From the sequence record OR544954: 64,000 bases of DNA; one strand, given 5' to 3'. The notes under the pieces were generated by a model, which was not told the origin of the DNA, ran no database searches, and saw only the letters and a list, made by a program, of their open reading frames with translations. Both the position numbers and the translations under genes were made by a program. This document shows positions 1 to 64,000 of this stretch, piece after piece; position 1 is the stretch's first letter, and the number at the start of each line of letters is the position of its first letter. This DNA is from Escherichia phage vB_EcoM_EP32a.

Positions 1-1023
1 ATGGCTGAATGGATAGATAATGAATTTGCTTATCGTGCGTTTTCTCACCTACCTCGTTTTAGACAAATCAATAATTCAAGCACATTTAAATTAACATTTC
101 GATGTCCAGTTTGTGGCGACTCCCAGACAGATGCAATGAAAGCTCGCGGATGGTATTATGGCGGTACTCCTGGTAATGTACATTGCTATAATTGTCAATA
201 CCACAATACAATTTCCGGATACTTAAAAGAGTATGATGAAGAGCTTTATCGCGAATATCTAATGGAAGTTCGTAAAGAAAAAGCTAGAATGGAACCAAAG
301 ATTGAAAAGGTTCCTGAAGCTAAGCCGGAGCCAGAGAAAAAGACTATAAATTCTTTGCCGTCTTGTTCTCGTCTGGACAAGCTGCCTGAAGAGCATCCTA
401 TTGTGAAATATGTTAAGTCTCGGTGTATTCCTAAAGAATCATGGAACAGATTATGGTTCACATTAGAATGGCCTAAATTGGTCAACAAGATTCAACCCGG
501 CACATATAAGAAAGAGATTCCTGAACCACGTTTAGTGATTCCTATTTTTAATAAAGATGGTAAGGCTGAGTCATTCCAAGGACGTGCACTTCGTAAAGAT
601 GCTCCTCAGAAATATATCACTATTAAAGCGTTTGAGTCTGCAACAAAAATTTATGGTGTTGAACGTGTTAAGGAAGGAGACGTCTGGGTAATGGAAGGCC
701 CTATTGATAGTTTATTCATACCCAATGCAATCGCTATTACAGGCGGCTCAATAGATTTAGATGTGGTACCATTTAAAGAACGTCGGGTATGGGTAATGGA
801 TAATGAACCTAGGCATCCAGATACTATAGCTCGCATGAAGCGATTAGTTGATGCAGGCGAACGTGTCATGTTCTGGGACCGAGCTCCATGGAGATCAAAG
901 GACGTGAATGATATGGTAATGAAAGAAAATGCAACACCACAAGAAATTTTAGAATATATGAAACAGAATATTTCAAGTGGGTTGCATGCTAAAATGAGAT
1001 TATCTCGTTATTCTAAGATTTAG
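1..1023 (+). CDS. 61: DNA primase (T4 gp61-like)
   Basis: 340-aa ORF starting at window position 1; zinc-ribbon CPVCGDS...CYNC; N-terminus closely matches recalled T4 gp61 (WIDNEFAYRA...NNSSTFKL); synteny with gene 56. Confidence 0.85.
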   Translation: MAEWIDNEFAYRAFSHLPRFRQINNSSTFKLTFRCPVCGDSQTDAMKARGWYYGGTPGNVHCYNCQYHNTISGYLKEYDEELYREYLMEVRKEKARMEPKIEKVPEAKPEPEKKTINSLPSCSRLDKLPEEHPIVKYVKSRCIPKESWNRLWFTLEWPKLVNKIQPGTYKKEIPEPRLVIPIFNKDGKAESFQGRALRKDAPQKYITIKAFESATKIYGVERVKEGDVWVMEGPIDSLFIPNAIAITGGSIDLDVVPFKERRVWVMDNEPRHPDTIARMKRLVDAGERVMFWDRAPWRSKDVNDMVMKENATPQEILEYMKQNISSGLHAKMRLSRYSKI

Positions 1024-1217
1024 ACAAGCCCTATAATAGCAAAGGCTAAATCAACTACAGTATCCAATGGAACAGAAGGAACCATAACACCATGGGCAAC
1101 TAACAATGGTGCAATCCCGAAGTTCCATGAAATAATGCCACCTACAACTATTGCGGCGATAGCAGTTTTCTTTTTATTGCCTTTAATAGCGTTTATTAAC
1201 GATGGAAGTTTAAACAT
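1020..1217 (-). CDS. hypothetical small membrane protein, convergent to gene 61
   Basis: 65-aa ORF with two hydrophobic segments; SD TAAGGAG 5 nt upstream of ATG on minus strand; only ORF in the 61-56 gap. Confidence 0.35.
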   Translation of the reverse strand: MFKLPSLINAIKGNKKKTAIAAIVVGGIISWNFGIAPLLVAHGVMVPSVPLDTVVDLAFAIIGLV

Positions 1218-1305
1218 AATATCTCCTTAGTTACCTATTATTTATTACGCTTTATAAAATTAATGTTAGAATTAACTCTCTTATACTGAATTGAAAGGAA
1301 AAATA

Positions 1306-1827
1306 ATGGCACACTTTAACGAATGTTCACAACTTATTTCTGGTGTTGATAAAGCAGAAGAAGCTTATTTTAATGCTCTGATTCACGAAGATAAAGACCC
1401 ACTGCAGGTAATGCTTGATATGCAGAAATCTTTACAGGTTCGTTTGGCAAATGATAAGCCTGAACATAACAAACATCCTGATGAATTGGCTACTGCTGGC
1501 GATGTTGTTGATTGGCTGCGTAATCAGAAAGATTATATTGATGATGAATTCCGTGAACTGCTGACTTCACTTGGCGGTATGAGCAATGGTGAAAAAGCCG
1601 CCAGCAGTGTATGGAAGCCGTGGAAAGCACAACATGCTGAATATCGTAATCGTCGTATCGATGAACTGTCTCCTGAAGACCAGCTTGAAATTAAATTCGA
1701 GATGATTGATATTCTGCACTTCGTTCTGAACATGTTCCAAGGTCTGGGACTTTCTGCTGAAGAAATCTTTAAACTTTACTACTTGAAAAACCAACACAAC
1801 TTTGAACGCCAGGATAATGGTTACTAA
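1306..1827 (+). CDS. 56: dCTP pyrophosphatase (dCTPase/dUTPase, gp56-like)
   Basis: ATG at 1306 preceded by AAAGGAAAAA; sequence MAHFNEC...FRELLTSLG...LYYLKNQ matches recalled T4 gp56; ORF track start at 1291 is TTG. Confidence 0.85.
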   Translation: MAHFNECSQLISGVDKAEEAYFNALIHEDKDPLQVMLDMQKSLQVRLANDKPEHNKHPDELATAGDVVDWLRNQKDYIDDEFRELLTSLGGMSNGEKAASSVWKPWKAQHAEYRNRRIDELSPEDQLEIKFEMIDILHFVLNMFQGLGLSAEEIFKLYYLKNQHNFERQDNGY

Positions 1828-1833
1828 TTAAGT

Positions 1834-1841
1834 TATAAATA
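1834..1841 (+). promoter_or_regulatory. T4-type late promoter TATAAATA upstream of soc
   Basis: Exact TATAAATA 31 nt upstream of soc ATG; soc is a late capsid gene in T4. Confidence 0.6.
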
Positions 1842-1872
1842 CACCTGTAATTAAACAACAAAGGAGTTAATT

Positions 1873-2109
1873 ATGGGTGGTTACGTTAATATCAAAACCT
1901 TTACACGTCCAGCTGGTGAAGGCAAAGAAGTTAAAGGTATGGAAGTTTCTGTACCGTTTGAGATTTATTCAAACGAACATCGGATTGCAGATTCCCATTA
2001 CCAAATCTTTCCTTCTGAAAAGGCGGCATATTCTACTGTAGTTTCTGATGCAGCTGACTGGAAAACTAAGAATGCTGCAATGTTTACGCCTACACAAATA
2101 GGTGGTTAA
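1873..2109 (+). CDS. soc: small outer capsid protein Soc
   Basis: 78-aa ORF; GYVNIKTF...FPSEKAAYSTV matches recalled T4 Soc; SD AAGGAG. Confidence 0.85.
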   Translation: MGGYVNIKTFTRPAGEGKEVKGMEVSVPFEIYSNEHRIADSHYQIFPSEKAAYSTVVSDAADWKTKNAAMFTPTQIGG

Positions 2110-2116
2110 TAATTTA

Positions 2117-2143
2117 AGGAATCCTTCGGGGTTCCTTTTTTTG
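2117..2143 (+). terminator. intrinsic terminator (UUCG-loop hairpin plus U-tract)
   Basis: AGGAATCC-TTCG-GGGTTCCT stem-loop followed by TTTTTTT directly after soc stop. Confidence 0.7.
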
Positions 2144-2151
2144 TTTCTAGA

Positions 2152-2181
2152 GTTTACAACCACTAAAAACTGTGTTAAGAT
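2152..2181 (+). promoter_or_regulatory. candidate early promoter (GTTTAC -35, weak -10 TAAGAT)
   Basis: GTTTAC then 18-nt spacer then TAAGAT; weaker -10 than other copies. Confidence 0.35.
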
Positions 2182-2209
2182 ATTCTTACTTACTCAAGAG
2201 GAGAACAAT

Positions 2210-2437
2210 ATGTTAAATCATTGGATTAAACCTAATAACACATTAGGTGCGTTGATTGCTCAAGAAGTTTCGTTAAAGTATGGTCTTGGATACTATGATG
2301 ATGTTGTGGTACATTCTTTCATGATGGATGGTGAAGACGTCAAATTTAATGCCGAAATCCGTTGGGATGATGGTGGTGTTCGTTTTGTTCGAGGAACAAT
2401 TAATGCTTACGATACTGAAGAAGTTGTTTGCTGTTAA
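2210..2437 (+). CDS. hypothetical protein (75 aa)
   Basis: ATG at 2210 with SD GAGGAG; ORF track start 2102 lies upstream in promoter/terminator DNA. Confidence 0.5.
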   Translation: MLNHWIKPNNTLGALIAQEVSLKYGLGYYDDVVVHSFMMDGEDVKFNAEIRWDDGGVRFVRGTINAYDTEEVVCC

Positions 2438-2450
2438 ACCAGGCGAAGGT

Positions 2451-2636
2451 ATGATGCCTATTCCTGATACACACGAAAAAAGTTGGGAATATATCGGTGA
2501 CGGAATGATGGAAGAAGTTGTTCGTCCTAATGCTTCAAACTCTTCAAGTTATAATCATTCTTACGTATCATCCTGGTCTGGAGATTCTGGTTCAAGTTAT
2601 TCTGATTGTGATTCAAGCTCAGGGAGCTGCGAATGA
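2451..2636 (+). CDS. hypothetical Ser/Cys-rich small protein (61 aa)
   Basis: ATG at 2451 with SD GGCGAAGG; starts right after the preceding stop. Confidence 0.4.
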   Translation: MMPIPDTHEKSWEYIGDGMMEEVVRPNASNSSSYNHSYVSSWSGDSGSSYSDCDSSSGSCE

Positions 2637-2812
2637 ACAAGATAGTTAAATGGTTTAAAAGCTGGGACGACGGTGTCGGTCCAGAAGATTGGCTGGATGT
2701 TCTTGAAGAGAATATGGCTAAAGAATTCCAGAAACATGAAGAAAAGCTCGTCGAAGATGAAGGCGAACGTATTGTAAAACTTTATATGGGTGAACCATCG
2801 AGGAAATTATAA
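2633..2812 (+). CDS. hypothetical small protein (59 aa)
   Basis: ATGA overlap with preceding gene and TAATG overlap with next; below ORF-track size cutoff. Confidence 0.35.
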   Translation: MNKIVKWFKSWDDGVGPEDWLDVLEENMAKEFQKHEEKLVEDEGERIVKLYMGEPSRKL

Positions 2813-3276
2813 TGGATGCTATGTTATTTAAAATGTATTTGCTTGAAGCCAAGTCGTTTAAACATATGCCAGTGGAAGATAAGACTCCACTAGAAATAGC
2901 TATTCTCATTAACAAAAGTCTAAATAATCCGCAATATATCGTAGAAGAATTCTGCAAATTGCAGATTCCTAAAGGTTACAAAATTCGTGTAGAGCGAGTT
3001 GGAGCTATTACTCGTTCTAAAAATTCTCCGTTTAGTCTTGAAGAAGGCATAAAGGACTTAGGTTATGAATCTACGGAAAATGCCGTTTATGTGAATCCTG
3101 AAAAGCGTTTAGACTTGTTTGAAAAGCGAGACCATAAGTATTTTGCCAAAAAATACTTTATTACATCATTAGCAGATTTAATCCATTTGCAACGAGCTAT
3201 TTGGAAATTTTTTAAGACAAAAGGTGTAGCGACAGAAACATTCTCTGAACAGCCTAGTTTTTATCTCGGTGAATAA
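2812..3276 (+). CDS. hypothetical protein (154 aa), position of T4 mrh
   Basis: Uninterrupted ORF translationally coupled to neighbours; assignment by synteny only. Confidence 0.5.
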   Translation: MDAMLFKMYLLEAKSFKHMPVEDKTPLEIAILINKSLNNPQYIVEEFCKLQIPKGYKIRVERVGAITRSKNSPFSLEEGIKDLGYESTENAVYVNPEKRLDLFEKRDHKYFAKKYFITSLADLIHLQRAIWKFFKTKGVATETFSEQPSFYLGE

Positions 3277-3457
3277 TATGGACTTGATGAGTATGTTTGA
3301 CGAGCCTGAAGTTGAGGCTCCTAAAGTGCATCGTAGTGAACTTGTTGATGAACTAGATAGTATTATACAACGACACGGCTTTAGTTTACCTGTTGAAGCC
3401 CTGAAAGACCTTGCCTCTTATTATGACGACCCTCCACCATGGAGTCCTTGGAAATGA
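3269..3457 (+). CDS. hypothetical acidic small protein (62 aa)
   Basis: ORF overlapping upstream gene by 8 nt. Confidence 0.4.
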   Translation: MNNMDLMSMFDEPEVEAPKVHRSELVDELDSIIQRHGFSLPVEALKDLASYYDDPPPWSPWK

Positions 3458-3618
3458 AAGAGAAATTGAAAGAGAAATTCTTACTAGAAATCAAGGAAAA
3501 AGACTTTGAGACATGGTATCGAATGGTGAAAGGGTTGACATTGCTTTTTAAAGCATCGTTATTCATGTTAGAACAACCTGGCCCTGATGGTCCTTTAGTA
3601 GGAAAGCTTAAAAAGTAG
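3454..3618 (+). CDS. hypothetical small protein (54 aa)
   Basis: ATGA overlap with preceding ORF; lysine-rich N-terminus. Confidence 0.3.
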   Translation: MKEKLKEKFLLEIKEKDFETWYRMVKGLTLLFKASLFMLEQPGPDGPLVGKLKK

Positions 3619-3646
3619 TTTACATTCCCTCCTCTCGTGTTATGAT
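3618..3646 (+). promoter_or_regulatory. T4-type early promoter (GTTTAC-N17-TATGAT)
   Basis: GTTTAC and TATGAT with 17-nt spacer, 28 nt upstream of the first mod-like gene. Confidence 0.55.
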
Positions 3647-3673
3647 AGGCTTATCTTTAAATGGAGGTCTATC

Positions 3674-4255
3674 ATGACATGTCAATCTGAACTTCAAGAA
3701 CGTGAATACCTAACAAATCTGATTGATAGCAAATTCACCCGCCAAGAACAAAACATTCTCTGGGCTTGCACCGATTCTAAGGAAGACCCGGATTTCCACT
3801 ATGAATTAGACCATCTTGTTCGTAAGCATATGACTTCTACAGTACCAGTAGAACTCTACCGCGGTGTAACTCCAGAAGAAGTAGAACGTCTTTCACTTCT
3901 TTCTGTTGGATGCCATTGGTCTCCTGGACGAGTAACATCGTTCACAACTGATTTCAGTACAGCTCGTCAATTCTCCGGGAGATGGGAATATCAGACGTAC
4001 ACTATTCTTAGTCTCAGGAATGCTCCATTCATTTTTGATTACTACCAAAACATGGTTAACATTGTACTTGCCGGAAAGAACCCTAAGCATGTTATGGAAG
4101 AAAAGCGTGTTGACGTCCTAGATATGATTGAATCTGAACAAGAGTACATGGTCTCAGGTATCTCTAGATTTGAGATTGTGGAAATTGAAGACTTAGAATA
4201 TGACCCTTTATCTCGATTATACAAAATCATTCATTTGAAAATGTTGAATTTTTAG
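3674..4255 (+). CDS. ADP-ribosyltransferase, ModA/ModB family
   Basis: R-S-ExE triad: LYRG, SFTTD, ESEQE; size and synteny (between soc and dda) match T4 modB/modA. Confidence 0.7.
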   Translation: MTCQSELQEREYLTNLIDSKFTRQEQNILWACTDSKEDPDFHYELDHLVRKHMTSTVPVELYRGVTPEEVERLSLLSVGCHWSPGRVTSFTTDFSTARQFSGRWEYQTYTILSLRNAPFIFDYYQNMVNIVLAGKNPKHVMEEKRVDVLDMIESEQEYMVSGISRFEIVEIEDLEYDPLSRLYKIIHLKMLNF

Positions 4256-4284
4256 TGTACAAACTCTTCCGATGATGATACTAT
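4255..4284 (+). promoter_or_regulatory. T4-type early promoter (GTGTAC-N18-TACTAT)
   Basis: -35/-10 pair between the two mod paralogs. Confidence 0.5.
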
Positions 4285-4312
4285 ACCTTTATCAACCACA
4301 GGAGAAACCTAA

Positions 4313-4921
4313 ATGTTTATGCCGTATAACGAGTGTGAAATTGAAGAAATGGTTCGTCGTGCTCAAAACCCCGAATATCAAGATGTATTGCAGTACGAAA
4401 TTGATAGTCAATTCAGCGACATTGAACAAAGTGTACTGTGGCAGTGTATGGAAAACAAGCCAGACTGTATTCAACAGGAGTTAAGTTCAATCGTTCGTAG
4501 AAATTGGACGTCTTCTGTTCCTGAGACAATGTATCGTGGAATCTCTAAGAAAACTATGGCTACGCTCCAAGATAAAGGTGTTGGTAGTATTATTAAATTT
4601 GACAGAGTAATGAGCTTCAGCCCAGTGTTCGGTGTAGCACGTAACTTTGCTTCGTATAATTTTTACGGAACATTTAATATGTTCTGCGTCAAAGATGCAC
4701 CATTTGCTTTCAACTTCCGTGAACATATGCTTAATATGATTCTGGCTGCGCCATCTTGTGAGTTCAATGGAGCTTTCCCTGAAGCGACAAGACGGTCTAA
4801 TGCTAGACTTATATCTGACGAATGTGAATTTATGCTCCCTATAGGGACTACACTGCGTGTAGATTCTATTATTCAGGATGGACGTTATACAATCTGGAAT
4901 CTGTCTATTGTCAGTTACTGA
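4313..4921 (+). CDS. ADP-ribosyltransferase, ModA/ModB family (second paralog)
   Basis: R-S-ExE triad: MYRG, SFSP, ECE; tandem paralog of the preceding gene. Confidence 0.7.
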   Translation: MFMPYNECEIEEMVRRAQNPEYQDVLQYEIDSQFSDIEQSVLWQCMENKPDCIQQELSSIVRRNWTSSVPETMYRGISKKTMATLQDKGVGSIIKFDRVMSFSPVFGVARNFASYNFYGTFNMFCVKDAPFAFNFREHMLNMILAAPSCEFNGAFPEATRRSNARLISDECEFMLPIGTTLRVDSIIQDGRYTIWNLSIVSY

Positions 4922-4995
4922 CTGAATTGGAATAACCGGATGGAACTCAGAACCATTATAACACATAAAAAATTAAAGCATTTTATGAAAAAAGA

Positions 4996-5024
4996 GTGTA
5001 CACTACCTGAGGGCATGATATTAT
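4996..5024 (+). promoter_or_regulatory. T4-type early promoter (GTGTAC-N17-TATTAT)
   Basis: -35/-10 pair 50 nt upstream of the srd-like ORF. Confidence 0.5.
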
Positions 5025-5074
5025 AGACTTATCAGCTAAATGACCTTAACGTCCGTAAGACAGAGGAAAATATT

Positions 5075-5821
5075 ATGTTATCAAATAATAAAATTAACAA
5101 AATCAATCGTCGTCTTGACCACACTAGAGCTTCTGCGAAGAGACGCTCTAAGGATTTTAACTTAGACTTTAATTACCTTAAAAACATTCTTGATCAAAAG
5201 GTCTGCGCTTACTCAGGTGAATCTTTTAATAACTCTGTTGAAGGTGAGAAATTATCCTTAGAACGTTTTAATAATGATATAGGCTACATTAAAGGTAATG
5301 TTATCCCAGTTAAGAAAAAATATAACACGGCTCGTTCTGATTTAACACTAGAAGAACTTATTGAGAAACGTGACGCTGTTGCAAGACGTATTGCTAATCC
5401 TTCTGTCCGTAAAGTAGAGAAACTTAATCTCGACGAGAAGAAATGGGCCCAAATTAAAAATGTTTATGGTACTATTTTAAAAATCCGAGCAAAACGTGAA
5501 AATCGTGTTAAGCATATGGCGAACATGATGAAAAATCAACCTTTATCTAACGAATCTAAACTTAGAATTGTTGCTTTAAAAGCACGCATTAATGGCTCAC
5601 ATCAAGCAGAAGGCCATGAACTTACTAAACTCAACGTTCTTCTTAAAGGTTCTGACTGGAAAACTAAAACTAAATTAACTGACGCTGAATCGCTTTTCGA
5701 TACGTATGATAAAGTTATCCAAGGTCTGCAACGTTTTGAAAAGATTGGTTTCATTGGTAAATTAAAATTGAAACGTGGCTTACCACTTAGCGCATCATTA
5801 TTCCAACTGATTAAAGGTTAA
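5075..5821 (+). CDS. hypothetical protein, Srd-like by position (248 aa)
   Basis: Basic 248-aa ORF between mod genes and dda; size and synteny match T4 srd; no motif confirmation. Confidence 0.45.
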   Translation: MLSNNKINKINRRLDHTRASAKRRSKDFNLDFNYLKNILDQKVCAYSGESFNNSVEGEKLSLERFNNDIGYIKGNVIPVKKKYNTARSDLTLEELIEKRDAVARRIANPSVRKVEKLNLDEKKWAQIKNVYGTILKIRAKRENRVKHMANMMKNQPLSNESKLRIVALKARINGSHQAEGHELTKLNVLLKGSDWKTKTKLTDAESLFDTYDKVIQGLQRFEKIGFIGKLKLKRGLPLSASLFQLIKG

Positions 5822-5823
5822 TT

Positions 5824-6135
5824 ATGGTTTATGTATATGCAATAGTTTATCGAGATATGGAAGGATTTACTGTCCCGGTTCCACTTGATGAGCATCGTCC
5901 TGCAGTATTTTTTAGAAAGGATGTTGCAGATAAAGTTTTCGATACTTTGAAAACACAGTATAAAACAGATTTAAAAATGGGAGCTCTAAGAATGGTCGAA
6001 ACTCCGCGTAAGTTCTGGTTTAATAAGCTTGAAATGAAGCACGTTAAACTAGATGCGGAGACGCAAAGATTGTATCAACGAATCCTGGACACAGGCCGTA
6101 TTGTTAGTATTCCAATTGCAGGGACTTTACGATGA
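5824..6135 (+). CDS. hypothetical protein (dda.1 position, 103 aa)
   Basis: ORF coupled to dda by ATGA overlap. Confidence 0.5.
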   Translation: MVYVYAIVYRDMEGFTVPVPLDEHRPAVFFRKDVADKVFDTLKTQYKTDLKMGALRMVETPRKFWFNKLEMKHVKLDAETQRLYQRILDTGRIVSIPIAGTLR

Positions 6136-7445
6136 CATTTGATGATTTGACCGAAGGCCAGAAAAACGCCTTCAACGTTGTTATGAAAGCTATTAAAGAA
6201 AAGAAACATCACGTAACTATTAATGGGCCTGCTGGTACAGGTAAAACAACCCTTACTAGATTCATCGTTGAAGCCCTTATTTCTTCTGGAGAATCAGGTA
6301 TTATTTTAGCAGCCCCTACACATGCTGCTAAAAAGGTTCTAAGCAAACTTGCAGGTCAAGAAGCATCGACTATTCATAGCATTCTTAAAATCAACCCAAC
6401 TACATACGAAGAAAACGTATTGTTTGAACAGAAAAAGGTTCCTGACTTAGCCTTGTGTCGTGTACTGTTATTTGATGAAGCGTCAATGTGTGACCGTTCT
6501 CTGTTTAAAATAATGTTAGCTAGTATCCCTAAATGGTGTACAGTAATTGGAATCGGCGACCGATGCCAGATTCGTCCGGTAGACCCAGGCGAATCAACTG
6601 CGTATCTAAGTCCTTTCTTCACTCACAAAGACTTCGTGCAATGCAACCTTACAGAAGTTAAACGTAGCAATGCACCAATTATTGATGTTGCGACTGATAT
6701 TCGTAATGGCAAATGGATTTACGATAAAGTAGTTGATGGGCACGGCGTTCATGGATATACAGACCTTAAATCGTATATGATGAACTATTTTAACGTCGTT
6801 AAAACTCCTGAAGACCTTTTCGAAAATCGAATGATGGCATTCACAAATAAGTCGGTGGACAAGTTAAATTCAATTATTCGCCGAAAACTTCTTGAAACAG
6901 AAAAACCATTTATTAAAGACGAAGTCATTGTTCTACAAGAGCCATTTACTAAGACATATAATCTAGACGGTAAAAATATGACCGAAATGCTTTTCAATAA
7001 TGGGCAATTTGTTCGTATTCGAGATGCTGTAGAAACGTCTACATTCGTTAAAGCACGTGGTGTTTCAGGCGAATATATGATACGATACTGGAATCTTACA
7101 GTAGAAACATATGGTGATGATGAAGAATACGTCCGAGAGGATATAAAGGTTATTTCTTCCGAAGAAGAGCTTTATAAATTCAATTTGTTTTTGGCTAAGA
7201 CCGCAGAAACATACAAATTTTGGAATAAAGGTGGTAAAGCTCCATGGAGCGAATTCTGGGATGCTAAACGTATGTTCACTAAGGTGAAGGCACTACCGGT
7301 ATCAACCTTCCATAAGGCCCAGGGTATGTCTGTTGACACAGCCTTTGTTTATACACCGTGTATCCATTATGCCGATTCAGAATTAGCCAAACAATTACTA
7401 TATGTCGGCACAACTCGTGGTCGGTTTGACGTCCATTTTATTTGA
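6132..7445 (+). CDS. dda: DNA helicase Dda (SF1B)
   Basis: 437 aa; Walker A GPAGTGKTT; size and synteny match T4 Dda. Confidence 0.9.
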   Translation: MTFDDLTEGQKNAFNVVMKAIKEKKHHVTINGPAGTGKTTLTRFIVEALISSGESGIILAAPTHAAKKVLSKLAGQEASTIHSILKINPTTYEENVLFEQKKVPDLALCRVLLFDEASMCDRSLFKIMLASIPKWCTVIGIGDRCQIRPVDPGESTAYLSPFFTHKDFVQCNLTEVKRSNAPIIDVATDIRNGKWIYDKVVDGHGVHGYTDLKSYMMNYFNVVKTPEDLFENRMMAFTNKSVDKLNSIIRRKLLETEKPFIKDEVIVLQEPFTKTYNLDGKNMTEMLFNNGQFVRIRDAVETSTFVKARGVSGEYMIRYWNLTVETYGDDEEYVREDIKVISSEEELYKFNLFLAKTAETYKFWNKGGKAPWSEFWDAKRMFTKVKALPVSTFHKAQGMSVDTAFVYTPCIHYADSELAKQLLYVGTTRGRFDVHFI

Positions 7446-7454
7446 GAGAAAATT

Positions 7455-8132
7455 ATGAGCACTGATGTTATTATAGATTTTGAAACATTCGGCAATACAT
7501 CAAAAGCGGCTGTTATTGATCTTGCGGTTATTGCATATAATTCTGACCCTGAAGTCGTTGAATCATTTGAAGAACTTGTTCAACGAGGTAAGCGAATTAA
7601 ATTTAATTTAGCTTCTCAGAAAGGGAAGCGAGTTTTCGCTAAATCCACTATGAAATGGTGGAAAGAACAATCGGCTGAAGCACGTAAAAACTTGGCCCCG
7701 TCTGAAGACGATGTCACTACGCTTGAAGGCATTAAAATCTTTTTAGATTATTGCCGAGCTAATAAAGTTGACCAATGGAAATCACAGATGTGGTGCCGTG
7801 GTATGAGCTTTGACTTCCCGATCTTGGTCGATTTGATTCGTGACCTCTATCGTGATGAAGGTGTTCTTGAACCAGAGATTGATACTGATAAATTAGAACC
7901 GGTTAAATTCTGGGCTCAACGCGATATTCGTACGGCAATCGAAGCTTACTCGTTGACACGAGGATTAAGTATGTGTCCATTACCAATGGGTACACTAAAA
8001 GGATTCGTTGCCCATGATAGTGTTCATGATTGTGCTAAAGATATTTTGATGTTAAAATATGCTCAGCGTTATGCGCTTGGCCTTGAAGATGTCCCTGAGA
8101 ATCCTGACCCGTTAAGTGTAAAACAGCGATAA
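7455..8132 (+). CDS. dexA: exonuclease A (DexA)
   Basis: 225 aa; N-terminal IIDFETFG DEDD-type exonuclease motif; synteny after dda. Confidence 0.85.
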   Translation: MSTDVIIDFETFGNTSKAAVIDLAVIAYNSDPEVVESFEELVQRGKRIKFNLASQKGKRVFAKSTMKWWKEQSAEARKNLAPSEDDVTTLEGIKIFLDYCRANKVDQWKSQMWCRGMSFDFPILVDLIRDLYRDEGVLEPEIDTDKLEPVKFWAQRDIRTAIEAYSLTRGLSMCPLPMGTLKGFVAHDSVHDCAKDILMLKYAQRYALGLEDVPENPDPLSVKQR

Positions 8133-8137
8133 AACCA

Positions 8138-8167
8138 GTTTACAACCAAGGATGGTTGTAGTATAAT
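8138..8167 (+). promoter_or_regulatory. T4-type early promoter (GTTTAC-N18-TATAAT)
   Basis: Consensus -35 and perfect -10 upstream of ORF 8199. Confidence 0.6.
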
Positions 8168-8198
8168 CTTTCTATCTTAACTAAACAGGAAAAACATT

Positions 8199-8693
8199 AT
8201 GAATATCAATACTACGGCTACTTACATCCTGAAAGACGAAAAACAAATCAACTGGTATGGTGCTTCAGTGCGAGCTTATGAAAAGTTTTGTGAAATTTTA
8301 AGTGCCACTCAAGGTAATAGTTTCACTATTGTTAACTTCATCAAACAAGCTGAAGGCCCTTGGTTATTCTTAGAAATTAAAAATTCACACGGTACAATTT
8401 CTACTACCGCCCTTCCAAGCACTGACTTTGAACTGTTGATTGAAGAAGTAGCACCTGTTAAAGACATCTGTATTGATATGGATATCGCTTGTATGTACGG
8501 TACTCTGATTAAGCCTATTGAGCCTACTGATTTGTTGTGTAAAGCTGTTTCAATTCGACGCCCATTCGCAGGTCCAGTAAATGGATGGGTAACTGACCAA
8601 TGGATTGAAGACGGTGTTGAACTTCTGAACGTTGTTCATGCAGGTGATTTTAGTGTAGTTCCACGTAGTGCTGTGGTTAATATCCTTAATTAA
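8199..8693 (+). CDS. hypothetical protein, paralog family member A (164 aa)
   Basis: C-terminal GWVTDQWIEDGVELLNVVHAGDFSVVP shared with the next two ORFs. Confidence 0.6.
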   Translation: MNINTTATYILKDEKQINWYGASVRAYEKFCEILSATQGNSFTIVNFIKQAEGPWLFLEIKNSHGTISTTALPSTDFELLIEEVAPVKDICIDMDIACMYGTLIKPIEPTDLLCKAVSIRRPFAGPVNGWVTDQWIEDGVELLNVVHAGDFSVVPRSAVVNILN

Positions 8694-8695
8694 TG

Positions 8696-8725
8696 TTGTA
8701 CATCCAAGGAAGGATGGAGTATAAT
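8696..8725 (+). promoter_or_regulatory. T4-type early promoter (TTGTAC-N18-TATAAT)
   Basis: -35/-10 pair immediately upstream of paralog B. Confidence 0.55.
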
Positions 8726-8755
8726 GAATTCAACTTAAACAAAGAGAGAGAAATT

Positions 8756-9220
8756 ATGATTACTATTGGTGAAATTAAGCGTGTATCGTCTGCATCTCGT
8801 TCTAAAGCTGCAGGAAAGCTGGTTGAAGTAGTAGGACTTCGTACTAATGGCATGGGCCGTATTAAAGAAGTTAAAGTTCGAATCATTCCTAGTTCTGGAA
8901 AAACTGAAACTCAGTTCGCCTATGTAAGTCCTAAATTCTTGGAAACTCGTGTAAGTGCCCACTTTGCTTCAAGCGATATCGTTGAGCCTACTATACAGTT
9001 CAAATGGGCCTTGTGTAAAGGTGTTGAATTCCAGACTGATAAAGAATTTGACTTCATCGATGAATACGGTTATCCAAGCAAAACTGATACTATGTGTGGC
9101 TTCATTAGTGACCAATGGGTTGAAGATGGTGAAAAGTTATACAATATCGTATTCTTAGGTGACTTCCGAGTTGTTAAAGAATCTGAAATCACTCGCTATG
9201 TGTCTCCTCGTAAAGCTTAA
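8756..9220 (+). CDS. hypothetical protein, paralog family member B (154 aa)
   Basis: ATG at 8756 with SD AGAGAGAGA; shares SRSKAAGKLVEV and GFISDQWVEDG motifs with neighbours. Confidence 0.6.
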   Translation: MITIGEIKRVSSASRSKAAGKLVEVVGLRTNGMGRIKEVKVRIIPSSGKTETQFAYVSPKFLETRVSAHFASSDIVEPTIQFKWALCKGVEFQTDKEFDFIDEYGYPSKTDTMCGFISDQWVEDGEKLYNIVFLGDFRVVKESEITRYVSPRKA

Positions 9221-9229
9221 GGAATTATT

Positions 9230-9649
9230 ATGAATATTGTAAATCTCTCTACAGGTGATTACGTATATGTATCTGTTGCTTCTCGCTCTAAAGTTGCCGG
9301 GAAGTTGGTTGAAGTTCTTTCTGTGAGTGATCCGGTTTTTGGTCGTAACCAAGTTAAAGTTCGTGATGCTAATGGTAATATTGGCTACGTCTCAAGTCAA
9401 TTCATTGAACCAGAAGAAAAAGCGTTCAAATGGAAACTGTGCAGGTCAGTTTTAGTTGTAAAAGACCATGAATTTACTATTGCTGCCGCAACTGATGGGT
9501 CTCCATGGACAACGAATCAAGTCGCTGGTTTTATTTCAGACCAATGGGTTGAAGATGGTGTTAAGCTTTATAACATCGTTTTCGCCGGACAGTTCATGGT
9601 AGTTCCTGAATTCCAAATCAAAGGATATAGCCAAGCATCTTTCGCATAA
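9230..9649 (+). CDS. hypothetical protein, paralog family member C (139 aa)
   Basis: Shares SRSKVAGKLVEV and GFISDQWVEDGVKLYNIVF with the two preceding ORFs. Confidence 0.6.
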   Translation: MNIVNLSTGDYVYVSVASRSKVAGKLVEVLSVSDPVFGRNQVKVRDANGNIGYVSSQFIEPEEKAFKWKLCRSVLVVKDHEFTIAAATDGSPWTTNQVAGFISDQWVEDGVKLYNIVFAGQFMVVPEFQIKGYSQASFA

Positions 9650-9653
9650 AGTT

Positions 9654-9682
9654 ATTTACTTCTCCTCTGGTTTTGATATTAT
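9654..9682 (+). promoter_or_regulatory. early-type promoter (ATTTAC-N17-TATTAT) inside an inverted repeat
   Basis: -10 lies in the loop of the 9661-9672 / 9692-9703 inverted repeat. Confidence 0.45.
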
Positions 9683-9703
9683 AACCATGTCAACCAGAGG
9701 AGA
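9661..9703 (+). promoter_or_regulatory. 12-bp perfect inverted repeat whose 3' arm carries the SD of the next gene
   Basis: TCTCCTCTGGTT ... AACCAGAGGAGA; 3' arm includes GAGGAGAA just before ATG 9709. Confidence 0.5.
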
Positions 9704-9708
9704 ATAAT

Positions 9709-10233
9709 ATGTTAGTTTACCGCGTAGAACGTAGTTTTTGTACTCAACGTGAATCATTACCAGGAATTGCTATCGAAGACGGTAAAGCCGTCAGAATTTG
9801 GGAAACCTCTTGGAATAAAGAACCTCGTTCGCCATACGGTTGGTCGGGCACCGACAACTCTGAAGAAACATGGGAGTTTCTTGATAAGCATGGAATACTC
9901 TCAGGTAACTTCTACCATCACGGCGACAACTATAACGTCCCTAATCGTCCTACAGTAAATGAAGACAAACTCCTTGAACAAAATATCTTAAGATACCATA
10001 GAATTGAGCACACATTTGAATTGAGTGAAGATTGGGCTCAAGGGTTCTATTTTGGATTTGAAAGTGTTGACGCGGTTTATGCATGGTTTGATGACCAGGT
10101 GGATGTTGAACTTTTGAAAGCTAAAGGATACTACATCGCGGTCTATGAAGCACCTGATTTCATCCTCGGAAGTTGTCAATTAATGTTCAGACGTTCATTG
10201 GCAGAACAAGTTGATTTTATTTTGCTAAAATGA
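9709..10233 (+). CDS. hypothetical protein (174 aa)
   Basis: Uninterrupted ORF with SD in the hairpin arm. Confidence 0.55.
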   Translation: MLVYRVERSFCTQRESLPGIAIEDGKAVRIWETSWNKEPRSPYGWSGTDNSEETWEFLDKHGILSGNFYHHGDNYNVPNRPTVNEDKLLEQNILRYHRIEHTFELSEDWAQGFYFGFESVDAVYAWFDDQVDVELLKAKGYYIAVYEAPDFILGSCQLMFRRSLAEQVDFILLK

Positions 10234-10262
10234 TGTACAACAACTATGGTCTATGATACTAT
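10233..10262 (+). promoter_or_regulatory. T4-type early promoter (ATGTAC-N18-TACTAT) with inverted repeat
   Basis: GGTCTAT / ATAGACC inverted repeat flanking the -10. Confidence 0.5.
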
Positions 10263-10290
10263 AGACCTATCAAAACAAGAGGAGAATATT

Positions 10291-10518
10291 ATGAAACGTC
10301 AAATCATTAAAAACGTAACTACTGATTCAAACATCGATGAGTTTGAAGATGTTCTGTTTAATCCTGATTTAGTTGTTGTACAGAAAAACTGGACCGGATT
10401 TTTATGCTACACCGAAGTGGTTTACGTTTACGAAAAACTTGGTGATGAAATGCCTATCTATGGTATCTTCCGTGAAATCACTGAAAACGGTACAACTTAT
10501 TGGAAGGAAACTTACTAA
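10291..10518 (+). CDS. hypothetical protein (75 aa)
   Basis: ATG at 10291 with SD GAGGAG. Confidence 0.5.
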
Positions 10519-10928
10519 TGGCTAATAAATTCCGCGTTAACTCATGGTACCAATTTAAAGATAAACGTGCTCAAGAAGAGTTTATTAAAGACCACACCGA
10601 TAATGGGATTTACGCCCGACGTCTTGGCATGGAACCATTTAAAGTATTAGATGTTGACCATCTTGGACGTCCTACTAAACTTGTGACATCTACTGGCATG
10701 GTTGGATACGCAACAGGCGGTGATATTCTTGATGAAAACTTTATCTGGCTCTCCACGAATGAAGCAGAGTTCTTTGACGAAGTTGGAAATCCGTATCAAG
10801 CGTCCGAAGAGCAAGATTCTGATGAACTTGGCGAATTGTCTGAATTTCCTGTGATGACGATTACTATCGAAAATAACGACCAGGCATGGTCTTTGTATCA
10901 AATGTTGAAAGCTCACTTTAAGGAATAA
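10518..10928 (+). CDS. hypothetical acidic protein (136 aa)
   Basis: TAATG overlap with preceding gene; SD AAGGAAA. Confidence 0.5.
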
Positions 10929-10930
10929 TA

Positions 10931-11110
10931 ATGCCGTTATACGACTATAAATGCCAATCTGAAGATTGTGGTCATGAATATGAAAAAATTAAAAGGATTT
11001 CTGAACGAGAAAACGATGTTTGCCCTGAATGTCATCGTCTGTCTACTCGTCGGGTTTCTGCTCCTAAACATGTGAACGGTGGTTTTTACGACTTACTTAA
11101 GAAGGGTTAA
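10931..11110 (+). CDS. small zinc-ribbon protein (59 aa; CxxxxC...CxxC)
   Basis: CQSEDC and CPEC cysteine pairs; tightly packed between flanking genes. Confidence 0.4.
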   Translation: MPLYDYKCQSEDCGHEYEKIKRISERENDVCPECHRLSTRRVSAPKHVNGGFYDLLKKG

Positions 11111-11112
11111 TT

Positions 11113-11517
11113 ATGGCTTTTAATACGGCTTTTAAAGGTTTTAAAGGTTTTGAAGTTGGTAAGAAATATCGTATTATCAAAGGACAGGAAGATAATTTCT
11201 TGAGAATTCTTAATACAACTGGTAAACGTCTTAATACTAATCTGCATACTACTTTATTGTCCAAAGATTTTATTGTGGAAGAGATGATTGGTTATGGTGT
11301 TTCGCATAGTATGCAAGGTGATATTCTAATTTATGGTGCAGAATTTAAATTCTTTGAAGAAGTTCCGGAACCAGATACAGCTGTCGATTTCAAAAAAGGC
11401 TCTATAGAATTTGTTGATGGTTCTGTGATCGTATCAGGCGATGTGGTCATTACAGTTAAAAGTGAACAAGGGCGTTTAGCTGCAATTGATGCACTTCAGA
11501 AAATTAAATTTAAATAA
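11113..11517 (+). CDS. hypothetical protein (134 aa)
   Basis: ORF followed directly by a hairpin terminator. Confidence 0.55.
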   Translation: MAFNTAFKGFKGFEVGKKYRIIKGQEDNFLRILNTTGKRLNTNLHTTLLSKDFIVEEMIGYGVSHSMQGDILIYGAEFKFFEEVPEPDTAVDFKKGSIEFVDGSVIVSGDVVITVKSEQGRLAAIDALQKIKFK

Positions 11518-11535
11518 GGGCTTCGGCCCTTTTTG
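11518..11535 (+). terminator. intrinsic terminator
   Basis: GGGC-TTCG-GCCC hairpin followed by TTTTT. Confidence 0.65.
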
Positions 11536-11558
11536 CTTTAGATTTCGGATGATAGAAT
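11531..11558 (+). promoter_or_regulatory. candidate MotA-dependent middle promoter upstream of gene 39
   Basis: MotA-box-like TTTTGCTTTA, 12-nt spacer, then TAGAAT. Confidence 0.45.
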
Positions 11559-11580
11559 ACCTTCATAACGAGGAGACAAC

Positions 11581-13398
11581 ATGATTAAAAATGAAATTAA
11601 GGTATTGTCAGATGTAGAACATATTAAGAAACGCAGTGGTATGTATATTGGTTCTTCTGCTAAAGAAGCCCACGAGCGTTTTTTGTTTGGTAAATATCAA
11701 CAAGTTGAATATGTTCCTGGTCTGGTTAAATTAATCGATGAGATTATTGACAACTCGGTTGATGAAGCTATTCGTACATCATTTAAGTTTGCAAATAAAA
11801 TTGATGTGCAAATTAAAAATAACCAAGTTTCGGTGGAAGATAACGGACGTGGTATTCCTCAAGGTTTAGTTACCGACCAAACAGGTGAACAAATTCCTGG
11901 TCCTGTAGCAGCCTGGACTATTCCAAAGGCTGGTGGTAACTTTGGTGATGATTCTGAACGCAAGACTGGTGGTATGAACGGCGTCGGAAGTAGTTTAACT
12001 AATATCTTCTCTACGTTGTTTACAGGCATCACGTCAGATGGCGAAAATGAAATCACTGTTAACTGTTCAAACGGAATGGAAAACAAATCATGGTCTTCTA
12101 AGAAATCTAAAGGTAAAGGCACTAAAGTAATCTTCACTCCTGATTTCTCTTCATTTGAAGAGCATAATTTATCTCAAATTTATTTAGATATTACTTTAGA
12201 CCGACTTCAAACATTGGCAGTCGTTTATCCTGATATCAAGTTCACATTTAATGGTAAAAAGGTTGATGGTAATTTTAAACGATTTGCTAAACAATTTGGT
12301 GAAGATAACATCATTCAAGAAAATGATAAAGTCTCTATAGCATTCACAACATCACCAGACGGCTTCCGTCATTTAACTTATGTGAATAACATCCATACTA
12401 AAAATGGTGGTCATCATGTTGAATGTGTAATGGATGATATCTGCGAACATCTTTTGCCCGGCATTAAAAAGAAATATAAGGGTATTGAAGTCACTAAAGC
12501 TCGTGTTAAAGAATGCCTCACAATGTTGATGTTTATTAGAGACATGAGCAACATGCGTTTTGATTCTCAGACTAAAGAACGTTTAACGTCAACGTATGGT
12601 GATATTCGTAATCATATCCAATTAGATGCTAAGAAAATTGCTCAGGCACTTCTTAAAAACGAAGCCTTGATTATGCCTATTGTTGAAGCAGCATTAGCTC
12701 GTAAATTGGCGGCAGAAAAGGCTGCGGAAACTAAAGCAGCTAAAAAGGCAACTAAAGCTAAGGTTCATAAGCATATTAAAGCTAACCAATGTGGTAAAGA
12801 CGCAGATACGACATTGTTCTTAACAGAAGGTGATTCGGCAATTGGTTATCTCATTGATGTTCGTGACCGTGAACTACACGGCGGATTCCCATTACGTGGT
12901 AAGGTGATGAATAGCTGGGGTATGTCATATGCTGATATGATGAAGAACAAAGAGCTCTTTGATATTTGTGCTATCACAGGTCTTATTCTTGGTGAAAAGG
13001 CAGAGAATACGAACTATCGTAATATTGCAATTATGACCGATGCCGATCATGACGGTCTTGGAAGTATCTATCCGGCTTTGCTTGCTTTCTTTAGTAATTG
13101 GCCTGAATTGTTTGAACAAGGACGTATTCGCTTTGTTAAAACGCCTGTAATTATTGCACAAATTGGCAAAACTCAAAAATGGTTTTATACTGTAGCTGAG
13201 TATGAAGAAGTTAAAGATACACTGCCTAAGCATAGTATTCGATACATCAAGGGATTAGGCTCACTTGAAAAGTCAGAATATCGTGAAATGATTCAGAATC
13301 CTGTGTACGACGTAGTTAAACTTCCTGAAAATTGGAAAGAACTCTTTGAAATGTTGATGGGTGATGATTCAGAACTTCGTAAAGAATGGATGTCCTAA
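11581..13398 (+). CDS. 39: DNA topoisomerase II large (ATPase) subunit gp39, unsplit 39+60 form
   Basis: 605 aa; GyrB-like ATPase N-terminus (IDNSVDEA) and TOPRIM region (LTEGDSA, DADHDG) in one reading frame. Confidence 0.9.
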   Translation: MIKNEIKVLSDVEHIKKRSGMYIGSSAKEAHERFLFGKYQQVEYVPGLVKLIDEIIDNSVDEAIRTSFKFANKIDVQIKNNQVSVEDNGRGIPQGLVTDQTGEQIPGPVAAWTIPKAGGNFGDDSERKTGGMNGVGSSLTNIFSTLFTGITSDGENEITVNCSNGMENKSWSSKKSKGKGTKVIFTPDFSSFEEHNLSQIYLDITLDRLQTLAVVYPDIKFTFNGKKVDGNFKRFAKQFGEDNIIQENDKVSIAFTTSPDGFRHLTYVNNIHTKNGGHHVECVMDDICEHLLPGIKKKYKGIEVTKARVKECLTMLMFIRDMSNMRFDSQTKERLTSTYGDIRNHIQLDAKKIAQALLKNEALIMPIVEAALARKLAAEKAAETKAAKKATKAKVHKHIKANQCGKDADTTLFLTEGDSAIGYLIDVRDRELHGGFPLRGKVMNSWGMSYADMMKNKELFDICAITGLILGEKAENTNYRNIAIMTDADHDGLGSIYPALLAFFSNWPELFEQGRIRFVKTPVIIAQIGKTQKWFYTVAEYEEVKDTLPKHSIRYIKGLGSLEKSEYREMIQNPVYDVVKLPENWKELFEMLMGDDSELRKEWMS

Positions 13399-13426
13399 GC
13401 TCCTTCGGGAGCTTCATTTTAATTTT
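13397..13426 (+). terminator. intrinsic terminator
   Basis: AAGCTCC-TTCG-GGAGCTT hairpin followed by a T-rich run. Confidence 0.6.
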
Positions 13427-13440
13427 AATAAGGTTTAATT

Positions 13441-14541
13441 ATGAAAGTTATGTTTATCCCATCTCGTGCAGTCCCATTTAATCCTGACCGTGTACAAGGT
13501 GGACTTGAAGCAGTACATTTAAATGTGTTGAAATATCTTGTGTCCATCGGTGCTGATATTGATTATATCGGCTTTGATAATGACACATTTGGTGATTGGA
13601 AGGTTAATCATCATCCTGTTGGTCATCTGACTAAATTCAGTCTAGGTATGAGTTATACTATGGCTCGTAAGATTGTTGAACTAGCCGGCATTAATGAATA
13701 CGATTTCGTTGTTACAATGGAACCGACTAAACTAACCGTCCAAGCAATTAAAGATGCTGGACTCTCTAAAGTTCATAAGAATTTTATGGCAACACCATTT
13801 GAACCGGTATCTCGTGGCATTGTTCAAATTTGGGACCAGACTATTCAAATTCATAAGAATGGTGGTAAGAGTTATGCTCCTACTAAAGCCTTCCGTGAAT
13901 TTGAACGCAAATATTGTTATATGACTTCAGGTCTGACTGACAAAATTGATTATGATTATTGGCGAGCAAATCCGTTGTTTGAAGCCGAAGATTATCCGGT
14001 TATTTGTTTGAATGAGAAACCTGAAGTTCTTCCGGCGACTGATCTGATTATTAGTGCACAACGTTATGACACTAAAATGCGTCGTACTGATGTTGCTCTT
14101 GAAGCGATTAGAGCACTAGGCGAAAATGGTGCAGGATACTGTCCTAGTAAATGGGCACCACCAGCTAAATATCCTGTTATTATTGATGCTCCACACAGTG
14201 AAATTATGGAACGTCTTAAAACAGCTAAAGCACTTATTAATACGTGTCCTGACACAGGTACGGTAGAGAATAGTTCTATTGAAGCCATCTCTAAAGGTGT
14301 CCCTGTAATCCAGTTAGTTTTTAAGGATTATCCTCATGCGACATTAGAATACGACCCAGATACTGTGCGTGTAGAAATTGATTCCTCTACTCCTAAGAAA
14401 GAAGTAGTTGCGCTTTACACAAAAGCTGTATTAGAATTCACTGACACATACGAAGCTCGAGTTAAACGTGCTGAAGCAGTATGGAAGAAGTATAATCGAG
14501 ATGCAGTTGTTGCGATGTGGGATAAAATCTTCACAGCGTAA
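13441..14541 (+). CDS. putative GT-B-fold glycosyltransferase (366 aa)
   Basis: N-terminal MKVMFIP...GGLE and C-terminal VENSSIEAISKGVPVI resemble GT4 nucleotide-sugar-binding motifs; sits where T4 has gene 60. Confidence 0.45.
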   Translation: MKVMFIPSRAVPFNPDRVQGGLEAVHLNVLKYLVSIGADIDYIGFDNDTFGDWKVNHHPVGHLTKFSLGMSYTMARKIVELAGINEYDFVVTMEPTKLTVQAIKDAGLSKVHKNFMATPFEPVSRGIVQIWDQTIQIHKNGGKSYAPTKAFREFERKYCYMTSGLTDKIDYDYWRANPLFEAEDYPVICLNEKPEVLPATDLIISAQRYDTKMRRTDVALEAIRALGENGAGYCPSKWAPPAKYPVIIDAPHSEIMERLKTAKALINTCPDTGTVENSSIEAISKGVPVIQLVFKDYPHATLEYDPDTVRVEIDSSTPKKEVVALYTKAVLEFTDTYEARVKRAEAVWKKYNRDAVVAMWDKIFTA

Positions 14542-14552
14542 ATCCTGAATAG

Positions 14553-14613
14553 CCTGAGGCACTATTACACATAAGATGATAGATTATATGGTCTTTAGTA
14601 ATAGTGCCCTAGG
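14553..14613 (+). promoter_or_regulatory. long inverted repeat (11-bp perfect core, 29-nt loop) upstream of rIIA.1-like ORF
   Basis: GGCACTATTAC ... GTAATAGTGCC with extra flanking pairs; no U-tract. Confidence 0.4.
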
Positions 14614-14633
14614 AATCTACTGAAGAGAATATT

Positions 14634-14834
14634 ATGAGAATATATAACGTGGACTTGGAACTTTTTGATAAAGCTGTACTCCGGGAATTCCGGCTTATCC
14701 AAAGATTTTTTGATATCGAATCAGCAGAGTCCTTTAAAGAACGCTTTAAGGAAATTCGATATAAAATACAAACCGATACAGCTACTAAAGAAGAACTTCT
14801 TGAAGTAGCAGAAATTTTTAAACGTAACTTGTGA
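14634..14834 (+). CDS. hypothetical protein (rIIA.1 position, 66 aa)
   Basis: Small ORF directly upstream of rIIA. Confidence 0.45.
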   Translation: MRIYNVDLELFDKAVLREFRLIQRFFDIESAESFKERFKEIRYKIQTDTATKEELLEVAEIFKRNL

Positions 14835-14846
14835 TGAGAGAAAAAT

Positions 14847-17060
14847 ATGATTATTGAAACGGCTAAAGAAACGATTATTGGTTCAGGCGGTAAGAGCACA
14901 GCATTTACTATTCAAGGCAATAGCAAAGTTTATAAGATTTTGTCTAATGACCTTTATACAAACAAAGAATTGGCTTGTGTACGTGAATTAATCACAAACT
15001 GTATCGATGGTCAAATTCTTAATGGTTGCACTGATAAGTTTATTGTTCAGGCTCCAGGTCGTTTAGACCCACGTTTTGTAGTTCGAGACTTTGGTCCTGG
15101 TATGAGTGATTTCACCATTCGAGGTAATGACGAAGAGCCAGGAATCTATAATTCATATTTTGCTTCAACTAAAACATCGAGTAACGATTTCATTGGTGGA
15201 TTCGGACTCGGTTCTAAAGCTCCACTAGCGTATACCGATACGTTTAACCTTACGTCTTATCACAACGGCGAAGTTCGTGGTTATGTAATCTACCAAGATG
15301 ACACGGGTCCACAAATTAAGCCAACCTTTGTAGATAAGATGGGCCCTGATGACCGTACGGGTGTAGAAGTAGTTGTGCCGGTTAACCCGGAAGATTTTGA
15401 AAAGTTTGCATCCGAAATTGCATATGTTATGCGTCCTCTAGGTGATATCGCAGAAGTTCGTGGTGTTAAAGATATTAAATACTTCCCTGAATTTGACGAT
15501 GTATATTTGGCCAAGGAAGCTCCATGGGGTGAACGTGGTAATATCATGGCTGTTTATGGTGGTATTGTATATCCAATCGGAAGTGTTATTAAAGAACAAA
15601 CATGGATGATGACGCGATGCACTACAGCTTATATTAAATTCCCTATGGGTGAACTAGATGTAGCCCCGTCTCGTGAAGCATTGTCATTTGATAAACGTAC
15701 AGTAGCAAATATCCATAAACGTGTTGCAGAAATCGATGCTAAATTGTTCGCTGAAGATTCTAAGAAATGGATTGATTGTAAATACCCACGTCATGTATTC
15801 CGTGAAATTGATTCTCTTGGTTATACCGCTCGTAAATACATGGAAAAGGCTGGGTCTAATATTGAATCACTGAAATACTCTAAAGAACAACTAACTTATT
15901 CCGAGTTGTACAAACGTTTTAAAATGGGGCCCGAATGGTGCAACCTTGGTGTTGTATATGATATCGTTTCAGACCCACGACTTCGTCGTATTCGTGAAAG
16001 TGGTAGCTCATCGGCAACTATTTCAATTAACAGTCTGATTGGCATTAACATTAAAAATGTTGAAATTGTTATTGACGACGTTAAGGGACGCGTTCCATTA
16101 ATGCGAGCTCTTAATTCAATTGAAATGTCTAAAGACGAGGTTAAATTAACTGGTAAAGTTCCACGCGGTTTTGGTAAAAGCGTACTATTCGTTGACCCTA
16201 CAGACGAAGATGCAATGAAACTTCTTGAACGCCTTAAAGTTATCTTTGATGGCGACAACATTAACATGTACAAGACTTCAGAGCTTTTACAAATCGTTAA
16301 GCCATGGATTGAAGTCAAGACTCGTTCTAATGGGCCTCGTCCTAAATCCCCAAGTGCTCATCGGTTCTTTAAGAATGAAAACGATGTTTGGGTATCAGAA
16401 GATCTCTTTATTCCAGCGAGTGAAGCTGATGAAATCCAAGGTTATGCTATAGTTCGTAATCGTTCTAATGCTGAATGTCTTGACGCAGATAAAGGTTGGT
16501 TGAACTATGACTCCAATTTCTTGACCCGTATTGCTGATTTGTCAGGTATTAAAGAGTTCACTGTAGTCCGTCCACAGATTGCTAAGAAAGTTCGTAAACT
16601 TGGTGAAGTAGAATGCTTGTTCGAAAAATCAATTAATGACTATATTATGCTAATCGATAAAGTGGATTATGATGAGTATGTATCACCAAGTCGTAGAGCA
16701 CAGCCTTATTTGAATCATATTACTCGTAATGAAGAGCTTAACTTCCTTAGTAAGTATTTTAGCTCTAAGAACAAAGAAATCAGTAAAGACTTTGCAAAAC
16801 TCTCAACAGTAAATAATCGTTGGGGATGGAATCGATTCGCAGGTGCTACTAATACAGACCTGAATAAGAAGTTAGAATTGTGTGCTAAAATTTTCGATAA
16901 GCTTAAAGATAATGCTTACGATAATGATGATAAAATGGTTATTGAATTCGAAACCAATTATCATATTGTGTCAGACTACATGGGACGACGTGGTACTCTT
17001 TCTAAAGAACAAGTCGCTCAAATCGTTAAATTCATGAAGGCTGTGGAAGCAGCCAAATAA
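14847..17060 (+). CDS. rIIA: rIIA protein
   Basis: 737 aa; N-terminus ETIIGSGGKS...YKILSNDLYTNKE...VRELITNCIDG matches recalled T4 rIIA. Confidence 0.9.
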   Translation: MIIETAKETIIGSGGKSTAFTIQGNSKVYKILSNDLYTNKELACVRELITNCIDGQILNGCTDKFIVQAPGRLDPRFVVRDFGPGMSDFTIRGNDEEPGIYNSYFASTKTSSNDFIGGFGLGSKAPLAYTDTFNLTSYHNGEVRGYVIYQDDTGPQIKPTFVDKMGPDDRTGVEVVVPVNPEDFEKFASEIAYVMRPLGDIAEVRGVKDIKYFPEFDDVYLAKEAPWGERGNIMAVYGGIVYPIGSVIKEQTWMMTRCTTAYIKFPMGELDVAPSREALSFDKRTVANIHKRVAEIDAKLFAEDSKKWIDCKYPRHVFREIDSLGYTARKYMEKAGSNIESLKYSKEQLTYSELYKRFKMGPEWCNLGVVYDIVSDPRLRRIRESGSSSATISINSLIGINIKNVEIVIDDVKGRVPLMRALNSIEMSKDEVKLTGKVPRGFGKSVLFVDPTDEDAMKLLERLKVIFDGDNINMYKTSELLQIVKPWIEVKTRSNGPRPKSPSAHRFFKNENDVWVSEDLFIPASEADEIQGYAIVRNRSNAECLDADKGWLNYDSNFLTRIADLSGIKEFTVVRPQIAKKVRKLGEVECLFEKSINDYIMLIDKVDYDEYVSPSRRAQPYLNHITRNEELNFLSKYFSSKNKEISKDFAKLSTVNNRWGWNRFAGATNTDLNKKLELCAKIFDKLKDNAYDNDDKMVIEFETNYHIVSDYMGRRGTLSKEQVAQIVKFMKAVEAAK

Positions 17061-17069
17061 GGAAACATT

Positions 17070-18017
17070 ATGTACAATATTAAATGCTTGTCCCAAGAAG
17101 AACAGTTAGAAGCTTACGGCATGGTTGAATCAGGCAAATGGACTCGTAAAGAAATTGCCGATTACTTCGACATTTCAACAGATACTCTTCGTAAGATTGT
17201 TAAGAATTTTAAAGCAGAAGGCGTTGTCCCTGAAGCAAACGATGCCTCTTATGTAATCGAAGAAGTTCCAGAAAATGATGAACCTATTATCGGCGGACAT
17301 CGTCCTGAAATCGTATGGAACGCGTCATCTAAATTTATTTCAATTATTGAAGGACGCGTAGCATACAATGCGACCCCATCAAGTCATGCAAATTTTGAAG
17401 AAATTAAAGCTAATTTGGTCGCAGGAAACCTTAGTAAAGCTGTCGAACTTATTAACATCAAGAAAGCTATTAGTAAGTTTGTTGATGGTAATGTTACTAT
17501 TGAAGGTGGTAGTTTATTTTATCAAGGTATAGAAATTCGTTCAGGACTGGTTAACCGTATTATTGATTCCATGGAAAAAGGTGAAGACTTTAAATTCTAT
17601 CTGCCGTTCCTTGAAAACCTGTTAGAAAACCCAAGCGAAAAAGCTGTACAACGTTTATTCGACTTCTTGGTTGCAAATGATATTGAAATCACTGAAGATG
17701 GGTATTTCTATGCGTGGAAAGTAGTTCGTAAGGACTATTTAGACTGCTATAGTGGTACATTTGATAACTCCCCAGGTAAAGTTGTTTCAATGCCTCGTAC
17801 TCGTGTTAACGATGATGATACGCAAACCTGTTCTCGCGGTCTCCACGTTTGTGCTAAATCTTATATTCGCCACTTTGGTTCAAGCTCAGATAAAGTTGTT
17901 AAGGTTAAAGTTCATCCACGTGATGTTGTATCCATCCCGGTTGACTATGGTGATGCTAAGATGCGTACATGTCGTTATGAAGTAATTTCAGACGTTACTG
18001 AATTGTTTGCAGAATAA
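17070..18017 (+). CDS. rIIB: rIIB protein
   Basis: 315 aa; MYNIKCL...GGSLFYQ...PRTRVNDDDTQTCSRGLHVC matches recalled T4 rIIB; synteny after rIIA. Confidence 0.9.
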   Translation: MYNIKCLSQEEQLEAYGMVESGKWTRKEIADYFDISTDTLRKIVKNFKAEGVVPEANDASYVIEEVPENDEPIIGGHRPEIVWNASSKFISIIEGRVAYNATPSSHANFEEIKANLVAGNLSKAVELINIKKAISKFVDGNVTIEGGSLFYQGIEIRSGLVNRIIDSMEKGEDFKFYLPFLENLLENPSEKAVQRLFDFLVANDIEITEDGYFYAWKVVRKDYLDCYSGTFDNSPGKVVSMPRTRVNDDDTQTCSRGLHVCAKSYIRHFGSSSDKVVKVKVHPRDVVSIPVDYGDAKMRTCRYEVISDVTELFAE

Positions 18018-18022
18018 TAATT

Positions 18023-18045
18023 GGGGACTTCGGTCCCCTTTTTTC
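18023..18045 (+). terminator. intrinsic terminator
   Basis: GGGGAC-TTCG-GTCCCC hairpin followed by TTTTTT. Confidence 0.75.
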
Positions 18046-18058
18046 TTTAGGGGTAATT

Positions 18059-18346
18059 ATGATTCATCCATTTGACGTATCAGAATCCAAAATTGCTAAT
18101 CTTCGTGGTCATCATAAGTGTAAATCAGTTTATTGTGCTAAATTGGTAAAACATCCTGGCGATGCACACTACGGCTGGTTAGAATGCGACGAAGTTGTTA
18201 TTGAAATTCCGCCGGTAGATGCAGAATATCTTGAAGAAGGTGACCGCATTTATTTTGGCGAACTACACATCAGAGGTATCTATGGTAAAGACGAACTTGG
18301 GACTGTTGAGACTGAAGAATCTTCCGACATTTATCCTGTCGAATGA
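18059..18346 (+). CDS. hypothetical Cys/His-containing protein (95 aa)
   Basis: ORF with SD GGGGTAA; T4 denB-ndd region by synteny. Confidence 0.45.
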   Translation: MIHPFDVSESKIANLRGHHKCKSVYCAKLVKHPGDAHYGWLECDEVVIEIPPVDAEYLEEGDRIYFGELHIRGIYGKDELGTVETEESSDIYPVE

Positions 18347-18362
18347 GTTTTTGACTAGTGAA

Positions 18363-18839
18363 ATGAAGGTGAAGATTGCTGACACTGCTCGGTATTCGTT
18401 GAGCCAAAATCCTGACCAAAACAAAGAAGATGTAGTTCGACGTTGTAAGGTTGCAATCTTTGCAGAGTATGTAGTAGCAAATTGGCTAGATGGATATGTT
18501 AATAAAGGTAATGAAGACGTAGAAGACCCGTACACGTATGCATGGGACGTGTTAGCTCATCCTAAATATTGTGGAATTCGTGTCGAAGTCAAGACGCACC
18601 AGATAGATTCTAAATGGATTTCGGTTACCACAGGATACAGTGGTGATTATCCGGGTGGTAATGGAATCAATATAGGGCCCTTCTTGAACCATCGAGTCGC
18701 AGATTGCATTATTATATTAGATGTCAAAGAAACCTCACCTGACGTCTTCTCTTATTCTATAAAGTTCGTGGGAGACCATGAAGACCTAAAGAAAATCGTC
18801 CGTAAGAGCAACTACAACGGGTGGTATCTTCATCTTTAA
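18363..18839 (+). CDS. hypothetical protein (158 aa; start uncertain)
   Basis: First in-frame ATG after the upstream stop; weak SD. Confidence 0.4.
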   Translation: MKVKIADTARYSLSQNPDQNKEDVVRRCKVAIFAEYVVANWLDGYVNKGNEDVEDPYTYAWDVLAHPKYCGIRVEVKTHQIDSKWISVTTGYSGDYPGGNGINIGPFLNHRVADCIIILDVKETSPDVFSYSIKFVGDHEDLKKIVRKSNYNGWYLHL

Positions 18840-18851
18840 TTTCATAAAGGT

Positions 18852-18881
18852 GTTTACAACTAAGTAGGACTATGATATAGT
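18852..18881 (+). promoter_or_regulatory. T4-type early promoter with -10-overlapping inverted repeat (PeSL-like)
   Basis: GTTTAC-N18-TATAGT; TAGGACT / AGTCCTA inverted repeat around the -10. Confidence 0.55.
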
Positions 18882-18907
18882 AGTCCTATCTAAAAGAGGA
18901 TAACATC

Positions 18908-19171
18908 ATGAAATTTAAATTTTTCTACGCAAAACATAAAGTAACAGGTGAGTTTGTTTCAATGTACAACACCGCAGATGACGAAGGGATGATTTATACC
19001 CATTTAGGTCTATCTCACTGGGACTCGGACGTGCCTTATATGTCATCTGAAGCCGAAATAACTCGTTTAGTTAACGGACATATGAACGACCATTTTGGTG
19101 TTATTCTTTCTAAAGACCTTAAAGAGGTTATCAACAAAGGATATATGGAACTCGCGGAAGTTGAGATATGA
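18908..19171 (+). CDS. hypothetical protein (87 aa)
   Basis: ORF with SD AAGAGGA behind its own promoter cassette. Confidence 0.5.
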   Translation: MKFKFFYAKHKVTGEFVSMYNTADDEGMIYTHLGLSHWDSDVPYMSSEAEITRLVNGHMNDHFGVILSKDLKEVINKGYMELAEVEI

Positions 19172-19250
19172 GCTCTAAAATGTGGATCGGAATATGGTTG
19201 CTTAGTATCCCAATGATTTGTATAATATTTTCAATTGTGTTGAGGTACTT

Positions 19251-19361
19251 ATGAAAAATGCACTTCTTATTGTACTAAGAACAATTTGCGATACAGGTTT
19301 TTACATCGCATGTTCGTTCACTGGAACATGGTTGGCTTTAACATATTTTAATGTAATTTAA
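19251..19361 (+). CDS. possible small hydrophobic peptide (36 aa)
   Basis: ATG with SD GAGGT; hydrophobic; below size cutoff. Confidence 0.25.
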   Translation: MKNALLIVLRTICDTGFYIACSFTGTWLALTYFNVI

Positions 19362-19363
19362 TT

Positions 19364-19393
19364 GTTTACATCAAGGTAGGATTATGGTATAGT
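19364..19393 (+). promoter_or_regulatory. T4-type early promoter with inverted repeat (PeSL-like)
   Basis: GTTTAC-N18-TATAGT; GTAGGA...TCCTAC inverted repeat. Confidence 0.55.
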
Positions 19394-19421
19394 AGTCCTA
19401 CTGAAACATGAGGAACACAAA

Positions 19422-19622
19422 ATGGCTAAGCTTTTTAAAGATGTTGAAATTGGTGAAAAATTTGTCCTGAATAATGGTCAGCAGCTTATTCGTGTAGCTT
19501 CTATAGCCGGACAAACTCATAACTGCATCGCCCCAACGTGTTGGACCCGATTCTTTATTGAGGATGACACTGAATGTTTAACTGTTGAAGAGCTTTTTGA
19601 ACGTTCTGATATAGCCGAATAA
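19422..19622 (+). CDS. hypothetical protein (66 aa)
   Basis: ORF with SD GAGGAA behind a promoter cassette. Confidence 0.5.
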   Translation: MAKLFKDVEIGEKFVLNNGQQLIRVASIAGQTHNCIAPTCWTRFFIEDDTECLTVEELFERSDIAE

Positions 19623-19624
19623 AA

Positions 19625-19654
19625 TTGTACAAACTCTTGAGAGCAGAGTATAAT
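19625..19654 (+). promoter_or_regulatory. T4-type early promoter with inverted repeat (PeSL-like)
   Basis: TTGTAC-N18-TATAAT; GAGAGCA / TGCTCTC inverted repeat; near-identical copy at 45665. Confidence 0.55.
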
Positions 19655-19698
19655 GCTCTCATGGATTACAAAAACATTAATCAATTGAGGAAATTAGC

Positions 19699-20145
19699 AT
19701 GTCCAAATATTTAACTCGTAAAGACCTTCTGGCAGTTGGCGGTGAAGTTGTTGCAGTAGTTCGTAATGGCGAATATGGTTCTGAAGTTTCTAAAGAGTTT
19801 CGTTCTCGTGAAGGTTTTTACTTCTTTGTTAAAGGTTCATCAGATTGGCGACAAGTAGCAGCACGGTTCTTTGTAGGACGTCAACGTTCTAAACAAGGGT
19901 TGGATGCAATTCTTTCTCACATTCGTCAAGGCCGTTCGCAACTGGCTCGTACCATGGGCACTAACAATATTGAATATGATGTAATCTTTGTTGCAGCTAA
20001 GAACATGAAACCACTGACTACTGGTTACGGTAAAGGTCAATTGGCTCTGGCATTCACTCGCAACCATACATCAGAATATCAAACACTCACTGAAATGAAC
20101 CGTCTTCTGGCTGATAACTTCAAATTCATTCTGCAGAGTTATTAA
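19699..20145 (+). CDS. hypothetical protein, possibly Ndd (nucleoid disruption) by size and position
   Basis: 148 aa; located between rIIB-proximal ORFs and gene 52 as ndd is in T4; no motif confirmation. Confidence 0.4.
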
Positions 20146-20197
20146 TTTATACGGGCCTATTAAGTTGGGCCTTTAATTTATTTTTGAGGTAATTAAA

Positions 20198-20344
20198 ATG
20201 GTAGCATGGATTATTGCATTGCTGTGTTGGTCGTTTTTATTCGTTAACACTTTAGTTACAGGCGAAACAACAGTATTTCAACAGGCCGTATCACAAGGTA
20301 CCTTAGCGGTCTTAGCTCTTCTTAACGTGTTAAAAGGCGAGTAA
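20198..20344 (+). CDS. possible small membrane protein (48 aa)
   Basis: ATG with SD GAGGT; single hydrophobic helix; T4 has small membrane gene ac here. Confidence 0.3.
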   Translation: MVAWIIALLCWSFLFVNTLVTGETTVFQQAVSQGTLAVLALLNVLKGE

Positions 20345-20484
20345 TGATTAAGAAAATCTTAGCAGGAGCCTTCGGGCTCTTGTTGCTGCTTACGGTTCTG
20401 TACTATGGTGTGATGTTTGGACTAATCCAAGTAGTGCTTTTCATTTCAGATGTTATAATGGTTATTCGTTCATTAATATGGTGA
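20344..20484 (+). CDS. possible small membrane protein (46 aa)
   Basis: TAATG overlap with preceding small ORF; hydrophobic. Confidence 0.3.
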   Translation: MIKKILAGAFGLLLLLTVLYYGVMFGLIQVVLFISDVIMVIRSLIW

Positions 20485-20488
20485 AAAT

Positions 20489-21814
20489 ATGCAATTGAAT
20501 TCTCGTAATCTAAAAAGTATTATTGATAACGAAGCCTTAGCATATGCGATGTACACCGTTGAAAACCGTGCAATCCCAAACATGATTGATGGATTTAAGC
20601 CGGTTCAACGTTTTGTGGTTCATCGTGCGTTAGATTTGGCTCGTGGTAATAAAGAAAAATTTCATAAACTTGCGTCAATTGCAGGAGGTGTTGCAGATTT
20701 AGGTTATCACCATGGTGAATCTTCTGCACAAGATGCAGGTGCATTGATGGCTAACACGTGGAACAACAACTATCCACTGTTAGATGGCCAAGGCAACTTT
20801 GGTTCTAGAACAGTCCAAAAAGCTGCAGCATCTCGTTATATTTTTGCTCGTGTAAGTAAAAATTTCTATAACGTATATAAAGATACTGAATATGCTCCAG
20901 CTCATGAAGATAAAGAACACATTCCACCAAAATTCTATCTTCCTATTATTCCGACAGTTCTTTTGAATGGTGTTTCTGGTATTGCAACCGGTTACGCAAC
21001 AAATATTCTGCCTCATAGTTTTAAATCGGTAAAAAAGGCTGTATTACAAGCTCTTCAAGGTAAAAATGTCACTAAGCCAAAAGTTGAATTCCCGGAATTC
21101 CGTGGTGAAGTACATGAAGTTGATGGGCGTTATGAGATTCACGGAACATATAAGTTCACATCTCGTACTCAAATGCAGATAACTGAAATCCCATATAAAT
21201 TCGACCGTGAAACGTATGTGAGTAAGGTTCTTGACCCGTTGGAAGACAAAGGTCTAATCTCATGGGAAGATGATTGCGGTGAACACGGCTTTGGGTTTAA
21301 GGTGAAGTTCCGTAAAGAGTACTCGCTTCCTGATGATGAAGAGCTACGTCATGAAAAAATCATGAAAGATTTTAGTCTCATCGAACGTCGTTCACAAAAC
21401 ATCACAGTGATTAATGAAAAGGGTAAATTAGCTGTCTACGATAACGTAGTGGACTTAATCAAAGATTTTGTTGAAGTCCGTAAGACTTACGTTCAGAAAC
21501 GTATTGACAACAAAATCCTTGAATCTGAAAAAGCATTTAAACTTGCTTTTGCTAAGGCACACTTCATCAAAAAAGTTATCAGTGGTGAAATTGTGATTCA
21601 GGGCAAGACTCGTAAAGCTTTGACTGAAGAGCTAGCACAAATCGAAATGTATAAAGAACATGTCGATAAACTGGTAGGTCTTAACATCTTCCATATCACT
21701 TCCGACGAAGCACGTAAACTAGCAGAAGAAGCTAAAGCTAAGAAAGAAGAAAATGAGTATTGGAAGTCTACTGATGTTGTGACAGAGTACACTAAAGACT
21801 TGGAGGCACTTTGA
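20489..21814 (+). CDS. 52: DNA topoisomerase II medium subunit gp52 (GyrA-like)
   Basis: 441 aa; N-terminus AYAMYTVENRAIPNMIDGFKPVQRF typical of type II topoisomerase A subunit; size matches T4 gp52. Confidence 0.9.
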   Translation: MQLNSRNLKSIIDNEALAYAMYTVENRAIPNMIDGFKPVQRFVVHRALDLARGNKEKFHKLASIAGGVADLGYHHGESSAQDAGALMANTWNNNYPLLDGQGNFGSRTVQKAAASRYIFARVSKNFYNVYKDTEYAPAHEDKEHIPPKFYLPIIPTVLLNGVSGIATGYATNILPHSFKSVKKAVLQALQGKNVTKPKVEFPEFRGEVHEVDGRYEIHGTYKFTSRTQMQITEIPYKFDRETYVSKVLDPLEDKGLISWEDDCGEHGFGFKVKFRKEYSLPDDEELRHEKIMKDFSLIERRSQNITVINEKGKLAVYDNVVDLIKDFVEVRKTYVQKRIDNKILESEKAFKLAFAKAHFIKKVISGEIVIQGKTRKALTEELAQIEMYKEHVDKLVGLNIFHITSDEARKLAEEAKAKKEENEYWKSTDVVTEYTKDLEAL

Positions 21815-21890
21815 GTGCCCTAGCCTTAGGATTTCTCGGTGCAATAGCTGTACTAGTGATTTGGCTGTATTGGTTAGACAAACATGATTA

Positions 21891-21911
21891 GGGAGCTTCG
21901 GCTCCCTTTTG
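21891..21911 (+). terminator. intrinsic terminator
   Basis: GGGAGC-TTCG-GCTCCC hairpin followed by TTTT. Confidence 0.7.
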
Positions 21912-21931
21912 TGCATTTTTCTCACAAAACA

Positions 21932-21960
21932 GTTTACTTTTGCTTCAAACATGATATTAT
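21932..21960 (+). promoter_or_regulatory. T4-type early promoter (GTTTAC-N17-TATTAT), copy 1 of duplicated cassette
   Basis: Part of a ~75-bp direct repeat with 22252-22326. Confidence 0.55.
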
Positions 21961-21999
21961 AGACATATCAAAACAAAACAACCAAATTGGAGAAATAAA

Positions 22000-22215
22000 A
22001 TGTCTAAAATGAAATTAACCCAAAACACAACTACTCGTTTCGGTAAAGTTAAACCTGGCATGAATGCTCCACGTAAAGCACTTGTTGAAGAATTAAATTT
22101 CTTAGAAGTTGAAATCAATTCTTTAGTGGTTCGCGGTTCAAATGGACATCATTTAGAAAAGCTTCGTTCTAAAAAGGCAAAGCTTATTAGCCTTATTAAA
22201 GAAATGAGTTTGTAA
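22000..22215 (+). CDS. hypothetical basic protein (71 aa)
   Basis: ORF behind duplicated promoter/RBS cassette; starts MSK like motA. Confidence 0.5.
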   Translation: MSKMKLTQNTTTRFGKVKPGMNAPRKALVEELNFLEVEINSLVVRGSNGHHLEKLRSKKAKLISLIKEMSL

Positions 22216-22252
22216 ATTTTACCAGGGCTTTTGAAAAAGAGCCCAAAATAAA

Positions 22253-22281
22253 GTTTACTTTTGCTTCAAACATGATATTAT
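22253..22281 (+). promoter_or_regulatory. T4-type early promoter (GTTTAC-N17-TATTAT), copy 2, upstream of motA
   Basis: Near-identical to the cassette at 21932. Confidence 0.55.
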
Positions 22282-22318
22282 AGACCTATCAAAACAAATA
22301 CTAATTTGGAGAAATAAA

Positions 22319-22951
22319 ATGTCTAAAGTTACTTACATCATCAAAGCTTCTGAAAACGCTCTGAATGAAAAAACTGCTGCAATAATGGTTTATATCATTA
22401 AGAACAACTTCACCACTGCTGCCAATGTCCGTGAAGCTCTGGAAGCAGAATACAATGCATCGGTTGTTAACTCTAACATTGGTGTATTGATTAAGAAAGG
22501 TTTAGTCGAAAAATCCGGTGATGGACTTGTAGCAACAGGCGAAGCAATGGATATTATCCAAAAAGCTGCAGACCTCTTTGCTCAAGAAAATGCTCCAGAA
22601 CTTCTTCAGAAACGTAACACTAGAAAAGCACGTGGAGTTACTCCTGAAATGCATGAATTAGCAAACTTTGTTTTTGAAAATATTAAAGATAAAGTTGAAG
22701 TTAAAGAAATTGGTGAAAACCGTAGTAACTTGGAAGTTCGATTTGCAAAACGAGTTCTAGGTATTCGTCAGATCGAAATTCGTCGAGATGGTTCTCTTAG
22801 AATCTTTGCATACAACATGACAGAAACTGAATCAAAGCTGTTTACTTCTCTTGAAAATGATGTTAAGATTAAGATCGGTGGTAAATATACTTACATTGAC
22901 TTCCCTAATGTGTCCAAAGAAATCATTACCCTTGTAACTAACGTACTGTGA
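22319..22951 (+). CDS. motA: middle-transcription activator MotA
   Basis: 210 aa; MSKVTYIIKAS...VVNSNIGVLIKKGLVEKSGDGL...QENAPELL matches recalled T4 MotA. Confidence 0.85.
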   Translation: MSKVTYIIKASENALNEKTAAIMVYIIKNNFTTAANVREALEAEYNASVVNSNIGVLIKKGLVEKSGDGLVATGEAMDIIQKAADLFAQENAPELLQKRNTRKARGVTPEMHELANFVFENIKDKVEVKEIGENRSNLEVRFAKRVLGIRQIEIRRDGSLRIFAYNMTETESKLFTSLENDVKIKIGGKYTYIDFPNVSKEIITLVTNVL

Positions 22952-22961
22952 GGAATACATA

Positions 22962-23291
22962 ATGAATAAGCTGAATATTATTAACGAACTTCGTAAATGT
23001 GCAGAACCTACTCAGGAAGGATGGGATATTTGGTACCACGGGGCTTATTTAGGGACAATTGTAAAGATTAAAGCAGGCCAATATACGGTTATTCGTGAAA
23101 ATAATGACGCGCCATTTGGCCTTCGTAAAAACTACATGGCAGCGATCAGTTCATTTGTTGATGCAGCTTACGAAATCTATAAAGAAGATTATAAAGAATA
23201 TCAGCAGTCACAACCGGTTATTCGTTCGATTGGTGTAAATAAACAAGCACAAAAATCTATTTGGCAACGTATTAAGGAATGGTTTAAATGA
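22962..23291 (+). CDS. hypothetical protein (109 aa)
   Basis: ORF in motA-asiA variable cluster. Confidence 0.5.
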
Positions 23292-23734
23292 AAACTTTTA
23301 AAGAACGTTTAGCTCTGTTAGATAAAGCTTTATCTCGTGAGACTCCGGAAAGTCTGGCTGCTAAATTAGCTTCTTACGGCGGTGAATATACAGAACAAAA
23401 TGTTTTAGATGAAGTTCCTGAAATCTGTTGGCAGACTCTGTATTGGGATGAAAACCAAAAGTATCAACGACGAATTGTCTGTGCAGCTAATCGTTTTAAA
23501 TTAAAAGATGGACGAACTCTTATTATTCCAGGTGCTCGTCATTACTCTAAAGATATGGCTGAAGTTCCTCAATTAGTTACTCAACAAGTTTGTGATGATG
23601 ACCAAGGGTTTATTGACCAATATAGTAATTATTGGACACGTGAAGAAGCAATGATTATTGCAACGTATGCTGGACAGGTACGTATTGAACGTGGTGGTAA
23701 TGAAAAAGAGCTTTATTCAGAGGACCTTTATTAA
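23288..23734 (+). CDS. hypothetical protein (148 aa)
   Basis: ORF coupled by ATGA overlap. Confidence 0.5.
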
Positions 23735-24015
23735 TGAATATTAAACAACTCCAGATTGATGCTATTGAAGCCCACATTAATCATATCAAACGCCTGAATG
23801 CTATGATGGAAGAAAATTATGGTATGTATGCTAATCAGCCTGGTTGGGATGCTTTAGACCATCCTTATTTGGTTAATTTATGTAAAGGTGATACGTTAGC
23901 AATTATTCGTGATGGATTAAAACCTTTCTTGCGTGACATGTATATTAAAATGAATGAAGAAATTATTAGCTCGTTGCAATATCAATTAAGGAAATTAGAT
24001 GATGAGAATAATTGA
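23734..24015 (+). CDS. hypothetical protein (93 aa)
   Basis: ORF coupled by TAATG overlap; position and size compatible with T4 arn but unverified. Confidence 0.45.
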   Translation: MNIKQLQIDAIEAHINHIKRLNAMMEENYGMYANQPGWDALDHPYLVNLCKGDTLAIIRDGLKPFLRDMYIKMNEEIISSLQYQLRKLDDENN

Positions 24016-24217
24016 TTCTAAAGCAGATTATTTTAATTCTGTTAATGATAAGAATAAAGCTTTAATTCGCCACTTTATTATTGAGATGGGTTATACCGAC
24101 TCTAAAGATTTGAAAGAGCACATTATCGAATGTTCTGTGGCTAAAAAGTTTTCTTTCACTGATAAATGTTTAAACGAGGTTATAAAGCATTATGAACAAT
24201 CTTGTAGCAAAACATGA
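23999..24217 (+). CDS. hypothetical protein (72 aa)
   Basis: ORF overlapping neighbours. Confidence 0.4.
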   Translation: MMRIIDSKADYFNSVNDKNKALIRHFIIEMGYTDSKDLKEHIIECSVAKKFSFTDKCLNEVIKHYEQSCSKT

Positions 24218-24300
24218 TTTCAATAAGGCTTCCGTCCATAAGGACAAAAAGAAATCAGAACTTCAATCTAAACGTAAACAAAAACATAAGGGTAAAGACT

Positions 24301-24600
24301 ATGCTTACTAAAATCAAAGAAAATCCTGCCACTGAACTTGTTATTCGATGTGAAGAACTTGCAGAGCTTTATCAGGTTAACCGAGAAGTGTGTCGTAGTG
24401 TTATCGTAGATATGGCAGACGAAGTATGTTCTCGTATTCCTTTTAGTGTCGATTTCAATCATATGAAGCCTGGTGAAATCACTATCGTCTTTGGTTCTGA
24501 CTATACTGAAGAACGGGCTCTTAATGTCCTAGAATATGAAATGTCATTCTTTGACATACAGGATTACATTGATAGTTATAAGGAACGATATGAGTCATAA
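24301..24600 (+). CDS. hypothetical acidic protein (99 aa)
   Basis: ATG at 24301 with SD AAGGGTAAAGA. Confidence 0.45.
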   Translation: MLTKIKENPATELVIRCEELAELYQVNREVCRSVIVDMADEVCSRIPFSVDFNHMKPGEITIVFGSDYTEERALNVLEYEMSFFDIQDYIDSYKERYES

Positions 24601-24751
24601 TCTTCAGAACGTAGTAGAGGCCGAACGTGAGCGTGAGGCCTTAGTCTATAATGAATTATTAGCTCAATTCTTGGCCTTACACTCGTACGAACAGGAAGAC
24701 TATACCAATTACGTTAAAAGCGTAGAAAAAGCCATTTACAATCAACACTGA
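24590..24751 (+). CDS. hypothetical small protein (53 aa)
   Basis: ATG with SD AGGAA; ATGA overlap with preceding gene. Confidence 0.35.
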   Translation: MSHNLQNVVEAEREREALVYNELLAQFLALHSYEQEDYTNYVKSVEKAIYNQH

Positions 24752-24797
24752 TAATGGTACTATATCCATATCAACTAAGTGGAATGAATAAAACGTT

Positions 24798-25070
24798 ATG
24801 AATAAAGACATTGAAATCGTACGTGAAATTATTACTATTGCTTCTATTTTGATTAAATTCTCTAGGGAAGATATTGTTGAAGACCGAGCAAGTTTCATCG
24901 GATTCTTGAATGAGATTGGAATTAAAAAAGATGGTCGGCAGCTAAATCAGAATTCGTTCAGAAAACTAATTACAAATTTAACTGCCGAAGAAAAGAAAAC
25001 ACTGATTAGTGAATTCAATGAAGGTTTTGAAAATATTTATCGTCATTTAGCGATGTATTCTAACAACTAA
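24798..25070 (+). CDS. asiA: anti-sigma-70 factor AsiA
   Basis: 90 aa; IVREIITIASILIKFSREDIVE...LNQNSFRK matches recalled T4 AsiA. Confidence 0.9.
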   Translation: MNKDIEIVREIITIASILIKFSREDIVEDRASFIGFLNEIGIKKDGRQLNQNSFRKLITNLTAEEKKTLISEFNEGFENIYRHLAMYSNN

Positions 25071-25730
25071 TTATTTAGCCCTTCCTAGTATTCGGACCGC
25101 TTGGTTGCATATAGCCGCTAAGCGGTCCTCCTCAAGTATATTATTCCCCTTATACCAATACATCGTCACAGTTCCAGCATAGATGTTATCCAAATTAAAG
25201 TATGGACAGCTATACATATAAGAAAGTTCGGCAGTCTTAGATTTTGTAGGCAAAAATGCAAATTCTGATTTAGATGAGAAATGACGGCCGCTTAAATGAA
25301 TTATATATTCATCGGCCGTTTTATCCACTGGGAATCCGCCAAGGGACTTTTCAGAAATTGTGCTAGGTAGTTTGCCTTCATAAGCTATAAGGTCGACAAA
25401 ATAATTTAAGTTTTTAGGTCTGAAAGAATACACAGCACTAAAATCTGCACCAGATGAGATATGAACTATTTGCAGTTGTTCTAGAGCCGCAGATTCAAAA
25501 CGTAAAGCTCGTTCTTTTTGGATTATTTCAGTATAAGTATCATACTTAGCTCTTACATAATAATCCAGCAAAATACTTCCTTTGTACCATATTAGTGCCA
25601 TTAGGAACAAAAGAATAATTACCGCTACTCGGGACATTAAAACCTTTCCAGTAGCGTTATCTTTGAAAATACGATCTAGCAACCCAAATAGAATATCACT
25701 AGGCGAAAATGACACTTTTGGTGTTGCCAT
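25071..25730 (-). CDS. t: holin T
   Basis: 219 aa; VSFSPSDILFGLLDRIFKDNATGKVL then TM segment, matches recalled T4 holin; SD GGAGGT. Confidence 0.9.
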   Translation of the reverse strand: MATPKVSFSPSDILFGLLDRIFKDNATGKVLMSRVAVIILLFLMALIWYKGSILLDYYVRAKYDTYTEIIQKERALRFESAALEQLQIVHISSGADFSAVYSFRPKNLNYFVDLIAYEGKLPSTISEKSLGGFPVDKTADEYIIHLSGRHFSSKSEFAFLPTKSKTAELSYMYSCPYFNLDNIYAGTVTMYWYKGNNILEEDRLAAICNQAVRILGRAK

Positions 25731-25739
25731 AATACCTCC

Positions 25740-26291
25740 TTACTTAAAGATATTTATAATCGCTTTGATAATAGATTTATTTTCAAGGTCAGGGAATTTA
25801 GGGAATTCGCCGCCAAGATGTTCATGTTTTTCTAAAAGGGCAAAGAATTTTTTGAGCTCTTTAAATTTTCGTTTTTCTTCTCTATTAGCAACCTCTGCGT
25901 CAATAAGAGAACTTAAAACATTGAATAATTTATAGAGTTCATGAATTTTCTTATCACGTTGAACTACGCGTTTATATGCTTCATCTTCCTTCCACCCGTC
26001 ATCGGTCCAAATGTCAAATTCACCAGGTTCTTCTGTAGTAACATTTTGAAGAGCACCTGGAGTGTCAATAACAATTTTTTGCTTATCATAAGTCCATACT
26101 GTTTTTCCTCGATGGTCTTCAACATATACCCATTCTTGCTCGCGTTCGTCAAATATAACAGCATAGCCTTCTTTAGGGTCTAAAGGTTTTTTTGGTGTCG
26201 AATGAGCTGGAAATCCTACGCCTTTTAATGGTTTATAATTTTCTTCTTTGTAAAATTCTTTAGTGTCAAAATAATAGTGATAGAGTTTCAT
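25740..26291 (-). CDS. 38: long tail fiber assembly chaperone/adhesin gp38 (T4-type)
   Basis: 183 aa; MKLYHYYFDTKEFYKEENYKP...FDIWTDDGWKED matches recalled T4 gp38. Confidence 0.9.
   Translation of the reverse strand: MKLYHYYFDTKEFYKEENYKPLKGVGFPAHSTPKKPLDPKEGYAVIFDEREQEWVYVEDHRGKTVWTYDKQKIVIDTPGALQNVTTEEPGEFDIWTDDGWKEDEAYKRVVQRDKKIHELYKLFNVLSSLIDAEVANREEKRKFKELKKFFALLEKHEHLGGEFPKFPDLENKSIIKAIINIFK
25751..25758 (-). promoter_or_regulatory. late promoter TATAAATA for holin t, embedded in 3' end of gene 38
   Basis: TATAAATA on minus strand 21 nt upstream of t ATG. Confidence 0.55.
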
Positions 26292-26295
26292 ATTA

Positions 26296-26316
26296 TAAAA
26301 AGGGACCGAAGTCCCT
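26296..26316 (-). terminator. hairpin plus U-tract between gene 37 remnant and gene 38
   Basis: GGGAC-TTCG-GTCCC followed by TTTTTAT on minus strand; a GGAG sits 5' of the hairpin. Confidence 0.55.
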
Positions 26317-26321
26317 TCTCC

Positions 26322-27269
26322 TTATGCTAAACGAACGATATAGTTAAAAGCAACGTTTTTAACTGTGTTTTCTGTATTTCCTGTGGCATTTACAGTTATT
26401 GTGTGTCCATGGGAACCAATTGCAACAGTATGAGAATGAGCACCAATACCTACCGAATGGGTATGAGCGCCAATACCCACAGTATGAGCATGGTTACCCG
26501 TAGCGCTAGTAGTTCCTGACCAACTATGGGTGTGGGCACCGTCTGAAGAAGTTTTGGCCATATTCGACGATGCAGTAGCACCGTTCACGGTTCCAGTGAA
26601 TTTAGCGTCGGCGTTTGCACCTACACTATTATATCCGTCATAGAATATGTTATTGGATATGTCGGCTCGTACCTGAGGACCTGAACGCGCGTGTTGGTGA
26701 GCTCCTGCGGAACTAGTATTACCACTCACTGTATGGTTATGGTTGCCAGTGGTATTACTGGTCTTAGTACCATAATCAAAGCTTGAAGTCGTTTTGCTAC
26801 CGTAATCAAAACTAGACGTGGTCTTAGTACCCAAATCTGTGTTTGATGCACTTGCACTATGGCTATGTGACTTAACACCGTCTGCTTCTGTACTTAATAC
26901 AGCACGCCCAGATGGTTTACCTTTAATCGTTTGCCCACGCATATCAGGCAGAGAGCCGGAAGGATACACCGCAGCTAACTTAGGATACAAGCCAGCATCA
27001 AATGTTTGACCTTCCATTATGGCATAACCTTCAGGAGGTGTATCAGTAGGCCATGGAATCGGAGCACCAATTGGGTAACTCGACACAATATCCGTCTTAA
27101 GGTTATTTATTGTGGTATTCAAGTTAGCAAAGTTGCCAGAACCACCAGTAATATTACCATCAGTACCGAATCATCTTTAGTAAAAAGAGTTCTATCTTTT
27201 AAGTTTATAGCCAATTCACCTTCGGCTAATTTTGCTTCTTTTAAATTGTATCTGTTTTAATGTAGCCAT
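26322..27269 (-). pseudogene. 37: long tail fiber distal subunit gp37 remnant (N-terminal 40 codons plus C-terminal tip; frame-disrupted)
   Basis: ATG at 27269 encodes MATLKQIQFKRSKI then stop; [19 protein letters not shown] in a second frame; C-terminal 266 aa (His-rich GxHxH tip) back in ATG frame after four stops; about 2.1 kb shorter than T4 gene 37. Confidence 0.6.
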
Positions 27270-27277
27270 AAGTCCTC

Positions 27278-27943
27278 TTAATAATAGCCGAAATCTTGAA
27301 CAGAATCTTTAATTACAATCTGGTCGAAACGAGGAACATGATTAGCCTCAGACGCCGGATTCTGTGAGAAAAAGTTTGGTGCAGTTAAGTTACCTGTCAT
27401 GGTATCGCCTTTACGCAATACACGGGAATTTGCGTTATCCGTAACAATATTTATTCGTCCATCAACATAATCTTTTCTTGTGAGATCATTTGCTGCAACC
27501 GGAGCAGTCATATCGCTTCTTACTTGTCCTGAAGCAGATACAACGCCCTTTGTATTAATATCGCCATTACGTGTATTGATTACTACAGTTCTACCCGCTG
27601 TTCCTTGTGATGATTTAAAACCAATACCATACCACGAAACAATATCAATATTTGCTGTAACAAAAGTAGCTGCATCTCCATTACCAGGATAAATACCAGA
27701 TTGATTTGTATTGTTTATAGCATATGGTATTTGCACGCCGTTATTAAATGTTACCTTTGATGCATACGTACCACCATTAGCTTTAGAAACGAAATCGTTA
27801 TCAGCAGCTTGTGGTTTATTATATTCTGAATAGAGTTTAAACGTTTTATACAGGACGTCATCACCTGCTGGCATTAAAGGGAAATTACCTTGGTGCCATA
27901 TAACAGCACCGCCAGTTGTACTACCAGCTTTTAAATCGGCCAT
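27278..27943 (-). CDS. 36: long tail fiber hinge connector gp36
   Basis: 221 aa; near-identical to recalled T4 gp36 (MADLKAGSTTGG...VIKDSVQDFGYY). Confidence 0.9.
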   Translation of the reverse strand: MADLKAGSTTGGAVIWHQGNFPLMPAGDDVLYKTFKLYSEYNKPQAADNDFVSKANGGTYASKVTFNNGVQIPYAINNTNQSGIYPGNGDAATFVTANIDIVSWYGIGFKSSQGTAGRTVVINTRNGDINTKGVVSASGQVRSDMTAPVAANDLTRKDYVDGRINIVTDNANSRVLRKGDTMTGNLTAPNFFSQNPASEANHVPRFDQIVIKDSVQDFGYY

Positions 27944-27967
27944 AGTTGTCTCCTTATATGTATACCA

Positions 27968-27975
27968 TATTTATA
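27968..27975 (-). promoter_or_regulatory. late promoter TATAAATA upstream of gene 36
   Basis: TATAAATA on minus strand 25 nt upstream of gp36 ATG. Confidence 0.55.
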
Positions 27976-28000
27976 CAAAAATGGGAGACCGAAGTCTCCC
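27976..28000 (-). terminator. intrinsic terminator between genes 35 and 36
   Basis: GGGAGAC-TTCG-GTCTCCC followed by ATTTTTG on minus strand. Confidence 0.6.
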
Positions 28001-28005
28001 TAAAT

Positions 28006-29133
28006 TTATTCTGATGCTTCTTTAAATTCTTGTCCAAATACCTTACCTGTATCAGTTGAAGATTGAGTAGGTAATGTCATTATGTCTGGGGCACTTAAAG
28101 ATTCCGAAACATAATTTACACGAATACCATTTACACCAAACTCAGCAGGTTTTGAAACGCTTCCATTACATGATACTTCAGTGAATATAATGTTTCTTAA
28201 TCCACCTTGCCCGACTGGAGCTGTACGATAACAATAAATCGTGAACCCGTCAGCACCAGCAGGAATTTCTATGTAGTCTTCATATATCTTCCATTCACCT
28301 GCAGCCCCATCAAAGTTTGTATCCTTAAATGAAATAGGTGAAGTAGAAGGAGATTTAAAGAAACGAATAGAAAGTCGTGTCGTCCCTTGTGCTAACAAAT
28401 CGGCGTCAGCCATTAGTTGGAATTTCATATAAAGGAAATCTCCAGGCTTCAATTTATACCCGGCGAGAGGTGTAATAAGGGATGTTGTAGGCATCCTTTT
28501 AATTTCATTATTAGTACCTCCAATGGCAGATAAAAATGTGTCTGTCGATTCATACGTACGACTAGGGAAGCCCGTAGCACCAATATCGTCGATCGTGTCA
28601 TACACAACATCAAGTGGTGTACTATAGTCGGTTGAAGTTTTCTTATTACTATACTTAATATGTTCTAGTGCTATAGCATTCTTACCAGAAATATAAAATG
28701 CTGAATAAGAAAGGTCCACTATATTTAAAACTTGTTGAGCTAATGGAATAGCAGAACTTCCGGCTTTATTAAACCATGTAAGAACTTCGGGTGGAAAGTT
28801 TGTTTTAGCGTTAGTAACAAGAGCAAATATAAAATTTGAAGCATATGTGTCCATGAAAGTAACAAATGCACTTGACGTGGCGTCGTTTTCAGTAGAGAAA
28901 TTATATGACTTAGATTCAACTACTGCACCTGTTGTAGGATTTATTACACGAACGTTTAATCCAACGGAAAAAACCTGGGACCCGAGTGGATTATCCTGGA
29001 ACTTAATATAAGCAGGAGATGTTGATAGCGGACAAGAGCCCGCTATGCTTAATTTAAATCGTACTGAATTGCTTTCCGATAAAAACGGCGTTTGGACGTA
29101 TCCTTGTCCAAACTTAGCCATAAATTTTTCCAT
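28006..29133 (-). CDS. 35: long tail fiber proximal connector gp35
   Basis: 375 aa; size and synteny between gp34 and gp36. Confidence 0.8.
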   Translation of the reverse strand: MEKFMAKFGQGYVQTPFLSESNSVRFKLSIAGSCPLSTSPAYIKFQDNPLGSQVFSVGLNVRVINPTTGAVVESKSYNFSTENDATSSAFVTFMDTYASNFIFALVTNAKTNFPPEVLTWFNKAGSSAIPLAQQVLNIVDLSYSAFYISGKNAIALEHIKYSNKKTSTDYSTPLDVVYDTIDDIGATGFPSRTYESTDTFLSAIGGTNNEIKRMPTTSLITPLAGYKLKPGDFLYMKFQLMADADLLAQGTTRLSIRFFKSPSTSPISFKDTNFDGAAGEWKIYEDYIEIPAGADGFTIYCYRTAPVGQGGLRNIIFTEVSCNGSVSKPAEFGVNGIRVNYVSESLSAPDIMTLPTQSSTDTGKVFGQEFKEASE

Positions 29134-29141
29134 AATACCTC

Positions 29142-32100
29142 TTATTCAATCCACTCGAATTTAACAGATTTATTCACAGGGTCTGGAATAATGCGGACGT
29201 TACCAATCCTTAAGAAATCCCTTATCGTCAAGTTTCCGATTGTTGCATTATCAGAAGGTAAAGCACCAATATCAGAAGGTTGAGGAGGGTTTCCACCATC
29301 AAATACTTGAACAAAACTTGACCAAGAATTTTTAGTTTTCTGCCATGTACGAGTCCAGCGAGTGGTACGCGCTTCCGGTGTCGTTGGATAAGTAATCCAA
29401 TCTTGGTAAAGTGAATCAAGTGTGTTACCAAACTGAGTCAATGTACCAGGAGATTTAACTTCTTCACCACGTTCTAAATATGGAAGCCCAGTCACTTCAT
29501 TAGTTTTTTCAACCATTTTAAAATAACCTGGGAACTGGTTATAAGTGGCTGAATCGTTAATATCGATTGACCAGAATCCGACTGTATCAGATGTTGGTGC
29601 ACGGGTATATAAATCAGACGTTTTAGTACCCTGAGAACGAATTCTCGAGTTAACAGTCAAACCATCTGAATTTATAGTAGCACCTTTGGCAATGATTAAG
29701 CCTTCACCAATTGTAATCTGACCGGATTGGTTATTAATTGATAATGGACGTAATCCATTAAATCCACCAGTCTGATCACCTGATGCAGTAAGCATAAAAT
29801 ATGTGCTGCCTCCATCATTGCGAATAAAGAATCCGTAATCACCACTAATTGCTCTGAAAGCATTTGCAGACTTGCTAATGAATTCACCATTGGCTGTAAC
29901 TGAACGACCAAATGTTGCAACACCATTCGCATTTAACGTGCCTGAAGCGTTAACATTTATTGGCATCACAGTACCATTAATGCTAAACGCTATATTCCCA
30001 TCTTTATTACGTTGAGAATAAAAATGATTAGACGTTTCATCACCAACTTCAAATACAGTAGAACGTGTTGTATCTGATCCGCCACCAAACTGATTTCCCC
30101 AAACTCTGATAGTCATCGTCTGTGCTGGGTTAGTTCCAGTCTGAGGTCCTTTTTCAAAAATCAGTCGAGTAGCTGTTCCCGTATTAGAAATAGTTAATGT
30201 ACTATTTGCCGAAACTGAACCACCAAACGTAGCAGTACTAGATGATACAAGAGGGGCACTCAGATTCGTTTGTTGAGTTAATGTTAGTGAACCATTAACC
30301 GTCTGTGCAATGTCCCTACGAATGAACTGAGATGAATCTAGGCCATCTAATAAATTACTATCTACGGCTTTAGCTTTCAATGGCAAATAGTTAGCTAGTA
30401 CACGGTTTAATTCATATGGGGATATAGCATAGCTATTTTTCTCATATGATTCTAAAGGTTGTGTTGAACCAACTGTATCATTACCAACAAATGTAATAGA
30501 ACCGGATGAAGTTTTAACGAATCCACGAATCGCCGTAGTAGCAGCCCATGTCGGTTCGTTCTGGACAATCCATTTTAAATTCTTAGGAGATACAGCAGTA
30601 TTAGCAGAAGTTCCTATTACAGTTTCAGCCCGAGTAGCAACCTTAATTACGCCTTCAGACGTTTCAGTGGACTTAGTCCCTAAAAGCTTTTTAGGAGTAA
30701 TAAGAACATCATCTAAAGTTCCTGCATTAGATTCTGCCTGGGTCGCTACGCGAAGTGTACCACGCTGTGTTTCATTTGCTTTAGAAATATCAAGAGTATA
30801 ATGGTTCCACAAGGTTCCTTCTTCAATAAGTCCGGAATCAGAATTAACACTGGTACGGTCAGAAGAATCAAAATGAGTTTTAATTTTCAGTGGAGTCGAG
30901 ATACGAGTATCATCAGTTCCAGTATCAAATTCAACTTGCGTAGCAAGTTCGGCTATGCCGGATAATCCTTCCGTAGCTTTCCTATCATTTAACGTCTTAG
31001 GCGTTACTGCACGTGTATAATCAGTCCCAGCATTAGTTTCTGTTTGCGTAGCAATTTCAATTAAACCAATACGTCCATCGGTAGAAGTTTTCTTATGTAG
31101 TGTTTCAGGAGTTACTACAGCGTGAGAATAACCTGCTTGAGATTGTCCAGCAATTACTTCACTATCAACAGCTAAAATTACTGCACCTTGTTGAGCATAA
31201 GTTGCTTTATATTGGTCAAGGGCTTTAGGAGAAATAGTTAAATTATTTACGGTTTTATTATAAACGTTAGTGCCTGCGGCCCCACGAGTTTCAGCAGGAG
31301 TAGCAGAAGTAGTTGATACATATTTAACTATACCAGATAGTGTTTCAGAACCCTGACGTGCCTGCAATTTCTTAGGTGTAATAATCGTTGTGTCATCAAG
31401 ACCAGCATCAGTTTCAGCCTGAGTAGCAATTTCAGCAAGACCACGACGAGTTTCAGTTGCTGTACGCTCATTTAGTTTTTTAGGCGTAACAATAGTATCG
31501 TCCACAAATGTTGCTGTGGAATTCTGGTTAACTTGCGCTGTTGTAGCAATTTTGGCGATACCACGTCGAGATTCAGTTGCTGTACGATTTGCCAACGTTT
31601 CAGGAGTAATAGCAACTTCTTTAGCTGGAGTATTCTCTAAATCAACATTTGCTTGCGCTTGAGTAGCAAGAGCAATAACACCTACACGAGCTCGTGTAGC
31701 ATCAGTTCCAGCATCAACACGTTCTACCGTAGGGACATTCTGTTGCACAACCCAATAACGTGTACCAGCAACGGTGTCTTCGATATACGCTAATTCTAAT
31801 ACAGGAACATATGAAGTAGTGCCATTGAATTCTAGTTCAGTAACAGAGACCCATTGAGCATCAGGTGGATATTCAGAACGTTTAGGGAACTGAAGCAATG
31901 CAACAGAAGAAGCAATTGTATCACCTTCGGCAGCTTTAATTTTTACTGTTTGGCCTTTACGCATGTAGTTCATTGAAATTTTAACAGTGTCACCACTCAA
32001 AATTCCGGAAGGCAGCGTAAGATTAATAGTTCCGGCTGTAGCGTTATTTGTGCCAAAAATAAGAACTTCTTCATTTGGACGAATATTTGAATCCGCACGG

Positions 32101-33017
32101 ATAATACGAAGACGCGATTTCTGGTCGCCTTCCCATATACGCCATAAACTATTTGAAGCATCAAAAACAAAAAACGCGTCAGAGTCATTTCTGCCTTCGG
32201 CAATATGAGTCCCGACTTCACCAATAGACGTTGTATCATCAAATGTTTTAACAATTGTATGATACAGTGGGTTTAATTTATCTAAATCGACTAGGGTGAT
32301 TATATCGCCATTGTTAGCATTACGTGGAAGTGTAATGTTGATTGGTGCTGCACTAGTAAAACGACGAACGATAAAATCATTTGCTTGTGCTTGATATGGT
32401 GTCGCAGGTGTAACAGTGATTGATTCTTTACCATAATCAGTAATATACATCTGCCACAAACGATTACTAAACACAAACAATAGTTGTGAACGTGGACGCG
32501 TCATTAAAACTGTACGAACTTGTTCACCTCTAAAGTTTAAAATACTTTGCACAGACGCGTTAATCTGTACTTTAACTGTCCCGGTTCTTCCACCAATATC
32601 AGCCAAAACAACAGTATCACCATCAACCGGCGTATTTGGCAATGTGAAAACCATATCATTGCCGGCACCAGTGTTAACCGAAATCGATTCGCCTGAAGAA
32701 AGTTGATAAGTCCCAGAAGCGACAGTTATCCATTGTGCATCAGTACGAACTGCACGCCATTGTAAAAGGTTAAATGCCCCGGAAGGAGACACGATATCAT
32801 TTATTGCTTGATATAAACGGTTGTCATAAAGAACAACAAATCCTTTGTTATATCCACGCGTAGAATCATATACTTGAACGGTGTTTTCTTGTACCAGGAA
32901 GTCAACGTTTACGCCATCAGTACCTACTGTACGGTCGGCTAATGCTACGTTAACAATCTTGTCGCCACCGGCGTCCAGACCGTCTTCGGCTCTGAACTTA
33001 CGTTTGATGTCGGCCAT
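29142..33017 (-). CDS. 34: long tail fiber proximal subunit gp34
   Basis: 1291 aa; N- and C-termini match recalled T4 gp34; internal repeated xTATETRRG segments. Confidence 0.9.
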   Translation of the reverse strand: MADIKRKFRAEDGLDAGGDKIVNVALADRTVGTDGVNVDFLVQENTVQVYDSTRGYNKGFVVLYDNRLYQAINDIVSPSGAFNLLQWRAVRTDAQWITVASGTYQLSSGESISVNTGAGNDMVFTLPNTPVDGDTVVLADIGGRTGTVKVQINASVQSILNFRGEQVRTVLMTRPRSQLLFVFSNRLWQMYITDYGKESITVTPATPYQAQANDFIVRRFTSAAPINITLPRNANNGDIITLVDLDKLNPLYHTIVKTFDDTTSIGEVGTHIAEGRNDSDAFFVFDASNSLWRIWEGDQKSRLRIIRADSNIRPNEEVLIFGTNNATAGTINLTLPSGILSGDTVKISMNYMRKGQTVKIKAAEGDTIASSVALLQFPKRSEYPPDAQWVSVTELEFNGTTSYVPVLELAYIEDTVAGTRYWVVQQNVPTVERVDAGTDATRARVGVIALATQAQANVDLENTPAKEVAITPETLANRTATESRRGIAKIATTAQVNQNSTATFVDDTIVTPKKLNERTATETRRGLAEIATQAETDAGLDDTTIITPKKLQARQGSETLSGIVKYVSTTSATPAETRGAAGTNVYNKTVNNLTISPKALDQYKATYAQQGAVILAVDSEVIAGQSQAGYSHAVVTPETLHKKTSTDGRIGLIEIATQTETNAGTDYTRAVTPKTLNDRKATEGLSGIAELATQVEFDTGTDDTRISTPLKIKTHFDSSDRTSVNSDSGLIEEGTLWNHYTLDISKANETQRGTLRVATQAESNAGTLDDVLITPKKLLGTKSTETSEGVIKVATRAETVIGTSANTAVSPKNLKWIVQNEPTWAATTAIRGFVKTSSGSITFVGNDTVGSTQPLESYEKNSYAISPYELNRVLANYLPLKAKAVDSNLLDGLDSSQFIRRDIAQTVNGSLTLTQQTNLSAPLVSSSTATFGGSVSANSTLTISNTGTATRLIFEKGPQTGTNPAQTMTIRVWGNQFGGGSDTTRSTVFEVGDETSNHFYSQRNKDGNIAFSINGTVMPINVNASGTLNANGVATFGRSVTANGEFISKSANAFRAISGDYGFFIRNDGGSTYFMLTASGDQTGGFNGLRPLSINNQSGQITIGEGLIIAKGATINSDGLTVNSRIRSQGTKTSDLYTRAPTSDTVGFWSIDINDSATYNQFPGYFKMVEKTNEVTGLPYLERGEEVKSPGTLTQFGNTLDSLYQDWITYPTTPEARTTRWTRTWQKTKNSWSSFVQVFDGGNPPQPSDIGALPSDNATIGNLTIRDFLRIGNVRIIPDPVNKSVKFEWIE

Positions 33018-33047
33018 TCGTTTTTCCTTTATTGTTTCAATAATACT

Positions 33048-33055
33048 TATTTATA
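33048..33055 (-). promoter_or_regulatory. late promoter TATAAATA upstream of gene 34
   Basis: TATAAATA on minus strand 31 nt upstream of gp34 ATG; SD AAAGGAAAAA. Confidence 0.6.
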
Positions 33056-33058
33056 CCA

Positions 33059-33088
33059 GTTTACGCTTTCAAATGAGTATGTTACTAT
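33059..33088 (+). promoter_or_regulatory. T4-type early promoter (GTTTAC-N18-TACTAT) for rnh, divergent from the gene 34 late promoter
   Basis: -35/-10 pair 33 nt upstream of rnh ATG. Confidence 0.5.
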
Positions 33089-33120
33089 AGACAAGTTGAC
33101 TAACTGAACAAGAGGTTCAT

Positions 33121-34038
33121 ATGGATTTAGAAATGATGTTGGATGAAGATTACAAAGAAGGTATTGCACTTGCCGACTTTAGTAACATTGCATTGGCAGC
33201 TGCATTAAACAACTTTGAAGACGGCGATAAAATTACTGTTCCGATGGTTCGTCATGTAATCTTGAATTCAATTCGTAAAAACGTAGTGATGTTCCGTAAG
33301 CAAGGCTATACAAAATTTGTATTGTGTATGGATAATGCTACTTCAGGTTATTGGCGTCGTGACTTTGCTTACTATTACAAGAAAAATCGTAAAACCGATC
33401 GTGAAGCTTCAAAGTGGGATTGGGAAGGATATTTTACTGCACTCCATCAAGTTGTTGATGAGATTAAGAAATACATGCCATACGTCGTAATGGATATTGA
33501 CAAGTATGAAGCGGATGACCATATCGGTGTATTAACTAAATATTTGTCATTAGCCGGTCATAAGGTATGTATTGTTGCATCAGATGGTGACTTTACACAA
33601 TTACACAAATATCCTAACGTTAAACAGTGGTCGCCACCACAGAAAAAATGGGTTAAAATTAAGAACGGTTCTGCTGAAATTGATTGCATGACTAAAATTC
33701 TTAAAGGTGACCGTAAAGATGGCGTTGCATCTGTTCGAGTTCGTGGTGACTTCTGGTTTACTCGAGTTGATGGTGAACGAACTCCAAGCATGAAAACATC
33801 AATTATTGAAGCAATTGCCAATGACCGTTCTCAAGCTGAAGTATTATTAAGTGCAGAAGAATATAAACGGTATCAAGAAAATTTGGTTCTCATTGACTTC
33901 GATTATATCCCTGATAATATTGCTTCAACCATTATAGAATATTATAACTCATATAAACCACAACCTAAAGGCAAGATTTATTCATACTTTGTAAAATCTG
34001 GTCTTTCTAAATTAACAAGTGTAATTAATGAATTCTGA
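33121..34038 (+). CDS. rnh: RNase H (5'-3' exonuclease, FEN family)
   Basis: 305 aa; size and synteny identical to T4 rnh. Confidence 0.85.
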   Translation: MDLEMMLDEDYKEGIALADFSNIALAAALNNFEDGDKITVPMVRHVILNSIRKNVVMFRKQGYTKFVLCMDNATSGYWRRDFAYYYKKNRKTDREASKWDWEGYFTALHQVVDEIKKYMPYVVMDIDKYEADDHIGVLTKYLSLAGHKVCIVASDGDFTQLHKYPNVKQWSPPQKKWVKIKNGSAEIDCMTKILKGDRKDGVASVRVRGDFWFTRVDGERTPSMKTSIIEAIANDRSQAEVLLSAEEYKRYQENLVLIDFDYIPDNIASTIIEYYNSYKPQPKGKIYSYFVKSGLSKLTSVINEF

Positions 34039-34045
34039 GGTAAAC

Positions 34046-34315
34046 ATGGCTAAGAAAGAAGCAGTTGAATTTAATCAAGATGTGCATGGTGAAGAACTGG
34101 CTAAACTAGTCAAAGAAGCTTCCGATAACAAACTTAAAATTTCTGGTTATAATGAACTGATTAAAGACATTCGTACTCGTGCTAAAGAAGAGCTTGGCGT
34201 CGATGGAAAAATGTTTAATCGTTTGTTAGCTCTTTATCATAAAGACGCTCGTGACCAATTTGAAGCTGAAAACGAAGAGGTAGTCGAGCTTTATGACACA
34301 GTTTTCACTAAGTGA
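34046..34315 (+). CDS. dsbA: dsDNA-binding protein DsbA
   Basis: 89 aa from ATG 34046; synteny rnh-dsbA-33-59-32. Confidence 0.7.
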   Translation: MAKKEAVEFNQDVHGEELAKLVKEASDNKLKISGYNELIKDIRTRAKEELGVDGKMFNRLLALYHKDARDQFEAENEEVVELYDTVFTK

Positions 34316-34631
34316 TATTAAACCGGTTGATGAGACCGGTTTATCTGAACAAGAATTAGCAGTAAAACACGATAAAGATGATATCGCTAAATTGCTTGAC
34401 CGACAAGAAAACGGATTCATTATCGAATCCATGGTTGAACAATTTGGTATGTCTTATTTAGAAGCAACAACTGCTTTTTTGGAAGAAAATTCTATTCCAG
34501 AAACACAATTTGCTAAATTTATTCCTACAGGAATTGTTGAAAAAATTACAAGCGAAGCAATTGACGAAAACATGCTTCGCCCATCAGTTGCTCGTGGTGA
34601 AAAAACTAATACGTTAGATTTCTTATTATGA
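34293..34631 (+). CDS. 33: late transcription co-activator gp33
   Basis: 112 aa, acidic; size and synteny as T4 gp33. Confidence 0.75.
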   Translation: MTQFSLSDIKPVDETGLSEQELAVKHDKDDIAKLLDRQENGFIIESMVEQFGMSYLEATTAFLEENSIPETQFAKFIPTGIVEKITSEAIDENMLRPSVARGEKTNTLDFLL

Positions 34632-35281
34632 TTAAAATACGCATGCCTCCTGACGGAGAACGTTATATTAACGGAAAATCGGTATACAAACTATACTTGA
34701 TGTGCAAACAACATTTTAATGGTCGGTATGACGTAATCAAATATAACTGGTGCATGCGTGTTTCGGATAATGCGTATCAAAAACGCCGAGATAAATATTT
34801 CTTTGAAAAACTAGCAGAGAAATATAAATTGAAGGAACTCACCTTGATATTCATAAGCAACTTAGTTGCTAACCAAGACGCATGGATTGGTGAGATATCA
34901 GACGCTGATGCATTAGTTTTCTATAGGGAATATATTGGACGTCTCAAACAAGCCAAGGAGACGTTTGCTGAAGATGTACGTAACATCTACTATTTCAGTA
35001 AGAAAGTTGAAGTTAACGCGCTTCAAGAGATATTTGATTATAATAATAAAGTTCAGTCGAGCTACATATTTAAACTGCTACAAAGCAATGTAATTTCATT
35101 TGAAACCTTCTTGTTGTTAGATTCATTTTTGAATATTATAGATAAGCACGACGAACTCACCGATAACTTAGTCTGGCAAAATTATTCTACCAAATTAAAG
35201 GCATATCGAAAAATACTTCAAATCGATGGAAATGCTGCTAAGAAATTGTTCATAGAAACAATCAAATCATGTAAGTATTAA
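34628..35281 (+). CDS. 59: helicase loader gp59
   Basis: 217 aa; synteny immediately upstream of gene 32. Confidence 0.8.
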   Translation: MIKIRMPPDGERYINGKSVYKLYLMCKQHFNGRYDVIKYNWCMRVSDNAYQKRRDKYFFEKLAEKYKLKELTLIFISNLVANQDAWIGEISDADALVFYREYIGRLKQAKETFAEDVRNIYYFSKKVEVNALQEIFDYNNKVQSSYIFKLLQSNVISFETFLLLDSFLNIIDKHDELTDNLVWQNYSTKLKAYRKILQIDGNAAKKLFIETIKSCKY

Positions 35282-35310
35282 GCTTTATTTCTTGTGTGTT
35301 AAAATTACTT

Positions 35311-35318
35311 TATAAATA
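35311..35318 (+). promoter_or_regulatory. late promoter TATAAATA upstream of gene 32
   Basis: Exact TATAAATA in the 59-32 intergenic region. Confidence 0.5.
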
Positions 35319-35328
35319 AATCATACCA

Positions 35329-35399
35329 GCTACGAGGTATAAGTGTCGTAGCAACCAACTGTAAATAAATTAAATAATCTAAATAAAAGGTAATAATCC
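35329..35399 (+). promoter_or_regulatory. gene 32 translational operator (hairpin plus A/U-rich unstructured leader)
   Basis: GCTACGA...TCGTAGC hairpin followed by AAUAAAUUAAAUAAUCUAAAUAAAAGG before the ATG, as in the T4 gp32 autoregulatory site. Confidence 0.6.
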
Positions 35400-36302
35400 A
35401 TGTTTAAACGTAAATCTACTGCTGACCTCGCTGCTCAAATGGCTAAACTGAATGGTAACAAAGGTTTCTCTTCAGAAGATAAAGGCGAATGGAAGCTGAA
35501 GCTAGATGCATCCGGTAATGGTCAAGCGGTAATTCGTTTCTTGCCAGCAAAAACTGATGATGCACTACCATTTGCAATTCTTGTTAACCACGGTTTCAAG
35601 AAAAATGGTAAATGGTATATTGAAAATTGCTCTTCTACACATGGTGATTATGACTCTTGTCCTGTATGTCAGTACATTAGTAAAAATGACCTGTACAATA
35701 CCAACAAAGCTGAATATTCTCAACTGAAACGTAAAACTTCTTATTGGGCTAATATTCTGGTTGTTAAAGACCCTCAAGCTCCAGATAACGAAGGTAAAGT
35801 ATTTAAATATCGTTTCGGTAAAAAGATTTGGGACAAAATCAATGCAATGATTGCAGTTGATACCGAAATGGGCGAAACTCCAGTTGATGTTACTTGTCCG
35901 TTTGAAGGTGCCAACTTCGTTCTGAAAGCTAAGCAGGTTTCCGGTTTTAGCAACTATGACGAATCTAAGTTCTTGGGTCAATCTGAAATTCCTCGTATTA
36001 ATGACGAAGCATTCCAGAAAGAACTGTACGACCAAATGGTAGACCTTACTACTTTGACGGCTAAAGACCAGTTCAAATCATTTGAAAAATTAAATGAATC
36101 TTTCGCTAAGGTTCTTGGTACTGCCGCTCTTGGTGGTGCAGCAGCTGCCGCCGCTTCTGTTGCAGATAAAGTTGCTTCTGACCTTGACGATTTTGATAAA
36201 GACATGGAAGCCTTTAGTTCTGCAAAAACTGAAGATGACTTCATGAGCTCTACCTCATCCTCTGATGATGGCGACCTCGATGACCTGTTAGCTGGTCTAT
36301 AA
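35400..36302 (+). CDS. 32: ssDNA-binding protein gp32
   Basis: 300 aa; [23 protein letters not shown]... and acidic C-terminal tail match recalled T4 gp32. Confidence 0.95.
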
Positions 36303-36308
36303 TAAATT

Positions 36309-36332
36309 GGGAGACTTCGGTCTCCCTTTTGA
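36309..36332 (+). terminator. intrinsic terminator
   Basis: GGGAGAC-TTCG-GTCTCCC followed by TTTT. Confidence 0.75.
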
Positions 36333-36357
36333 GTATCTGTAAATTGCCGAAAAAGTT

Positions 36358-36386
36358 GTTTACTTCTTCCCTGGATGTGTTAGTAT
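36358..36386 (+). promoter_or_regulatory. T4-type early promoter (GTTTAC-N17-TAGTAT)
   Basis: -35/-10 pair upstream of ORF 36416; conserved CAACAACATGAGGAAA leader. Confidence 0.5.
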
Positions 36387-36415
36387 AGTCATATCAACAA
36401 CATGAGGAAATCAAA

Positions 36416-36808
36416 ATGGAAATCGGAAAATCTTATATCATTAACCCTTTATTTAAAGACGACTTTGTTCAAGAAGCACCACATAATAACGCTAAGATGT
36501 TAAAACTGATTGAACTCCACGGGCCTAGTTTTGTTGTAAACGGAATGGAACCTGATTATGATAGCGATACGTCAAACGTAGTAAGTGTAACTATGGAAGA
36601 TGGTACTGTATGTTCTGCCGGTGGTGGAATTGAAACTTATTTTGAGATTTATCCTGACGAGTTCAAATACTTTACTGAGGTAGATTTAGTAAAGCCTCAA
36701 CCTACTAACGAAGGTATAACTTTAGGTGTAACAAAAATCCATTGTATCGTAGATGAAACCAACGTCGACGAAATCATCGAACTTTTGCAAAAAACTTTTA
36801 AAAAGTAG
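36416..36808 (+). CDS. hypothetical protein (130 aa)
   Basis: ORF behind a promoter cassette. Confidence 0.5.
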   Translation: MEIGKSYIINPLFKDDFVQEAPHNNAKMLKLIELHGPSFVVNGMEPDYDSDTSNVVSVTMEDGTVCSAGGGIETYFEIYPDEFKYFTEVDLVKPQPTNEGITLGVTKIHCIVDETNVDEIIELLQKTFKK

Positions 36809-36837
36809 TATACAATCAGATAGGGCTATGTTATAGT
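36808..36837 (+). promoter_or_regulatory. T4-type early promoter with inverted repeat (PeSL-like)
   Basis: GTATAC-N18-TATAGT; ATAGGGCTA / TAGCCCTAT inverted repeat. Confidence 0.5.
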
Positions 36838-36870
36838 AGCCCTATCAAATCAAAAGTGAAGGAGAATAAA

Positions 36871-37119
36871 ATGAGATTGCAACGCCAGAGCATCAAAGAT
36901 TCTGAAGTTAGAGGTAAATGGTACTTCAACATCGTTGGTAAAGACGCTGAACTCCTTGAACAAGCTGAAGAAGCTTTACGCGAAATGGGTTGGAATGAAG
37001 AATGTGATGGATGTCCACTTTATGAAGATGGTGAAAGTTCAGGATTCTGGATTTGCCACTCTGATGTTGAAATGTTCAAAGCCGATTGGAAAATTGTTAA
37101 GAAAAATCTGAGGAAATAA
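36871..37119 (+). CDS. hypothetical Cys-containing small protein (82 aa)
   Basis: ATG at 36871 with SD GAAGGAGAA. Confidence 0.5.
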   Translation: MRLQRQSIKDSEVRGKWYFNIVGKDAELLEQAEEALREMGWNEECDGCPLYEDGESSGFWICHSDVEMFKADWKIVKKNLRK

Positions 37120-37121
37120 TT

Positions 37122-38807
<1,686 letters not shown>

Positions 38808-38808
38808 A

Positions 38809-39063
38809 ATGATTTTACGTTTTATTAATTCATATGGCACCACAATTTTTGAAATGAAAAATCCTACCGAACTGGATATCCCTTCGCCGAATAGTGAAAT
38901 CACAGTTAAAGGTGAACGATTCATTTGCTATTCACACGAACGAATTTATGAATATCGTGAATTTTGTGGTGGTTACGGTATAGAAAAAGAACCGTTGGTT
39001 TATTTCGATATCACGGTCTTGACTCCTAAAGAATATGAAGAAATTATTGCTGAGGATAATTAA
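38809..39063 (+). CDS. hypothetical protein (84 aa)
   Basis: ORF between td and nrdA. Confidence 0.5.
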   Translation: MILRFINSYGTTIFEMKNPTELDIPSPNSEITVKGERFICYSHERIYEYREFCGGYGIEKEPLVYFDITVLTPKEYEEIIAEDN

Positions 39064-39150
39064 CGCTTCAGTTTAAAAGTGTATAATAAATTAACGGGAT
39101 AAATACTATCCCGTTTGGAGTAATGTCTATCAACCTATACTGAGGAATAT

Positions 39151-41406
39151 ATGCAAGTAACTAAGAGCAGTGGGGTATCCCAAAATTTTGATGCACAGAA
39201 AATTATTCAAGTATTAACTTGGCAATGTGAAGGAACACAAATCGACCCATATGAATTGTATGAAGAAATTAAGACCCATCTTGTCGATGGGATGAGCACC
39301 AAAGACATTCAGAAGATTTGTATTAAAGTTGCAGCTAACTCGATTTCTGTCGAAGAACCTGATTATCAATACGTCGCCGCTAAAGGACTAATGTTTGCAC
39401 TTCGTAAAGATGTATATGGGCAGTTTGAACCGCCTGCTTTTATCGACCATATTTCTTACTGTGTTAATGAAGGCAAATATGACCCTGAGCTGTTGTCTCA
39501 ATATTCAGCAGAAGAAATCATTTATCTCGATTCACAGATTAAACATGAACGAGACTTTGACCTGACTTATGCTGGTGCTATGCAGCTTAAAGAAAAATAC
39601 CTGGTTAAAGATAAAACAACTGGTAAGATTTATGAAACTCCCCAGTTTGCTATCATGGCTATTGGTATGGCCTTACATCAAGACGAAACTCATGACCGTT
39701 TGAAACATATTATTCGTTTTTACGATGCCGTTTCTACTCATCAAGTTTCATTGCCTACTCCAATTATGGCAGGTGCTCGTACTCCAACTCGCCAGTTCTC
39801 TAGTTGTGTAGTTATTGAAGCCGGTGATTCGTTAAAATCTATTAACAAAACTTCAGCATCAATTATTGAATATATTTCTAAACGAGCTGGTATCGGTATC
39901 AACGTTGGTATGCTTCGTGCAGAAGGTTCTAAGATCGGTATGGGTGAAGTTCGACATACGGGTGTTATTCCATTCTGGAAACATTTCCAAACTGCAGTAA
40001 AATCTTGTTCTCAAGGTGGTATTCGTGGTGGTGCTGCTACAGCGTATTATCCAATGTGGCACTTAGAAGTAGAGAACCTATTAGTTCTGAAAAATAACAA
40101 AGGTGTGGATGAAAACCGTATTCGGCATATGGACTACGGAATTCAGATTAATGACCTTATGATGGAACGCCTTGGTAAAAATGATTATATTACTTTATTT
40201 AGCCCTCACGAAATGTCAGGCGAACTATACTACTCGTTCTTTGAAGATCAAGATAAATTCCGTGAGCTTTATGAGAAAGCTGAAAAAGACCCAACAATCA
40301 GAAAGAAAAGAATCAAAGCACTAGAACTCTTTGAATTGTTCATGACTGAACGTTCTGGCACTGCTCGAATTTATCCGCAGTTTGTTGATAACACGAATAA
40401 CTACACTCCATTTATTCGTGAAAAAGCTCCAATTCGTCAGAGTAACTTATGTTGTGAAATCGCTATTCCGACTAATGATGTGAATGGACCTGACGCTGAA
40501 ATCGGTTTATGCACATTATCTGCTTTTGTATTAGATAAATTTGATTGGCAAGACCAAGATAAAATTAATGAACTTGCTGAAGTACAAGTACGTGCACTTG
40601 ATAACCTGTTAGACTATCAAGATTATCCGGTTCCAGAAGCTTTAAAAGCTAAAAAGCGTCGAAACCTCGGTGTCGGTGTGACGAACTATGCTGCATGGTT
40701 AGCTTCTAACTTTGCTTCATATGAAGACGCTAACGATTTGACTCATGAATTGTTTGAGAGATTGCAATATGGCCTTATCAAAGCTTCAATCAAACTCGCC
40801 AAAGAAAAAGGACCTTGTGAGTATTATTCAGACACTAAATGGTCTAGAGGCGAATTACCTATCGACTGGTACAATAAAAAGATTGACCAAATCGCAGCCC
40901 CGAACTACGTCTGTGACTGGGAAGAACTTCGAGCTGAACTCAAAGAACATGGAATTCGTAACTCAACGTTGTCTGCACTCATGCCTTGTGAGTCAAGCAG
41001 TCAAGTATCGAACTCTACAAACGGGATTGAGCCACCACGTGGTCCAGTAAGTATTAAAGAATCTAAAGAAGGCAACTTCCGACAGGTTGTTCCTAATATC
41101 GAACATAACATGAGTCTTTACGACTATGCGTGGAAACTTGCTAAGAAAGGTAATAAACCTTATTTGACCCAAGTTGCTATCATGTTGAAATGGGTGTGCC
41201 AATCTGCTTCTGCTAATACTTACTATGACCCTGCAGTATTTGAGAAAGGTAAAGTGCCAATGTCAGTAATGCTTGACGATCTGCTTTACTTCTGGTACTT
41301 TGGCGGAAAAAACCTCTACTATCATAACACTCGTGATGGGTCAGGTACAGACGACTATGAATTAGAAACACCTAAAGCTGAAGATTGTTCTGCTTGTAAG
41401 CTTTAA
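39151..41406 (+). CDS. nrdA: ribonucleotide reductase large subunit NrdA (class Ia)
   Basis: 751 aa; class I RNR active-site motif SNLCCEIAIPT; synteny. Confidence 0.95.
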   Translation: MQVTKSSGVSQNFDAQKIIQVLTWQCEGTQIDPYELYEEIKTHLVDGMSTKDIQKICIKVAANSISVEEPDYQYVAAKGLMFALRKDVYGQFEPPAFIDHISYCVNEGKYDPELLSQYSAEEIIYLDSQIKHERDFDLTYAGAMQLKEKYLVKDKTTGKIYETPQFAIMAIGMALHQDETHDRLKHIIRFYDAVSTHQVSLPTPIMAGARTPTRQFSSCVVIEAGDSLKSINKTSASIIEYISKRAGIGINVGMLRAEGSKIGMGEVRHTGVIPFWKHFQTAVKSCSQGGIRGGAATAYYPMWHLEVENLLVLKNNKGVDENRIRHMDYGIQINDLMMERLGKNDYITLFSPHEMSGELYYSFFEDQDKFRELYEKAEKDPTIRKKRIKALELFELFMTERSGTARIYPQFVDNTNNYTPFIREKAPIRQSNLCCEIAIPTNDVNGPDAEIGLCTLSAFVLDKFDWQDQDKINELAEVQVRALDNLLDYQDYPVPEALKAKKRRNLGVGVTNYAAWLASNFASYEDANDLTHELFERLQYGLIKASIKLAKEKGPCEYYSDTKWSRGELPIDWYNKKIDQIAAPNYVCDWEELRAELKEHGIRNSTLSALMPCESSSQVSNSTNGIEPPRGPVSIKESKEGNFRQVVPNIEHNMSLYDYAWKLAKKGNKPYLTQVAIMLKWVCQSASANTYYDPAVFEKGKVPMSVMLDDLLYFWYFGGKNLYYHNTRDGSGTDDYELETPKAEDCSACKL

Positions 41407-41460
41407 GACTTTTGATTATAATTTACTCATGGATGAGTCAATAACTTATTGAGAAATATA

Positions 41461-42639
41461 ATGAGTACAGTTTTTAATACACAACAAGTTGATGTTTTGA
41501 ATGAACCGATGTTCTTTGGTTCTGGTCTTGGCCTCGCACGGTATGATATTCAGCGTCATAAAGTTTTTGAAGAGCTTATCGAAAAGCAGCTCTCGTTCTT
41601 TTGGCGTCCCGAGGAAGTAAACTTGATGTTGGATTCGGCCCAGTTCAATAAGCTTCCTCAGTTCCAACAGAATATCTTTACCAACAACCTTAAGTATCAA
41701 TCATTATTAGATTCTATCCAAGGCAGGGCACCATCTGCGGTACTTATGTCATTGCTTTCAGACCCTTCATTAGATACATGGGTTGCTACATGGACTTTCA
41801 GTGAAACTATTCACTCCCGTTCATATACTCATATCATGCGAAATCTTTATACCGATCCATCGAAGGTATTCGACGAGATTGTATTAGATGAAGCTATTAT
41901 GAAGCGTGCTGAATCTATCGGACGTTATTACGACGATGTCTTAGTTAAAACTCGTTATTGGGAAAATGCTAAAGCTGATATCGAATACCAAAAAGAAATT
42001 AATGCAGACGAAGACGTTATTGAAGATGCTATTGAGCATGAGACATATTGGAAGCGTGAGCTAATGAAATCTCTTTATCTCTGTCTGCATGTTATTAACG
42101 CCTTGGAAGCTATTCGTTTTTATGTATCTTTCGCATGCACCTTTAACTTCCACAAGAATATGGAAATCATGGAAGGTAATGCCAAGATTATGAAGTTCAT
42201 TGCTCGTGATGAACAGCTCCACCTCAAGGGCACTCAATATATTATTCGTGCTTTACAAGATGGCGAAGACGGTGATGAATGGGTCAAAATTGCTCAAGAG
42301 TGTGAACAAGAAGCAGTTGATATTTTCATGGAAGTTAATGCTCAAGAAAAAGAATGGGCTGAACACTTGTTTAAAGATGGTGCTCTGCCAGGGCTAAATG
42401 TTAAAATCCTAAGTGAATTTGTGGATTACCTTACTGTATCTCGTATGCGTAGTTGTGGTCTGCCATGTCCTCTTAAAGACGTATCAACTCGTCATCCTAT
42501 TCCATGGATTCGTGAATATCTGAACTCCGATTTAGTTCAAGCAGCTCCTCAGGAAGTTGAAATCAGTTCTTATCTTGTCGCACAAATTGATAATGATGTA
42601 GACCAAAATGTAATCAATTCATACAAAAAATATTTCTAA
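41461..42639 (+). CDS. nrdB: ribonucleotide reductase small subunit NrdB (intronless)
   Basis: 392 aa from ATG 41461 (ORF track start 41449 is TTG); di-iron/tyrosyl-radical R2 fold; no intron. Confidence 0.9.
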   Translation: MSTVFNTQQVDVLNEPMFFGSGLGLARYDIQRHKVFEELIEKQLSFFWRPEEVNLMLDSAQFNKLPQFQQNIFTNNLKYQSLLDSIQGRAPSAVLMSLLSDPSLDTWVATWTFSETIHSRSYTHIMRNLYTDPSKVFDEIVLDEAIMKRAESIGRYYDDVLVKTRYWENAKADIEYQKEINADEDVIEDAIEHETYWKRELMKSLYLCLHVINALEAIRFYVSFACTFNFHKNMEIMEGNAKIMKFIARDEQLHLKGTQYIIRALQDGEDGDEWVKIAQECEQEAVDIFMEVNAQEKEWAEHLFKDGALPGLNVKILSEFVDYLTVSRMRSCGLPCPLKDVSTRHPIPWIREYLNSDLVQAAPQEVEISSYLVAQIDNDVDQNVINSYKKYF

Positions 42640-42643
42640 GGAC

Positions 42644-42665
42644 GGGACTTCGGTCCCACTTTATT
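42644..42665 (+). terminator. hairpin terminator-like element
   Basis: GGGAC-TTCG-GTCCC followed by ACTTTATT. Confidence 0.55.
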
Positions 42666-43076
42666 ATGAAAGATATTGCCGCCGAATATTCCTTTATTAA
42701 ATATACAGAATTGGAGCTATTAGAAGATGCAACAATTAAAACAGTTGATGTCCCTAATAAGAAAAATGTCATATACGCTATTGCTATAGATGACGAACTT
42801 GTGTATATTGGTAAAACCAAGAATTTAAAGAAACGCATTAACTATTATCGAACAGCCATAAATCGAAAAGACCAGACTTCAGATTCAAGAAAATCACTTA
42901 TGATTTTGGATGCCTTAATGCAAGGCAAAAAGGTTGAATTCTGGGCCCGCCAATGTTTTGACCTTTCAGTCACCAACGAACTTGGTTCAATGACCATCGC
43001 AACAATGGACCTTGAAGAACCGCTTTTTATCAAAAAGTTCAACCCGCCTTGGAATATCCAACATAAGAAAAAGTAG
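42666..43076 (+). CDS. denA: endonuclease II (DenA), GIY-YIG family
   Basis: 136 aa; GIY-YIG-like IYAIAIDDELVYIGKT...R..Y; size and synteny match T4 denA. Confidence 0.7.
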   Translation: MKDIAAEYSFIKYTELELLEDATIKTVDVPNKKNVIYAIAIDDELVYIGKTKNLKKRINYYRTAINRKDQTSDSRKSLMILDALMQGKKVEFWARQCFDLSVTNELGSMTIATMDLEEPLFIKKFNPPWNIQHKKK

Positions 43077-43105
43077 TTTACACACCACAAGGATTGTGGT
43101 ACAAT
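43076..43105 (+). promoter_or_regulatory. T4-type early promoter (GTTTAC-N18-TACAAT)
   Basis: -35/-10 pair with CCACAA/TTGTGG inverted repeat upstream of rnlA. Confidence 0.5.
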
Positions 43106-43123
43106 TTAAAAAAAACTAACTGA

Positions 43124-44257
<1,134 letters not shown>

Positions 44258-44259
44258 TG

Positions 44260-44289
44260 GTTTACAAACACCAAGGAAGGTGTTACTAT
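44260..44289 (+). promoter_or_regulatory. T4-type early promoter (GTTTAC-N18-TACTAT)
   Basis: -35/-10 pair upstream of ORF 44319. Confidence 0.5.
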
Positions 44290-44318
44290 GGGTTTATCAA
44301 CAACACGAGGAGAAAATT

Positions 44319-44819
44319 ATGAATATGCAATTGATTACTAACGATATGGTCGTAAACGCTTTTGGAGACACAACAGACGGAATCCGAGTCTTTAAGAAAG
44401 GACGTCCAGTTGGTTATCTTACTGACCTACGTGTTACACTGGCCAAAAATCTTAAAAAGAAAGTAAAACAAAAAGAGTATTCCACCCGATACGCTGAAGA
44501 GAAACGCGAAGCGATGCCGGAAGCAGTTAATGCCATGGTAGAATTTCTTCAAAACAATTTGACTAAATATGACGCTAATGTTTTCGTTAATATTAGTCAA
44601 CCAAACGTACATATCGCAGGTATAAAATTCTACATTATTTGCGACCCTCTTACAGACAAATTCAACCGCCTCGGAATTTCAAGTCCATATCATACAGCAG
44701 AAGAGTTGTGTGTATTGTTTGAATCGTACAAAATCCAGTGTGATGGTTTGAAAACCGTTCTTATCAATGGATTATCCCGAGATGAAATCATTGAGATTAT
44801 TAAAACATGCTTAAAGTAA
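44319..44819 (+). CDS. hypothetical protein, Alc-like by size and position (166 aa)
   Basis: ATG at 44319 with SD GAGGAGAAA; located right after rnlA as alc is in T4. Confidence 0.4.
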   Translation: MNMQLITNDMVVNAFGDTTDGIRVFKKGRPVGYLTDLRVTLAKNLKKKVKQKEYSTRYAEEKREAMPEAVNAMVEFLQNNLTKYDANVFVNISQPNVHIAGIKFYIICDPLTDKFNRLGISSPYHTAEELCVLFESYKIQCDGLKTVLINGLSRDEIIEIIKTCLK

Positions 44820-45163
44820 ATCCGATTTATGCTATAATAGCAGCTTTTGCTCTAGTTTCTACGGTAACAATAGTTGTCTTAAACAACAAAGTTGATTCGT
44901 TGAATACTGAATTAGCTTCTGTTAAAAAGACCGCTAAAAACAATGCTAAAGTATTAGACGACTTCAAAGCTCAATATCAGTCAATCGAAGAAATGACTTA
45001 CAAGAATCGTGTTTTAGTTGACCAACTTAAGGCCGAAAATGAAAAGCTCCGTAAGGATTCGAAGAAGAAGAACGTGGTGGCAAGTAAACCAGGATTGGTC
45101 GAAAAACAAATCAACAAGTCCTTCGATTCCTTTGCAGAAGACCTCAGGAAGCTCTCAGAATGA
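44807..45163 (+). CDS. i-spanin (Rz-like; pseT.3 position)
   Basis: N-terminal TM helix IYAIIAAFALVSTVTIVVL followed by charged coiled-coil region. Confidence 0.6.
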   Translation: MLKVNPIYAIIAAFALVSTVTIVVLNNKVDSLNTELASVKKTAKNNAKVLDDFKAQYQSIEEMTYKNRVLVDQLKAENEKLRKDSKKKNVVASKPGLVEKQINKSFDSFAEDLRKLSE

Positions 45164-45450
45164 TTAAATTAACCGCAGTTGTATTATCTATTGGTCTCCT
45201 AGTTGGATGTACTCAGGATGTGCCAGTAAGCCCTAAAGAAACTTTACATCCTTCATGGCCTACGCCTATTTCCGAATATAACCAGAAATGGCAAGTAAAG
45301 GTTATTGATGGTAATCCATGGGTTGGAATGCCATTTGAAGACTCTCAAGAATTTCGTATCTGGTTAAACGACGTAAAAAGATATGTACATGACCAGAAGA
45401 CTATGATATGTTATTATCGTAGTGGTTTAAAAGAGGAAAAATGCCAATGA
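45160..45450 (+). CDS. o-spanin lipoprotein (Rz1-like; pseT.2 position)
   Basis: Signal peptide with lipobox LLVGC; separate non-embedded ORF immediately after the i-spanin. Confidence 0.6.
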   Translation: MIKLTAVVLSIGLLVGCTQDVPVSPKETLHPSWPTPISEYNQKWQVKVIDGNPWVGMPFEDSQEFRIWLNDVKRYVHDQKTMICYYRSGLKEEKCQ

Positions 45451-45665
45451 CTAAAGAACAGCATGAATACATTAAAGGGCTTATCTATGAATCTGAAATG
45501 GCGGCTATGATTTATGGGCGCCAGATTCAACGATTAGAATCTTTGCCTCCGACTAATGACCGCTTGTTAGTTCAGTCTCGTGCTAATCTGAAAAATGAAT
45601 ATCAGAATAAGTGGGCAGTAGCGACTAAAGCTCTTCACGAGTATATTGAATCTTTAGTAAAATAG
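45441..45665 (+). CDS. hypothetical protein (74 aa)
   Basis: ORF overlapping the spanin gene end. Confidence 0.45.
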   Translation: MPMTKEQHEYIKGLIYESEMAAMIYGRQIQRLESLPPTNDRLLVQSRANLKNEYQNKWAVATKALHEYIESLVK

Positions 45666-45694
45666 TTTACAAACTCTCAGGAGCAGAGTATAAT
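45665..45694 (+). promoter_or_regulatory. T4-type early promoter with inverted repeat (PeSL-like)
   Basis: GTTTAC-N18-TATAAT; AGGAGCA / TGCTCCT inverted repeat; near-duplicate of 19625 cassette. Confidence 0.55.
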
Positions 45695-45722
45695 GCTCCT
45701 ATGGATAATTGAGGAAATCTAA

Positions 45723-46021
45723 ATGAAAACATTACTAGAGAATTACATCAAACGGTCTGATGAGTATATTGATATCTGTCGTGGAATGTCACTTGGCAAT
45801 TATGACAAAGATGCAGCAAAGGCACTAGATGAAGCAGGTAAAGCTCTTCGTAAAGCTGCTAAAGAAAAAGGGTTGGATTTGCAACAACTCAAAAGTCATA
45901 TGATTAAATTTATTTCTTCAAACGTTAGAAGTACGTCAATTAATAAAAACGTTGCTGAAATTAATAAAGACCGGCGCGAGCATAACATTCGTATTCTTGA
46001 AATTTTCTTAGGAATAAAATA

Positions 46022-46022
<1 letters not shown>
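45723..46022 (+). CDS. hypothetical protein (99 aa)
   Basis: ORF behind a promoter cassette. Confidence 0.5.
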
Positions 46023-47108
<1,086 letters not shown>

Positions 47109-47109
<1 letters not shown>

Positions 47110-47300
47110 TGAAACGATTATATGAAGTGATTGAGGCCATCGAACAGCATAAAGAATATTTGTTTGTAGCCTGGCCTTTAGTAAATGGACAGTTCGGTAT
47201 TGATGTGCTGGACTATGAGCATGAAGAACGTTTGGACGGTGGTATATTTGATAACGTCGACCAGGCAATTGAATGGTTAAATGAAAACTATGTACGATAA
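47109..47300 (+). CDS. hypothetical protein (63 aa)
   Basis: ORF in pseT-cd variable cluster. Confidence 0.45.
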
Positions 47301-47505
47301 ACATCATGAAATCGAAGATGAAGCATACAAAATGCTTCGTGAACTAGTGGGACTTAATATGAGTCCTACATTAATCAACAAACTCGCAGGAATTCGTAAT
47401 GATCTGAATACTCGTTACAAAGGCGAATATCATGTAGAGTTTGTTCCTGTAGGTGAACCGACCGAGCGATTTGTTGTTCGAGTTAAAGTAAATACTGTAC
47501 ACTGA
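47281..47505 (+). CDS. hypothetical protein (74 aa)
   Basis: ORF in pseT-cd variable cluster. Confidence 0.45.
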   Translation: MKTMYDKHHEIEDEAYKMLRELVGLNMSPTLINKLAGIRNDLNTRYKGEYHVEFVPVGEPTERFVVRVKVNTVH

Positions 47506-47512
47506 GGTAATT

Positions 47513-47788
47513 ATGTTCCCAACTTATTCTGAAATTGTAAAGGTAGTCTTCAGTCAGATTATTGCTAATAATATGTTTGAAGTGCTTGATAATGCAGCCG
47601 AACTCAGAGTTCATGCTCAACTAACTCATGTACTCAATGCTTTGCTCCCAGACCAAGTAGATTCTATTGCTATTACTCTTCTCCCTGGGTCTGCGCACGT
47701 CATAGTGGTATTTGATCTTGATGGTGATTTAGTTATCCAGTGTGATATCAATTTCGGTACACAAAAAATTGAATGCAAAGCAATTTAA
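47513..47788 (+). CDS. hypothetical protein (91 aa)
   Basis: ORF in pseT-cd variable cluster. Confidence 0.45.
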   Translation: MFPTYSEIVKVVFSQIIANNMFEVLDNAAELRVHAQLTHVLNALLPDQVDSIAITLLPGSAHVIVVFDLDGDLVIQCDINFGTQKIECKAI

Positions 47789-47790
47789 TG

Positions 47791-47820
47791 GTTTACAACA
47801 TGGTGGAGTTGTGATACTAT
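47791..47820 (+). promoter_or_regulatory. T4-type early promoter (GTTTAC-N18-TACTAT)
   Basis: -35/-10 pair upstream of ORF 47849. Confidence 0.5.
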
Positions 47821-47848
47821 AACTCTACCAACAAATGAGGAAATAGAA

Positions 47849-48085
47849 ATGCTAAGTGAAAACCCAATTACAGTACACGAATTTCAGATTAAAGTAAAAG
47901 AATTTGCTCAAGCACTCATCAATAAAGTGTCTGAACGTTTCCAAGATGCAACATTACGAGTTATTCAAGAATCTCCACGTTCTTTTCTCATAATCGTTAA
48001 TCCTAAAGATGGTGACCAAATTACTAATCTTAAATTAGGCAGTGATGGTCTTGTTGAAGCAACTCGAGTATATGGAACACTATAA
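47849..48085 (+). CDS. hypothetical protein (78 aa)
   Basis: ORF behind a promoter cassette. Confidence 0.45.
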   Translation: MLSENPITVHEFQIKVKEFAQALINKVSERFQDATLRVIQESPRSFLIIVNPKDGDQITNLKLGSDGLVEATRVYGTL

Positions 48086-48205
48086 TGAGAGCTATCTCAT
48101 TACTATCGAGAATGGTCATAAATCTGAGCACTACCAACTTAGCCTGGCTGGTCCGGTTAAAGGTATTGTTGAATCAGAATCTGTTTATATCTCCTAAGGA
48201 TTGTT

Positions 48206-49198
48206 ATGTTACCTGTCATCAGAAAACTTATTTCTCCAAAAGAACTGGCTGAGATTATTCCTTTGTCGGAAGCTTACGCATCACAAGTGGCTTCTCATCG
48301 CGAACAAGTTAATTCGATTATGAACGGTGAAGACTCACGCAAACTTATTGTTGTAGGTCCTTGTTCAATTCATGACCCTATTGCTGCTGTTGAATACGGC
48401 AAACGTCTGGCTGAACTTCAAACTCGTCTTCCTAATGTTCTGTTAGTGATGCGCGTTTATTTTGAAAAGCCTCGAACTACCGTAGGTTGGAAAGGTCTTG
48501 TAAATGATCCATATCTTGACGGAAGTTTTGATATGAACCACGGTCTTATAGTTGCACGAACATTGTGTCGTAAACTTCTACGTATGGGACTTCCATTAGC
48601 AACTGAAGTATTAGACCCATTCACGATTAAGTATCTTTCTGGTATTTTCTCATGGGTTGCTATTGGCGCCCGTACGACTGAAAGTCAGACACATCGTGAA
48701 ATTGCTTCAGGTCTACCGATGTGCGTAGGCTTCAAGAACGCAACCAATGGTTCTATTAAAGTAGCTACAGACGCGATGTATAGTGCCGCCTGGCCTCATC
48801 GGTATATGGGTATGGACGTCGATGGTACTGTAGGCATTGTTGAAGCTGAAGGTAATCAGAATACGCATATCGTATTGCGTGGCGGGACCAACGGCCCGAA
48901 CTATCATTCTTCTGATATTCAAGAAGCTTCTAACAAAGCAAGGGCAGTAGGTCTGAATCATTATGTAATGGTTGACTGTAGCCATGCAAACGCTGATGGG
49001 CATTATAGCAATCAAATCGGTATTGGTAAAAATTTAGCAGCTAATGATTTGGTCAAAGGAATTATGATAGAATCGTTCCTACATGAAGGAAATCAAAAAA
49101 TTTCTGATAATATGTCCTATGGCGTTTCCGTTACCGATGCGTGCATCAGTTGGGAACAAACTAAAGAGCTGTTAACTTATATTAATAAGGTTCAATAA
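48206..49198 (+). CDS. 3-deoxy-D-arabino-heptulosonate-7-phosphate (DAHP) synthase, class I (AroG/AroF/AroH-like)
   Basis: 330 aa; motifs LIVVGPCSIHDP, MRVYFEKPRTTVGWKGL, IGARTTESQTHRE, VGFKNATNGS, ILRGG, DCSHANA, ESFLHEGNQ, VTDACISWE align with recalled E. coli AroG incl. metal ligands Cys/His/Glu/Asp; SD TAAGGA. Confidence 0.85.
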   Translation: MLPVIRKLISPKELAEIIPLSEAYASQVASHREQVNSIMNGEDSRKLIVVGPCSIHDPIAAVEYGKRLAELQTRLPNVLLVMRVYFEKPRTTVGWKGLVNDPYLDGSFDMNHGLIVARTLCRKLLRMGLPLATEVLDPFTIKYLSGIFSWVAIGARTTESQTHREIASGLPMCVGFKNATNGSIKVATDAMYSAAWPHRYMGMDVDGTVGIVEAEGNQNTHIVLRGGTNGPNYHSSDIQEASNKARAVGLNHYVMVDCSHANADGHYSNQIGIGKNLAANDLVKGIMIESFLHEGNQKISDNMSYGVSVTDACISWEQTKELLTYINKVQ

Positions 49199-49765
49199 TG
49201 AAAGCTAGCACATACCTTCAGATTGCATATCTGATTTCTCAAGAATCAAAATGTTGTTCATGGAAAGTTGGCGCAGTCATTGAAAAAGATGGGCGCATTA
49301 TTTCTACTGGGTATAACGGCTCTCAACTGTTGCGAACATGCATCTGAAAATGGTTGGTTGAAGAATAAACCAATCCCAGTCATCGTTGCTGGGCATAAAG
49401 AAGGCACTACAGCATTTGGACGGGCCGATAATTTTGTTTTGGCTAAAGAACATCGGGCTGCTCATAGTGCATGGTCTGCCAATAACGAAATCCATGCGGA
49501 ACTGAATGCAATTTTGTTTGCAGCTCGTAAAGGTAATTCTATTGAAGGTGCTACGTTGTATACGACACTTTCTCCATGTCCTGATTGCACTAAAGCTATT
49601 ACACAGTCAGGTATTAAAAAGGTTGTATACGCAGAATTATATGACAGATCTCCTGAAAATTGGGCAGACATTCTAAAACAAGCCGGTATTGAAGTAATTC
49701 AGTACTCTCGTAATAATCTTCGTTCTCTGAATTGGGAACAAATCCGAAACTTTTGTGGTGAATAA
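49198..49765 (+). pseudogene. cd: dCMP deaminase (cd) interrupted by a frameshift
   Basis: ATG 49198 gives MKASTYLQIAYLISQESKCCSWKVGAVIEKDGRIISTGYNGS then stop at 49345; deaminase core (NCCEHA...HAELNAIL...SPCPDC) continues in +1 frame 49268-49765; about 14 nt missing relative to recalled T4 cd. Confidence 0.6.
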
Positions 49766-49766
49766 T

Positions 49767-50063
49767 ATGATTTTAACTGAACAAGAGACTATGGTTCTTC
49801 GTGAACGTATTAAAACTATTCTGTCTGTAGGCGTTCATTGTGTTGTATTTGAAAAGGCTAACGGTGAGGTACGCACTATGTTTGCTTCTCGCGATGAACT
49901 TGAAGTCAAATATGAAAATAACAATCCGGCAACAGAAGTTCGTTATGAACCTCGTGAATCAGTTCGAGCATTCGATACCAAGTTAGGTCAGTGGCGTTCT
50001 TTCCGCCTTGATAAAGTAATTTCGGTTGATGGTACTCCGGTAGAACGTTTGCTTCTTATGTAA
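49767..50063 (+). CDS. hypothetical protein (98 aa)
   Basis: ATG at 49767 right after cd stop. Confidence 0.45.
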   Translation: MILTEQETMVLRERIKTILSVGVHCVVFEKANGEVRTMFASRDELEVKYENNNPATEVRYEPRESVRAFDTKLGQWRSFRLDKVISVDGTPVERLLLM

Positions 50064-50120
50064 TATGCTTTACGAATAGTATGGTATTATTAATCTATCG
50101 TCAAACAACAAGGAAATAAG

Positions 50121-50453
50121 ATGTCTGAAGTACAACTCCCAATTCGTGCTGTTGGTGAATATGTCATTCTGGTTTCTGAACCCGCTCAAGCAGGTGATGA
50201 AGAAGTTACCGAATCAGGACTTGTGATTGGTAAACGTGTTCAAGGTGAAGTTCCTGAACTATGTGTAGTTCATTCTGTAGGTCCTGATGTTCCTGAAGGT
50301 TTTGTTGAAGTCGGTGATTTGACTCCACTACCAGTTGGACAAATTCGAAATGTTCCACATCCATTTGTGGCTTTGGGACTTAAACAACCTAAAGAAATTA
50401 AACAGAAATTCGTAACATGCCACTATAAAGCTATTCCGTGTCTTTATAAGTGA
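50121..50453 (+). CDS. 31: co-chaperonin gp31 (GroES-like)
   Basis: 110 aa; near-identical to recalled T4 gp31 ([34 protein letters not shown]...). Confidence 0.9.
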
Positions 50454-50461
50454 TATAAATA
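50454..50461 (+). promoter_or_regulatory. candidate late promoter TATAAATA downstream of gene 31
   Basis: Exact TATAAATA starting 1 nt after gp31 stop; next ORF is 117 nt downstream. Confidence 0.35.
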
Positions 50462-50577
50462 ACTATATGAAGAGAACACTCTTCTAAGCGGTAGCCTACA
50501 ACTGAGAGACTTGTCGAAAGAAGGTGAAATTCAGACGAACGTGGCTACTAAATATTATCTCGAATTGAGAATTTAAA

Positions 50578-50826
50578 ATGATTAAACAATTACAACACGC
50601 TCTTGAACTGCAACGAAACGCATGGAATAACGGTCACGAAAACTACGGCGCGTCGATTGATGTTGAAGCCGAAGCACTTGAAATCCTGCATTATTTCAAA
50701 CATCTGAACCCGGTACAGGCAGCTTTGGCCTCTGAACTGGAAGCAAAAGATGAACTGAAATATGCTAAGCCTTTGGCTTCTGCAGCTCGTAAAGCAGTAC
50801 GTCATTTTGTTATTACCCTTAAATAA
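50578..50826 (+). CDS. hypothetical protein (82 aa)
   Basis: ORF followed by about 300 bp of non-coding sequence. Confidence 0.45.
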   Translation: MIKQLQHALELQRNAWNNGHENYGASIDVEAEALEILHYFKHLNPVQAALASELEAKDELKYAKPLASAARKAVRHFVITLK

Positions 50827-51123
50827 GTTTTAGGTGATTCGCTACCTTAAGTGCGGCTAGAAAATCGAGGAGCCGTCGAACTGTCTGATTAATGATTTGC
50901 GAATCATTATAGTTTTAAGACCCCGGCAGTTTTACGGTGTACCTCTTGAATGTATTTTGTACTATCACGCGTCAGAAAAAGGTTATCTGTCTAAGTCGTG
51001 GTTGGTATGATGACGGGTTTATGGTTATCCTGTCGTTAAATATCCAAAACCTATGTTCCCCTTTGAGGGCTTTCGCAGGCAATGTCAATAAGTCCTGCAT
51101 TTTCATTTAAAAGAGAATTTATA

Positions 51124-51303
51124 ATGGCAAAACAAGCTAAAGCAAAGAAAGCAGTTGAAAAGAAAGTTGATGGTACCTCTAAACGCGCTGGATACAAGCG
51201 TGGGTCGAACTCTCGTATTAATCAAACAGTTGAGAAGATCATGCGCAGAGCACGTGCAGTTCTTCGAGATGATGCTTCTCGTTTTGGAAAGGTTGTTGCA
51301 TAA
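51124..51303 (+). CDS. hypothetical small basic protein (59 aa; start uncertain)
   Basis: Lys/Arg-rich ORF; alternative in-frame ATG at 51082; followed by hairpin terminator. Confidence 0.4.
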   Translation: MAKQAKAKKAVEKKVDGTSKRAGYKRGSNSRINQTVEKIMRRARAVLRDDASRFGKVVA

Positions 51304-51308
51304 TTTTA

Positions 51309-51332
51309 GGGAGACTTCGGTCTCCCTTTTGT
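51309..51332 (+). terminator. intrinsic terminator
   Basis: GGGAGAC-TTCG-GTCTCCC followed by TTTT; identical hairpin to the one at 36309. Confidence 0.75.
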
Positions 51333-51362
51333 GCGTTTAGGGCAGAAAAAGTTTAAAAAGAT

Positions 51363-51391
51363 GTTTACTCTCCTGTAGGATGTGTTACTAT
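51363..51391 (+). promoter_or_regulatory. T4-type early promoter (GTTTAC-N17-TACTAT)
   Basis: -35/-10 pair upstream of ORF 51434. Confidence 0.5.
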
Positions 51392-51433
51392 AGACTTGTA
51401 CCATCTAATCAATAAAACAACCTGGAGAACAAA

Positions 51434-51802
51434 ATGAAAATCAATCTGAACTCATACATCAAATGTAAAGACCACGATGGTTATAAAGCTATCGAAATTA
51501 AAGAATTCCAGTGGATGTTATACAAAGAGCAATTTGAGTTCGTAGGTTGTATGACCCCTGAAGGTCCTTCTGATGATTTCTCTTGGAAAATTGTGTTAGC
51601 AAACTTTTTCACAGGTGACACATACGAATTAAAAACTATTATTACCGGTAAAATTCGTTCAGAAACATATGTTGACGAAGAAACTGGTTACTCTGAAGAT
51701 GTTACATGGTATCAAAATGGACGCATTACAGCAGATAACCTGATCGAAAAAATGAAAGCCAAAGGTGTTTTAAATTTAGACAATTGGATTAAAGTTGCAT
51801 AA
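51434..51802 (+). CDS. hypothetical protein (122 aa), CMTP-motif paralog 1
   Basis: Shares a C-x-E-x3-CMTP segment and similar length with ORF 51877. Confidence 0.5.
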   Translation: MKINLNSYIKCKDHDGYKAIEIKEFQWMLYKEQFEFVGCMTPEGPSDDFSWKIVLANFFTGDTYELKTIITGKIRSETYVDEETGYSEDVTWYQNGRITADNLIEKMKAKGVLNLDNWIKVA

Positions 51803-51806
51803 AACA

Positions 51807-51835
51807 GTTTACTTTGGTACAGGTTATGTTATTAT
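51807..51835 (+). promoter_or_regulatory. T4-type early promoter with inverted repeat (PeSL-like)
   Basis: GTTTAC-N17-TATTAT; ACAGGT / ACCTGT inverted repeat. Confidence 0.5.
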
Positions 51836-51876
51836 AGACCTGTATCAACAAACAACCTAAACATCTGGAGAATAAA

Positions 51877-52242
51877 ATGAACTACATCAACTTCGAACGT
51901 AAATATGTTTCTAATGGTATCGCTGGTTCTTCTGAAGTTATTTGCTTATGGAAACACGAAAACGGTACAGTTTGTGAAATCGAACAGTGCATGACTCCTA
52001 ATTACGTTTATATGCGATTTGAAAATGGCATCACGGTTTCAATCACGATGGAAGGTTCCAACTTCAAAATTGCATTAGATGATGATTTCCGTCAACGTGA
52101 TTTAGGTACTCATCCTTGCTGGAATGGTGTTAATCGTAAACTTCTGGTTAAAACTTGGATTCGTCATATCCTGAGTAACCGAGCTAAACCTGAACATCTC
52201 GAAGCAATCTTTGATGTAGTTCTTAACGAATTCGATATCTAA
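51877..52242 (+). CDS. hypothetical protein (121 aa), CMTP-motif paralog 2
   Basis: Tandem to ORF 51434 with its own promoter cassette. Confidence 0.5.
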   Translation: MNYINFERKYVSNGIAGSSEVICLWKHENGTVCEIEQCMTPNYVYMRFENGITVSITMEGSNFKIALDDDFRQRDLGTHPCWNGVNRKLLVKTWIRHILSNRAKPEHLEAIFDVVLNEFDI

Positions 52243-52249
52243 TTTAACT

Positions 52250-52265
52250 GGGAGCTTCGGCTCCC
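52250..52265 (+). other. GGGAGC-TTCG-GCTCCC stem-loop without U-tract, immediately 5' of an SD
   Basis: Same hairpin as terminator 21891 but followed by ACTGAGGAAATTATG. Confidence 0.4.
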
Positions 52266-52277
52266 ACTGAGGAAATT

Positions 52278-52892
52278 ATGTTTAAAGTTAATACTTTTTA
52301 TAAAATGAATTTTAAAAATGGGGATATTACTCCACGCCTTAAAAACATGTTCTCATATGATCTTATCGAGCCTTTTGAAGTTTTAGAAGTTACTGATGCT
52401 GGCTCGGTTTGTGAAATTAGAACGTCTGAAGGTAAAATTTATCAGGCAGGTGTTGGTAAATTCAGACATTGTTTTACTTTAATATTCTCGACCGATTTAG
52501 ATGAGCATTTTATTGAATGTCCTAACCCTAAGGTCCATGAAGTTCCACATCAAGAAACTAAGAAAAATGGCCCACACGAATATACGAAGGTTGAAACTCC
52601 TCACGGCGTGATGTGGCGTCATAACTCTCCTTTTGGAAGTAAAGGAACATTTGCTCAACTGCCTAAACCTTATGACGATGAAAAATATGTAGTAGTCCTT
52701 TTATCTGAACAGGGTACTCAAGACCGTGGATGCCAGCGTTCTGGTTTACTAAGTGAACTTGAAGCTCATAACCAAGCACGTGAATTCGTTGAGAAAAATC
52801 CTGGCTCTGAAGCTCTAGTCATGAAAGCAATTACTCAATATATCACTGCTCAACCTGTTGTTCATCCGGTAGAAATTAATTTCATTAAGTAG
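52278..52892 (+). CDS. hypothetical protein (204 aa)
   Basis: ORF with SD GAGGAAA. Confidence 0.5.
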   Translation: MFKVNTFYKMNFKNGDITPRLKNMFSYDLIEPFEVLEVTDAGSVCEIRTSEGKIYQAGVGKFRHCFTLIFSTDLDEHFIECPNPKVHEVPHQETKKNGPHEYTKVETPHGVMWRHNSPFGSKGTFAQLPKPYDDEKYVVVLLSEQGTQDRGCQRSGLLSELEAHNQAREFVEKNPGSEALVMKAITQYITAQPVVHPVEINFIK

Positions 52893-52922
52893 TTTACATC
52901 CAAGGACGGATTAGAGTATAAT
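52892..52922 (+). promoter_or_regulatory. T4-type early promoter (GTTTAC-N19-TATAAT)
   Basis: -35/-10 pair upstream of ORF 52947. Confidence 0.5.
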
Positions 52923-52946
52923 GATTTCTTTAGTAAGTGGAAAAAT

Positions 52947-53144
52947 ATGAAATTTTTAATAGCACAAACAGTCCAATTAAAAGGTGTTGGAATTCCTGGG
53001 GTGATTTTTAAAGTTCTCCCTGAATTTAAAACCGCCGCTGGAATTATCAATGAAGCGTATGCTGTTCAATGGGTTGATTGGACTTCTGACATACGTATGG
53101 GTAAAGAGTTATCTCCTATTAAAGGGTTGAAACATGTTGAATAA
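52947..53144 (+). CDS. hypothetical protein (65 aa)
   Basis: Small ORF behind a promoter cassette. Confidence 0.45.
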   Translation: MKFLIAQTVQLKGVGIPGVIFKVLPEFKTAAGIINEAYAVQWVDWTSDIRMGKELSPIKGLKHVE

Positions 53145-53352
53145 ATTAATCCAGAAATTGTTTGGTACGGAAATGATTGAAGTTACTTATCGTGTAACCG
53201 ACGTTTTTCCATATTACGCGGAAAACCGTTTAGAACCATACGTTACGTCAATTAAAATGCCTAAAAATGACAGAAATTTATCTATCGAAGACCGTATACC
53301 TGGATACGGACATTGGGCTGATGTTGAAATTATAAGTGTTAAAGATGTCTGA
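53134..53352 (+). CDS. hypothetical protein (72 aa)
   Basis: Overlapping small ORF. Confidence 0.45.
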   Translation: MLNKLIQKLFGTEMIEVTYRVTDVFPYYAENRLEPYVTSIKMPKNDRNLSIEDRIPGYGHWADVEIISVKDV

Positions 53353-53803
53353 ATTAGAAATAAGAAGTAATTTCAAATGGCCGTCATGTGCATTAAGTAA
53401 CTTTGCTCAATGGCCTTTTGTTATGGATGGTATTCAATTCGGAGGTCTTGAAGGATTTCTCCAAGGATGTAAGGTGAAAAATGTTGAACAACAAAGACGT
53501 ATATTTGGGTTGTCTGGATTGGCTGCACAGCAAGCTGGAAGGTCTTACGCAAGAGCTCAGGACCGTGGGACTCTCTTCTGGTTAGGAGTTCCATTTTCAA
53601 GATACTCTGAAGCGTGGAAAGAATTATACACAAATGCATATTTTGAAGCCGCGATCCAAAACAAGGGGTTTCGCGATGCCTTACAAGCCTCTAAAGGAAA
53701 AATTTTGAAGCACAGCATGGCCAGCCACCTAACAAAAGATGATACAATATTAACCGAAGCCGAATTTATTGATGTGTTAAACCTATTAAGAGACTCTTTA
53801 TGA
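53345..53803 (+). CDS. NADAR/YbiA-like (DUF1768) domain protein
   Basis: 152 aa from ATG 53345; LSNFAQWPFVMDGIQFGGLEGFLQGCKV resembles recalled E. coli YbiA FSNFAAWPIKVDGKTWPTSEHYFQAQKF. Confidence 0.5.
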   Translation: MSELEIRSNFKWPSCALSNFAQWPFVMDGIQFGGLEGFLQGCKVKNVEQQRRIFGLSGLAAQQAGRSYARAQDRGTLFWLGVPFSRYSEAWKELYTNAYFEAAIQNKGFRDALQASKGKILKHSMASHLTKDDTILTEAEFIDVLNLLRDSL

Positions 53804-54624
53804 AGCCTACTATTTTGACTGATATTGATGGTGTATGTTTAAGCTGGCAATCTGGACTTCCTTATTTTGCCCAAAAATATAATCTTCCATTAGAACATAT
53901 TTTAAAAATGATTCAGGACGAAAAATTTATTTCTCCTGGTAAACTGTTCAATACCGACGATAACCTTGGTAAACAATTAATAGAAAAATATAATAGCTCT
54001 GATTTTATTCGTTACTTAGCGCCTTATTCGGATGCTCTTCGAGTTATCAATAAACTAAAAGAAGACTATAATTTTGTAGCCGTGACGGCGCTAGGTGATT
54101 CAATTGATGCTCGATTGAATAGACAATTTAATTTGAATGCTTTGTTCCCAGGCGCTTTCTCTGAAGTAATGATGTGTGGTCATGATTCTTCAAAAGAACA
54201 ATTATTTGAACTAGCTAAAACAAAATATAACGTGATTTGTTACGTTGACGATTTAGCTCATCACTGTGACCATGCAGCAGAAATTCTTAATGTACCGATT
54301 TATTGGTTGGCTCGTGGTGAACGTGATGCCATTCCTCGTACTGCACAACGTGTACACACGTGGGATGATATTGAATCTCGTTTGGTTCCACCCGAGCATA
54401 ATTCAGATTCAGATCGTGAAGACCTTTTAAAACGATTGGCGGATTTGCTTAAAGAATCTGGTGCAACAAGTCCAGGTGCATGGCCTAATCAAATTGGTGG
54501 CCCCTCGACAACACGTACTCCATATACCTGGCGAACCCCAGGACCAACTGATATGCAGCCGTGGTGGACGATTCAAAACTTTCCTTTAGATTCGTCTAAA
54601 TGGACTTGGTCTATAAATTGTTAA
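53800..54624 (+). CDS. HAD-like phosphatase/nucleotidase-family protein with atypical Trp/Pro-rich C-terminal tail
   Basis: N-terminal DxDGV motif (LTDIDGV); last ~55 aa compositionally unusual. Confidence 0.45.
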   Translation: MKPTILTDIDGVCLSWQSGLPYFAQKYNLPLEHILKMIQDEKFISPGKLFNTDDNLGKQLIEKYNSSDFIRYLAPYSDALRVINKLKEDYNFVAVTALGDSIDARLNRQFNLNALFPGAFSEVMMCGHDSSKEQLFELAKTKYNVICYVDDLAHHCDHAAEILNVPIYWLARGERDAIPRTAQRVHTWDDIESRLVPPEHNSDSDREDLLKRLADLLKESGATSPGAWPNQIGGPSTTRTPYTWRTPGPTDMQPWWTIQNFPLDSSKWTWSINC

Positions 54625-54633
54625 GGGTTAATT

Positions 54634-54903
54634 ATGTTTGTAGTTCATGATATTACAGATGGCAAAAATACCACACGTGACTACGGTCACGTTAACATGT
54701 TCTTTCGAGACTGGCCATTGTTTCGTTCAGTAAAAGACGCAGAAATATTTAAAGAGTGTGTTGAACAAGGGTTCATCTACATTTCAGAATACTATGTTGA
54801 AGGACTCGGTAAATGGATTACCACTTATCAGAAAACGCTGAAATCGCTTCTAGATGAAGTGGCTTATAATAGAACCGTAACCAAAATCGAGGACATCAAA
54901 TGA
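54634..54903 (+). CDS. hypothetical protein (89 aa)
   Basis: ORF immediately upstream of the ligase gene. Confidence 0.45.
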   Translation: MFVVHDITDGKNTTRDYGHVNMFFRDWPLFRSVKDAEIFKECVEQGFIYISEYYVEGLGKWITTYQKTLKSLLDEVAYNRTVTKIEDIK

Positions 54904-56393
54904 TTTTAGATATTTTAAACCAAATAGCTGCGATCGGTTCTACTAAAACAAAACAGGAAATCCTTAAGAAAAATAAGGACAACAAATTACTTGAACGTGT
55001 GTATCGTTTAACATATGCACGTGGTATCCAGTATTATATTAAGAAATGGCCAGGACCAGGTGAAAGGTCTCAAGCGTATGGTCTTCTTGAATTAGATGAC
55101 ATGTTGGATTTTATTGAGTTCACATTAGCCACTCGTAAACTCACTGGTAATGCTGCAATTAAAGAGCTCATGGGTTATATCGCTGACGGTAAACCTGATG
55201 ATGTAGAAGTCCTTCGTCGTGTAATGATGCGCGACCTTGAAGTAGGTGCTTCAGTGTCTATCGCGAATAAGGTGTGGCCTGGACTTATTCAATTGCAACC
55301 ACAGATGTTAGCATCTGCATATGACGAGAAATTGATTACTAAAAATATTAAATGGCCTGCATTTGCTCAATTAAAGGCCGATGGTGCTCGTTGTTTCGCT
55401 GAAGTTCGCGATGATGGTGTTCAATTCTTTTCTCGTGCTGGTAATGAATATCATGGTCTTACTCTATTAGCGGATGAACTAATGGAAATGACTAAAGAAG
55501 CTCGTGAAAGACACCCTAATGGGGTTTTAATCGACGGTGAATTAGTTTATCATTCATTTGATATTAAAAAGGCTGTGAGCTCAGGAAATGACCTGTCGTT
55601 CTTATTTGGTGATAATGAAGAATCCGAAGAAGTACAAGTTGCGGACCGTAGCACTTCAAACGGTTTAGCAAATAAATCTCTTCAAGGGACTATTTCTCCT
55701 AAAGAAGCTGAAGGTATGGTTCTTCAAGCCTGGGACTATGTTCCTTTAGATGAAGTCTATTCTGATGGCAAAATTAAAGGTCAGAAATACGATGTTCGTT
55801 TTGCTGCTCTTGAAAATATGGCTGAAGGCTTTAAACGAATTGAGCCAATTGAAAATCAGTTAGTTCGTAATCTTGACGAAGCTAAAGTGGTTTATAAAAA
55901 ATATGTTGACCAAGGTCTTGAAGGTATTATCCTTAAAAACCGTGATTCATATTGGGAAAACAAACGTTCTAAGAACCTAATTAAATTTAAAGAAGTTATT
56001 GATATCGCTTTAGAAGTTGTAGGATACTATGAACACTCTAAAGACCCTAACAAATTAGGTGGTGTCGAACTCGTATCACGTTGTCGTCGTATTACAACCG
56101 ATTGTGGTTCAGGGTTTAAAGATACAACTCATAAAACAGTTGATGGTGTAAAGGTTCTTATTCCTTTAGATGAGCGACATGATTTGGACCGTGAACGATT
56201 AATGTCCGAAGCTCGTGAAGGTAAATTGATTGGACGTATTGCTGATTGTGAATGCAATGGTTGGGTTCATTCTAAAGGACGTGAAGGCACTGTAGGTATT
56301 TTCCTCCCAATTATTAAAGGGTTCCGTTTTGATAAAACAGAAGCGGATTCGTTTGAAGACGTATTTGGACCGTGGTCCCAGACAGGTTTATAA
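54900..56393 (+). CDS. 30: ATP-dependent DNA ligase gp30
   Basis: 497 aa; ligase motif I KADGAR; size close to T4 gp30. Confidence 0.9.
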   Translation: MILDILNQIAAIGSTKTKQEILKKNKDNKLLERVYRLTYARGIQYYIKKWPGPGERSQAYGLLELDDMLDFIEFTLATRKLTGNAAIKELMGYIADGKPDDVEVLRRVMMRDLEVGASVSIANKVWPGLIQLQPQMLASAYDEKLITKNIKWPAFAQLKADGARCFAEVRDDGVQFFSRAGNEYHGLTLLADELMEMTKEARERHPNGVLIDGELVYHSFDIKKAVSSGNDLSFLFGDNEESEEVQVADRSTSNGLANKSLQGTISPKEAEGMVLQAWDYVPLDEVYSDGKIKGQKYDVRFAALENMAEGFKRIEPIENQLVRNLDEAKVVYKKYVDQGLEGIILKNRDSYWENKRSKNLIKFKEVIDIALEVVGYYEHSKDPNKLGGVELVSRCRRITTDCGSGFKDTTHKTVDGVKVLIPLDERHDLDRERLMSEAREGKLIGRIADCECNGWVHSKGREGTVGIFLPIIKGFRFDKTEADSFEDVFGPWSQTGL

Positions 56394-56581
56394 TGAAAGC
56401 TTATTTAGAAACAGTTATTGTAGCTAAGAAGGATGGTGGAGATGTTTCCACCTCTTGCTCTCAGATTATATTAGATTTTCCTAATAACGATTCCTATCAT
56501 ATTTTTATGGACAATTTCGATAAGTACGAAAAAGGCTCTAATTTTGAAGTTTATCGTACTTTGCTTCCGATTGTGGATTAA
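56393..56581 (+). CDS. hypothetical protein (62 aa)
   Basis: TAATG-coupled to ligase; ends at hairpin terminator. Confidence 0.45.
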   Translation: MKAYLETVIVAKKDGGDVSTSCSQIILDFPNNDSYHIFMDNFDKYEKGSNFEVYRTLLPIVD

Positions 56582-56601
56582 GAGCCTTCGGGCTCTTTTT
56601 G
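56581..56601 (+). terminator. intrinsic terminator
   Basis: AGAGCC-TTCG-GGCTCT hairpin followed by TTTTT. Confidence 0.7.
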
Positions 56602-56608
56602 GCATAAA

Positions 56609-56616
56609 TATAAATT
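56609..56616 (+). promoter_or_regulatory. candidate late promoter (TATAAATT variant) upstream of alt
   Basis: 7/8 match to TATAAATA 20 nt upstream of alt ATG. Confidence 0.35.
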
Positions 56617-56636
56617 ATTACTAAAAGGAAAACACT

Positions 56637-58724
56637 ATGTCTGAACAATTAAATGAAGTGTTTGAATCTGAAGGCAGTCTTCCTGTCGTCAATTTGAACC
56701 CTAAAGCTAAAGTTCCACAAGTCTGGAAAATTGGTGATATCGATACAAATATTGTAGTTCGTTTATTCTCTTACCTTTCCGAAGGCGATGCTGTAAAACA
56801 AGTTAAACTCGGCGACAAATACGCTCATGTTGTTATTATGAGTCTGTCTGAAAAGGGTAATCTAGCTGAATTGAAAAATGGCCTTGGTCCTGCTCCTATT
56901 GATGCAATCAACACTATTTTCAATACAGTATATGAACAGGTTAAAGCTCTTCGTATGGATGCAGTTCTGTTCCGATTCCCTACCAAGAAATTGAAAGGAC
57001 GTGGACAACAGCTTCAAACTCTTCTTGCTCGTTTAGTTTCTACTAAAACCGGTGGTCGTTTTAAAGTATTGTCGGCAATGTATCAATTCACAGGTAAACA
57101 CACCTATGTGATGATGGTTCGTAAAAATGCCAACATTGAAGATATTAAAGGCATCCCTAACATTAACACAGAGTTGTACACGAAAGTAGATTCTGATGTT
57201 GGCGAAGTTTACGTGAGTAAAAAGACCGGCGAAACGGTCACCAAAGAAACGGCTATCGCTGGTTCTATTGCTGCTGTAGAAGAAAAACGTAAAGATAAGC
57301 CTGTTATTGCTCGTACTAAAATTTCTCGTCGTGCTATTGCAGCAAGTCAATCTTTAGAAGCTGACCGCCAAGAAGGTGAGGTATTCCAGAAATACGAAAA
57401 TTCTGCTAAAGAAGTTAGTGGCCCGGCTACAGCCGAATTACTTCCTGAAGCATATGAAATCGTACTAGCCCAAGCATCATCCACAGCAAAAGGCACTTTA
57501 GTTGCTGATATCGAAAATAAGATTTATAATCGTATTGATGAATCCTTTAGATTTGCTGATGAAGTTTCTTATGGTAGTGTTATTAAGCCAACTTTAGAAA
57601 AGTTTGCTAAGAAAATTAAAACTGAAAAAACAACATCTGTTAAAGCATTAGCTGCTTTTGTTGAAGCTGCAAACGAAATTGCGGACTCTATTAAAGACGA
57701 ATGGTTTGAAGATTTTAGACGTGATAATTTCCAACTGGCTGATGACGTTTTAGCTGAAGTATCTGAAAAAACTTGGAAACAACGTAAATCAGCGTTCTTG
57801 TCTAATGTGATGTATACTTATGCACGAGAATCGGCTAGAGGCACCTTTAATATAACAATGAATCGGGACCCTAAACAATACTCTGTTGCTGAAAAACGAG
57901 CTATTCGCGAATATGCCTCTTCTGCGTATACCGATATCAATAATATGTTGTTAGGTCGTTATAAACCAGATTTTTACGATGTTGCAGATGAAGACGAAGT
58001 TAAACGCGCTATTGATGGTCTTGATTCGGCGTTTTTAAATGGAGACCGTTTACCTGAAGGACTAACGTTATATAGAGCTCAGTCTATCAGAATGCCTATT
58101 TACGAAGCAATGGTTAAAAATAAGGTATTCTACTTCAGAAACTATGTTTCCACTTCACTAGCTCCTATTATTTTCGGTGGGTTTAAAGAGAACGTTGCCC
58201 TTGGACTTGCTCCTGAAGAAGTTCGCAAAGAGCTTAACATTGACAATAATGACGAAGGTGTTACTATTTCTCCTAGTCTGGCAAGTACAGCTATGCATGC
58301 ACCAGAACAAATCCGTGTTAACGTTGGATGGGCTATTGATGGCGCCCATAAAGTTAACGTGATTTATCCGGGACAGTTGAGTAATCACCCTAATGAGCAA
58401 GAAATTATTTTGCCTAGAGGCATTCTCTTGCAGATAAATAAAATTACAGATGCGTCATCTGACACTGGTGCAGGTTTAGAATCCAACCTTAAATTTATTC
58501 AAGCTGAAGTCATGTCCTCGGACCAGTTGGACGAAGCTGTCATTTACGATGGTGATGTTCTCATGGAAACAGGCGAGGTAGTTGCTATGACGGGTGAAAT
58601 CAAATCAGATGAGCCGGTATCTTTTGCCTCATTTGTAGAAAAAACTAGTGCTCCTAAAGGATTGAAATTGTTAGCATCTTTAATGGATTTAGAATCAGTT
58701 CCGTTTAAATTTGTCCAAGGATAG
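56637..58724 (+). CDS. alt: ADP-ribosyltransferase Alt (virion-packaged)
   Basis: 695 aa; R-S-ExE triad LYRA, VSTSL, EQEIILP in C-terminal half; size as T4 Alt. Confidence 0.8.
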   Translation: MSEQLNEVFESEGSLPVVNLNPKAKVPQVWKIGDIDTNIVVRLFSYLSEGDAVKQVKLGDKYAHVVIMSLSEKGNLAELKNGLGPAPIDAINTIFNTVYEQVKALRMDAVLFRFPTKKLKGRGQQLQTLLARLVSTKTGGRFKVLSAMYQFTGKHTYVMMVRKNANIEDIKGIPNINTELYTKVDSDVGEVYVSKKTGETVTKETAIAGSIAAVEEKRKDKPVIARTKISRRAIAASQSLEADRQEGEVFQKYENSAKEVSGPATAELLPEAYEIVLAQASSTAKGTLVADIENKIYNRIDESFRFADEVSYGSVIKPTLEKFAKKIKTEKTTSVKALAAFVEAANEIADSIKDEWFEDFRRDNFQLADDVLAEVSEKTWKQRKSAFLSNVMYTYARESARGTFNITMNRDPKQYSVAEKRAIREYASSAYTDINNMLLGRYKPDFYDVADEDEVKRAIDGLDSAFLNGDRLPEGLTLYRAQSIRMPIYEAMVKNKVFYFRNYVSTSLAPIIFGGFKENVALGLAPEEVRKELNIDNNDEGVTISPSLASTAMHAPEQIRVNVGWAIDGAHKVNVIYPGQLSNHPNEQEIILPRGILLQINKITDASSDTGAGLESNLKFIQAEVMSSDQLDEAVIYDGDVLMETGEVVAMTGEIKSDEPVSFASFVEKTSAPKGLKLLASLMDLESVPFKFVQG

Positions 58725-58753
58725 TTTACAAACACATGGATGTGTGATACTAT
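58724..58753 (+). promoter_or_regulatory. T4-type early promoter (GTTTAC-N18-TACTAT)
   Basis: -35/-10 pair overlapping the alt 3' end; CAACAACATGAGGAAA leader. Confidence 0.5.
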
Positions 58754-58782
58754 CATCCCATCAACAACATGAGGAAAACGTT

Positions 58783-59076
58783 ATGAAATCTATGCTTCGC
58801 TTTAATGGTCAAGAACTAGTAGTTGAAGATGCTATCCCAGCGGATGATGTTTTTAACGAAGCTGTGATTGACGAATTGAATCGAGTATTCCCAGGTGCAT
58901 TCCATATTGCTATGGAACCTCTTAAAAACTTTCGTGACCCTGAGCACACTGATCAAATTTTTATCGGTGTAGTGACAGGTCATTTAGAAACAGAGGTACC
59001 AATGGTCGTATTAGTTAAATACTCTAAAGATGATACTCCATTCCGAGCACCAGCATTCCTTTCATTCCGTAAATAA
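58783..59076 (+). CDS. hypothetical protein (97 aa)
   Basis: ATG at 58783 with SD GAGGAAA. Confidence 0.5.
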   Translation: MKSMLRFNGQELVVEDAIPADDVFNEAVIDELNRVFPGAFHIAMEPLKNFRDPEHTDQIFIGVVTGHLETEVPMVVLVKYSKDDTPFRAPAFLSFRK

Positions 59077-59085
59077 ACCCCTAAA

Positions 59086-59107
59086 GGGAGACGTTGTCTC
59101 CCTTTTT
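59086..59107. terminator. hairpin terminator between convergent genes (bidirectional candidate)
   Basis: GGGAGAC-GTTG-GTCTCCC followed by TTTTT on plus strand; lies between ORF 58783 (+) and gene 54 (-). Confidence 0.65.
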
Positions 59108-59108
59108 C

Positions 59109-60071
59109 TTATAGTCCTAAAACTCTTGACGCAGAATTCACAACACCTGTCAATGTGTTTATATTAGACACACCGCCAGCAGTCCCACCTAATCTAGAAA
59201 GTCTTGATACTGCACTTCCTAGTCCAGAATCATTCTGATTATTTCCAAACATTCCTGAAACACTACTAATAAGTCCTGATTCCAGCCATTCTAAAGCAGC
59301 CTGTCTATTTACAGCACCTGATTGCATAACGCGATAAGCAAATGTTACATCAAAAACTGTTATCTGATTATCACCATCATACGTTAACTCAGGAGAAGAG
59401 ACACTAACAGGAATACATCCGGTGAACATGACAGCGGTATGCGGTAAACCATTTCGTGCATGTAAATTAACCTGAATATCTGCTTCGACGTCTTGTGGTA
59501 AAGCACGAAGACCTGTTACAGGGTCTTGGACCGAGTTTACCCAGTCTTGCATTGCTCTAAAGTTAGATGCTTCGGAATCCATTCTAAAGCTTATTACTAA
59601 CGGGTCCATTTCACGACCGGTAATTCGGATGTTCGGGGAGTTATAGTTGAAATCCGTTTCATAAGATAATCGGTTCTCAGGCATTTTTACAGAATAAATC
59701 ATTAAACCTGTATTATTATATGCCATATTGAAGAAGTCTATCAGATAAGTTCCTACTGTGAACTCACCTAACAAGCTTTGTACCGTACGTTGACTCATTG
59801 CTCCAATCAGATATTTACTTGCACCCGATTTTCGAATTAATTTCTGTGTTCCTGCTGTAATCAGGGTTGTTACGCCCTGATTGATATCACCTTGAGACAA
59901 TCCTAGCCAATCTGAATCCAACCCTAAGTTATTATAAGCAAAACTACCAATTGACGAAATTAGTGAAGATGATTTAGTCGATGGGGTAGTAGCAAATACA
60001 CAACTAAACATATTGTTTCGTTGGAAATCCGCATTTATAGCTTGGTTATTAAATTCTTCTAAAGAGTACAT
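59109..60071 (-). CDS. 54: baseplate tail-tube initiator gp54
   Basis: 320 aa, same length as T4 gp54; synteny 54-48-29-28-27. Confidence 0.8.
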   Translation of the reverse strand: MYSLEEFNNQAINADFQRNNMFSCVFATTPSTKSSSLISSIGSFAYNNLGLDSDWLGLSQGDINQGVTTLITAGTQKLIRKSGASKYLIGAMSQRTVQSLLGEFTVGTYLIDFFNMAYNNTGLMIYSVKMPENRLSYETDFNYNSPNIRITGREMDPLVISFRMDSEASNFRAMQDWVNSVQDPVTGLRALPQDVEADIQVNLHARNGLPHTAVMFTGCIPVSVSSPELTYDGDNQITVFDVTFAYRVMQSGAVNRQAALEWLESGLISSVSGMFGNNQNDSGLGSAVSRLSRLGGTAGGVSNINTLTGVVNSASRVLGL

Positions 60072-61180
60072 TAGAAAGTCCCCGCATAAAGTGAAGAACG
60101 GTTTAATGTAATAATTTCTCGCATTGTTATCTCTAACGTAAATGTTGATGGTAAGTTAGGAGCAACAGCAAGACCATTAAATTGTCCATTTGGAGTTTTA
60201 TCAAAACGTACGCTTTGTATTTGGCATGGACCAAATACGTCAGTTAATCCATCAAATTTAGACGTATAACCAAAGTTTTTAACCATCCAAATTGTAGGGT
60301 TGCTTACAACTAATACATTTGTTAATGACGCAGTAATCTTTTCAAACAATGTCTTATTTTTTACTGCATCATCTGGCGTCATAGGCTCAATAAACGTTGA
60401 ACGGTACCATTCGTCTAAATAACTTTTAATCTCTTGGGCGTACTGTGATTTACCGGTCTCACCATATGAGAAATAGTTAAAATACTGGTAAATGTTTATA
60501 ATAGCCATAAGGTCTTCAGTTGAACGCGGAGTTAAATCCCATGTAAAGACTTTAGTACGGTTCTCGGCACCGCCATACATACTACGAGAAGTCGTATAAA
60601 TCTGCTCGTTATTATCAGCCATAAGCCCTTGAGTAATAGAATCTAATGCACCAAAAACTGCAGTAGAAGCAATGTTACTTAAAACACCCGTAGCAGTACC
60701 TCCACCTTTAGTAATAAGGCTATCACCGATATCATTAAAACGATGTGAAGTTGTATCAACGTCAGATTTGGAACGCGGCAAAAGTATATTAGCAACAGGA
60801 GTTTTATTTATAGTAGGTTTATTAGCTCCGGCAGGAAGCAACCCATTAGAGAATTTAGTCACTGCATCTTTCACATTATCAGTTAAATCTGATATGATAC
60901 CATTAGATGAAGTGCCGGCGTATGCCGGACGTAAATTCCTGAGGGATCCTGAATCGCGTGCAGACATATTGTACGCGGTAAATAATAATCCATTCTTATA
61001 AAGGTCTGTTACCTGGAAGTCTCCTGTGGAGTCATTTCCGGCTGCTCTTCCTGTCGGAAATTGAGCAACATAAGTTTTAGTAGTTGTTTCGGTTTTAGTG
61101 CTTTGCCCGGCACTTTCTGAGACTGGGATTGCTTTATTTAAATCCTTTGCATCTACTACTATTTCTTTTACACTAATCAT
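60071..61180 (-). CDS. 48: baseplate tail-tube junction protein gp48
   Basis: 369 aa; size and synteny. Confidence 0.8.
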   Translation of the reverse strand: MISVKEIVVDAKDLNKAIPVSESAGQSTKTETTTKTYVAQFPTGRAAGNDSTGDFQVTDLYKNGLLFTAYNMSARDSGSLRNLRPAYAGTSSNGIISDLTDNVKDAVTKFSNGLLPAGANKPTINKTPVANILLPRSKSDVDTTSHRFNDIGDSLITKGGGTATGVLSNIASTAVFGALDSITQGLMADNNEQIYTTSRSMYGGAENRTKVFTWDLTPRSTEDLMAIINIYQYFNYFSYGETGKSQYAQEIKSYLDEWYRSTFIEPMTPDDAVKNKTLFEKITASLTNVLVVSNPTIWMVKNFGYTSKFDGLTDVFGPCQIQSVRFDKTPNGQFNGLAVAPNLPSTFTLEITMREIITLNRSSLYAGTF

Positions 61181-61188
61181 AATAATCC

Positions 61189-62961
61189 TTAATTAACACC
61201 GGTGGCATGGAAAATTCCAGGAGCCGTTGTACTTGTTACAGGGGTCATATTCTGGACTACGGTATTCTTTTTGACGACATTATTTGTGTTACTAATCGCC
61301 GCTACCGGTTGCTGTTGTTTAGATTCAGAAGCACGTCCTTTCTCTATTGACTGAACTTGTTTTGCTTCCGGAGATTTAGACGAAGATTCAGGCTTAACTG
61401 TTGTCTGAGCCTTTTTGGCTTCAGCCATTTTATTATTTAGCTTTTCAAATCTAGCATCTAATTCCTTTTTAATAACAGGAGTTTTATTAAGTTCAGGGTC
61501 TTTAATAAGTTTACTTAAATCAGCATAAGACTTCTCGACGTTTTTAGCATTTTCCGGATTAGTCATATCGATTTTATCGATATAATCTTCAAATCTAACC
61601 AGTGCCGCACGAGTTTCATTCGCTTTTATGTATGCCTCTTTACGTTCCTCTTCAGGTAACTCTTTTAATTTTGCTGATTCCGCAGCACGCTCATCGCTTG
61701 TACTAAACTCTTCTTTATTGTCATTACCACGAACCCAGTTAGTAACGAATGTTTTGCCGCGTTGTAACATATCAAGACCTTTAGAAACGGTTCCTAATTC
61801 CCCATCGTCACGCTTCATTTGATATTTAGCGACTTTCTCTTGGTCTTCTTTCTTTAATTTGTTCCCAGTAGTTTCTTGGAATCCTTCTAAAGCACGTCCT
61901 TCTATTTCGTCCGCGGTATCGCCAAAACCTATAGCACGCAATATAGACGCGGAGAGTTTAGCCATTCCTAATTGAATTAGTTCACCTAAGTTCATTAATG
62001 CTGTTCCTACACCTTTGACAATAGCAACGGTTAAACCACCCCAGTCTCCAGCTTCCCACAATTGTTTTATCGAGTCAATAGAAGTGAATATATCGCTTAA
62101 GAATTTACCCCACTCTTTAGCTTCATCGGAGAATTTAGTAAAGTTTTCATCAAATAAATCCCAGGCAGAAGTGAACTTGTCTGTCCAATATTTGAAATGG
62201 ACTATCAATAAATCAATACCGATAACAATACCAAGAATAAGTGCGGCCATTTTTGCTGCTTCAATAGCAGCCGTTATAGTGTATTTGAAAAGCATTCCAG
62301 CAATTCTGTCTGAAATTGATATTGATTTATTAAACCCGGTTTGAACTGTTTTGGTGAGCATTGCAATTTTATCGCTCAATTTAAAGCTAATTCCACCTTT
62401 AGAATCGGAAGTAGAATTAGCACTTTCTTGAACCGGGGCTGGGAAGAAATCTTCGTCTGGCTTATTATCAATCTTTTCAGGTGTAGGTAATGCTTTAAAC
62501 AGCTCATCAGAAGTTTCATTCTCAACCACTTTAACAGGTATTGCGTTCTCAATTACTTCAAGAGAGGTGCCTCCTGTATTTTGAATAGCGGTAGATGTTT
62601 GTAATTTTTGCTCTAATAATGTAGCTAATCGGTCTAACTTAGAGCTTATTGCACTAGAAACTTCGTTTATACTTTTAGCGACTTCAGTTTGTTTTTCAAT
62701 AACTTCTGCGATAAGCTCTGTGCCTTCAGCAGTATTATCTGTCGAATTCTTTAAGTCTCCAATTGATTCAATAATTCCATTGCCTTTATCTTCTACACTT
62801 TGTGATGTGAGTTCAGACGCGGCTTGGACATCGTCTAGTTTTGATGAAATGTTATTCAATGCTTCTAATGAATCGGTAGCTGCTGTTGCAGCTACTTTTT
62901 GTGGTTTATTATCGGCAATGACCTTATTTCTACGCATGGATTTCATTTCTTCAGGTTTCAT
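61189..62961 (-). CDS. 29: baseplate hub / tail length determinator gp29
   Basis: 590 aa, same length as T4 gp29; synteny. Confidence 0.8.
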   Translation of the reverse strand: MKPEEMKSMRRNKVIADNKPQKVAATAATDSLEALNNISSKLDDVQAASELTSQSVEDKGNGIIESIGDLKNSTDNTAEGTELIAEVIEKQTEVAKSINEVSSAISSKLDRLATLLEQKLQTSTAIQNTGGTSLEVIENAIPVKVVENETSDELFKALPTPEKIDNKPDEDFFPAPVQESANSTSDSKGGISFKLSDKIAMLTKTVQTGFNKSISISDRIAGMLFKYTITAAIEAAKMAALILGIVIGIDLLIVHFKYWTDKFTSAWDLFDENFTKFSDEAKEWGKFLSDIFTSIDSIKQLWEAGDWGGLTVAIVKGVGTALMNLGELIQLGMAKLSASILRAIGFGDTADEIEGRALEGFQETTGNKLKKEDQEKVAKYQMKRDDGELGTVSKGLDMLQRGKTFVTNWVRGNDNKEEFSTSDERAAESAKLKELPEEERKEAYIKANETRAALVRFEDYIDKIDMTNPENAKNVEKSYADLSKLIKDPELNKTPVIKKELDARFEKLNNKMAEAKKAQTTVKPESSSKSPEAKQVQSIEKGRASESKQQQPVAAISNTNNVVKKNTVVQNMTPVTSTTAPGIFHATGVN

Positions 62962-63491
62962 TCAAGCAATCCAATAATTTCTGCTATACCCTTAATAGGG
63001 CCATTAGGGCCTGGAATAGCAATAGTTGTCGAAAGGTCTTCTGCCCATTTGATTACAAAAGCAGGCATCTCAAGGAAAGAAATTTCTTTCTCTTCGTCAT
63101 TAACTTTTATTAAGCAATTTGATAGCATTTCACTAATTGTAGCGAATTGTTCAAATTTGCCTGGTGGTCTAAAATAAAAAGTATTACCTTGGAATTGGAA
63201 TTCTGTTCGTTGGCATACATAGACATCATCCAGTTTATAAGTGAATCCATCTTTTTCAACTTCAGACTTAAGTTTGTTATTAAATTCCAATATGTGTAGA
63301 CATGCAAAATCAAAATCTGCGGGACTCATATTTTTACAAATAGAATCAGCTAAGATTTTCATGTTTTCGTCAGGACCTTTAACGTCCTTTAAAAGATTAT
63401 AATGTTTGAGCCCTAATTTAGGAATCATTACCTTTTTATTAGACTGTGGTAGAATTATTTTCTTTAGAGGTAGAATCAGATTTAAGTTCAT
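62958..63491 (-). CDS. 28: baseplate distal hub subunit gp28
   Basis: 177 aa, same length as T4 gp28; synteny. Confidence 0.75.
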
Positions 63492-64000
63492 TTTTAACCT
63501 TAACCGGGTTAACAGGTTCTAACACCATTGAGTTGGTAAACATGTACAGATGAGTTTGTGAGTTGTTATTTGATAACTCATGAATAACTTCATCCACGTA
63601 AAATTCGGATTTGAATTGGTTCTTTTGGTCAACAAATATAATTTTAGTAGCAGGCGTTATGTTAAAATTACCTGTAGTAGTGCATTTAGCATATCCATCA
63701 TATTGAGCCATTGTCTGAAGACGACTTGCTTCTTCAAATCCATTACGATAGGTCATTTCGGAATATCCACCAGATCTTGACACAAGAATAGCATTATCAC
63801 CATCACCTGTAACAATAACCGGAATAGATGTATCTAAAAATGAATGAGCGAATATCGTGGCGTTTTTAATAGGGTCTCTTGTAAATTGGTTAGCTTTAGT
63901 CATCCAGGTGAAATCCCATACTAATGGATACTCAAGCTCTTGAATATACTGACCTACAGTATTTGGCTCACCTACAATCATCTTAATGCCTTCCTGACCA
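63439..64000 (-). CDS. 27: baseplate hub subunit gp27 (partial; 5' end beyond window)
   Basis: C-terminal region MIVGEP...[12 protein letters not shown]...[13 protein letters not shown] matches recalled T4 gp27; frame open to window edge. Confidence 0.8.

Follow-up and report, generated by a model that had tools for sequence, protein, structure and literature searches.

A conserved gene-free gap between rIII and 30.9 of T-even phages carries RNA modules that resemble type III antitoxins

What does a tightly packed T4-like genome keep in 297 nucleotides without a gene? We asked this of the interval between rIII and 30.9 in a 64,000-nucleotide stretch of Escherichia phage vB_EcoM_EP32a, a T4-like coliphage of the genus Mosigvirus (sequence record OR544954; hereafter, the window), in a region that is 99.5% identical to vB_EcoM_G53. 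On the plus strand, the order here is a DAHP-synthase homologue, cd, 31.1, 31, rIII, the gap, 30.9, a terminator, and the early promoter of 30.8. The exact bounds of the gap are 50827-51123, between the rIII stop codon (50824-50826) and the conserved 30.9 start at 51124. We took 51124 to be the conserved start because the ATG at 51082, at which T4 30.9 begins in GenBank, is out of frame in Salmonella phage STML-198. The neighbors of the gap are:

50578-50826, plus strand: rIII, lysis-inhibition accessory protein (ORF; annotated as rIII in near-identical phages)
51124-51303, plus strand: gene 30.9, 59 aa, highly basic (PHROG 1427, of unknown function; start and adjacency conserved)
51309-51330, plus strand: intrinsic terminator closing the rIII/RNA array/30.9 unit (from the sequence; ATK47 and G53 have it annotated too)
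51363-51391: early promoter for 30.8, 3' of the intrinsic terminator

An earlier note, written from the sequence alone, had described the interval as ~300 bp free of ORFs, and our analysis bore this out. The biggest ORFs in the gap encode 37 aa and 57 aa from TTG/GTG starts and matched no PHROG family, and each of the six frames holds 4-11 stops. Among close relatives, 1-nt and 4-nt indels occur within these small ORFs, and 1-nt indels break the frames even in relatives that are 98% identical. The note's author could not fold a tRNA cloverleaf by eye; likewise, ARAGORN reported no tRNA or tmRNA gene in the whole window. An Rfam scan, which the note had proposed and which covered riboswitches such as preQ1, sRNAs, CRISPR repeats, and introns, returned no family at the gathering threshold (Rfam 15) in the whole window or in ten related loci, and the hits at E<=10 were noise. 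The interval had also been called locally GC-richer, which we did not observe: its GC fraction is 0.39-0.43 vs. 0.33-0.46 nearby. Folded as a whole, the gap is not unusually stable (plus strand, z = -1.1; minus strand, z = -1.7). The hairpin quoted in the note, TAATGATT-TGCG-AATCATTA, is real and lies at 50890-50909, and compensatory changes keep its stem in the related locus L026 (TATCGATT/AATCGGTA). A promoter search reported no sigma-70-like promoter inside the gap; a TTGAAT-17-TATGGT match, seen by eye in T4 only, was set aside, its spacing being different in the window and in STML-198. The RNA array starts directly 3' of the rIII stop codon and is most simply read as the 3' UTR of the rIII message.

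The gap is conserved above both flanking genes, far beyond chance, and is under strong purifying selection. The aligned gap is 96.6% identical to that of T4 (rIII, 85.9%, with 67.5% at third positions; 30.9, 92.1%), 96.6% identical to that of a VR20/VR26-type phage (rIII, 85.5%; 30.9, 70.8%), and 87.5% identical to that of STML-198 (rIII, 70.6%; 30.9, 79.2%). A rIII-30.9 gap of 120-420 nt is present in almost all Tevenvirinae members compared, and it is built as a mosaic: small RNA modules have been shuffled, lost, and gained among these phages. In the window, the modules follow the order A, B, G, D, E, F:

50832-50866, plus strand: module A, a single ToxI-like unit ("pseudo-ToxI"), AGGTGATTCGCTACCTTAAGTGCGGCTAGAAAATC (blastn, core identity, pair test)
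50867-50945, plus strand: module B, a long branched hairpin with a GAGG...CCTC closing stem, containing the 50890-50909 hairpin (RNAalifold, 5 compensated pairs)
50946-50953, plus strand: linker TTGAATGT 3' of module B, invariant wherever module B is present
50964-51002, plus strand: module G, a hairpin with an outer ATCACG/CGTGGT stem, an inner CAGA/TCTG stem, and a AAAAGGTTA loop
51005-51063, plus strand: module D, a TenpI-like H-type pseudoknot ("pseudo-TenpI"; pair test, covariance model R1)
51058-51073, plus strand: module E, a small CCC-loop-GGG hairpin followed by CTT(G/T) (variants CCC/GGG, CCTC/GAGG, and GCT/AGC)
51075-51098, plus strand: module F, a terminal GCAGG/CCTGC hairpin with conserved CAATAAG in its loop, followed by a U-rich tract
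51099-51118, plus strand: anti-SD/SD hairpin, ATTTTC pairing with GAGAAT, covering the 30.9 ribosome-binding site (RNAfold, many homologues)

T4 is without module G, RB69 without module A, and STML-198 without module G and the inner part of module B, while Yersinia phage TG1 carries the order E-D-A-G'. Many Klebsiella-type phages have an extra module C, a 150-nt multi-stem element with compensatory change at 20 of its 43 predicted pairs. A further hairpin, H, lies 5' of rIII in the window (50490-50549) but within the rIII-30.9 gap in eight other loci. Such shuffling, loss, and gain between genera is expected if the locus is an accessory counter-defence. The compensatory changes, G-U pairs included, fit a plus-strand RNA. 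Of the three readings offered by the earlier note, a small or regulatory RNA is the one that stood: the modules are conserved, and their covariation with G-U pairs is workable on the plus strand only. A decayed gene did not hold up, with no protein-family signal, indels breaking every frame, and conservation above that of synonymous sites, and we found no support for an origin.

The bacterial DNA that we then compared with the gap by blastn comprised 5,426 complete E. coli genomes as well as 72,556 plasmids. Nucleotides 1-44 were the sole part of the gap that matched, with E = 4e-5 to 2e-3 and at 2-13 places per plasmid. Every match lay directly 5' of an annotated type III ToxN/AbiQ toxin gene on an enterobacterial plasmid. 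What was matched there is the canonical ToxI antitoxin: AGGTGATTTGCTACCTTTAAGTGCAGCTAGAAATTT repeated in tandem in 36-nt units, with a terminator after the array. One of the plasmids matched is pECA1039, the original ToxIN plasmid. The 24-nt core of module A is identical to repeat 3 of the array preceding toxN on pU90-1, a plasmid of E. coli (local alignment score of 59.5), and by eye, 33 of its 35 positions are identical to a Klebsiella plasmid ToxI unit. The likeness of two modules to type III antitoxins was beyond what a reader of the sequence alone could see.

Module A also keeps the two stems of the ToxI pseudoknot, GGTG (50833-50836) with TACC (50843-50846) as stem 1 and CGC (50840-50842) with GCG (50853-50855) as stem 2. 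Using the published stem definitions (PMC3401426), we ran a pair test on 18 phage and plasmid units and found that 95.1% of cells in the pseudoknot stems were paired, 13 of them compensatory; none of 500 shuffles equaled this, and slid controls reached 33-58%. Compensatory stem variants among the ToxI-like units include CGC:GCG, CAC:GTG, AGC:GCU, and AGUG:UACU. In T2, T4, and T6, module A is more diverged, with an A-G mismatch in stem 1, and may be degenerate. We take GAAAU to be the cleavage site of E. coli ToxN. AAAU occurs at 50821-50824 and 50862-50865, flanking the unit, with no exact GAAAU; the 5' site is displaced by ~5 nt relative to genuine arrays, and the 3' flank reads GAAAAU.

Genuine ToxI loci comprise 1.9-5.6 repeats, a promoter, a terminator, and toxN, whereas the window holds one ToxI-like unit and no toxN at the locus. 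Because it is single copy and has no toxN beside it, module A is a mimic rather than a toxin-antitoxin system. It shares with ToxI of P. atrosepticum pECA1039 and of E. coli and Klebsiella ColE1-type plasmids the unit length, the sequence, both stems, and the GCUAGAAA 3' tail; unlike those loci, it has no tandem array, adjacent toxN, or dedicated promoter. All phages examined here carry one copy of module A where it is present. Single ToxI units with a terminator were also found in the unrelated phages SE131 and FH3, and a ToxI dimer query matched 250 phage records from several unrelated families.

The closest precedent is the pseudo-ToxI of phage PhiTE, an intergenic, 36-nt-repeat-like element that is co-transcribed with phage genes and has a proposed role in keeping ToxN inactive (Blower et al., 2012, PMC3475682). 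Judged by its sequence, module A would be an element of this kind, at least as near to genuine ToxI units. PhiTE has 1.5 repeats and escapes by expansion or by capture of a real ToxI, and the T-even module A is one unit. Unlike the PhiTE element, module A sits at a conserved locus across several Tevenvirinae genera, shows lineage-specific compensation, and lies among other RNA modules.

Each of the 44 distinct rIII-30.9 gaps in our comparison contains module D. In the window, P1 of the module joins GACGGG (51012-51017) to CCTGTC (51029-51034), its P2 joins GGTT (51023-51026) to AACC (51048-51051), and the A-rich linker GTTAAATATCCAA occupies 51035-51047. Its architecture is a stem 1 followed directly by CGT(T/A)AA and an A-rich linker, with the loop pairing to the segment after the linker. 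In a pair test on 26 phage sequences, 85.8% of cells were paired vs. 70% when shuffled (0/500), and both stems covaried. TenpI antitoxins are likewise H-type pseudoknots of ~39-57 nt in which a conserved run of A follows stem 1 (PMC12283969).

The TenpN accession given in PMC12283969 led us to the tenpIN locus on Y. pseudotuberculosis p_153kb; we then found TenpN homologues on plasmids by tblastn and inspected their upstream regions. Upstream of each plasmid TenpN homologue lay two repeats and then a terminator, TTGTGGCGGTAGGAACATCCCCACGTTAAAAACCCAAATTCCTG being one example of a repeat. The phage module D of locus L040, GATGTGGTCGTTGTAGGTTATCCCCACGTAAAACACCCGAAACCTTC, has a stem 1 equal to the TenpI stem of TTGTGGCGGTAGGAACATCCCCACGTTAAAAACCCAAATTCCTG and a nearly equal linker. 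Stem 2 of TenpI and phage is in equal register with swapped bases (AGGAA/TTCCT vs. AGGTT/AACCT), and the motif common to phage module D and plasmid TenpI is GTGG...ATCCCCACGT(A/T)AAAAACCCAAA.

A covariance model, R1, was built from the phage module D sequences alone and searched over 154 kb of plasmid DNA. Its top five hits were all TenpI repeats, with 25.3, 20.8, 17.7, 15.2, and 13.1 bits (E = 1.1e-4, 1.9e-3, 0.015, 0.075, and 0.29) vs. 11.9 bits for the best background hit. The top three (1.1e-4, 1.9e-3, and 0.015) are the repeats upstream of tenpN in E. hormaechei, E. cloacae, and E. marmotae, and the TenpI repeat of E. coli pZ1323 scored weakly (E = 0.29). On the Yersinia plasmid, R1 missed the TenpI repeats with filters on or off, and plain local alignment of Yersinia TenpI to the phage loci was marginal (35 vs. 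a background of 32). A loose pseudoknot descriptor found both Yersinia repeats, but its matches were no commoner than in shuffled DNA. Module D of the window itself scored 67.7 bits with R1, as one copy in the window and with no tenpN; we attribute a second R1 hit, at 38959-39005 within an 84-aa ORF, to chance. Blastn of module D and of concatenated masked gaps against the E. coli genomes and plasmids gave nothing, and exact-pattern matches of module D in bacterial genomes were chance only, one of them inside a Photorhabdus prophage gene.

TenpI (Blower 2012 NAR; Nadig et al., 2025, PMC12283969) and module D have in common a ~50-nt H-type pseudoknot with an A-rich linker after stem 1, the motifs GTGG and ATCCCCAC-GT(A/T)AAA-A-CC-AAA, and a terminator-like hairpin downstream. 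Unlike TenpI, which has about two repeats, module D is single copy and has no tenpN. The stem 1 of the window's module D reads GACGG/CTGTC vs. GTGG/CCAC in TenpI, with a stem 2 of just 4 bp.

The remaining modules B, G, E, and F, ~60% of the gap, had no counterpart in plasmids or E. coli genomes by blastn. Variants of module B were seen in L026 and STML-198. Module G is positioned elsewhere in other genera, and a compensatory CAGC/GCTG variant occurs in loci L028 and L011; module E lies 5' of module D in other genera. The stem of module F covaries, reading ACTGG/CCAGT in STML-198 and locus L025, and a G-U pair occurs in VR26; at the same position, other genera have different strong hairpins with a U tract. 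Module F resembles a terminator or attenuator and occupies the terminator position of type III toxin-antitoxin operons, and the layout of antitoxin-like RNAs, terminator-like hairpin, and small ORF matches the type III operon order. At the spot of the anti-SD/SD hairpin, the pairing segments of other genera read CTCC/GGA(A)G or CCTC/GAGG, and the 30.9 SD region is paired in every lineage.

On balance, we favor the reading that the gap is a plus-strand string of RNA modules, each folding on its own, expressed with rIII and 30.9 and including at least two single-copy antitoxin mimics, module A of ToxI and module D of TenpI. It is probably an RNA counter-defence locus, neither junk nor a dead gene. 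As to expression level, processing, toxin binding, and protective effect, we infer the following course. Plus-strand transcription from the rIII promoters would cover the array as well as rIII and 30.9. Once host transcription is shut off by the phage, labile host antitoxin RNA would decay and the toxin would be freed. The phage transcript would then provide look-alike pseudoknots, module A against the ToxN endoribonuclease and module D against TenpN, possibly after trimming at the flanking A-rich AAAU-type sites. These decoys would occupy the toxin and hold it inactive, and the infection would not be aborted. Read-through into 30.9, and the translation of 30.9, would probably be metered by hairpin F and its U tract and by the anti-SD/SD hairpin.

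Published work bears on this course from both sides. Both TenpIN and ToxIN are abortive against coliphages (PMC3401426), T-even phages are among those that ToxIN restricts (PMC9391042), and PhiTE escapes ToxIN by an intergenic pseudo-ToxI (PMC3475682). Against mimicry, T2, T4, and T6 are strongly restricted by plasmid-borne E. coli toxIN despite carrying module A (PMC9391042). RB69 was the phage least affected by toxIN in the same study (PMC9391042) and is without module A here, which also speaks against mimicry and refutes module A as the reason for the low toxIN sensitivity of RB69. Moreover, one pseudo-ToxI repeat of PhiTE gave no rescue from over-expressed ToxN, and escape took 4.5-5.5 repeats (PMC3475682). 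On the sequence side, the failure of R1 on Yersinia TenpI, its weak score for pZ1323, the unspecific descriptor, the marginal local alignment, and the ~60% of the gap without a counterpart also weigh against mimicry. A dose-dependent or variant-specific effect is the most that can be claimed.

Could the region instead serve 30.9? We tentatively considered that it is primarily a cis-acting 30.9 leader, in which module F with its U tract is an attenuator, the anti-SD/SD hairpin governs the ribosome-binding site, the 30.9 protein may bind pseudoknot D, much as ribosomal proteins or T4 gene 32 autoregulate, and the likeness to antitoxins is incidental or historical; we regard this as possible but doubtful. 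Gene 30.9 lies directly downstream at nearly every array-bearing locus, the exceptions being L049/L050 and TG1. Its ribosome-binding site is always sequestered, through covarying TTTTC/GAGAA, CTCC/GGAAG, or CCTC/GAGG pairs, and a strong hairpin with a U-rich tract is always found 5' of the sequestered site. Furthermore, pseudoknot D is universal while module A is optional, and T4 gene 32 is a precedent for autoregulation through a pseudoknot (PMC3014915). The gene 32 leader pseudoknot and module D are both conserved H-type pseudoknots in untranslated T-even early/middle mRNA, followed by A/U-rich sequence. However, the gene 32 pseudoknot is unrelated to module D in sequence, keeps one position in the gene 32 leader, and is bound by the gene 32 protein, whereas module D moves relative to both neighbors: its distance is 0-180 nt to the rIII stop codon and 60-250 nt to the 30.9 start, and its order among the other modules varies, which would be strange in a fixed operator. 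In L049/L050, the cassette is kept in the absence of 30.9. A leader would leave unexplained the near base-for-base match of module A to ToxI and the fact that a phage-only model of module D picks out TenpI. A leader or attenuator role is compatible with mimicry, and both may hold together.

A type III operon likewise consists of RNA repeats, a terminator-like hairpin, and a small ORF (PMC12283969), some type III loci have truncated toxins of 45-101 aa (PMC3401426), and PhiTE gained a genuine ToxI through recombination (PMC3475682). From these parallels, the antitoxin-like modules might be relics, or parts of a phage-borne toxin-antitoxin-like cassette with 30.9 as the toxin, which we think quite improbable. 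The constraint on the gap is stronger than that on the neighboring genes, and both pseudoknots carry compensatory substitutions inside phage lineages, where relics would not keep them. As for a cassette, the 30.9 protein has no detectable similarity to TenpN and no detected relative among Pfam, NCBIfam, or PDB entries.

There is, finally, very little chance that the gap is what remains of a protein gene, or that it acts as DNA, for example as a replication origin or recombination cassette: a 37-aa ORF is annotated here in G53, an "ori type 2 repeat" lies nearby in ATK47, and the modular shuffling is reminiscent of the recombination cassettes known from T4-type genomes, but the gap has no conserved ORF or PHROG hit, stops in all frames, and indels that are not multiples of three, and, on the DNA side, its G-U pairs would be A-C on the opposite strand, its motifs, searched as dispersed repeats, are unique within the 64-kb window, and its GC skew and composition are unremarkable.

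Antitoxin mimicry by RNA would also fit beside what T4 does with proteins. T4 counters RNase toxins with TifA, an inhibitor of ToxN, and with Dmd, which mimics the antitoxin of RnlA/LsoA. Common to these and the gap are the phage family, toxin endoribonucleases that are freed after host shut-off, and the logic of a substitute inhibitor; unlike the RNA modules, TifA and Dmd are proteins and are encoded elsewhere in the genome.

We found no description of a ToxI- or TenpI-like RNA in T-even phages in the open-access literature. A 2010 review of post-transcriptional control in T4 has the gene 32 pseudoknot as the sole such element and includes neither rIII nor 30.9 (PMC3014915). A 2017 paper states that PhiTE "remains the only phage" known to escape by antitoxin mimicry; the TifA papers (PMC9391042 among them) make no mention of a ToxI-like RNA, rIII, or 30.9; and a 2025 survey of tenpIN reports tenpN genes in viruses and no TenpI mimics (PMC12283969). 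Within the open-access literature, the T-even antitoxin-like RNA looks undescribed.

A broader reading, speculative and rather unlikely as we judge it, is that T-even phages keep an anti-defence island of RNA modules between rIII and 30.9, with each module (A, D, B, G, E, F, C, and H) serving as a decoy for a different one of the host's RNA-regulated immune systems, and that 30.9 may act with the RNAs. If so, the targets may include further type III toxin-antitoxin families or other RNA-inhibited toxins, and the remaining modules would point to host defence RNAs that are yet unrecognized.

If the mimicry reading is true, the best-studied phage family holds antitoxin mimics at a fixed and strongly conserved locus, one transcript joins mimics of two antitoxin families, and module D would be the first TenpI mimic. 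The other modules would then offer a route to finding RNA-controlled defences of the host, and long conserved gene-free gaps in dense phage genomes would be worth screening against host antitoxin RNAs. Overall, the locus would give a handle on which phages escape ToxIN and TenpIN, and would add an RNA layer beside TifA and Dmd to the counter-defence of T4.

Within our sample, rIII precedes and a 30.9-like ORF follows the array of RNA modules in every T4-like locus that bears it, with the transplanted cassette of loci L049 and L050 as the sole exception. We observed none of the RNA modules in a phage that retains rIII without 30.9 (locus L045), nor at positions 1100-1200 of L089, from a phage with a 30.9-like gene and no rIII.

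L045 1725-1800: rIII present and 30.9 absent; a plain terminator and an early promoter follow rIII.

In the GenBank records of T4 and T6, 30.9 is started at an upstream ATG (window 51082-51123; T4 locus L004 1097-1138), which gives a 72-aa product. This ATG falls within terminal hairpin F, and in STML-198 it is not in frame; from the conserved start the protein is 59 aa long.

The rIII-30.9 gap is also the insertion place of a further RNA, module C, in many Tevenvirinae, and a hairpin (module H) that the window carries outside the gap lies inside it elsewhere.

L031 1855-2015, L006 720-875, L008 727-882 and 12 other loci: module C, an RNA of ~150 nt with multiple stems.
Window 50490-50549: module H, a conserved hairpin (GGTAGCC...GTCGAAAGAAG...GGCTACT) between gene 31 and rIII.

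Module C, which is not present in the window, has an invariant GCTAACGGTGTGCAACAGATA segment and compensatory change in 20 of its 43 predicted pairs, and had no match in Rfam. The homologue of module H forms the terminal hairpin of the gap in eight other Tevenvirinae loci; between these and the window the change is compensatory (CCGA/TCGG versus CTGA/TCAG).

An AroG-like gene lies nearby and is also annotated in ATK47; as an auxiliary metabolic gene it is unusual in a T4-like coliphage.

Window 48206-49198: full-length homologue (330 aa) of DAHP synthase (3-deoxy-7-phosphoheptulonate synthase), directly upstream of cd.

ToxI-like units such as module A of the gap also occur singly in other phages.

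L215 1205-1243: single ToxI unit of Salmonella phage SE131, in a 3' UTR directly before an intrinsic terminator.
L216 1206-1243: single ToxI unit of Escherichia phage FH3, likewise in a 3' UTR directly before an intrinsic terminator.
L004 898-934 (T4) and L012: diverged module A of T4/T2/T6, ATTCACTGCC...GAGCTAAAT.

The SE131 and FH3 units are nearly perfect and belong to unrelated phage families; that of SE131 has GAAAU on either side. A ToxI dimer query matched 250 phage records, most of them Klebsiella and Escherichia T4-like phages. The diverged form may resemble the type I-F CRISPR repeat (GTTCACTGCCGTACAGGCAGCTTAGAAA). Separately, part of module B, the long branched hairpin (TTTAAGACCCCGGCA, window 50912-50926), is similar to TTAAAGACCCTGACA (L221 ~270-285), the stretch of an E. 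marmotae plasmid that leads up to its tenpIN terminator; this likeness may be chance or the trace of a captured operon.

The transplanted cassette lies in a tRNA-rich phage (12 tRNA genes in 3 kb) that has neither an intact rIII nor an intact 30.9.

L049 1296-1631 (also L050): A-B-D-E-F cassette with the last 38 codons of rIII, between tRNA-Gly and tRNA-Gln.

A 13-bp direct repeat, TTTATTGGAGATT, stands on both sides of the L049 cassette and overlaps the 5' end of tRNA-Gln. The arrangement looks like the integration of a circular intermediate.

Follow-up and report, generated by a model that had tools for sequence, protein, structure and literature searches.

The gene at 53345..53803 on the plus strand of the window, by which we mean the whole 64-kb stretch of DNA analysed here, is adfN, the ortholog of T4 gene 30.3, and very probably codes for a functional, minimal stand-alone glycohydrolase of the NADAR fold. 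The feature is already known, as the ortholog of a characterised protein, and the finding is not new; it carries little weight as a discovery, given that the T4 protein has been described as a guanine-ADP-ribose hydrolase since 2024, was named AdfN in 2025 and is the main T-even counter to DarTG1.

The role of the gene was established by Johannesman et al. (Nat Commun 2025), who used RB69 x T2/T4 recombinants to trace the resistance of T2 and T4 against DarTG1 to gene 30.3 and renamed this gene adfN, for anti-DarT factor NADAR (PMC11825919). The gene proved both necessary and sufficient for DarTG1 resistance; once it was deleted, T4 and T2 no longer formed plaques on DarTG1 cells, RB69 was rescued by its expression, purified AdfN stripped ADP-ribose from DarT1-modified DNA, and T4 AdfN was impaired by E36A, by K43A and by truncation of its C-terminus (PMC11825919). 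T4 AdfN had no effect on DarTG2, which modifies thymidine, gave uninfected E. coli no protection from DarT1 and was of little help to non-T-even phages (PMC11825919). Because uninfected cells are not rescued and non-T-even phages gain little, hydrolase activity alone does not fully explain the mechanism in vivo.

The 'T4 phage NADAR (gp30.3)' was reported in Toxins in 2024 to hydrolyse guanine-ADP-ribose in vitro, with no rescue in vivo (PMC11125620), and it cleaves guanine-ADP-ribose and not thymidine-ADP-ribose (PMC11125620, PMC12945103). The phage type is absent from the enzymes listed for the reversal of cytidine-ADP-ribose (PMC12945103), and guanine-ADP-ribosylated RNA is also a NADAR substrate (PMC11833690). 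The T4 ortholog had been placed in the phage-NADAR branch bioinformatically before it was tested (PMC11125620, PMC11825919, PMC11543638). In the methods of the 2024 study the T4 gp30.3 construct spans 'residues 1-208', yet gp30.3 has 152 residues (PMC11125620); 208 aa is, by coincidence, the length of T4 gp61.2 (AdfA).

Identification of the gene

The 152-aa ORF runs on the plus strand from an ATG at 53345 to a TGA ending at 53803, and its coordinates, like the peptide quoted from it, agree exactly with those given in the earlier note on this DNA. An alternative start, GTG at 53336, lies three codons 5' of the ATG, and the T4 annotation uses the ATG. PF08010 (Phage_30_3, 'Bacteriophage protein GP30.3') is the sole Pfam match of the product, at E=1.8e-69 and over profile positions 1-138 of 138. 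The PHROGs match is phrog_652, whose function is given as unknown, and no match was obtained for the product in NCBIfam or PADLOC. The gene and the parts of it that matter below are as follows.

53345..53803 (+), adfN, T4 gene 30.3 ortholog, a stand-alone phage-type NADAR domain and very probable DNA guanine-ADP-ribose glycohydrolase; from the ORF, PF08010, identity to T4 and fold matches
53393..53476 (+), NADAR signature segment LSNFAQWPFVMDGIQFGGLEGFLQGCKV, residues 17-44, beta-hairpin and first catalytic helix; from the YbiA profile alignment
53450..53452 (+), Glu36 codon GAA, catalytic glutamate by T4 AdfN mutagenesis; invariant (PMC11825919)
53471..53473 (+), Lys43 codon AAG, second residue mutated in T4 AdfN; invariant (PMC11825919)
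53711..53713 (+), His123 codon CAC, last beta-strand, phage-NADAR hallmark; invariant, model strand 120-123
53756..53797 (+), C-terminal helix, residues 138-151, intact; from a three-way DNA alignment and the model

The product shares 147 of its 152 residues (97%) with T4 gp30.3, which is likewise 152 aa long, and none of the five substitutions (K11R, E89P, I120V, M125I and H128G) falls at an invariant column. At the nucleotide level the two genes differ by 39 synonymous and 5 non-synonymous codon changes, with a dN/dS of 0.044, and adfN is therefore under strong purifying selection. Gene order is that of T4 and RB69 (rIII, 30.9, 30.8, 30.7, ..., 30.5, 30.4, 30.3, 30.2, 30.1, 30 (ligase), alt.1, alt), so that 30.4, 30.3 and 30.2 stand next to one another upstream of gene 30. 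With gp31 ending at ~50450 and the ligase at 54900..56393, the earlier note was right to place the gene in the cluster between genes 31 and 30.

The genome backbone is that of a Mosigvirus (RB69-like) and not of T4. The region is 98.8% identical to Mosigvirus phages such as SA79RD and moha, nucleotide identity to RB69 is ~97% from 53131 onward, and the proteins encoded on either side share no more than 53-66% of their residues with those of T4.

An out-of-frame gene, 30.3', is annotated in T4 with a length of 75 aa. In this window it is reduced to a 34-aa ORF (53481..53585, +) by an in-frame stop, which argues against 30.3' being a conserved gene, and on account of this interruption it was dropped as a part of the feature.

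Neighbouring genes and expression

The neighbourhood of adfN, together with the ADP-ribosyltransferase genes of the window, comprises the following features.

52893..52922 (+), promoter candidate, sigma-70/T4-early-like, TTTACA-18-TATAAT; 11/12 consensus, best in the region
53134..53352 (+), gene 30.4 homologue, 72 aa, 53% identical to T4 gp30.4; its end shares 8 nt with the start of adfN
53800..54624 (+), gene 30.2 homologue, 274 aa; start codon overlapping the stop codon of adfN (ATGA)
56637..58724 (+), Alt homologue; PF03496, E=2.8e-28
3674..4255 and 4313..4921 (+), two Mod-like ORFs; tblastn to T4 ModA/ModB, E=1e-16 to 5e-28

The promoter candidate lies upstream of the overlapping ORFs 30.5, 30.4, adfN and 30.2, in that order, and phage SA79RD, 98.8% identical, has a promoter annotated at the same site. 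Promoter-like sites are, in total, no more numerous in the region than chance would give, and for this reason the candidate is only a pointer. The gene may be expressed early, in translational coupling with 30.4 and 30.2, from this candidate promoter near 52893.

Gene 30.2 is annotated as a HAD-like hydrolase in phage moha, and its product had no Pfam match in our search. The ~50 N-terminal residues of gp30.2 are identical to T4, and its ~80 C-terminal residues are unrelated and form a Pro/Trp/Thr-rich tail. Further upstream, a 204-aa ORF (52278..52892, +) stands in the place that T4 and RB69 give to gene 30.6. Neither a T4 homologue nor a Pfam match was found for it, window positions 52284..53131 do not align to RB69, and the same ORF is found in other Mosigvirus phages as a 'hypothetical protein'.

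As the earlier note had stated, the window does hold Alt (PF03496) and two Mod-like ORFs (tblastn matches). Alt is encoded 2.8 kb downstream of adfN on the same strand. The two Mod-like ORFs are adjacent and without a Pfam match at E<=0.01, and both are nearer to T4 ModB (37.5% and 31%) than to ModA (30%).

Relationship to the NADAR superfamily

The earlier note had proposed a NADAR/YbiA-like domain, to be checked by a search with PF08719, the Pfam model for NADAR. In our hands hmmscan returned no direct match of the adfN product to PF08719 at E<=10, PF08010 being all that was found, and a single-sequence phmmer search against the PDB returned nothing. Since single-sequence searches gave no link to NADARs, we had to turn to profiles and structures. 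With a profile of 45 family members, E. coli YbiA (PDB 2b3w) was matched at E=8.8e-4 among 177,635 PDB sequences, so that the resemblance goes beyond chance; YbiA was the sole sequence-profile match in the PDB, and the alignment covers exactly the signature segment. Residues 29-56 of YbiA (2b3w_A), FSNFAAWPIKVDGKTWPTSEHYFQAQKF, are identical to residues 17-44 of the adfN product at 11 of 28 positions by manual count, and the YbiA string that the earlier note had given from recall is exact against 2b3w_A. PF08719 itself was matched individually by 18 of the 45 homologues (best E=1.5e-7), and several homologues are labelled 'YbiA (DUF1768 family)' by JGI.

Structure and residues point the same way. 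The AlphaFold2 model of the adfN product (pLDDT 94, pTM 0.89) has the alpha+beta fold of NADARs, with a helical core flanked by small beta-hairpins, and its best Foldseek match is E. coli YbiA. E36, K43 and H123 are invariant across the 45 homologues, and within the signature segment S18, N19, F20, F25, E36, G37, F38, Q40 and K43 are invariant in all of them. In the family profile alignment E36 and K43 fall on a Glu and a Lys of YbiA, and their spacing (7 residues, E-x6-K) equals that of the catalytic E88 and K95 in the E. coli C7 NADAR (PMC11543638). H123 falls within strand 120-123, the last strand, as read from the AlphaFold2 model. The NADAR families are told apart by the residue in the last strand, where YbiA-type proteins carry Glu, DarG1-type proteins Asp and phage-type proteins His (PMC11125620, PMC11543638).

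Profile search, fold search and catalytic residues confirm that the adfN product belongs to the NADAR superfamily, and the domain proposed in the earlier note is upheld. The proposed PF08719 check was misleading, as taken literally it would wrongly have led to the NADAR idea being discarded. The test asks too much, because the phage branch has a Pfam model of its own, and the negative result is a limitation of the test and not of the NADAR hypothesis.

Homologues in other phages

Homologues of adfN occur in 1510 phage records from many host genera, nearly all of them named 'hypothetical protein'. Their contexts vary, with ligase, helicase or SbcCD-like neighbours in some and tRNA clusters in others. 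In phage Phi1 the homologue directly adjoins the DNA ligase gene, without 30.2 or 30.1; in Vibrio phage D527 it is followed by SbcCD-like genes, and the distant Aeromonas phage SW69-9 and Ralstonia phage RSP15 carry it within a tRNA gene cluster. The homologue of Klebsiella phage phi1_146002 (4001..4441) is called 'virion RNA polymerase', an evident mis-annotation.

Integrity of the allele

In RB69 an extra T at position 411 of gene 30.3 creates an immediate stop and leaves a protein of 137 aa, shorter by 15 residues, and RB69 is DarTG1-sensitive because this insertion truncates gp30.3 (PMC11825919). The Mosigvirus phages Bas46 and Bas47, relatives of RB69 with full-length alleles, are fully DarTG1-resistant; in that phage set a full-length 30.3 tracks with resistance, RB69 being the one truncated, sensitive exception (PMC11825919). 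In a three-way DNA alignment the RB69-type insertion is absent from the window, and residues 138-152 are present and the same as in T4. The T inserted in RB69 follows the equivalent of window position 53754, and the stop that it creates removes helix 138-151. The intact C-terminus, the placement of the substitutions away from invariant columns, the purifying selection and the resistance of Bas46 and Bas47 lead us to conclude, with high confidence, that 53345..53803 would encode a functional AdfN.

An island of identity to T4

Over ~53300-53940 the nucleotide identity to T4 is 85-97%, against 33-67% in the flanks, and the edges of the stretch are sharp. This island spans the whole of adfN and runs ~140 nt into 30.2. 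The dS against T4 is 0.64 for adfN and 1.5-2.3 for 30.5, 30.4, 30.2, 30.1 and the ligase gene. Low dS is likewise found in 30.7, 31 and rIII, from which it follows that the 31-30 region as a whole is a mosaic. A recent transfer of adfN as the source of the 97% identity to T4 was rejected in view of the 39 synonymous codon differences and the dS of 0.64; there is room for an older exchange, because dS in the flanking genes is at least 1.5.

We think it possible, if unlikely, that the island records a natural exchange of adfN between T-even genera, or else a constraint imposed by a conserved T-even partner. Exchange would parallel the laboratory RB69 x T2/T4 recombinants obtained under DarTG1 selection. 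Constraint by a T-even partner, if true, would explain why T4 AdfN acts fully only in T-even infections, and a candidate for such a partner would be a neighbour conserved together with AdfN, for instance the N-terminus of gp30.2. As a general obligatory partner of AdfN, gp30.2 was rejected, since the linkage is absent from the Phi1, Aeromonas, Vibrio, Ralstonia and Rhizobium phage loci; it is kept in the T4-like phages of Acinetobacter and Klebsiella.

Discussion

Among characterised systems, the product described here is closest to T4 AdfN, with which it shares its length, its place in the gene order (between 30.4 and 30.2, ahead of the DNA ligase gene), an intact C-terminal helix and E36, K43 and H123. 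The two differ in their five substitutions and in their genomes, that of the window being a Mosigvirus and that of T4 a Tequatrovirus. RB69 gp30.3 comes from the same genus-level backbone and has a nearly identical coding sequence, but it is truncated at 137 aa, whereas the window allele keeps the last 15 residues.

The DarG1 antitoxins (BC4488-type, with the E. coli C7 NADAR and the Geobacter lovleyi NADAR, PDB 8bat) have Asp in the last strand, where the adfN product has His123. The DarG1 type also has N-terminal elements that form an electropositive DNA channel, whereas the adfN product consists of the 152-aa core only (PMC12945103), and T4 AdfN is no substitute for DarG1 in uninfected cells (PMC11825919). 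No darT lies beside adfN, its neighbours being 30.4 and 30.2, and PADLOC was negative for adfN and 30.2. YbiA (2b3w) and the Phytophthora NADAR (8bau) are 17-20% identical to the adfN product and have Glu in the last strand instead of His123; YbiA belongs to a metabolic or LexA-regulon context. AdfA (T4 gp61.2) is the other T-even anti-DarTG1 factor and counters the same defence, but it is unrelated to AdfN and acts by binding DarT1 and not by catalysis (PMC11825919). The adfA gene is outside the window, upstream of its start, as the window begins inside gene 61; the ORF at 1291..1827 was considered as AdfA and rejected, since it occupies the place of T4 gene 56.

The suggestion of the earlier note that the gene could counter a DarT-type toxin is borne out by experiment for the 97%-identical T4 ortholog (PMC11825919; in vitro, PMC11125620), and the anti-DarTG1 function of this allele is presumably carried over from the T4 protein. 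After infection of a DarTG1 host, the DarT1 toxin would ADP-ribosylate guanine in the phage DNA and block replication. AdfN would then cleave the guanine-ADP-ribose bond, using Glu36, Lys43 and His123, and replication would be restored, a role like that of an orphan copy of the DarG1 antitoxin.

Other roles have to be weighed against this one. The main substrate might be guanine-ADP-ribosylated RNA, or soluble ADP-ribose derivatives of other immune systems, so that DarTG1 resistance would be one facet of a wider function. All NADAR families tested, T4 phage NADAR included, de-modify guanine-ADP-ribose RNA (PMC11833690, PMC12945103), Iyer et al. predicted soluble derivatives of ADP-ribose to be the preferred substrates of phage NADARs (PMC9503650), the 1510 phage records with homologues cover many host genera, and some of these homologues lie in tRNA clusters or beside an 'RNA-binding protein'. 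We nevertheless regard this role as improbable, as the phenotype of the T4 and T2 deletions is specific and complete for DarTG1 (PMC11825919), on RNA the DarG1-type NADAR is more active than T4 NADAR (PMC11833690), and no soluble substrate has been demonstrated. A metabolic N-glycosidase of the YbiA type, destroying reactive intermediates of the riboflavin pathway, is scarcely credible here. That activity has been reported for YbiA (PMC11543638), which is the best Foldseek match and the sole PDB profile match of the adfN product, but the last-strand Glu that defines the type is His123 here, the T4 experiments indicate de-ADP-ribosylation of DNA (PMC11825919), and the phage context has no relation to riboflavin.

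The targets of Alt and the Mod enzymes are arginines in host proteins. The earlier note had grouped the gene with Alt and the two Mod paralogs as a possible offence/defence toolkit for ADP-ribosylation. This grouping with Alt, ModA and ModB is unsupported, as the Mod-like genes are ~49 kb away and the demonstrated substrate is the guanine-ADP-ribose that DarT1, a host toxin, makes on nucleic acid, not a product of Alt or Mod. In the literature we found no functional link between AdfN and Alt or Mod; phage NADARs are reported as early genes co-expressed with ADP-ribosyltransferases, and shared early expression is all that connects them (PMC9503650). That early expression, the nearness of Alt on the same strand, the presence of two Mod-like genes in the window and the recurrence of the adfN-ligase-Alt neighbourhood in an Acinetobacter T4-like phage could also be read as signs that AdfN reverses or edits the modifications made by Alt, ModA and ModB. 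This is very improbable, however, since the NADAR activities shown are all directed at nucleobase-linked ADP-ribose, on guanine for all and on cytidine for some, the phage type not among these (PMC12945103). The distance to the Mod-like genes counts against it as well, and many homologue loci have no ADP-ribosyltransferase nearby. Reversal of the DarT1 modification of guanine in phage DNA is thus the reading that we retain for AdfN.

From sequence alone it can be predicted that this phage should plaque on DarTG1 hosts, unlike its relative RB69. The practical value of the finding lies in annotation, as ~1500 phage records carry a homologue of this anti-DarT factor, almost always under an uninformative name.
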